DNA from: Octopus vulgaris | Lineage: Eukaryota | NCBI GenBank assembly: GCA_951406725.2 | Contig: CATOCA020000001.1 | Location: forward strand, 6,386,001 to 6,450,000 | Length of the DNA stretch: 64,000 nucleotides | Direction: 5' to 3' | Part shown: piece after piece, positions 1-64,000 of the stretch | Layout: each line of letters opens with the position of its first letter | Numbering within the stretch: position 1 is the stretch's first letter | Notes under the pieces: generated by a model | Told to the model about the DNA's origin: nothing | The model's input: only the letters and a program-made list of their open reading frames with translations | Database searches by the model: none | Translations under genes and position numbers: made by a program

Positions 1-27719: not shown

Positions 27720-29345
27720 AAGTGAATAGAGCCTTGTCCAGGAGAAACCAATGTCGGCAGACCTTATCCCTCGTTCATCGGATGTTTCGACCCTGAACCG
27801 TTACACCCTACCGTTGTGGGTCAACAGAGGTGGCCAATTCACTGCTCCTCAACTCCTCATGCCTTCCAGCGTTAATCTTCTCTCTTACACCAAAGCCAGC
27901 AAAAGGCTCTTTCAGTTGCCTCTCCCATCATGCGCACAGCCACCTATCCCTCCTTACCTCACATTCCAGTTGCTGTAAAAATCCTCCATTCCGACTGGGC
28001 AAGGAATCCCCTACAGCCAACCTCCACTCGGAAAATCCATACTTGCCATCCCTTCTCCCTGCAATCCTGCAGAAGTCTCTTATATCTGTCACACTTCTGT
28101 TCATGGACCTCGTTACAACCGGCTTCTCACATGATTGTTCGTTCAATTATGATAATTTTCTGGGCCTTTTCAGGCCACAGGACCACATCAGGCCTCAGGG
28201 TTGTATGGATATCCTGGGGAAACTGCAATCTCTTCCCTAAGTCTACCTTCATATCCCATTGTTGAGACCCTTGCAGCAAGATGTGTATTGCTTTTGCTGG
28301 CTTTACTGCTTTCTCTCCCTCTTTCACGAACTGAATTGCGGCAGTTATCTTCCCTTGGCGATGATGATTCTTACACTTTTACTGCTCCAGGGTGTGAGCA
28401 AGTATTTGTATCTGCCTTGAGAAAGTGTTATTCTGCACCCTTCCAGGATTTGTGCCAGAGTGCCCCTTTCCCACAAAGTCTACACAGCTGGTCTTCCCTC
28501 AAACCTTATCTGTGCAGGTTTGTTGGCATCGGGAGTGTGTCATACATCGCTCTATGCAGGAAGGAGATGTGCAAAGGTTCCAGCCTCCACAGATCAGTCC
28601 ATGTGAGCTTCCTCTTAGGGAGATCCCATTTAGTCCATGCACCGAGAGATTCCAGCTCGACAGCTCTAGATTTCCTTTTATCTTCCTCCTGGTTCCACAT
28701 TGCTTTCTGAGTCATAACCCGCCTCTCCTTGGTGTCTGCTTTCTTCTATTGTTGGAAATAGGAAGAGACAAGTCCCTGGTGACCCCAACATGTAGCTCCA
28801 ATTATGACGCGTAGCTCCAGCATGCCTTCAGCCTGAGCGACAGCGGTGCTAGTTACCCACACCTTGTGGTAATACCTGCATGTCTGACAAGCTCGTCCTT
28901 AGAGTCCCTCTACACCATTACATTACATTTTGCTACTTTAAATTCCTCCATTAAATACAACAGGGGAAGTTGCAGCCTTCCAGATCTTATGGACAGGCCT
29001 ACTGAAGTGAAGCTTGGGAAACTCCTAGCAATCGTCGGAGGTATTTAGTTATCTTTCTGTCCACCCTTTCCACACTTGTCATTGGAGCATCATACAGCAT
29101 CAGCAACCATATGAGTCTTGGGAACAGTCTGTGTTGGTAGAGCCATGCCCTGAACTTTCCTGGAAGCCCTGATCTATCAATCCTCATCAGCCACTCCTCT
29201 GCTTGCTTCACAATTTTGGTGACATTGCTTCTCTCTGACAGCGACTCGTCAAACATCTTTTCAAGGCATTTACTAGGATTTACCTCTATTGATGGAATGC
29301 TCCTTGCACTTGGAGCCTGATTTTGTTGGTTACCTTACTGCCCTC
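27720..29345 (-). mobile_element. Decayed HERO/NeSL-like non-LTR retrotransposon with restriction-like endonuclease (RLE)
   Basis: IDRSGLPGKFRAWLYQHRLFPRL, GAWTKWD, YDTLPMPTNLHR followed by a CxxC knuckle, and WDMKVDLGKRLQFPQDIHTTLRPDVVLW...IIIIE (PD..E RLE); frameshifted. Confidence 0.85.
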
Positions 29346-29699
29346 CCTGATTACCATGCTCTCCGAAATGCTTAGGAAGATGGTTCAATTCATGCATAAG
29401 CTCAATGAAGAGAAACAAAACCACTTTATGTTTGGTACTGAATCTAATACAAAGTAATTATTTGAGACTAGATATCTGTGGGAACTTCTGGATGACACCA
29501 ACTTCTGTTGAATATGTTCAAAATGTGAAAAAGTGGATACAAATGAAAGGAAACGATAGGGGAATAAAAACATAAATAAGGCAGTGCTTCGTTTTAAATT
29601 AAGTGCTTCGTTCGTACTTTGTAGCCATACAAAATGTTAAAAGGTCTGAGTTCTTCATACACAACTGTAATACATCTGTTTAGACAACAATATCAACAT

Positions 29700-30720
29700 C
29701 ATCTGGAGGAAAACACCTACCATCACAAAGTGGCAGACATACACCCACCATTGAATTACAGGTATGATGGTCATCAAGAAAATAAAGGATGCTTCTTTCT
29801 GCATTTCACCATCTGTCAGCTCTCTTCACTCCTAATTTAAAACCAAGATTTCTGGTCGCCTACCAACAGAATCTCTATAAATTTAACAGAATCATCCTAC
29901 CAACTGCTTCCTAACCATGACGGTCCTATACCAGGGATTCTCAAACCTTTTAAATGTGGTTTCTTTTCATTTACCAAGGATTTCTCAATGTCCCTTTCCT
30001 TGCTACGACTCTATATAACACATTTTTAATGTTGTTTCAATTAATACCAGATCAGATTAATTTCCCTCTCGATCCTAGTCTTGACATGGGTGACTACTTA
30101 CCACAGAACCTTCACCAGAATAAGTGAATACTTGATGCTTCCCACTTAGTTTTCTTTACTGATCCAACCGTTGATACATAGCTTCAGTTAAACTCGGGTA
30201 CACATTATTTGTGTTTCATATATACATAACCTCATATAATATTTTCCCACAGCGCCCCCACACATGGGTAGTACTGACCTCACTGGGAAATCCTGCTCAA
30301 TATTCCTGCAGACAATATCTTATCGAGTGACTACCATCCAGTCATTCTAACTTCCAATGGTTCAATTATGAAGTAAAAAGTCACAAACAACCATCATATT
30401 TGTCCCTTTAGGTATCTTTCATTATTCAATGCTCACCAGTACAATTTTATAAAGCCAGATCAAGAGAGGCTTGGTACATATGTGACACACCAGTGTTTTC
30501 ATATGTTTGACAAAATCTGCATAAAATGGTGTAGCCCTTGACATCAGTAAAACCTTCGACTGCGTATGGCAAGAGGACTTCTTTAAAAAGCCACCATCCA
30601 TCTACAGATTCCATCTGTTTCTCATCTCATCTGAAAATTTCATGTCAGAATATTCCCTTGCAGTGTGTGATGATGGGTTTCTCTCACATTCACATTCCAT
30701 CTACTTTGCCATGCTAAAAA
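29700..30720 (+). mobile_element. Highly decayed CR1/Jockey-group LINE RT fragment
   Basis: VALDISKTFDCVWQE at ~30531-30575; surrounding sequence degenerate. Confidence 0.6.
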
Positions 30721-30736
30721 TTTGGTCAAGAATAAT

Positions 30737-30955
30737 ATTCTTTTTCTACTCAAGGTACAAGGCCTGACATTTTTGGGGAGGGGGCCAGTCGATTAGACCG
30801 ACCACAGTAGGCAACTAGTACTTAATATACCGACCTAGGAAGGATGACAAGAAAAGTCGACCTCGGCGGAATTTGATCTCAGAACGTAAACACAGACGAA
30901 ATACTGCTAAACATTTCACCTGGCGTGCTAACGATTCTGCCATCTCGCTGCCTTG
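30737..30955 (-). mobile_element. tRNA-derived SINE (family also at 36413-36580, 37857-38263 and 43110-43447)
   Basis: Shared core GAAAGGCAAAGTCGACCTCGGCGGAATTTGAACTCAGAAC with a B-box-like GTTCAAATTCC on the SINE strand. Confidence 0.75.
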
Positions 30956-31119
30956 GTCAATACTTTTATTATAACATTAATGGCAATTAGAGGAAAGAGA
31001 TGAAGAAAGAAAAGAAATATTATGGAGAAATATATGCAGTTAGTTTGAAGTTTTCAAATTGCGTATAAAATAATAAAGAAATAGGCAAATTTGAGAAAGC
31101 AATAAACAGAACAACTTAC

Positions 31120-31197
31120 TTCGCCTGGCTCCTCCTCAAGTAAGATTTTCAATCCTTCCACATCATTATTGCAAATTTTATTAACGATTGGGTCCAT
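31120..31197 (-). CDS. Ankyrin-repeat gene, first coding exon (MDPIVNKICNNDVEGLKILLEEEPGE)
   Basis: ATG at 31197, 5 nt after an AG acceptor (31203-04); GTAAGT donor 31118-19; phase 0 joins exon 2. Confidence 0.8.
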
Positions 31198-32030
31198 GTC
31201 TTCTGAATAAAAGATGACAAAAAAGATTAAAACAGTTTTTAAAAACATATAAAATGAGGTAAACAACAATAAACAGAAATTAATGGTCCTAAAATCTTGC
31301 ATAAGATAACATTGATATTGTAAACTTCAGTTTATCTAAAGTATTATTCATAGCTGAATGTTCTTCTTGACACTAATAAACCTAACAACAGTAATTGTGT
31401 TGTGTCTCTAGGTTAGATTACAGATTGACTGGTTACAATTAAACCCTCAATATTGGAATGTACAGTCTGTTGATCAGCTACGTAGAGGCAGCGTACATGT
31501 TGAGCTATAAATCTGTGGATCATACCCCAGCTACGGTGGAGGGCACATTATATCAAAGACAAACTGATTCTCCAAAGAAAGGCAAATATACGAAATATAG
31601 TAAAAGAATCAATGAAACAGATTTTGTTCAATAAAACCTCCTGTATTGATCTTTGTCGAAACACTAGCAAGGTAGATGAGATCGAATCAGACACTATTAA
31701 CAAGTGCTTACTTTATAGATTTTTGCAAATATCTTTATGACTATTTCATAATTATTTAATAAATTTCCATTATATATATATATATCATTTCCATCATCAC
31801 TTAACGTCCACAGTTCATCCATTCATGAGTAAGATGGATGACAGGAGCTGTCCAGGTAGAAAAACTACCCTGGGCTATTGTTTATTAAAAAAAAGGGATT
31901 TTACAGCTGGATGCCCTTCCAAACGCCAACCACCAGTTTTGTCCCACTGTTTGACACCTTGGGCAAGTACCCAGTGAAAAAACTGCCAAAATGAAATGTT
32001 TGTGTTTGTGTGGGTGGGGGTGTACCTGCG

Positions 32031-32067
<37 letters not shown>

Positions 32068-32069
32068 TG

Positions 32070-32124
<55 letters not shown>

Positions 32125-32671
32125 ATATATATGTATTTGTATGTGTGTGTGTGTGTTTCCATTTGCTTTTAGTGAAAATTGCTCAGCTATGAACGATTGT
32201 CATTTTCCCTGTTAATAGACAAACCATTGGAATAAGTGATCCCTTGAACAACAGGTAAGGGTTAATAACATGAAGGGGATCCATATACAAAAAGAATGGA
32301 TCAATAATATACTCATACAACCCATGGTAATATGGAGAAAAGGTGTAAAATGATTGCTTTATATGCATATACGTACATATATAAGTCTATGTATGTGTAT
32401 ACTCGTGTGCATGTGTGAGTAGCTGTATGGCATAGTGATTCGGGTGTTACCCTCACAATATCTAGATCGTGGGTTTGATTCTTGCAATGCCCTTCTTTTC
32501 CCAAGATTTCCGAATGTTCGCCTGCTTTCCTAACCAGTGGAGTGGCATCATTCAAAGCGTAAAACGTCGCAAAGCACATTGTGACCAGTGATGTGTAACA
32601 TCTGGCAGTATAGTCGATCATGTGACTACTTGATTATATACATATGTATATATATATATGTCTATGTGTGT

Positions 32672-32705
<34 letters not shown>

Positions 32706-32719
32706 TCCTTATTCCTTCA

Positions 32720-33444
32720 GCACATCCTTCAGTCAGGTGAATGCTCTCCATCCTGCTCTTACACTTTGCAACATCTCATTCTCCATCTTTCGCCTCTAGT
32801 CACTTCTTGACCGAGATAGACATAGCTGTCCACCTCTTCTATTTCGTCGCTTCCGACTGTTAGCTGAGCGATTAATTCGTCTTCAGTCCATATGTTCAAG
32901 CCAAGTGCCGAACCTCTGGAATGCAGTTCGTCCAGCATGGTCTACAGGTGATCGGGGCTCTCCGCTGTCAGCGTTATGTTGTCAGCGAAAGTTAGAACTT
33001 AGACAAGGCAATTGGCACAAATCTCTTCAACAGCACAGTCTTTCCTGCAGTGCTATACACATGTTAGACTTGGGCCTTGAAGAAGAGGGAACATCTTTTT
33101 ACAATGCAGATATCCATTGTAACGCTGGTGTTGGAAATCTGACTAAGAGATCACACCTGGAATGAGGATATCAGGAATAGAACTGGAGTGAAGGACATCA
33201 TCACCGAAAACCACTAAGTAAATCTACGATGAGCTGGTCATGTGCAAGGTTCACAGACCTTCGGTGGACCCGTGCAGTTGTAGGGTGGTACCCGTGCGAA
33301 CGGAAGAGACCACTCAGAAAGACCTCCAGTCAGATGCGAAGATGATTTAATAAAAATGTTTAGAACAGAAGAAATAGGAGAGCAGGAGAGAAAGGGAGAA
33401 AATTTTATGGGCAGCGGAGCCGAATCGGTACCAGACAGCCTGGC

Positions 33445-33445
<1 letters not shown>
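32720..33445 (+). mobile_element. Decayed RTE (BovB-like) LINE 3' fragment
   Basis: Degenerate RTGVKDII, LR*AGHV and WYPCERKRP..RPPVR.EDD motifs. Confidence 0.65.
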
Positions 33446-33498
<53 letters not shown>

Positions 33499-33949
33499 TC
33501 ACCAGTAACATCACCACCCACACCACAATCAGAACACCCCTGCACACTGTTCAGCTCACTGCCCAAACCACACACCATCATGCACACAACGACTCCCACA
33601 CACATGCACTAACGTATATACATGTGCACACACCATTCAAACAAACACACATTAACTGCTACACACAAACGATTCAATACACCCGCACAAACACATGCTA
33701 TATGCAGCTTCACACACACGTCCATACTCGCACACACACACAAATACACGAAACACCATTCTACACAATGCCCACATTAGGATACTTCTACATATACACA
33801 CACACACACGCTCCCTTACGCACACTCAGGCCCACATAATTTTAAGCTCCCCCACACATACATTCACACACACTCGTCCCCATTTAAATACGCACATCCA
33901 CACACCCTTCTTAAATGCACACTCCCCCTTACACAACCTAGTTCAGCAG

Positions 33950-34195
33950 GGGCAGCATTATTTGCCCCCTTTATCTCAAACTCTTTCTTCCAGAAATTTC
34001 ATCATGTTCAACCGTTAATTCCTACACATTTTCTCTCCTTTATTTTCGTTCCCTCTCCATTTCCCCCTCGATCCTTTCTGTCGAAGAGCGAAGGTTCTAT
34101 ACATCAAAGACTTCCCAATTTTTCCCCGAGCGTCAAAGGAATACACCTTCTTTTTTGTGCCCTCACCTGTCTTCGTCTTTTTTTTTCTGTAAATG
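33950..34195 (+). mobile_element. Degenerate PLE-derived 3' fragment with a decayed HHR-like motif
   Basis: CTGTCGAAGAGCG...CCGAGCGTCAAAGGAATAC resembles the 54175-54347 family in reverse orientation. Confidence 0.4.
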
Positions 34196-34529
34196 TGTGT
34201 GTGAGTGTGTCTATGTGAGTGTGTGTACTTAAGGTTGGAATTAAAAAATTTTTCTTGTGAAGAGTATCGACTAGTAACCTTTAACTAAGATCTTAATACA
34301 TAAGCATTAATATAGATGTTTCATGAATATATTTGTGTAGAGTACACACTGGGTCAAAGGCCGGGTGACTGCTAGTATATATTACACACACATACACTTA
34401 GTAGACTTAATAATATAGGCTAAGAGAAGAATAAGAGAGGGAGGAAATGGAGGAAGCAGAGGCATTGAAATAAACACTGGGTCTACATTGAGGGAAAATA
34501 AGTTGAAAAACAGCATCAGAAGATCTGAC

Positions 34530-34790
34530 CTCTCTGGCTTTGTTTAAATTCAAAAGTGGTCAACCAGACGTGAAGTCTTGTGAAGCCACATACATCAGAT
34601 CAACTAGAAGACAGATTCACCACAGACTGAGAAAGCATTCCCTCAAGACCACACCACCCAGGGCTTTATTCCAACAATGTCAATATTGCCAAGGGAAATA
34701 TCGCACCAGGATTATAGAAAGAGGCGTAGATGCCATCAACCACTGAATAACAGAGATCCACGTCTTTAGAAGCACAGCACAAAGTTTGAA
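34530..34790 (+). mobile_element. Old Penelope GIY-YIG endonuclease remnant
   Basis: FKFKS...CEATYIRSTRRQIHHRLRKH...RIIERG matches the VYKF-C...YIG-T-R-L--R--EH pattern. Confidence 0.6.
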
Positions 34791-35039
34791 GCTCTGAAGT
34801 GAGCTAGACGAATGGATTCATTTACTGCATTCAGGAATATTAATCGGTACATGTCAATTATACACATAAAATTAAAAATTAATGTAAAATATTTCCTTTT
34901 TTTAGCTGAAGGCAGAAATTTATTGTAGAGATTGCATTAAATTATATGAAGGAAAAAGAGTTTATATTTTTTATATTCCTGTAAAATTGACTTACAAATT
35001 AAAATATTTCCTTGAAATACAAAATTCCATCAGGTATAA

Positions 35040-35423
35040 TCTTTATATATAAAAGTAAGGTTGTGTGTCTGCCTCCTACGATTTAGATTCCTAACTACTC
35101 CCACATTTTGCGGTGCAGTTTAACCAAAACCGGGTATCTTATAGTCGTGATTCATATCGAGCCCTTCTGGGTATTAGCGCGCGTCTACGATGAGTCTACG
35201 ATTTAAAAAAAAATTACCATCTTTTTTTCCATTTTAATGCATTTTCTCGCTATCATATAAGGGAAGTAACTCTCTAAAAATGTCTACGATGAGTCAACGA
35301 TTTAAAAAAAAATTTATCATCATTTTCTTTCCATTTTTTTGCTATTTTTTGGCTATAACTCTCTAAAAATGCTTTATAGTTATTTCCCTTACAAACCCAA
35401 GCAACGCCGGGCGATACTGCTAG
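35040..35423 (+). mobile_element. Non-autonomous Helitron
   Basis: Inserted between A and T; 5' TCTTTATATATAAAAG; 3' GC-rich hairpin CCCAAGCAACGCCGGG then CTAG; a similar 3' end at ~34350-34376. Confidence 0.8.
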
Positions 35424-35563
35424 TTAGGTATAATTTTCTTCCTTTAAATTTTCTGACATATATTTATTTCAACCTTTCTATTCTTATGAAAATGCAGGAC
35501 ACATTTTTATAGTTTATATAATGGCTTGAGAAAAACATAAATGGGAATAGAAGAGCATTTGTA

Positions 35564-35620
<57 letters not shown>

Positions 35621-35636
35621 CATTTGTATGTGCATA

Positions 35637-35676
<40 letters not shown>

Positions 35677-35697
35677 GAGAGAGAGAGAGCATTTGTA

Positions 35698-35747
<50 letters not shown>

Positions 35748-35768
35748 GAGAGAGAGAGAGCATTTGTA

Positions 35769-35806
<38 letters not shown>

Positions 35807-36580
35807 TAAAAACGGTAAGATAACAAAAGAAAGAAAGAGACCTCAATATTATGTAAATAGAGGAAATTCTCTATAAAATAATATGTTACAATTACTCAAT
35901 AGAATATTCTATGTAATATGCTTCCATGTTAAATTTTTCTGTGTGTAAGAGTCCTCAACCGATGTGAGGCGATAAACCAAAAATCCGTATTAGCTCTTAG
36001 TGAATATATATATAAATGCACAAATAATTTACATTATGAAAACATGCTATAAATTAATAATTACTGACTAATTAGAGTAGAAATACGTACATGACTTTAA
36101 AAAAATATTTGGGTTTATATGATTGATTAAACACCCAAGTCTAAGCTCCAGCGTGGCCACAACCCAATGCTTTAAATAATAAAACGCATGACCCACATAT
36201 CATATGTATAACTTGAAATCTCTCCACCACCAACACCGTTTAGTCTCTTAATCTCTCCCTCTCCCTCTCTCCCTCTCTTTCTCTCTCTATAAACGACAAA
36301 CCCAATTTTCAATTATTATTCACCTCTTTCTCCTTTACAAATCTACACTTTTATATAATCATTTTATTTCCTCATCTATTCTACTGGTAATTCCAGAGAA
36401 ATCAAACATAATTTTCTTTTCTACTCTACGTACAAGACCCGAAATTTTGGAGGAGGAGGCCAGTCGATTAGGTCGACCCCAGTACGTAACTGGTACTCAA
36501 TTTATCGACAGCGAAAGGATGAAAGGCAAAATTGACCTCGGCGGAATTTGACTTCAGAACGTAAAGACAGACGAAATACC

Positions 36581-36935
36581 AGAAGGGGACAACACAGAGG
36601 GGACAGTACAATCTGATATGGGGTCAGATTTAACGTATGAATCGACACAAAGATGGATTTTAAAATTTTACATAAATATGAAGAGTTCGGATGATAAAAT
36701 ATACAACATTACAGAATGGAGTGGGGGGGACGGGATGTGCTTGGACCCCACGAGCGCTGCCTCCCCACTGATGCTTTGGGTTCATCCTGCATTGTATTCA
36801 TGCAGTTCCATCCGTACGCAGCTTTCGGGCGACATTCTTCCATCGATCTTGAAACCTTTTCGCGGACAGGCATTTTCTCTCAAACCCTATTTTCCTTCTT
36901 AGGTGGAAGGTGGAGAAATTAAACAACCCAGGGCT
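36581..36935 (-). mobile_element. Tx1/L1-like LINE 3' fragment
   Basis: LFNFSTFHLRRKIGFERKCLSAKRFQDRWKNVARKL* is homologous to FINFFKYHFKRKVRVERQVLSSECFKKRSVNVARM at 51793-51940. Confidence 0.65.
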
Positions 36936-37036
36936 AGAGATAGAATACCTATTATTAACCCTATTCTTAATTCACACAGCAGTTTAGAGACTCCGCCGTT
37001 CGTGCATAATAAACTTTATAATCATTCTAAACAATA

Positions 37037-37620
37037 AGGCGGCGAGTTGGCTGAAACGTTAGCACGCCGAGCGAAATGTGCAGCCGTATTTCGTCTGCCG
37101 TTACGTTCTGAGTTCAAATTCCGCCGAGGTCGCCTTTGCCTTTCATCGTTTCTAGGTCGATAAATTAAGTACCAGTTACGCACTGGGGTCAATATAATCG
37201 ATTTAATCCGTTTGTCTGTCCTTGTTTGTCCCCTCTGTGTTTAGTCCCTTGAGGGTAGTAAAGAAATAGGTATTTTGTCTGCCGCTACAGTCTGAGTTCA
37301 AATTCCGCCGAGGTCGACTTTGCCTTTCATCGTTTCGGGGTCGATAAATTAAGTACCAGTTACGCACTGGGGTCGATGTAATCGACTTAATCCGTTTGTC
37401 TGTCCTTGTTTGTCTTCTCTGTGTTTAGCCCCTTGTGGGTAGTAAAGAAATAGGTATTTTGTCTGTCGCTACGTTCTGAGCTCAAATTCCGCCGATGTCG
37501 ACAGTGCCTTTTTTGGGGTCGGTTAAATAAGTACCAGTTACGCACTGGGGTCTATATAATCGATTAACTCCCTTCCCCACAAATTTTCAAGTCCTTGTGC
37601 CAAGAGAAGAAATAATAATT
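37037..37620 (+). mobile_element. tRNA-derived SINE with ~2.5 internal tandem copies of a ~183-bp module
   Basis: GGCGGCGAGTTGGCTGAAACGTTAGCACG head; TTCTGAGTTCAAATTCCGCCGAGGTCG recurs at ~37106, ~37290 and ~37474. Confidence 0.8.
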
Positions 37621-38347
37621 CTAGACAACGTGAAATAATCCTCAGAAGACATCCATCTGATAGATAATATTTAAGATTACGAGAAAACATATTTAATGCA
37701 TTCCACATCAAAATGTTAACATAGGATAAAGAAGTGGGGAGAGAAATGTATGCAGTCACCCACTTTTTGAATGTTTAAACAATTCATACTCTTTCCTACA
37801 AGATATAAATATTATTTAAAATACGAGAACAATTACATTTAGATGCAAAATTCAAGAAATATTCTTTTCTACTCAAGACACAAGGCCCCAGATTTGGGGC
37901 GAAGTGGCCAGTAGATAAGTGTAATACCAGTACGCGACCAGTACGAAAGGATGAAAGGCAAAGTCGACCTCGGCGGAATTTGAACTCAGAAAATAAAGAC
38001 AGACGAAACATCGCTAAGTGTTTCGCCCGGCGTGCTAACGTTTCTGCCAAGCTAGCTGCCTTTTCTTTTCTACGATAGGCACAAGGCGAGGGGACCAGTT
38101 GATTGGATCGACACCAGTATGCAACTGGTATTTAATTCATCGACCCCAAAATGAGAGAGGGCAAAGTCAACCTCGGTGGAATTTGAACTCAGAACGTAAA
38201 GACGGACGAAATGCGTTGCAGCATTTCGTCCGGCGTGCTAACGTTTCTGCCAGCTCACGCCTTAAATTAAATAAAAATTATTTTCTGCTCTAGGCACAAG
38301 GGGAGGGAGCCTGATGCTCGAGAAAAATTTAAAACTCTTGTACATAT

Positions 38348-38378
<31 letters not shown>

Positions 38379-38467
38379 CATACATACATACATACATATA
38401 TACATACATACTTACATACATACATACATATATACATACATACATACATACATATATACATACATAC

Positions 38468-38498
<31 letters not shown>

Positions 38499-38524
38499 CA
38501 TCCATATATACATACATACATACA

Positions 38525-38558
<34 letters not shown>

Positions 38559-38643
38559 CATACATACTTACATACATACATACATATATACATACATACT
38601 TACATACATACATACATACATACATATATACATACATACTTAC

Positions 38644-38698
<55 letters not shown>

Positions 38699-38702
<4 letters not shown>

Positions 38703-38822
38703 TAATCCAAACAAGAAAGCACAAAAAACACAACAACGAAAGGACGTGGAACAAATAGAGTATTATTGGACGCTCAGGAAAGAAGGAAAGATCCAGAGAA
38801 GGGAAGACAGAGGAAAAAAATC

Positions 38823-38823
<1 letters not shown>
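38699..38823 (-). mobile_element. PLE-derived short element in (TA)n; internally deleted copy of 54175-54347
   Basis: AGTTAATCCAAACAAGAAAGCAC...GGACGCTCAGG shared with 54175. Confidence 0.7.
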
Positions 38824-38864
<41 letters not shown>

Positions 38865-39216
38865 GTAAACTCTATTTCCAGCCCTTCTACATTTGTATTT
38901 CTCAAGATAAGATTCAAGACAAGAAAATTTTTTTTTACCTTATTTCAAATGGTTTCGATGCTGGAGAAGCTTGGGATTCGTGTTTCCTCACGAAGCGAAA
39001 GGATATAAATGTTTCTTAGTTAGTTAATAAGCAGGAGGTGACTACTCTTATTCAATTTCGTGCCACACCCTGACTAACACAAGATCTTTTATTCAAATTT
39101 GAATGCTCTTTACAATTTGTCATGTCAAAGTATAATTCAATTCATTTCGTATGACGTAACCTCTCCATAATTGTCTGAAAACCTATGTGCATATATATAT
39201 ATATATAAGGATAAGA

Positions 39217-39270
<54 letters not shown>

Positions 39271-39356
39271 ATATGTATGCAGATTATATAAAACCCACTT
39301 AAATCTTGTCAAACCAGTTTTCTTGTTAAATTTTCATACACACACACAAAACTGAG

Positions 39357-39818
39357 CCCCACTACCCCGCCCTGTCCCTAGCTACATTCAGATGGCTGAT
39401 CCCCCTTATGTTATAGAGCAGTTACTGTTTATATCTCGCTCAGAGATTTATTATTGTTGTCGAACGGTTTTTCTACATCAGTGACTGTGGTTACTGTGAA
39501 AATCCATATATATCCAGCCTGTAGAGGAAGTCCCTCAACGAAGAACGGTGCTTACCATGCGTTGATAAGAGGCAAATACCTCGAAACCGGTCCGTATGTA
39601 GTATCCGTATCTTCGGGGAGGCTGATCTCCCTTTGCAGGCTGGCAAGGACACCGAGATGGTGTCAGCCCTTTTGGTGACGTTGATGATCGCATGGGGCTA
39701 AATGCATCAGTAACACCCCCACTACCCCGCCCTGTCCCTAGCCACATTCAGATGGCTGATCCCCCTTATGTTATAGAGCAGTTACTGTTTATATCTCGCT
39801 CAGAGATTTATTATTGTT
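39357..39818 (+). mobile_element. Second retrozyme-like element: 1.3 x 360-bp unit with a hammerhead
   Basis: 39357-39458 is repeated at 39717-39818 (period 360); 3' end abuts (AT)n. Confidence 0.8.
39541..39613 (+). ncRNA. Type I hammerhead ribozyme, U3-A8 variant
   Basis: CATGCG-TTGATAA-GAGG caaata CCTC-GAAA-CCGG-TC-CGTATG; stem I extends via TGCT/AGTA, ACGG/CCGT and AAGA/TCTT; predicted cleavage after 39592. Confidence 0.85.
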
Positions 39819-39830
39819 ATATATATATCT

Positions 39831-40452
39831 AAATATATATTATATTAAATTAGAGATAAAACCACTATTAGGCAAATCAAACAGTGAAAAACATAAGCCA
39901 ATACATAAAATTAATTTAAAAATATAAAAGTTAAAATTTAAAAAATTATTTAAATAATTTGAACTTATAAATTTTAAATATATATATATACAAATATATA
40001 TATATATATGTGTGTGTGTATGTATGTATATTTTTATATTTATATATTATTTTATTTATTCATTTATTTATTAATTAATTAATTTATTTATTTATTTATA
40101 TAATAATTAAAAAAAATTGATAAATAAATAATTAAATATATTAATTAATAAACAAATTAATAAATAAAATAAAATATAAATATAAAAGATACATACACAC
40201 ATATATATATATATATATATATATTTGTATATATATATATATTTAAAATTTATAAGTTTAAATTATTTAAAATATTTTTTAAACTTTAACTTTTATATTT
40301 TTAAATTAATTTTATGTATTGGCTTATGTTTTTCAATGTTTGATTTGCCTAATAGTGGTTTTATCTCTAATTTAATATAATATATTTATACTATAAAATT
40401 GGATTTAATCCTAAATCTAATTTTTCCCTGCAATTTTGGATTTATTCCCTAA
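39831..40452 (+). mobile_element. AT-rich foldback insertion: ~250-290-bp inverted arms plus 3' tail (PLE-like)
   Basis: TTAGAGATAAAACCACTATTAGGCAAATCAAAC (39850) is mirrored by GTTTGATTTGCCTAATAGTGGTTTTATCTCTAA (40338); flanked by (TA)n. Confidence 0.7.
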
Positions 40453-40473
40453 TATATATATATATATATATAT

Positions 40474-41290
<817 letters not shown>

Positions 41291-42020
41291 CATATATATA
41301 TATATATATATATATATGACGGGCTTCTTTCAGTTTCCGTTCACCAAATTCACTCACAAGAGTTTGATGGCCCAAGGCAACAGTAAACACACTTGCCTAA
41401 ATAGCCTCACACGCACTTTCTCTCCTTCTCTCCTTCTCTCACTCTCTCTCTCTCTCTCTCTCTCCCCTGGTGTGTTTATGTCCGCGTAACTTCAGCTGTT
41501 CGGCAAAACAGATCGATAGGATAAGTACTCGGCTTACAAAGGATATGTCCCCGGATTGATTTGTTTGACTTATGAGGCTTGAGAGACGTATGTGGGTGTA
41601 TATAGAGTTGTTTACTGGGATAGAAGTATAATTTTTTTTTTATAAAAGCGACTTCAGTTGTTAATGTTAAGTCAAGTGTAACAACACTCTTCGCTTATTG
41701 TGGCATAAGTCACACAAACACCTTTTCTTCGATTCGCACACACACAGGCACACCTGTTTCATACTAACAATTACTACTAGAGACACACTCAATGACTTGT
41801 TAGTAATATTTATAACTATTCCTTGGTAATTTACATTCTGGGTTCGAATCCCGTCACCTTTTATCATTTGAGGGTCGATACAATTCTCTCAAAATTAACT
41901 TTGGCGTCGATATAATTAATTAGCAAAAGTTAAAACCTTATAATTGTAGTAAGCAGAATTATTTGTAGCTCGAGGTGCACCTTGTAGATGATTATTCTAT
42001 TTATATAAGGACGTAGAGTG

Positions 42021-42560
42021 TAGGCGCGTGGCTTAGTGGTTAGGGTGTCAGCATCATGATCGCATGATTGTGGTTTCGATTCCTGGACGGAGCAAAACAC
42101 TTCATTTCACGTTGCTCCAGTCCACTCAGCTGGCAAAAATGAGTAACGTTGCGATGGACTGGCGACTCCTCCAGCTGGGGATCACATACGCCATTGAAAC
42201 CGGGAAACCGGGCCCATGAGCCTGTCTAGGCTTTAAAAGGGCGAATTTATTTTGTAGAGGCGCAATGACTCTCTGGTTAGGGGAGGGGACTCGCGGTCGG
42301 AGGATGGCGGCTTCGATTCCCAGACCGCGTGTTGTGTGTGTTTATTGAGCGAAAACACCTAATGCTCCACGAGGCTCAGGTAGGGGGTGGTGGCGAACCC
42401 CTGTTCTACTCTTTCGCCCCAACTTTCTCTCATACTTTCTTCCTGTTTCTTGGGTTACGCTCTGATGGCCAGGCGTCCCGTCCACCTGGAGAACACATAC
42501 GCCACATAAACCGGGAAACCGGGCCCATGAGCACTGACTAGGCTTGAAAAGGGCGCATAA
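42021..42560 (+). mobile_element. Two adjacent tRNA-headed SINEs (related copy at 51211-51410)
   Basis: A/B-box heads GGCGCGTGGCTTAGTGGTTAGG...GTTTCGATTCC; shared tail AAACCGGGAAACCGGGCCCATGAG. Confidence 0.75.
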
Positions 42561-44277
42561 ACAGATACGGACAGAGAATGGAACAGAGAGAACGAGTGTG
42601 AGTGAAGGAGAGGGAGAGTTTGAGTGTGGGCAAAACAATCTCATAAACCCCACTCCCAAGGAAGAGAAACTAGGAGTTACTTCTACACGTCCTCTTGGAG
42701 ATTATGGGAAGTTAATTTCACATGTGCCCCCGTCCAACTCCTGCATCTGGAGCCCACTTCTCTCTTGACTTCCATACCTCTGTATCTATTCTTGGCCTTT
42801 ACTTTGCACGGGTTGTACCCTATAGTATTTCTGTTTTACTTCCATCAAATCAGTTATGGTCATTTCCACCATGGTAACAAGCTCCTATCTTCTTCCTTAC
42901 TAATTCTTCAGATCCTTTCAACCAAAACAGCTTCGTCATCAACATTTATTCTTGTTAGATAGTAACATTATCTTTAATAATATTTATATGTCTTGTGTAT
43001 ATATATAGATATATGTGTGTGCGTGTACATATATACTACTATGGCACTCCGTCGGTTAAGACGAAGAGGTTTCCAGTTGATCCAGTCAACGGAAGACTAC
43101 TCGTGAAATTCTTTTCAACTCTAGGCAGAAGGTCCGAAATTTTAAGGGAGGCAGCCATCGATTAGATCTACATCAGTTCGAAACTTGTACTTGATTTATC
43201 TACACCGAAAGGATGAAAGGCAAAGTCGACCTCGACGGAATTTGAACTCAGAAAGTAAAGACAGACGAATTACCTATTTTTTTACTACCCACAGGGGGCT
43301 AAACACAGAGGGGACAAACAAGGACAGACAAATGGATTAAGTCGATTATATCGACCCCAGTGCGTAACTGGTCCTTATTTAATCGACCCCGAAAAGATGA
43401 AAGGCAAAGTCGACCGCTTGCTAACGTTTTTGCCAACTCGCCGCCTTAGACTCTTCGTGAAATATATATGCAAGTAGCTGAGCACTCCACAGACACGTGT
43501 ACCCTTAACGTAGTTCTCGGTGAGATTCAGCGTGACACAGAGTGTGACATGGCTGGTCCCTTTGAAATACAGGTACAACAGAAACAGGAAGAGAGAGTGA
43601 GAGAAAGTTGTGGTGAAATAATACAGCAGGGTTCGCCACCAGCCCTTGCTGGAGCGTCGTAGAGCTTTAGGTGTTTTAGTTTAATGAACACTTGCGACGA
43701 GTTGGACTTCATTTCACATTCCTTGGAGAAGAATGACTCACCCTGCGATGGACTGAGTCTCCCGTCCATATGCGGAATATATATGCCAAGGTAGACTGTT
43801 CCCATGCGTCTGGCTGCCAACAGAAGTAACTTTATTTACTATTTATATATGTATATATATATATATGTGTATGTATATGTGCGTATATATGTATGTATTT
43901 GCATGCTTTTTAAATCTAGTAGTTATTCTATCGGTATCTTTTGCTGAACCGCAAAGTTACGGGGACGTAAACACTACAGCATTGGTTGTGAAGCGATGGT
44001 GCGGTGACAAACACAAACATATATATATATATATACATCCGATGGGCTTCTTTCAGTTTCCATCGACCTAATCTACTCACAAGGATTGGGTTAGCCCGTG
44101 GCTATAGAATAAGACACTCACCAAAGGTGCCTCGCAGTGAGATTGAACTCAGAACAATGTGGTAGGTAAGCAAGCTTCTCACCACACAGTCACGTGTCAC
44201 TTTTCAACTTTCTATATATGAATGTATATATTTGTCTATGTAAATATATTGTTATGAGCACACGTACATCGAGCAAT

Positions 44278-44318
<41 letters not shown>

Positions 44319-44622
44319 TACATACATGCACAGATATATACAGACACAATAACACAACGAAACCGAAGTAGTCGCCAAACGCATGCACGGGCACACACAC
44401 ACACAAAGCGTCAATTACTGCTATGTCTTGATAACCACATATCCTGTTGGTATTATTTATAGTTATTTGCTGGGAGCTTACATTCTGGGTTCGAATTCTA
44501 TTATTCAACACTAAATTATCATATCAGGTTTTTACGAAATAACAACTATGAAACTACATATATATATAAGTATGTATGAAAGTATATATTCATCCACTCT
44601 CACTAATGAGGGTGGGTAAATG

Positions 44623-44670
<48 letters not shown>

Positions 44671-44805
44671 TATATATTTGCATGTATATATATATATATA
44701 TATATATATATTCATATATACATACATATATACATACATATATATATATACACACATATATACTTGCATGTATATATATATATATATACATACACATATA
44801 CATAC

Positions 44806-44861
<56 letters not shown>

Positions 44862-44915
44862 GTATATGTAAATATATAGATATCTATATACACACATATA
44901 TACATGTATATATAT

Positions 44916-44956
<41 letters not shown>

Positions 44957-46184
44957 GATAAATATATATATATATATTGTTAAAATCATCATAGCATATT
45001 TCTAAGGAGTTGTTTTGCTGCTATTTCTAGCATTTAAATTGTCTTCCACAACTTCCTTCTTTAGTGGGAGAGTGAGAAAGAGTCAAACAGACAGAGAGTG
45101 AGAAAGAGTCAAAAAGAGAGTGAGAATGAACATTGAACAGCTTTATAGAGAGGGGGATTAGATAAACTAGATTGTCTACCTGTTTTATTCTCTCCCTCAC
45201 TCTAAGTCTAATTATATATGTATCTATTTCTCCCTCTGCCTTTCATTCTATCTATTTCACCCTCTCTTGATCTCTTATTCTATTTCTCTTCCACTCTCTC
45301 TCTCTCTATCATTCTCACCCACGCATTTTCTTGTCGCTTTCCATAAAATTTTAAACATGGAGAGTAGACAAAAATTTAGATTTCAATACATATGGCTTCT
45401 ATTCGTCTGAATTGTTCAAACACGCCCCAGCTGGAACATGTTATATACATATACCACATATAATTATACACAAATCATGTATATATATACACGAAATTAT
45501 TAAAATTATGAAAAAGAGTATCTAAGAGATACCATCATACTAGACATAGCAGCCAAAACTTGAGTCTAAAACCACCTTAAATGTTCACACCAGGAGAGAA
45601 GAGAGACAAAATAAACTAACAAAACAGATAATAATAATAAACTCGTTTGCTAGTTAACGCCAACCACTCCGTGAGTGTAGTGGGTGCTTTTTATGTGCCA
45701 GGGGAGGCTGGCAACGACCACGATCGGTTGGTGCTTTTTTCGTGCCACGGCAATCATCATCATCATCACCACATACCGTCCACCTTCCATGCATTCATGA
45801 GTAAGATGGATGACAGGAGCCATCCAGGTAGAAAAAACTACCCTGGGCTACTGTCTATTTTGGCAGGGATTTTACAGCTGGATGCCCTTCCAAACGCCAA
45901 CCACAAGTTTTGGCCCACTGTATGACACCTTGGGCAAGTACCTTCTTCTATGTGTGTGTGTGTGTGTATGTTTCCATTTGCCTTTACTGAAAATTGCTCA
46001 GGTATGAACGATGAGATTATCATTTTCCCTGTTAATAGACAAACCATTGGAATAAGTGATCCTTGAACAACAGGTAAGGGTTAATAACATGAAGGGGATC
46101 CAGATGCAGAAAGAATGGATCAATAATATACACACACACACACACACACAACACACACATGCACACACAAACGTACACACACAA

Positions 46185-47043
46185 ACACATTCAGTTTTAA
46201 TTTATAGACACACATTAATTTACAGGGTACAACCTAAGACGAGTGGTCCCCGTGCGCGCAATCGTGTACAAGCGCATCCGAGGAAGCTAGTCGTGACTAG
46301 TCGATCCTTACTTTGTGTTTTTGTGTTTCATTTACTTTGCTAGGTAGTCGTTGTAGGATCGACTAGTCACGACTATCTAGCGCGCGTGCGCGAGTAAACG
46401 AGTGCGCGCACCAGGACCACTCTTCTTAATTAAATGGTATTTAGATTCCACAGCGGAGAAATCCACCCTTGTTAAAACATCTACACAAAACCCCACCATT
46501 TCAGGCTGACTTAACAGAGACCCTACTCTGTGTTACCTCCATCTCTGTTCCCGCCACAAAGCGGCCACGCCCTTGTAAGTTTCGTAACGAAAAACAAAAG
46601 CATTAATTTCCTGATCTCATAATTGGATCACGCACTTTTACGATAATTAATATCGTATCATTAATTTATAGACACACAGACAGAGTTTAAGATGAAAGGA
46701 TGTTCATTCAAGCGTTAAATGGTCCCAAATGAAATAAAAATGAATTTACCTCAGTTTAGTTTTAAACGGTTGCAACGGATCCGGGGTCCCAATTAATTTC
46801 AAATTTACTGATGCCGGAAGTAGATTTAAGTTGGAATAGGAGATGGCAAGTAAGTGGAGATAACTCTCGAAATAGAGGCGGGGTTGGCGGTGCGTTAAGT
46901 AGCTTGCGAACCAAGCACATGGTTCCGGGTTCAGTCCCACTGCGTGGCACCTTGAGCGACTGACTTCTGCTATAGACTCGGGCGACCAAAGCCTTGTGAG
47001 TGAATCTGGTAGACAGAAACTGAAGGAAGCCCCGTCGTAAATA

Positions 47044-47093
<50 letters not shown>

Positions 47094-47796
47094 CATGTGT
47101 GTGTGTATGAATATATTTGGAAGATGGAAACTGAAAGAAGCCCGTCGTATATAAATATATATATACATATATGTGTGTGTGAGTGTGTGTGCCTTTTTGT
47201 CCCACCAACATCGCTTGACAACCGATGCTGGGGTGTTTACATCCCCGTCAATTAGCGGCTTGTCAAGAACCGCTGGACTTAAAAAGAATAAGTCTTGGGG
47301 TCGATTTGCTCGACTAGAGGCGGTGCTCCAGCATGGCCATAGTCAAATGACTGAAACAAGTAAAATAAAAGAACATATATAAAAATAAATATATATATAT
47401 ATACCCTTCAGCCCTTCAAGCAGGGTATCCATACGCTAGAAATAGCAGCCAAAGCTAACAAAACTACGATAACATGAAATGGTAGGGCTTTGTGTATGTG
47501 TTTTAACAAGGGTGGATTTCATCGCTGTGGAATCTGGGTACCGTTTATTTAAGAAGAGTGGTCCCGGTGCGCGCACTCGTTTACTCGCGCACACGCGCTA
47601 GATAGTCGTGACTAGTCGATCCTACAACCACTACCTAGCAAAGTAAATGAAACACAAAAACACAAAGTAAGGATCGACTAGTCACGACTAGCTTGCTCGG
47701 ATGCGCTTGTACGCGATTGCGCGCACCGGGACCACTCGTCTTAGGTTGTACCCTGTAAATTAATGTGTGTCTATAAATTAAAACTTAATGTGTGTG
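46185..47796. repeat. ~315-bp inverted duplication (46185-46503 / 47476-47796); each arm contains a palindromic MITE-like core
   Basis: Core TAAGACGAGTGGTCC...GTCGTGACTAGTCGATCCT...AGGATCGACTAGTCACGAC...GGACCACTCTTCTTA. Confidence 0.85.
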
Positions 47797-48586
47797 TATG
47801 TGTGTGTGAGTGTGTGTGCCTTTTTGTCCCTCCAACATCGCTTGACAACCGATGCTGGGGTGTTTACATCCCCGTCAATTAGCGGCTTGTCAAGAACCGC
47901 TGGACTTAAAAAGAATAAGTCTTGGGGTCGATTTGCTTGACTAGAGGCGGTGCTCCAGCATGGCCATAGTCAAATGACTGAAACAAGTAAAATAAAAGAA
48001 CATATATAAAAATAAATATATATATATGAATATATATATATATACCCTTCAGCCCTTCAAGCAGGGTATCCATACGCTAGAAATAGCAGCCAAAGCTAAC
48101 AAAACTACGATAACATAACGTACTTAGCGGTTCAGCAAATAGAGACCGATGGAATAAGCAATAGGCTTACAAAAAATAAGTCCTGGTGTCGATTTGCTCG
48201 ACTAATGGCAGCGCTCCAGCATGGCCACAGGTAAATGACTGAAACAAATCTGTTGCCCGAGGTGCCACCCGGAAACATGTGGTTGGTTAACGAGATAAAA
48301 TTAAAAAGAAAAATTATTATCAGAGTTCAAATCTTTGTATTTTTTACGTATTTGGCCCCACCCGAAAAATAATAATAATAAAATAGAAAATAAAAAAATA
48401 AGTAAGAAGAGAAAATTCTGGAAAAAGTGAAAAAATGAAGCAGGTGGCGGGATTCGATCCTGAAAATAAAATCTCAAAAATTCATCCCTCTCTCTTAATT
48501 TTTACACTTTTCCCGGATATTTTTTCTTTCTGTTTATTGAAAGATGAGGATCCTCGAAAAATTGTGAAAAAATTTCCATATTTCAA

Positions 48587-51209
<2,623 letters not shown>

Positions 51210-51464
51210 GAGGCGCAATGGCCTAGTGGTTAGGGCAGCGGACTCGCGGTCGCAGGATCGCGGTTTCGATTCTCAAACCGGGCGTTGTGTGTGTTTATTG
51301 GGCGAAAACACCTAAAAGCTCTACGAGGCTCCGGCACGGGGTGGTGATCCCTGCTGTACTCTTTCACCACAATGGCGGTGCCCCAGCATGGCCACAGCTC
51401 AAGAGCTGGAAAAACAAAAACAAAAAAAAAACAAATATATATATAGATAGATAGATAGATAGAT

Positions 51465-52167
51465 ATGTTTCTTTCTTAGCCACACAGGGCTGCACACAGA
51501 CGGGACAGATTACAAAGTAGAGCTTTTCTTTTTGGGGAGGAAAAAAGTGGCGTGGGTTTTCGATCAAACGGGATCGTAAAAGGGAAAAGTAAAAAGAAGA
51601 AACAAAAGAAAAAAAGGGAAAAAAAGGATCAATAGGGATCATGTATCACAGAAATTTCATGATGTAAAGTGTAAAGGGGGAAGCAGATAAGGTTTATCCA
51701 TGGAAAGAAAAGCCTATGGAAAAGACCACGGTAGCCTCGGTCATTGATGTTACCTGTCACCACATTCGTTTGCAAGTAGGTAGCCCTCTGTTTTAAATTT
51801 TCAAGGTGGCTTCGTCATTCATACGTGCCATCCTTGCTACATTCACCGATCTTTTTTTGAAACATTCGCTAGACAAAACTTGCCTCTCTACTCTCACTTT
51901 CCTTTTGAAGTGGTACTTGAAGAAGTTGATGAAAGATTGACCAGAGAGGAAAGCGTTTGTCTCCAATCCTTTCAGACGCGTCCACCAGATACATTCTTTC
52001 GCCATAGCCACAAGGATGATGAAAATAGCTGTTCCTTCTCGTTTGAAGGAAGGAGGCGTGACAATATTGACAATAGACTCGGCTGATAAACCGACTCGTC
52101 CCAAACGTGACAGCAGTTGTCGACATAAGCCCACAGGTCGGAAATTGTTGGACACTGTGTTACACAT
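51465..52167 (-). mobile_element. Tx1/L1-like LINE ORF2 C-terminus and 3' UTR
   Basis: QCPTISDLWAYV then, after a frameshift, LVAMAKECIWWTRLKG...; tail ends AAGAAAGAAA. Confidence 0.7.
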
Positions 52168-52214
52168 TCATATCTATGTGTATACGTAGGTGTGCGTATG
52201 TATGAGTGCATCCC

Positions 52215-52945
52215 CACTATTCGTTAGTAAACAGTGGGAACTGCGCCTAGAGCGGATGCACACAATGTGTATTACTCTGCTGTATATTGACAGTTCGTAA
52301 ACAGGTTAAGCTAAATAAACACGTAAAACAGCAACAATGCCTTCATTGAGTTGTCTATCATCCCATCACGAACGAAAGAATGCATAACATGGTGGCAGCG
52401 GTTAATAATTAACCAGAAACTCTGCCTTTACAACAATACAGGAACACAACAAACCTGAAATTTAACAAACTGAATATCGCTTCGTCTTCGGACACACACA
52501 CGAGGAACCGAAATGGTGGCCCCCGTCACCCTACAGATTAATCTACATCCGACCCTGAACTGGGACGCCGATGATATCGTGGAAGTATTCAAGAAATTCA
52601 AACAGAAAAACTCAACTGGCTTTCAAAAGTTTCCTGAAAGGTACAACTGGCAATGAAAAGGTAAACTACATCCTTTTATGGACGGGATAGAGGGCTTAGA
52701 CCTATTCAATAGCTGGAACATGTCAGAATCGGATTGCAATAACCCAGACACACTTTTAGAGAAATTTGAAAGGCACCAGATCGAACCATAGAATTCAGAG
52801 ATACGAATTCCAGGGCCTGAAGCAAGATCCACAAGAAACGATTGACAATTTCCTGTCCAGACTAAGGGATGTTGCCGTAAAATGCAAATTCAAAGATAAG
52901 AACGAAAGAATTGTTGATCAATTAATATGGGGGTGTGCTCATAGA
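52215..52945 (+). mobile_element. Gypsy LTR retrotransposon remnant: LTR end, tRNA-Leu PBS and gag
   Basis: AATAAA at ~52314; LTR ends ...TAACA at 52389; PBS TGGTGGCAGCGGT at 52390-52402; gag NWDADDIVEVFKKFKQ...KQDPQETIDNFLSRLRDVAVKCKF...IVDQLIWG with frameshifts. Confidence 0.85.
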
Positions 52946-53145
52946 TGAAAATTAACTTTCAAAAAACTCGTATAACTGTTAACGATCTATATATCTGTTT
53001 GGTTAAGTAAAGTCTTACGAATAAACGTAAAGTTAAAATCTAATAATTATATAGAAAAAACTACGATAACTAGATCATTACATAACCAATACACATATAT
53101 ATATACAAATATATATACATGTATATACATATATATATAAATGCT

Positions 53146-53200
<55 letters not shown>

Positions 53201-53307
53201 GTATATATATTTGTATATATATGTGTTTATATATATATATATATGTGTGTGTTTATATATATATGTATATGTGTGTTTATATATATATGTATATGTGTGT
53301 TTATATA

Positions 53308-53350
<43 letters not shown>

Positions 53351-53414
53351 GTATATATATATATGGATATAGATGTGTATATATATATGGATATATATGT
53401 ATATATATGGATTA

Positions 53415-53449
<35 letters not shown>

Positions 53450-54007
53450 TTGAGTAGTTGATTGAATTTTCTTATTAAGGATAATTCGAAAGATAACCGA
53501 TACCCGGGTAGCAAATTCGCATCAGAAAGAACACGGACTACTGCCCATTCTTGCCTTGCCTCTTACCTCGCCCGACTCTCCTTCCCTTTCTCTATATACT
53601 TTCATTCCTCTACAGTAAACATAATCGAACACACAGACACAGACCTCTCACCTAGCAGCAGTCAGTATTTCTGACATCTGCCCATCTACAGACACATTCA
53701 CGCACTCATACACACTCATACACACATTAAGGCAGTTATACTCAGTCACACACACAGGCACTCATTCATAAAAGAAATCAATTAAGGCCACCATTCTTCT
53801 GACCTGCACCCTCTCACCTTAATATTCTTATGCCTCCCTCCTCCTACTTCGTTTGAACCCTTGAACCTTTAGATCCTTCCAGATTCTTCTACATTCAACC
53901 ACTCTGACGTCACTCCTTATAAAGAGACACTTATTCTTGCCATGGGCTCCTTGAGAGCAGTCAACTAAAAGTTGTTTGTGCACTTTGATGTCGACATAAG
54001 TTCCTGG

Positions 54008-54090
54008 ATTTTCCTGATGAGAAATCTGCAAAATGTACTCCTTATTCCTTCGGAATTAGAAATTTGCAGCCTTCGAAACATGTCGAGAAT
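54008..54090 (+). ncRNA. Canonical type I hammerhead with extended stem II, in a PLE-like 3' fragment (~53447-54130)
   Basis: ATTTTC-CTGATGA-[GAA..CTGCAAA...TTTGCAG..TTC]-GAAA-CATG-TC-GAGAAT; palindromic ACATGT stem III; fragment flanked by (TA)n. Confidence 0.8.
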
Positions 54091-54126
54091 AAAGGATACT
54101 TGTTGACCAGTCGTTCAACTCCATTC

Positions 54127-54174
<48 letters not shown>

Positions 54175-54179
<5 letters not shown>

Positions 54180-54347
54180 ATCCAAACAAGAAAGCACAAA
54201 AAAACACAACGCGAGGACGAGGAACAAATATAGTATTATTGGACGCTCAGGAAAAAAGGAAAGAAGGAGGGCTTAACGTTTCGAGTGGAGCTCTTCGTCG
54301 GAAACATAGGAGAAGGAAAGATCCAGAGAATGAAGGACAGAGGAAAA
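54175..54347 (-). mobile_element. PLE-derived short element with a possible degenerate minimal HHR
   Basis: Minus strand CCGACGAAGAGCTCCACTCGAAACGTTA; element sits in (TA)n. Confidence 0.55.
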
Positions 54348-54351
54348 TATA

Positions 54352-54403
<52 letters not shown>

Positions 54404-54575
54404 CATATACATACATATATATATACATATATATATACATATATATATACATATATATACATATATATATATACATATATATATATACGTATATATATAC
54501 ATATATATACATATATATACACCCACATATATATATATATACATATATATATACTTATATATATATACATATATA

Positions 54576-54609
<34 letters not shown>

Positions 54610-54741
54610 TATATATATATATCTACATATATATATATATGCATATATATATATCTACATATATATATGCATATATATATATCTACATATATATATATAT
54701 ATATATATATGCATATATATATATCTACATATATATATATC

Positions 54742-54779
<38 letters not shown>

Positions 54780-54784
<5 letters not shown>

Positions 54785-57084
54785 AAACAAGTAAAAAATA
54801 GAAAATGCTAAAATAATTTTATAGTGAACATTTCAGTACCGGTTTCGGTCATTTTGAGACCTTTTCAACTGTAACGATTAAATAATTAAATTTAGAAAAA
54901 TTAGAAGAAAAGTTTTTTTAAAACAATATTTCTATAGTAGTGTTCAGATTTAAGTGGCATTCTGCCTTTCTCTGACTCCCTTGTTTGCACTTGTGTGTTC
55001 GAGGTAGTTGTGAGTTCTTGGTAGGGTAGTAGAGGGAAGGCTGGTGAGGAAAGGGGGTGGGAGAATCTGGGAGTGCCCTGATGGTCGTATTTTGAATGGT
55101 CAGTGGCGGCTGGCAGTCTCAGTTCAATTCAGGAGAATATTTATATCGACAGGCTTGTTTATAGAATTAGCGTAGGTGTTATACTAAAAAACATTAGTGA
55201 CAAACTTAAGGGGTAGGGGGTGGAGAAGAAGAAGAAGAAGAAGAAGAAGAAGAAGAAGAAGGAGAAGGAGAAGATGATGGTGATGGTGGTGATGATTATG
55301 ACGACGATGATGATGATAACGATGATGATGAAGAAGAAGAAGAAGAAGGAGGAGGAGAAGATGGTGGTGATGATGGTGGCGATGATGATGACGCCGATGA
55401 TGATGATAACGATGATGATGAAGAAGAAGAAGAAGAAAAAAACAGAGAAGGGAGAATATGAATGGGTGTAAATATAGCTATGAAGGGGCTGATTAGTAAT
55501 GGATTCTATGGAGTGTAGTATGTGTGTGTGTATATATATTTTTTTTCTTTTATTCTAAAGTTGAGGTATATTAATTGTTTGTCGTAGACCCGTTAAGAAG
55601 TGGCTTGTATTTTGTAATAAAGAGATTTTCTTTACTTATTCTTTGTCTCGAGGTTGTATCGTCCCTAAATTGGTAGAGGGGGAAAATTCTGAAGTTTGGT
55701 GTTTTTTTGTTGGCGCAAGTATCTATGTGTTGGCTAAAAGCTATTTTTCTGTTTTGGGGAATTTTTATCTGGGATCTGTGCAGGGCCATTCGTTTACGCA
55801 AACCATTTTTTGTTTGGCCTATGTACTGCTCTTGACACCCGGAGCAGGTTAGTGAGTATATTAGGTTCTCCGAAGCACATGTGAAGTTGCTTTTCACTGT
55901 AAACCGTTGTCCCTGTTTGAAGGAGAACTCAGAACCCTCGATTAGATAGTCGCATATCCCGCAATTGGGTCTTCCACATTTTTTTACTGTCGGCTTCTGT
56001 GTTGAAGAGTGAATTCGGGCTTGTGTAAGGAGACTTTTCATGGATCTAGGCTGTCTTTTGCTTTTTATGATCGTGTGTGTTTGGAGGATTGTGTTCATTC
56101 TGTGGTCTTTTTTTAGGAGGGGTATGTTGTGGAGGATGGTGTCGAAGGCTTCGTTATTGAGAGGGTTGTGTGTGGAGATGTATGGTAAGGCTTTTGGTTG
56201 TAAGTTTTTCTTTGATTTGGGATGTCTCAGTTCCTTGATGTTAAGTTGAAGGGCACGTTGAATGCACTTGTCAATAAGTGAAGGTGGATAGTTCCTGGTG
56301 ATTAGGGTATCTTTTAGTTCTTGTAGTCGTGTGTCTCTGGTGTTTGCGTTAGAGACTATAGTGCATATCCTTTTTGCTAGATTGAAGGGGATATTCATCC
56401 TGGTGTGTCTGGGGTGGCATGAATTGAATGGAAGATATTGCTTAGAGTCTGTAGGCTTATAGTATATGTCTGTTTCCATTATATTATTAGCTTTCTTAAT
56501 GAGGATATCGAGGAAGGGGAGTTGTTGTTGGCTATATTCCATCGTGAATTGGATGTTTACGTCCAGTCCGTTTAAAATTTTCTGGAATTCTATGAGTTTT
56601 TCTATATTTTTATGCCAAAGGATGAAACAGTCATCTAGATATCTCTTCCAGTTGTTTTCTATGTAGATGGAGAAAGGGCTGCCATATCTTTCTAGAACCT
56701 TACGATACAGACTGATCTCTAGGTATCCTATGACTAGGTTGGCAAAGGAGGGGGCCATTCGTGTACCCATCGCAGTCCCCGATTTTTGTCGGTAGAAGTT
56801 GTCATTGAAGGCGAAGAAGTTATTTTCCAGGATGAATTTAACCCCTTCTATCACAAATTCTTTTTTGATGCGGTGTGGTAGTTCGTTGGCGTGATTCTCT
56901 AGCCAGAATTGGATTGCCTCTAGTCCTAGGTTGTGGGGGATATTGGAGTAGAGGTTGACTACATCGAAGGATACCAGTATGGTGTTTTTGTTTATAGTAT
57001 TCGGTAGGTGATTGAGCATATCTAAGTCGTCCCTTATATAGCTTTTGACATGTTTGAGGAGTGGTTTTAACAGGGTGTCTAAAA
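54780..57084 (-). mobile_element. Inverted duplicate of the 3' 2.3 kb of the Penelope-like element (RT core, GIY-YIG, 3' UTR, HHR at 54834-54871)
   Basis: Reverse complement of 58900-61200; ORF 55571-57118 is identical to the 717-aa ORF from LDTLLKP onward. Confidence 0.95.
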
Positions 57085-57085
57085 C

Positions 57086-57802
57086 ATTAGAACATTTTTC
57101 TCTAACAACGCTAACCAAGGACCTCCAAACGCGTCAATATATGGGATCAATACTCTAACAACATACCAAATGAAACACCACATAATACCACAATGGAACA
57201 AATCACTCAGAGATAGAAAGTTCGCCTTTTGGAAGATGATCCAAAACAACAACAAAGCGGATATATACGAAAAATGGCTCAACCGGACCCCGTTAATCCT
57301 CCCACGTAAATTCCAGTTCAAAGCTATTACAGAAGAACCTGAAACACAAAGACACCTCAGGGAGAGAATGGCACTGGAAAAAATGAAAATGGAAATAGAA
57401 CTTCTGAAATTGAGGGCCCAAACGAATGAGGATAAAATAAAATCCACCGATGAAGATATCAACGAAGAAATTCGCAAAATGACCCAAGGCCCAGATCAAG
57501 AGAAGTTCTCCAAACTATGGAAAGAGGACTGTGAAAATGAAGAACTAAAATCTCTCCAACGCTGGGAGAAAAGCGCCACTTGGTTCTCAGACTATGAAGC
57601 CGTCTTTCAAACAGAGCACGCCTCCAACAACCCTTTCCAGAAAATAAGAAAACCAAAACAACACCCAAACACCGATACACACCTGTCTAAAAATCGGAAC
57701 CTTCACTACTATCAAAAAAAGAATACAGGACCTAACCCCAACTCTGTAAGCAGCCAGCGATACAATATCAGGAATACCCCACTTCAAGCAGAGAAAGGAT
57801 AA
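57086..57802 (+). CDS. PLE upstream ORF (coiled-coil-like), open back to the inversion junction
   Basis: 210 aa from ATG 57170 with no stop back to 57086; charged heptad-like ETQRHLRERMALEKMKMEIELLKLRAQTNEDKIKSTDEDINEEIRKM. Confidence 0.7.
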   Translation: MRTFFSNNANQGPPNASIYGINTLTTYQMKHHIIPQWNKSLRDRKFAFWKMIQNNNKADIYEKWLNRTPLILPRKFQFKAITEEPETQRHLRERMALEKMKMEIELLKLRAQTNEDKIKSTDEDINEEIRKMTQGPDQEKFSKLWKEDCENEELKSLQRWEKSATWFSDYEAVFQTEHASNNPFQKIRKPKQHPNTDTHLSKNRNLHYYQKKNTGPNPNSVSSQRYNIRNTPLQAEKG

Positions 57803-58082
57803 ATCAACACCCACAGCATAGACACTGCAACCTCATCCCCACCCAAAGGAGTTACCAACGAAATCTTCGTCCCATTAACCGGTTAAACAACCATGCACAA
57901 CAAACCCACACCACTTGCAATGATTACCAACGAAGGCCTCCTAGAACACCACACCCGAATATGGGATATCGGGATGCTCTCCTCAATACTGCTCCAAGAA
58001 CACACACCACAAATCACAACAGGAGACCCCTAATCAACAAAGAACAACTATATACTAGCTACCGTCCCAACCACCGCATTCA

Positions 58083-60413
58083 TTTTTTAGACCCAATACG
58101 CAAACACAGAGACACAAGATAGCACCAAACAAGCAGGAGGAACCAAAAGTAATAAAAATTATTAATCTAACTCACAAGGAACTAACAGCAAACCAAATAA
58201 ACATACTTTCCAAAGGACTCAAGTTTACACCCACCCCACAACACCCCAACTACAATGAAATGAAAGAAGACATCGCAGAATTCTGCAGAAAATTAAGACT
58301 TACTGAGGAGCTATACGATAAATACAACGAGGACGAATCGTTAGCCAGAAATAGGAGTAACTACACCCCCTCGAAAGGTAAGAATAAAACACTTGATGAT
58401 TTCTGTGACCACATATCAAATTACCCATATCAACATATGCACAAACAAAAACACAAACCAAACTTCAGCAAAAAAGAATGGGCTGAGTTGAACAAATTAA
58501 AACTAGATAAAACAATAACAATCAAAGAGGCCGATAAAGGGAGTGCTGTTGTCTTAATGGATACGACATTTTACATAACTTTGGTACTTTCTATGCTGGA
58601 AGACACAACATACTATGAAAAGGCACAAAACTACAGTCAACAAAAAATAATGAGGGAACTAAAATCCATATTAAACCCATACAAAGCAGGGCTCACCGAC
58701 AAAGAATATGATTATATGACCAATTTCACAAGTAAAACTAGCCAATTCTACGGTATACCTAAGATCCACAAAAGTGAAAAAATAAGCAACGCATGCAAGA
58801 TAGCTACAGACAAAATAATTAAAGTCCCTAATCCTAATGACCTCAAATTGAGACCCATAATAGCAGGTCCCGCATGCGAAACCCACCGCCTCAGTAACTT
58901 TTTAGACACCCTGTTAAAACCACTCCTCAAACATGTCAAAAGCTATATAAGGGACGACTTAGATATGCTCAATCACCTACCGAATACTATAAACAAAAAC
59001 ACCATACTGGTATCCTTCGATGTAGTCAACCTCTACTCCAATATCCCCCACAACCTAGGACTAGAGGCAATCCAATTCTGGCTAGAGAATCACGCCAACG
59101 AACTACCACACCGCATCAAAAAAGAATTTGTGATAGAAGGGGTTAAATTCATCCTGGAAAATAACTTCTTCGCCTTCAATGACAACTTCTACCGACAAAA
59201 ATCGGGGACTGCGATGGGTACACGAATGGCCCCCTCCTTTGCCAACCTAGTCATAGGATACCTAGAGATCAGTCTGTATCGTAAGGTTCTAGAAAGATAT
59301 GGCAGCCCTTTCTCCATCTACATAGAAAACAACTGGAAGAGATATCTAGATGACTGTTTCATCCTTTGGCATAAAAATATAGAAAAACTCATAGAATTCC
59401 AGAAAATTTTAAACGGACTGGACGTAAACATCCAATTCACGATGGAATATAGCCAACAACAACTCCCCTTCCTCGATATCCTCATTAAGAAAGCTAATAA
59501 TATAATGGAAACAGACATATACTATAAGCCTACAGACTCTAAGCAATATCTTCCATTCAATTCATGCCACCCCAGACACACCAGGATGAATATCCCCTTC
59601 AATCTAGCAAAAAGGATATGCACTATAGTCTCTAACGCAAACACCAGAGACACACGACTACAAGAACTAAAAGATACCCTAATCACCAGGAACTATCCAC
59701 CTTCACTTATTGACAAGTGCATTCAACGTGCCCTTCAACTTAACATCAAGGAACTGAGACATCCCAAATCAAAGAAAAACTTACAACCAAAAGCCTTACC
59801 ATACATCTCCACACACAACCCTCTCAATAACGAAGCCTTCGACACCATCCTCCACAACATACCCCTCCTAAAAAAAGACCACAGAATGAACACAATCCTC
59901 CAAACACACACGATCATAAAAAGCAAAAGACAGCCTAGATCCATGAAAAGTCTCCTTACACAAGCCCGAATTCACTCTTCAACACAGAAGCCGACAGTAA
60001 AAAAATGTGGAAGACCCAATTGCGGGATATGCGACTATCTAATCGAGGGTTCTGAGTTCTCCTTCAAACAGGGACAACGGTTTACAGTGAAAAGCAACTT
60101 CACATGTGCTTCGGAGAACCTAATATACTCACTAACCTGCTCCGGGTGTCAAGAGCAGTACATAGGCCAAACAAAAAATGGTTTGCGTAAACGAATGGCC
60201 CTGCACAGATCCCAGATAAAAATTCCCCAAAACAGAAAAATAGCTTTTAGCCAACACATAGATACTTGCGCCAACAAAAAAACACCAAACTTCAGAATTT
60301 TCCCCCTCTACCAATTTAGGGACGATACAACCTCGAGACAAAGAATAAGTAAAGAAAATCTCTTTATTACAAAATACAAGCCACTTCTTAACGGGTCTAC
60401 GACAAACAATTAA
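58083..60413 (+). CDS. PLE reverse transcriptase plus GIY-YIG endonuclease
   Basis: IINLT..LSKGLKFTPTP (upstream of ATG 58260), KEADKG, FYGIPKIHK, LRPII, SFDVVNLY, GTAMG, RYLDD, PFLD, CGRPNCGIC, NLIYSLTC..YIGQT..R..H; frame intact. Confidence 0.95.
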   Translation, partial: FFRPNTQTQRHKIAPNKQEEPKVIKIINLTHKELTANQINILSKGLKFTPTPQHPNYNEMKEDIAEFCRKLRLTEELYDKYNEDESLARNRSNYTPSKGKNKTLDDFCDHISNYPYQHMHKQKHKPNFSKKEWAELNKLKLDKTITIKEADKGSAVVLMDTTFYITLVLSMLEDTTYYEKAQNYSQQKIMRELKSILNPYKAGLTDKEYDYMTNFTSKTSQFYGIPKIHKSEKISNACKIATDKIIKVPNPNDLKLRPIIAGPACETHRLSNFLDTLLKPLLKHVKSYIRDDLDMLNHLPNTINKNTILVSFDVVNLYSNIPHNLGLEAIQFWLENHANELPHRIKKEFVIEGVKFILENNFFAFNDNFYRQKSGTAMGTRMAPSFANLVIGYLEISLYRKVLERYGSPFSIYIENNWKRYLDDCFILWHKNIEKLIEFQKILNGLDVNIQFTMEYSQQQLPFLDILIKKANNIMETDIYYKPTDSKQYLPFNSCHPRHTRMNIPFNLAKRICTIVSNANTRDTRLQELKDTLITRNYPPSLIDKCIQRALQLNIKELRHPKSKKNLQPKALPYISTHNPLNNEAFDTILHNIPLLKKDHRMNTILQTHTIIKSKRQPRSMKSLLTQARIHSSTQKPTVKKCGRPNCGICDYLIEGSEFSFKQGQRFTVKSNFTCASENLIYSLTCSGCQEQYIGQTKNGLRKRMALHRSQIKIPQNRKIAFSQHIDTCANKKTPNFRIFPLYQFRDDTTSRQRISKENLFITKYKPLLNGSTTNN

Positions 60414-61103
60414 TATACCTCAACTTTAGAATAAAAGAAAAAAATATATATACACACACACATACTACACTCCATAGAATCCATTACTAATCAGCCCCTT
60501 CATAGCTATATTTACACCCATTCATATTCTCCCTTCTCTGTTTTTTTCTTCTTCTTCTTCTTCATCATCATCGTTATCATCATCATCGGCGTCATCATCA
60601 TCGCCACCATCATCACCACCATCTTCTCCTCCTCCTTCTTCTTCTTCTTCTTCATCATCATCGTTATCATCATCATCGTCGTCATAATCATCACCACCAT
60701 CACCATCATCTTCTCCTTCTCCTTCTTCTTCTTCTTCTTCTTCTTCTTCTTCTTCTCCACCCCCTACCCCTTAAGTTTGTCACTAATGTTTTTAGTATAA
60801 CACCTACGCTAATTCTATAAACAAGCCTGTCGATATAAATATTCTCCTGAATTGAACTGAGACTGCCAGCCGCCACTGACCATTCAAAATACGACCATCA
60901 GGGCACTCCCAGATTCTCCCACCCCCCTTTCCTCACCAGCCTTCCCTCTACTACCCTACCAAGAACTCACAACTACCTCGAACACACAAGTGCAAACAAG
61001 GGAGTCAGAGAAAGGCAGAATGCCACTTAAATCTGAACACTACTATAGAAATATTGTTTTAAAAAAACTTTTCTTCTAATTTTTCTAAATTTAATTATTT
61101 AAT

Positions 61104-61151
61104 CGTTACAGTTGAAAAGGTCTCAAAATGACCGAAACCGGTACTGAAATG
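61104..61151 (+). ncRNA. Minimal type I hammerhead, U3-A8 variant, in the PLE 3' terminus
   Basis: CAG-TTGAAAA-GGTC tcaaaat GACC-GAAA-CCGG-TA-CTG; palindromic ACCGGT stem III; predicted cleavage after 61143. Confidence 0.8.
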
Positions 61152-61233
61152 TTCACTATAAAATTATTTTAGCATTTTCTATTTTTTACTTGTTTTTTCA
61201 TATATATCAACTCGTGTGTTCCTTTTCACCCTT

Positions 61234-61275
<42 letters not shown>

Positions 61276-62116
61276 TTCTACTTGTTTCAGTCATTTGGCT
61301 GTGGCCATACTGGAGAAACGCCTTTAGTCGAGCAAATCGACCCCAGGGCTTATTCTTTCTAAGCCAAGGACTTATTCTATTGGTATCGTTTGCCGAACCG
61401 CTAAGTTACGGTTACGTATACAAACGAACATTGGTTTGTTAGTCGATAGTAGGGGGACAACCACAAACATACAAATACACACACACACAGATATATATAT
61501 ACGACAGGCTTCTTTCAGTTTCTTTCTACCAAGTCGACTCACAAGGCGGCCCGAGGCTATAGTAGAGGGACTTGCCGAAGATGCCACGCAGTGAGACTGA
61601 ACCAGGAACCATGTCTTTGGGAAGCAAGATTCTTACCACACAGCCATGTATATTCTTTTATTTTCTTATTTTTTTCAGTCATTTGCATACGACCATACTG
61701 GAGCAACACATTGTGGAACAATTCAACAGTGGGATCTCTTATTCTGAAGCCTTGTAGTGATTTTATCGCTCTGTTTACCCGAACCGACCGGTTACGGGAC
61801 GGAAAAACATTAACACCAGTTGTCAAGGGTTAATAGAAGGACAAACAGATGCAAAAACAGAGAAGTATGTATACATACATATATATCTGTACACATATAC
61901 ATATATAATAAATAATATTTCAAATGTGTACATATATATATATATATGATGGGATTCTTTCAGTTTCCGTCTACTAAATCCACTTACAGGACTTTGGTCG
62001 TTTGGAGGCTATAGTAGAAGAGACCCAAGTTTGCCACGAGGTGGCACTGAACCTGAAACACTGTGGATAGTAAGCAACGTATTTACCACAACCACACCTG
62101 CACTTATATGAGTGAG

Positions 62117-62147
<31 letters not shown>

Positions 62148-62901
62148 GGAGAAAGAGAGACAGGGTGAGAGAGGAGGGGGAGCAAGTTATAAATTCTTGG
62201 TATTAATAAAATACATCCCAAATTTCCCAGTTTAGACAAATTGAGGACACAACATAAACATAGTAATTATATCTTTAATTACTTCAAATTAGCTGTAATT
62301 ATGCAATTTCAATGTGCTTTACTGCTCACAGGCTTAATTTCAGCCTGTTCATATTTGAAAACTATTCTTTATTTCATTTACGGGATTATTATATATCTGG
62401 AAAGGTATTATTACCCTCTCATCTCATTCATCATCTCACCTTGTATTCTCCCGTTTAGAGGTGCCATGATCAACTGCATTTTATATTTCATATATATTTA
62501 GGGGAACAGGACAATCGAAGGAGACTTTTGGTATCGCTAAGCCTAACAGAAATAGCAGTTGACAAATATGCCAGGAAAAGATCGTTTGGAATTCGTATTA
62601 AAGATTTAGGACGAGAAATAGGGAAAGGGTTAGAATATAAGTTGTAGCTATGGGTGAGATTTAAGGGATACATTATACAGGTTATGTTTACATACATATG
62701 GAGAGAGTAAGAGAGAAGAATAATATGAATAATATTAATGTTGAAGTGGTGCCTTTTTAATATCCAATGATTAAAATAGAGAAATGTGAAAAGAAATGTG
62801 TAAATAAAATTAGAAGATAATCTTTACTTGTAATATATGTGGTATATTCATATGTGTGTGTGAATAAACAGAGAAATAAAGCGTTAGATGTGCGCATATA
62901 T

Positions 62902-62943
<42 letters not shown>

Positions 62944-63171
62944 GTATACGTGTGTGAACATCTATTTGTATGCATTCATGTATGAATTTATGTACACTAA
63001 TTACACACACACACACACATATTTATAGTTAGGGGTGGACTGGTGGAGCGGTGGTGGTGATGTTTGAGATGACATCATTCTTACGGATGATGTCATCTCC
63101 AACACCATAAATTATTCTCTCAAAGCACTAGAATGCTGGCTAATATTACAAAAGATCGATAACTGTAATCA

Positions 63172-63218
<47 letters not shown>

Positions 63219-64000
63219 TGTGTGTGTGTGTATACACACACACATGTATATGCAGGTGTGTGTGTCTGTCTGTGTTGCTACAGAGATTAGAAAATGTAAA
63301 TGCATAGATATATTGACGTTAATGAATTCCTTTCTAAACGAAAAATTATTGAAGAAAGCTTATGATACTGAGCACGAAAGGAAAATTTACTATAATTAAA
63401 AGATCGCTGACGTAGACGTTGGCGAAATTTCAGCTCAGAATGTAGAAACAGACGAAATACCGCTATTCGATCCGTTAATTTCCCTCTTAACAGTTTTGAC
63501 ATATTTATAACCAAACTATATATTTCATTTTGTAAATGTAAATGAAACATTTTGCTCGTAATGTAACATTGTAAAAGGTAACATTTTCTTGTCTATATGC
63601 CCGGACATAGAACAATATAAAAGAATATTTATGCTTGAAATAGTTCAAATGGATGCTTTTACAATGTAAATATGTTAATTAAAATAATTAAAGCAACAAT
63701 ATTTACCTAGTTAAGATTAAGATGTCGAATTCAGCGTTGGGTGTTTGTGTCTCAGAAATTCAAGTTGTGCTCGTTCGAACAGTCAGCAAATTGTGAGGTT
63801 TCGATTTTATTACATACCCGGAAGTAGTTTATAGATAAGTGGGTGTTAACTTGGCATTTGTGTGTATATATGTGTGACACTTTGTTTAAATGTCTCTCTA
63901 CGCAATTATGCTGTAGTGTCCGTGTGTGTGTGTTGCCTTGTGTAAATATCTCTGTGTATGTATATTGTAGTGTGTGTCTGTGGGTGCGTATATTTGATTA

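What the first reader, a model, noticed from the sequence alone, without database searches (positions are those of the whole stretch)
39357..39818. Second 360-nt retrozyme family with the same predicted tertiary-contact architecture
Seen: the sequence is unrelated to the 362-bp unit, yet it has nearly the same period (360 vs 362), a U3-A8 core, a similar loop II (CAAATA vs CAATA) and the same TAC/T internal loop 6 bp from the core in stem I, with fully different but paired stems. Known: stem I-loop II contacts give fast cleavage at low Mg2+. Inference: structure and monomer length are under selection.
Basis: partly seen in the sequence, partly recalled or inferred. Interest (0 to 1): 0.75.

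Follow-up and report, generated by a model that had tools for sequence, protein, structure and literature searches.

The report
Penelope-mobilised hammerhead retrozyme family
This is one copy of a known kind of small jumping element carrying a predicted self-cutting RNA; it is a distant relative of the 362-base repeat nearby rather than an independent look-alike, and the way its copies begin and end suggests that a Penelope-type enzyme likely copies it from a circular RNA.

Summary
The 360-nt repeat and its type I hammerhead are real, but the central claim fails: the 360 and 362 families are homologous (collinear, about 54% identical; z 4.5 even outside the ribozyme). They are two of four lineages (53-60% identical, 351-365 nt). 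Ribozyme structure is under selection (16 of 18 pairs covary, including C3-G8/U3-A8), but the CAAAUA loop and UAC bulge are the textbook Schistosoma-type contact. Length conservation is no tighter than shared ancestry predicts. The unreported part is the insertion anatomy. 74 of 85 arms end at two fixed sites 43 nt apart, mostly in (AT)n. All 22 two-armed inverted copies with both arms at these sites join one short and one long arm of one haplotype. 53 of 55 long-enough arms run through the cleavage site. An intact Penelope-like element in the same window has the same two-end pattern. This is insertion-level evidence that a Penelope reverse transcriptase mobilises retrozymes, likely from circles; uncleaved multimers are not excluded. 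No partner family was identified and no cleavage or RNA was shown. This locus has one ribozyme and lies in a segmental duplication. The scan noted similar two-arm patterns on Penelope stubs in other genomes.

The parts
39357..39818 (+). Family-B retrozyme insertion, 1.28 monomers of 360 nt, 5'-truncated, single arm ending at the long (tail-bearing) 3' end; GC 0.48; only two short chance-sized ORFs
39549..39603 (+). Type I hammerhead: outer helix I 39549-52/39600-03, TAC bulge 39553-55 opposite T39599, helix I 39556-61/39593-98, core U3..A8 39562-68, helix II 39569-72/39579-82 with loop CAAATA 39573-78, palindromic helix III 39586-91; predicted cut between 39592 and 39593
39770..39775 (+). Short 3' end of family-B arms (monomer position 59, 183 nt after the cut; also 39415); inferred first reverse-transcription start site
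   Evidence: 42 of 85 arms end here
39776..39818 (+). 43-nt 'tail' between the two fixed 3' ends, holding a predicted small hairpin (39793-39807) kept in the four-lineage consensus fold; long end at 39818 is the inferred second start site
   Evidence: 32 of 85 arms end here
39819..39829 (+). (AT)n target remnant at the 3' junction
   Evidence: 58 of 74 fixed-end arms are followed by (AT)n
2598..6742 (+). Family-A retrozyme array, 11.4 units of 362 nt, homologous to family B, ending at its short 3' end in (AT)n
2403..2601 (-). Inverted 5'-truncated arm of the family-A insertion, ending at the long 3' end in (AT)n
57083..61240 (+). Penelope-like element (RT + CX4CxxC linker + GIY-YIG, ORF 58059-60413, Neptune-like) with minimal U3-A8 hammerhead at 61112 and long (tail) end; example of the likely enzyme class, not shown to be the partner
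54781..57089 (-). Inverted 5'-truncated arm of the Penelope-like element, ending at its short end in (AT)n

Best explanation
This is a 5'-truncated copy of a non-coding 360-nt retrozyme that shares ancestry with the 362-nt family and is likely copied into (AT)n repeats by a Penelope-like reverse transcriptase working on a predicted circular RNA. Shown from sequence: one canonical type I hammerhead per monomer with covarying helices; four collinear lineages; two fixed 3' ends; inverted arms pairing one short with one long end; arms running through the cleavage site. Inferred steps: (1) Tandem source copies are transcribed as multimers. (2) The ribozyme, whose helix III is a short palindrome, would cut mainly as a dimer and release monomers that a host ligase would close; the lone ribozyme in the circle would then be largely quiet. 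(3) A Neptune-like RT/GIY-YIG protein would nick both strands of an (AT)n tract and start DNA synthesis at the two sites that bracket the tail hairpin, one per DNA end, on one RNA haplotype. (4) Synthesis would run round the circle past the ligated cut and stop at random, and the two cDNAs would join head to head, or only one arm would survive, as at this locus. This locus holds one ribozyme, so it could not by itself release a monomer. Component odds: retrozyme 0.95, common descent 0.95, Penelope-type enzyme 0.85, circle rather than uncleaved multimer as main template about 0.6.
For: Homology: (lineages A, B, C, D 53-60% identical, 351-365 nt). Ribozyme: (30 hand-picked ribozymes, 90% of cells paired, 16 of 18 pairs with two-sided changes, slid controls 26-50%; C3-G8 in 15, U3-A8 in 12). 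Ends: 74 of 85 B arms at two sites; 43 of 50 in the pattern-sampled subset; 22 of 22 two-armed fixed-end copies mixed; family A: 39 of 43 arms, 15 of 16 mixed. The short end falls at about the same alignment columns in all four lineages (lineage C rests on few ends). Two arms of one insertion differ at 6 of 203 diagnostic sites, against 46% between insertions. Read-through: 53 of 55 long-enough B arms pass the cut (26 of 28 pattern-sampled); the junction is intact in 146 of 176 ribozyme contexts, with no indel hotspot at the B cut. The Penelope element of this window has the same two ends (17 short, 16 long of 34 records). Literature: tail on one end, inverted truncated copy and (TA)n bias are Penelope hallmarks (PMC8557442, PMC3846280); the tail lies between two RT start sites (PMC11167929); animal retrozymes form circles by RtcB-type ligation (PMC7229834).
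Against: No autonomous partner was found. A retrozyme profile matched none of the Penelope terminal repeats in 60 loci, and tail-to-tail similarity was not significant in 12 comparisons (best p 0.105). Read-through fits an uncleaved multimer equally well, and in the one in-vitro Penelope system unprocessed RNA is the main substrate and ribozyme mutants still insert (PMC11167929). Repeats inside one insertion are not more alike than the nearest other insertion (0.019 versus 0.017; 12 of 38). The window's 362 array is mixed at one private site (6 of 11 units), so it is not a plain copy of one circle. 9 of 128 arms start within 5 nt of the cut (about 4 expected), so some templates look cleaved and linear. 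One family-A copy has two long ends. 30 of the 90 B loci were chosen as best full-length matches, which favours long arms. Cleavage, circles and expression were not observed.
Confidence: 0.55

Rival explanations
1. Same element and same Penelope-type enzyme, but the template is an uncleaved multimer transcript of a tandem source array (or linear monomers with template jumps); the ribozyme serves another step and circles are a by-product.
For: [quoted passage not shown] Tandem arrays exist as sources. Mixed units in the window's 362 array. Slight excess of 5' ends at the cut. One insertion lacks a nucleotide at the junction in both arms (L181).
Against: The full tertiary-contact ribozyme is kept by compensatory change over about 45% divergence, whereas the autonomous elements sampled keep only minimal ones. 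All repeats and both arms of an insertion share subfamily haplotype. No indel hotspot at the cut, which template jumping would tend to leave.
Confidence: 0.3
2. The copies are 5'-truncated terminal repeats of an autonomous Penelope family not sampled here, not a self-standing retrozyme lineage.
For: In Xenopus 24 of 57 retrozyme families resemble known elements, nearly all Penelope ends (bioRxiv 10.64898/2026.07.22.740005). 22463 Penelope-like candidates exist in the genome and only a few families were seen.
Against: Copies continue 5' into another monomer, up to 831 nt in B and 11 units in A. In the 30 tail-sampled B loci, the two Penelope ORF pieces lie beyond the (AT)n junction, not upstream as for a terminal repeat. 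All Penelope ends seen carry minimal ribozymes with unrelated flanks.
Confidence: 0.08
3. One reading: two unrelated families converged on one ribozyme architecture and one monomer length because both are selected.
For: BLASTN finds only a weak match between the units (E 0.38). Four lineages stay within 351-365 nt. Helices do covary.
Against: End-to-end collinear similarity outside the ribozyme, in both halves separately (z 2.5 and 3.2). Shared hairpins and homologous 3' ends. Length differences match random indels. The loop motif is the general metazoan one.
Confidence: 0.04
4. A DNA-level satellite spread by duplication, with a decayed ribozyme-like motif.
For: This particular copy lies in a duplicated block of about 9-10 kb on its contig, with seven copies sharing its junctions. 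The core is not protected among copies.
Against: Fixed 3' ends, variable 5' ends, inversions, (AT)n junctions and dispersal over nearly all large contigs; covariation.
Confidence: 0.03

Closest known systems
Metazoan non-LTR retrozymes (Cervera and de la Pena 2020, PMC7229834; results and discussion read)
   Same: Non-coding tandem repeats of 150-450 bp with one canonical type I hammerhead, GC under 50%; mussel units 350-390 nt, axolotl 330 and 350 nt; Penelope elements proposed as the mobiliser.
   Different: That paper argues for Penelope from co-occurrence and shared ribozyme type; the words 'inverted', 'microsatellite' and 'cephalopod' do not occur in its main text (supplement unreadable). 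Here the insertion ends themselves carry the Penelope signature. Expression and cleavage are shown there, not here.
Vertebrate retrozymes as non-autonomous Penelope derivatives (Li, Clavereau, Pollet 2026, bioRxiv 10.64898/2026.07.22.740005; parts 1-3 of 5 read)
   Same: Same conclusion on the partner class; monomers, dimers and arrays coexist.
   Different: Their evidence is co-distribution and sequence homology to Xenopus terminal repeats; no mention of tails, start sites or molluscs. Here no homology to any sampled Penelope end was found, yet the end anatomy is Penelope-like. Only 1 of their 9 tested dimers cleaved.
Endonuclease-positive Penelope-like elements, Neptune-like (PMC8557442, PMC3846280 passages; PMC11167929 main text)
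   Same: Inverted 5'-truncated arm, tail on one end only, two RT start sites, (TA)n targets, hammerhead upstream of the ends.
   Different: No ORF; full canonical rather than minimal ribozyme; tail 43 nt (B) to about 60 nt (A) versus 30-40; ends 183 and 226 nt after the cut versus about 60 and 95 in the window's Penelope element; tail sequences not detectably related.
Schistosoma mansoni full-length hammerhead (described in PMC2632901, passages)
   Same: CAAAUA loop 2 and a UAC-containing internal loop in helix I that dock on each other.
   Different: U3-A8 in place of C3-G8 (a variant already reported in Schistosoma Penelope elements, PMC4209133); the opposite side of the internal loop is a single U here.

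Membership tests
Canonical type I hammerhead ribozyme | Conserved core with a Watson-Crick 3-8 pair, GAAA and NUH cut site | tested here: met
   U3-A8 in 56 of 56 family-B ribozymes; variant known (PMC4209133)
Canonical type I hammerhead ribozyme | Helix I 6 bp and helix II 4 bp with loop-loop contact nucleotides | tested here: met
   All 6 + 4 pairs show two-sided changes; bulge U in 59 of 59 covering arms, loop II starting CAA in 56 of 56 and ending A in 55 of 56. The contact itself is inferred from PMC2632901.
Canonical type I hammerhead ribozyme | Short helix III with palindromic loop (dimer-type) | tested here: met
   Loop ends pair in 29 of 30; the palindrome self-pairs at -8.3 kcal/mol
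Canonical type I hammerhead ribozyme | Site-specific self-cleavage | not testable with these tools
   Needs in vitro transcription
Canonical type I hammerhead ribozyme | Match to an Rfam hammerhead model (a convenience test, not a definition) | tested here: not met
   No hammerhead family at gathering score or at E up to 10
Non-LTR retrozyme | Non-coding monomer of 150-450 nt with one type I hammerhead, GC under 50% | tested here: met
Non-LTR retrozyme | Tandem organisation with at least two ribozymes (the 'active' criterion of Li et al.) | tested here: inconclusive
   Not met at this locus (one ribozyme); met by the family: 14 of 85 arms span two or more cut sites, sister subfamily in 359-nt arrays
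Non-LTR retrozyme | Expression as linear and circular monomer RNA | not testable with these tools
   Only contig-level runs were available
Non-LTR retrozyme | Long target-site duplication when present | tested here: inconclusive
   Most ends lie in (AT)n, which hides duplications
Penelope-type insertion | Two fixed 3' ends, tail on one arm only | tested here: met
   22 of 22 (B) and 15 of 16 (A) two-armed fixed-end copies
Penelope-type insertion | Inverted 5'-truncated arm and (TA)n target bias | tested here: met
Penelope-like element proper | RT + GIY-YIG ORF, or terminal repeat homologous to an autonomous family | tested here: not met
   (a few families sampled only)

The most novel reading that the evidence does not exclude
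Animal retrozyme circles carry their own ORF-free landing pad for Penelope reverse transcriptase: two start sites around a hairpin, held in place across four lineages that are only 53-60% identical and unrelated in sequence to the autonomous elements' ends. The enzyme twin-primes both DNA ends on one circle and rolls through the ligated ribozyme junction. This would be direct genomic proof of rolling-circle target-primed reverse transcription and would give a 360-nt minimal substrate for the Penelope mechanism.
Probability: 0.4. Interest if true: 0.7.

Novelty: new member of a known kind. Interest (0 to 1): 0.45.

Why it matters
How animal retrozymes get back into the genome is still argued from co-occurrence and, in frogs, from sequence likeness. 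The ends mapped here tie them to Penelope chemistry at the level of single insertions and name the nucleotides where reverse transcription should start, which turns the question into a simple in vitro test (circle versus multimer, with and without the tail hairpin). Sister subfamilies that differ in the core pair (C3-G8 versus U3-A8), bulge and loop II are also a natural mutant series.

Tried and rejected
Independent origin of the two families: rejected. Selection on monomer length: not detected, low power with four lineages. Conservation among copies as evidence of selection: uninformative, core 0.9% versus rest 1.4%. Rfam: no hammerhead match. A covariance model from 30 ribozymes found only the 12 known sites in the window, which it matches by construction. 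Expression: no RNA holder listed; contigs of five runs laid cover the monomer but cannot show strand, ends or circularity. The tail-sharing contigs led not to an autonomous partner but to another retrozyme lineage, D. Partner search: the window's Penelope family and 30 GIY-YIG loci have unrelated ends; an apparent tail likeness to one family was not significant. A-to-I editing footprint: none, A>G equals T>C on the sense strand (15 versus 18 in B, 7 versus 7 in A). Within-insertion identity test for a single template: no signal. No tRNA near the locus. The cephalopod literature search returned nothing relevant among the 15 papers listed. The earlier-findings search by sequence gave one irrelevant hit.

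Full report
What is there. Window 39357-39818 is 360 nt plus a 102-nt repeat of its start (99% identical). The host genome has 2.8 Gb in 227 contigs; earlier scan notes call it octopus-like, which I did not test. A search with the monomer gave 145 matches from 40 of 1782 candidates scored, on most large contigs; a 27-letter piece has 215 exact matches. This copy lies in a block of about 9-10 kb repeated on its contig at 93-97% (three copies compared), and seven copies share its junctions, so six were dropped before counting.

The two families are relatives. BLASTN sees only a weak match. A global alignment started at the cleavage site gives 199 identities in 373 columns, z 8.1, 0 of 500 shuffles; without the ribozyme hairpin z 4.5, 0 of 1000, and each half is above background. 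Pattern searches and 20 fetched regions added further subfamilies. Of 45 full monomers extracted, 13 representatives fall into four lineages, A, B, C and D, 53-60% identical between representatives, collinear, 351-365 nt long. Net length differences are no smaller than sign-randomised indels give (six pairs, P 0.19-0.66). Similar length is therefore explained by descent; a mild constraint is not excluded.

The ribozyme is maintained, and ordinary. On 30 ribozymes picked by hand to span subfamilies, 90% of cells pair and 16 of 18 pairs change on both sides, against 26-50% paired in slid controls (the sequences are related and the structure was drawn from two of them). The 3-8 core pair is C-G in 15 and U-A in 12, and differs between family B and its 87%-identical sister. 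Among 56 family-B ribozymes the bulge is TAC in 51 and TGC in 5; loop II is CAAATA in 29, CAATAA in 24 and other in 3. The CAAAUA loop and UAC internal loop are those of the Schistosoma crystal structure (PMC2632901, passages). Helix I of 6 bp, helix II of 4 bp, a short palindromic helix III and the U3-A8 variant are described in PMC4209133 (passages). Other hairpins of the monomer also show compensated pairs in a circular consensus fold (alignment-dependent).

How copies are inserted. From 90 loci (30 best full-length matches, 60 sampled by short patterns) I mapped 91 arms in 57 elements, 85 after dropping duplicates. 42 end at monomer position 59, 32 at 102 and 11 elsewhere; 58 of the 74 are followed by (AT)n; 5' ends are scattered. 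All 22 two-armed inverted copies with both arms at fixed ends join one short and one long arm. Family A, 23 elements from best-match loci, gives 39 of 43 arms at two sites and 15 of 16 mixed. The short end falls at alignment columns 187-199 in all lineages; the long end at 239-246 in B and D and 252-257 in A and C (de-duplication there was loose and C has five ends). The two arms of an insertion share haplotype (6 of 203 versus 46%). Of 55 B arms long enough to reach the cut, 53 pass it.

The enzyme class. The same window holds an intact Penelope-like element (784-aa frame, RVT_1 above the Pfam cut-off and GIY-YIG just below it) with a CX4CxxC linker, a Neptune/Nematis feature (PMC8557442, passages). 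It has 150 scored copies at 99-100%. Its copies end at two sites 33-38 nt apart in (AT)n (17 short, 16 long, 1 cut by the locus edge). An inverted truncated arm with a tail on one end is the published Penelope hallmark (PMC8557442; PMC3846280, passages), and the tail lies between two RT start sites mapped in vitro (PMC11167929, parts 1-2 of 4). The partner family is unknown: no terminal repeat in 60 Penelope loci matched the retrozyme profile, and tail likeness was not significant.

Circle or multimer. Read-through excludes a simple cleaved linear monomer as the main template. A circle fits the kept full-strength, dimer-type ribozyme and the circles shown for coral, mussel and axolotl (PMC7229834, parts 2-4 of 6). 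Against it: the anole enzyme uses unprocessed RNA in vitro; the window's 362 array is mixed at a private site; within-insertion identity gave no signal; and 9 of 128 arms start near the cut against about 4 expected (Poisson about 0.02, by hand). I put the circle at about 0.6.

Novelty. Retrozymes and their link to Penelope elements are in print (PMC7229834; PMC7761336, passages; bioRxiv 10.64898/2026.07.22.740005, parts 1-3 of 5). I found no description of Penelope tails or two fixed ends on retrozymes, nor of cephalopod retrozymes, in searches (listings seen) or in the texts read; supplements were not seen and subscription papers are not covered. Earlier scan notes report the long/short pairing on Penelope stubs in other genomes; I reached my reading before that call and did not check those notes. 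Verdict: a new member of a known kind. The convergence claim is wrong; the insertion anatomy is the part worth following.

Noticed in passing
window 57083-61240 (+) and 54781-57089 (-): Young, intact Neptune-like Penelope element with inverted arm, minimal U3-A8 hammerhead, microsatellite-filled 3' UTR and an upstream 239-aa frame (57083-57802) without Pfam match; at least 150 near-identical copies.
   Followed up: partly
window 34567-44310: Block duplicated on the same contig at 93-97%; seven copies share the family-B junctions.
   Followed up: partly
window 39830-40390: AT-rich fold-back element (206-nt arms, 90% complementary) directly 3' of the retrozyme; a similar sequence follows a lineage-D copy in L244, and it has high depth in laid contigs.
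   Followed up: no
window 2598-6742: One variant (unit position 232) is private to this 362-nt array and present in 6 of 11 units in no regular order, suggesting local exchange after insertion or a mixed template.
   Followed up: partly
L196:970-1750: Tandem 360-nt subfamily 77% identical to B with C at core position 4 and a longer palindromic helix III; a 359-nt contig of it has depth 142 in run X1.
   Followed up: partly
L181 and L157: L181 lacks one nucleotide at the cleavage junction in both arms; L157 has a 5-nt duplication at the junction. Possible ligation or template-jump scars.
   Followed up: partly
L232-L237: 119-nt tandem array made of the 3' end of a lineage-D retrozyme plus its (AT)n target: a minisatellite born from an insertion end.
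   Followed up: no
L156 (same place as L094): A fifth, more distant hammerhead element with longer loop II and weak match to the monomer profile.
   Followed up: no
window 8548-11058, 15775-18036, 18447-27418: Very long (ATC)n and (CAT)n tracts and a 9-kb pyrimidine-rich satellite with 119/222-nt periods.
   Followed up: no
window 6811-7298 and 49623-50110: 488-nt inverted copies, 98% identical, one directly after the family-A array; probably another young mobile element.
   Followed up: no
window 37086-37567: 184-nt tandem of a common dispersed repeat.
   Followed up: no

Follow-up and report, generated by a model that had tools for sequence, protein, structure and literature searches.

The window analyzed here, a stretch of 64,000 nucleotides from Octopus vulgaris, contains a young, 5′-truncated endonuclease-containing Penelope-like element (PLE), assigned to family A, at positions 57086..61241 of the forward strand and ending at a (TA)n run. 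Across 57086-59900, 29 other family A copies were 99.1-99.9% identical to the window copy, and copies of the family were scattered over many contigs. An inverted partner on the reverse strand (54773..57084) contains the 3′ part of the element (RT core, endonuclease and 3′ repeat); it is more 5′-truncated, also has a (TA)n end, and forms a 2313-nt inverted match of 99.7% identity to the main copy. ORF2 (58059..60413, forward strand, −1 frame relative to ORF1) is intact, with 784 open codons, and encodes in order an N-terminal motif, RT, a CX4CxxC linker (60006) that was retained in five families, and a GIY-YIG endonuclease with a CxxC (60138). Pfam matches were found to RVT_1 (3.5e-8) and to GIY-YIG (3.8e-4; 21.1 bits, slightly below the 22.6 cut-off), the latter C-terminal to RT at residues 688-775, and the DKG, YLDD and LIY..CxxC..YIG motifs were read in the translation. 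The preliminary description had the RT frame open from 58059 with IINL and KGLKF ahead of its first ATG, and all of its coordinates held (IINL at 58158, KGLKF at 58212 and the ATG, after the N-terminal motif, at 58260). The 3′ pseudo-LTR (60904..61241, forward strand, 338 nt) was 99.4% identical to L004:927-1263, the repeat 5′ of ORF1 in that locus; in full-length copies the pseudo-LTR sequence directly adjoins the ORF1 ATG on its upstream side. Within it, a hammerhead-like motif (61098..61162, forward strand) present in both repeat copies matched Rfam HH9 weakly, at E 0.4 and 19.7 bits against a gathering score of 52.

The ORF1 remnant (57086..58122, forward strand) corresponds to residues 67-411 of the family protein, the first 66 codons having been lost through the 5′ truncation at 57086, and consists of a predicted helical core followed by a low-complexity R/N/P/T-rich tail. 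The one further −1 shift which ORF1 had been said to need within 57736-57802 was traced to a one-base deletion, either a mutation or an assembly error, in a C run at 57777..57780 (forward strand; C4 versus C5 in L004). This deletion is private to the window copy, since the extra base was present in 29/29 other copies fetched. The full 411-aa ORF1 was found in 17 of these 29 copies, at least 325 open codons preceded the heptamer in 27, and none had an indel at the heptamer. The window copy itself is unable to produce an ORF1-RT fusion. The core is conserved between families (pN 0.165 vs pS 0.64-0.75). The suggestion that ORF1 is a coiled coil was borne out in part: long helices were predicted, heptad-like over residues 6-43, together with a tail that is disordered, and the coiled coil as such was only partly shown. 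There were 539 ORF1 relatives at E≤0.001 among 50%-identity cluster representatives, the longest among the best 150 representatives being 609 and 536 aa; a weak search of the longer proteins found no fused ORF1-RT protein. No Pfam family was matched at E≤0.05, the Foldseek search gave no match at E≤0.001 and the Atlas no usable one, and the best structural alignment (Z 9.0, rmsd 4.8) was to generic helical bundles and uninformative. ORF1 is an unnamed protein family without a Pfam match, and its product is probably structural or RNA-binding.

The frame 57736-58122 reads CAT TTT TTA GAC at 58081-58092, placing a slippery heptamer, T TTT TTA (58083..58089, forward strand), in phase with ORF1 (Phe400-Leu401) and in the phase required for a one-base backward slip to enter the RT frame. 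This phase, part of the preliminary description, was confirmed and was conserved beyond family A: T6A was in phase in 17/17 rows (13 distinct loci) of family B, 8/9 of C, 11/11 of D, 6/6 of E and 17/17 rows of F. Two overlapping ORFs, not one continuous ORF, were found in six families of the genome and in 7/7 outside loci with an ORF1 match. In-phase T6A or T6G was present in 7/7 metagenome loci with an ORF1 profile match and in L137, L187 and L208, the RTs of these 10 outside loci being 30-45% identical. In L208, the sole held-out locus, the heptamer was found as predicted, but the length from Phe to the end of ORF1 was 21. Outside nucleotide loci were few, most ORF1 protein matches being known without DNA. 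Scanning loci with P0015, a single protein, and scanning viral contigs both gave no matches. When the octopus genome was searched with distant RTs, the matches were confined to families A and D, as judged by coordinates and frame lengths, and to a pyrimidine-rich PLE that is unrelated and had no ORF1 match.

The junction T6A/G was in phase in every family examined, whereas elsewhere in the coding regions of 15 elements, 47,951 nt in all, TTTTTT[AG] occurred 13 times. At the protein level, Phe-Leu occurred within the last 45 aa of 63/73 full-length ORF1 relatives compared to 8/146 upstream windows, and F400 was invariant across 60 aligned proteins. The residue before Phe-Leu was Q, K, E, M or W, whose codons cannot end in U, in 0/63 (background 0.198, p 9e-7). 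The flanks varied in length, from 104 to 236 aa between core and Phe and from 20 to 68 codons between heptamer and N-terminal motif. One further core-to-Phe value, 300 aa, is probably that of L187, which is non-homologous. On these findings, RT is likely to be produced through programmed −1 slippage of ribosomes at U UUU UUA.

Of a canonical −1 signal, the conserved, in-phase X XXY YYZ heptamer was found at the 5′ end of the overlap, and the stem-loop or pseudoknot 5-9 nt downstream was not. Folding of 58090-58164 predicted no 3′ structure (MFE −0.9, z +0.64), no stem of at least 4 bp began 3-12 nt past the heptamer of the window, and a pseudoknot scan found no stem in families A, B, C, F and L131. 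Family C, in which the Phe-to-end length is 22, likewise had no structure (z +1.55), and L137 and L187 (length 12) gave marginal pseudoknot scores above shuffles. As positive controls, 11/11 endonuclease-less loci scored above their own shuffles in the same scan; these loci carry AAAAAAC, and their ORF1 stop lies approximately 200 codons further on.

The ORF1 stop, TAG in the context TAG CAC (58120..58122, forward strand), is codon 13 counting Phe as 1, and is separated from the Leu codon by a ten-codon spacer (58090..58119, forward strand) predicted to be unstructured. The Phe-to-end length was 12 in 21/63 ORF1 relatives and less than 12 in 0/63; null models gave probabilities of 0.46-0.59 for a length below 12 and of 0.03-0.04 for 12 itself. 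In separate branches of the RT tree (L152, L199), where the heptamers are different, a length of 12 occurred again. C directly followed the stop in 7/10 length-12 loci compared to 0/8 other loci. The length differed from 12 in 42/63 proteins and 8/16 DNA lineages (22 in families C and E, 13 in D), and the excess of length 12 lost significance after 40% clustering. With nine changes over 74 tree tips, length 12 appears to be ancestral, which points to retention and not to many independent origins. In families C, D and E, and also in G, a decayed family, TGG stood at codon 13, so that the conserved item there could be a base or an RT-frame residue and not a stop. In TTTAAAC relatives the stop was mostly 2-3 codons past the heptamer, showing that the floor of 12 is not general among PLEs.

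In E. coli reporters, a ribosome stalled at a stop codon raises −1 slips of trailing ribosomes, with a peak at a 9-codon spacer (PMC6815119), and in yeast a 61-nt disome has been seen at stop codons (PMC7784341). The 10-codon spacer found here fits that disome, and the spacing of the stop from the Phe codon equals a collided pair of ribosomes 11 codons apart. Most ribosomes would stop after the 411-aa ORF1 protein and a minority would slip to give a fusion of approximately 1,175 aa. While the leading ribosome terminates, with the ORF1 stop occupying its A site as the proposed roadblock, the next ribosome would stand 11 codons behind, its P site on UUU and its A site on UUA; in this obstructed ribosome a 3-base step would be hindered and a 2-base step favored, and RT output would follow ribosome load and termination speed. 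Taken as a whole, the account of a programmed −1 slip, likely triggered by collision with the ribosome terminating at the ORF1 stop, is judged probable. The collision is our preferred trigger, put forward tentatively at somewhat short of an even chance. A shade more tentative is the extension to a broad clade of endonuclease-containing PLEs, in which the terminating ribosome may replace an RNA structure as the −1 stimulator, with the stop one collided-ribosome length away. If so, further PLE branches may have taken up collision recoding too, with heptamers of their own.

The chance is close to even that the same −1 slip occurs at the basal rate of the heptamer or with an unrecognized stimulator (a bound protein, a nascent peptide or long-range pairing); the stop spacing would then reflect something else, for example a requirement for the ORF1 tail or for a linker residue in the RT frame. 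U6A on its own is a strong slippery site, and a basal slip explains the same conservation evidence as the collision account. The absence of length 12 from half of the DNA lineages also agrees with it, as does a hydrophobic RT-frame codon 13 in 12/15 U6 loci, but W, Y or F stood at codon 13 in only 6/42 proteins that do not stop there. Moreover, the 10-aa ORF1 tails were only 10% identical, the random level, while their length was kept, and no long-range duplex in families A-F was better than shuffles. Reinitiation in the −1 frame, close to the stop at which ORF1 has been finished and with the U run as a fixed-distance tether, would suit the fixed 36-nt spacing and the RT-frame ATG that families C and D have exactly at that position. 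Such reinitiation is nevertheless highly unlikely: it needs no open RT frame, yet the frame had 0/165 stops between heptamer and codon 13 (approximately 15 expected) versus 53/600 before the heptamer. In addition, the U run holds the slippery-site phase, and the codon at the 36-nt position was ATA, CTA, GTA, CTG, TGT or TCC in 13/15 loci.

More improbable still is the use of TTTTTTAG as a 3′ splice site, with RT made from spliced RNA. T6AG was found in all six families here (one old D copy has T6AAG), the codon after Leu was of the class starting with G in 46/63 relatives, and PLEs are known to retain introns (PMC8557442). However, the AG was absent in 4/10 outside loci (L131, L137, L138 and L208), which makes splicing unlikely, and in 17/63 proteins the residue after Leu has a codon unable to start with G. 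Strong donors were out of phase; the GTAAGC at 57746, already noted as out of frame with RT, is in phase 0 where RT needs phase 2. In-frame splicing across the heptamer had been raised as grounds for rejecting the slip; no splice-like joint was seen in eight contig sets, which is weak evidence as their RNA status was guessed and contigs lose rare forms, and the only joint listed was an AA..AA replacement inside the repeat. Least credible of all is an added T through polymerase slippage, in transcription or reverse transcription, to give an in-frame template. In its favor are one genomic copy with T7 and an in-frame ORF1-RT join (L079) and one match with T5, but T6 was found in 61/62 matches across L001-L060 (overlapping loci), the eight contig sets, of guessed RNA status, had no indel at the heptamer, and slippage would leave the codon phase of the run unfixed.

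HIV-1 gag-pol and the octopus element have the heptamer U UUU UUA in common, in many cases with a G after it, and the excess of the first protein over the polymerase in HIV-1 would be found here too. HIV-1 has a 3′ stem-loop, whereas the octopus element has none predicted and a close 0-frame stop. The E. coli collision reporters (Smith et al. 2019, PMC6815119) likewise have a heptamer one ribosome before a stop without an RNA stimulator; they are artificial and bacterial with a 9-codon peak, whereas the octopus element is natural and eukaryotic with a 10-codon spacer, and its case is drawn from conservation. Among PLEs, an ORF1/RT frameshift with a pseudoknot is already in print (legend to Fig. 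1 of PMC8557442). The octopus element resembles two-ORF PLEs of this kind in its layout, a frameshift, here a probable one, connecting RT to an ORF1 that is helical or coiled-coil; it differs from them by its U6A/G heptamer, by its C-terminal GIY-YIG and by the lack of a predicted pseudoknot. The element of that legend is presumably Athena. Athena and Coprina, which the legend in the preprint version of PMC8557442 likens to each other, are telomere-associated and have no endonuclease, in contrast to the GIY-YIG and dispersed copies found here, and in Naiad the endonuclease is N-terminal to RT. What appears to be new is a −1 site with no predicted 3′ structure and with an ORF1 stop that lies 12 codons from Phe in 21/63 relatives and never earlier.

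Features given for Neptune and Nematis in PMC8557442 are shared: RT, a CX2-5CxxC linker, GIY-YIG with CCHH, a pseudo-LTR, an inverted 5′-truncated partner and (TA)n ends. The RT tree built here holds unnamed loci only. The abstract of PMC8557442 describes these elements as single-ORF, and PLEs have been divided into those with a single ORF and endonuclease and those with two ORFs and none (PMC6431247); in contrast, the octopus element has two overlapping ORFs. Its ORF1 belongs to a different family from the short non-overlapping ORF1 of killifish Neptune (PMC12602865) and the esterase ORF1s reported in PLEs (PMC3905857, PMC5408684). The single-ORF picture is thereby corrected for a large group of endonuclease-containing PLEs. 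No natural, selected collision-stimulated −1 frameshift was found in the literature searched, the effect having been shown in engineered bacterial reporters. If the collision account is true, it would represent natural, selected collision-driven recoding in eukaryotes that ties RT synthesis to ribosome load, and would connect the RT dosage of retrotransposons with translation load and with the surveillance of collisions. It would also add a class of frameshift signals without structure, which searches based on pseudoknots overlook. The fixed distance from heptamer to stop fits a 50-nt cassette, making the collision idea testable with an ordinary reporter.

The longer Phe-to-end distances (22, 32 and 42) showed a 10-codon periodicity (23/39, p 0.013), which was not relied on as the window was post hoc and the rows are related. 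Tails in the longer-distance lineages were Gly-rich, with a mean of 2.0 vs 0.42 Gly, a hint that G-rich RNA structures may form there.

The PLE copy in the window occupies 57086-61241 and has a (TA)n end; upstream of it lies an inverted 2.3-kb copy of the element's 3' part, the usual PLE layout. The coordinates of the preliminary description were all correct when checked on the window sequence: the RT frame opens at 58059, its first ATG (58260) comes after the conserved N-terminal motif (IINL at 58158), and CAT TTT TTA GAC is read in the overlapping frame, with the heptamer T TTT TTA at 58083-58089. A (TTC/TCA)n-rich tract in the 3' untranslated region (60520-60760) is copied in the inverted arm (55210-55460). 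A dispersed 150-200 nt repeat family (40451-40654, 44024-44186, 46896-47047, 61491-61646 and 61935-62109), 74-83% identical to the flank of fetched locus L004, has no relation to the junction.

When the octopus genome was searched for family A, to which the window copy belongs (924 candidates, 40 scored, 30 fetched), the extra shift described in the window ORF1 was found to be private to that copy, as all 29 other fetched copies are one base longer at 57778-57780. None of the 29 had an indel at the heptamer. The family is not one continuous ORF, the outcome that would have spoken against a two-ORF reading: a 411-aa ORF1, starting at an ATG just after the pseudo-LTR, was found in 17/29 copies with the RT in the other frame. 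At least 325 codons are open ahead of the heptamer in 27/29, and in all 29 the distance from the heptamer Phe to the end of ORF1 is 12 codons, with the RT frame open from 8 codons upstream of that Phe. The window copy has an intact ORF2 and lacks the first 66 ORF1 codons; with these missing and ORF1 broken, it cannot make the fusion. A T7 run in a 5'-truncated family A copy (L079:2628-2635) forms a natural in-frame ORF1-RT join.

Five sister families (B-F) were found in the same genome, and the RTs of B-E are 57-72% identical to that of A. T6A was present at the junction in 17/17 rows (13 distinct loci), 8/9, 11/11, 6/6 and 17/17 rows of B, C, D, E and F, respectively, and it keeps the ORF1 phase in copies that are intact. 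Family F is decayed, with further indels near the junction in many copies, and a decayed seventh family (G; L076) also carries the motif. Purifying selection acts on the ORF1 core (pN 0.165, pS 0.64-0.75). In two family D copies (L072, L085) ORF1 is thrown out of phase because a C run shortly before the heptamer has lost one base, and RT frames of 846-847 codons suggest several such copies. An indel shortly after KFTPTP common to many family F copies (L109-L128) suggests a defective subfamily spread in trans. An abundant pyrimidine-rich octopus PLE family (L239-L268), whose open frames reach ~1,000 codons and whose N-terminus is rich in proline, gave no match to family A ORF1.

Outside octopus, the ORF1 profile matched 7 of 79 metagenome loci fetched by RT alignment, and all seven had an in-phase T6A or T6G near the RT-frame start. 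The same was seen in L137 (contig beginning within ORF1), L187 (different ORF1) and L208, fetched afterwards. L208 is a complete-looking element of the clade; its contig is assigned to a bacterial metagenome-assembled genome, in which it is probably a eukaryotic contaminant. ORF1 relatives numbered 539 among 50%-identity representatives, one cluster being named from Mytilus. Among the best 150 of the 539, Phe-Leu occurred within the last 45 residues in 63/73 relatives of 330-480 aa, and in 8/146 preceding windows of the same relatives. In a 60-row alignment (17% mean identity) five columns are invariant, F400 among them; the 63/73 count is the fairer measure because most rows were picked among motif-bearing proteins. 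A residue whose codons cannot end in U preceded Phe in 0/63 (background 0.198), which is what conservation of U UUU UUA as a unit would produce. These findings indicate that the junction is a real, deeply conserved putative -1 frameshift site in a two-ORF, Neptune-type PLE clade, and from the sequences a programmed -1 frameshift at the heptamer is very probable.

Production of the RT from spliced RNA with the junction as 3' splice site is unlikely: AG is absent in 4/10 outside loci and strong donors are out of phase with the RT. In eight contig sets guessed to be RNA, the check called for in the preliminary description found no splice joint across the site, and seven bridge it with at least 31 letters on both sides; both observations are weak. 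Reinitiation near the ORF1 stop is also improbable, an RT-frame ATG being present there in families C and D only. RT-frame stops occur in 0/165 codons between heptamer and codon 13 versus 53/600 upstream, a contrast that is partly compositional because third-frame stops are also few (3/165). Polymerase slippage at the T run could make an in-frame template, as one T7 copy illustrates, but T6 was found in 61/62 matches.

The putative ribosomal frameshift appears to lack a downstream RNA structure. For the 75 nt that follow the heptamer the predicted fold was -0.9 kcal/mol (z +0.64), and A, B, C, F and L131 showed no 4-bp stem in a simple H-type pseudoknot scan. The same scan was above its shuffles in 11/11 AAAAAAC loci used as positive control, two of which were scanned for domains and had no endonuclease. 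No long-range duplex above shuffles was found in families A-F. Among U6 loci a clear hairpin was seen only in L129 (z -3.1), L137 and L187 being marginal.

A recurrent distance to the ORF1 stop was observed. Counting Phe as 1, and with 10 motif-less proteins excluded, ORF1 ended after residue 12 in 21/63 proteins and earlier in 0/63; nulls from the elements' own sequence gave P(<12) of 0.46-0.59 and P(12) of 0.03-0.04. The absence of short tails is significant down to 35% clustering; the excess of length 12 is not. Over the ten residues that follow Phe-Leu, length-12 proteins share 10% identity, and lengths flanking the spacer region vary widely. Length 12 was found in 8/16 U6 lineages with DNA (others 13-22), and also on separate RT branches in two loci that have another heptamer and lack a clear structure (L152 and L199, the latter a long branch; 25/85 rows with short RT cover were left out of the tree). 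Length 12 appears to be the ancestral state, with 9 changes over 74 tips, and codon 13 is TGG in families C, D, E and G. Family C (length 22, without structure) and L208 (length 21) are exceptions. The base after the stop was C in 7/10 length-12 loci versus 0/8 others; C at +4 weakens termination.

It is possible, though we hold this only tentatively, that the slip is triggered by collision with a terminating ribosome. When the stop occupies the A site of that ribosome, one with UUA in its A site would stand 11 codons behind; a 3-base step into tighter collision would be obstructed and might resolve as a 2-base step. Yeast disomes pile up at stop codons with 58-nt (10-codon) and 61-nt (11-codon) footprints (PMC7784341), and trailing ribosomes in E. 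coli reporters made more -1 slips on a heptamer when the ribosome ahead was stalled at UGA, with a maximum at a 9-codon spacer and without an RNA stimulator (PMC6815119), compared to 10 codons in the octopus PLE. PMC8310308 cites the collision results and the case of a non-stop mutant in herpes. No natural stop-spaced -1 signal was found in the full-text literature searched.

In print, EN+ PLEs are described as having a single ORF (PMC8557442, whose Fig. 1 legend, like that of the preprint, adds that a frameshift with pseudoknot can separate ORF1), and PLEs are said to have one ORF if they carry EN and two if they do not (PMC6431247). Esterase or short upstream ORFs are described in PMC3905857, PMC5408684 and PMC12602865, with frameshifting not mentioned in the passages available; those of PMC3846280, PMC5718144, PMC8915115, PMC7544508 and a retrozyme preprint (10.64898/2026.07.22.740005) held nothing decisive. 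No EN+ PLE frameshift was found in full-text literature, a scope without Repbase, Arkhipova 2006/2017, and Gladyshev and Arkhipova 2007. Within the finding, it is the stop-spaced signal without an RNA structure that merits a test.

The predicted ORF1 fold consists of long helices over residues 82-243 (pLDDT mostly >90) and a disordered tail, and by analogy its role may be structural or RNA-binding. Other heptamers were seen in related loci. The positive-control loci (L170, L180, L184, L185, L189, L190, L192-L194, L196, L201 and L206), which we take to be Athena-like, have A AAA AAC, a ~200-codon overlap and a conserved predicted H-type pseudoknot. A separate PLE branch (L139, L142, L144, L146, L147, L148, L151, L152 and L157, also L153 and L158) has an in-phase T TTA AAC, long unnamed ORF1s, GIY-YIG in 8/8 loci scanned, an ORF1 stop mostly 2-3 codons on and, in several, a GACC..GGTC hairpin; L141 and L143 of this branch carry a GGTAAAC-type heptamer.
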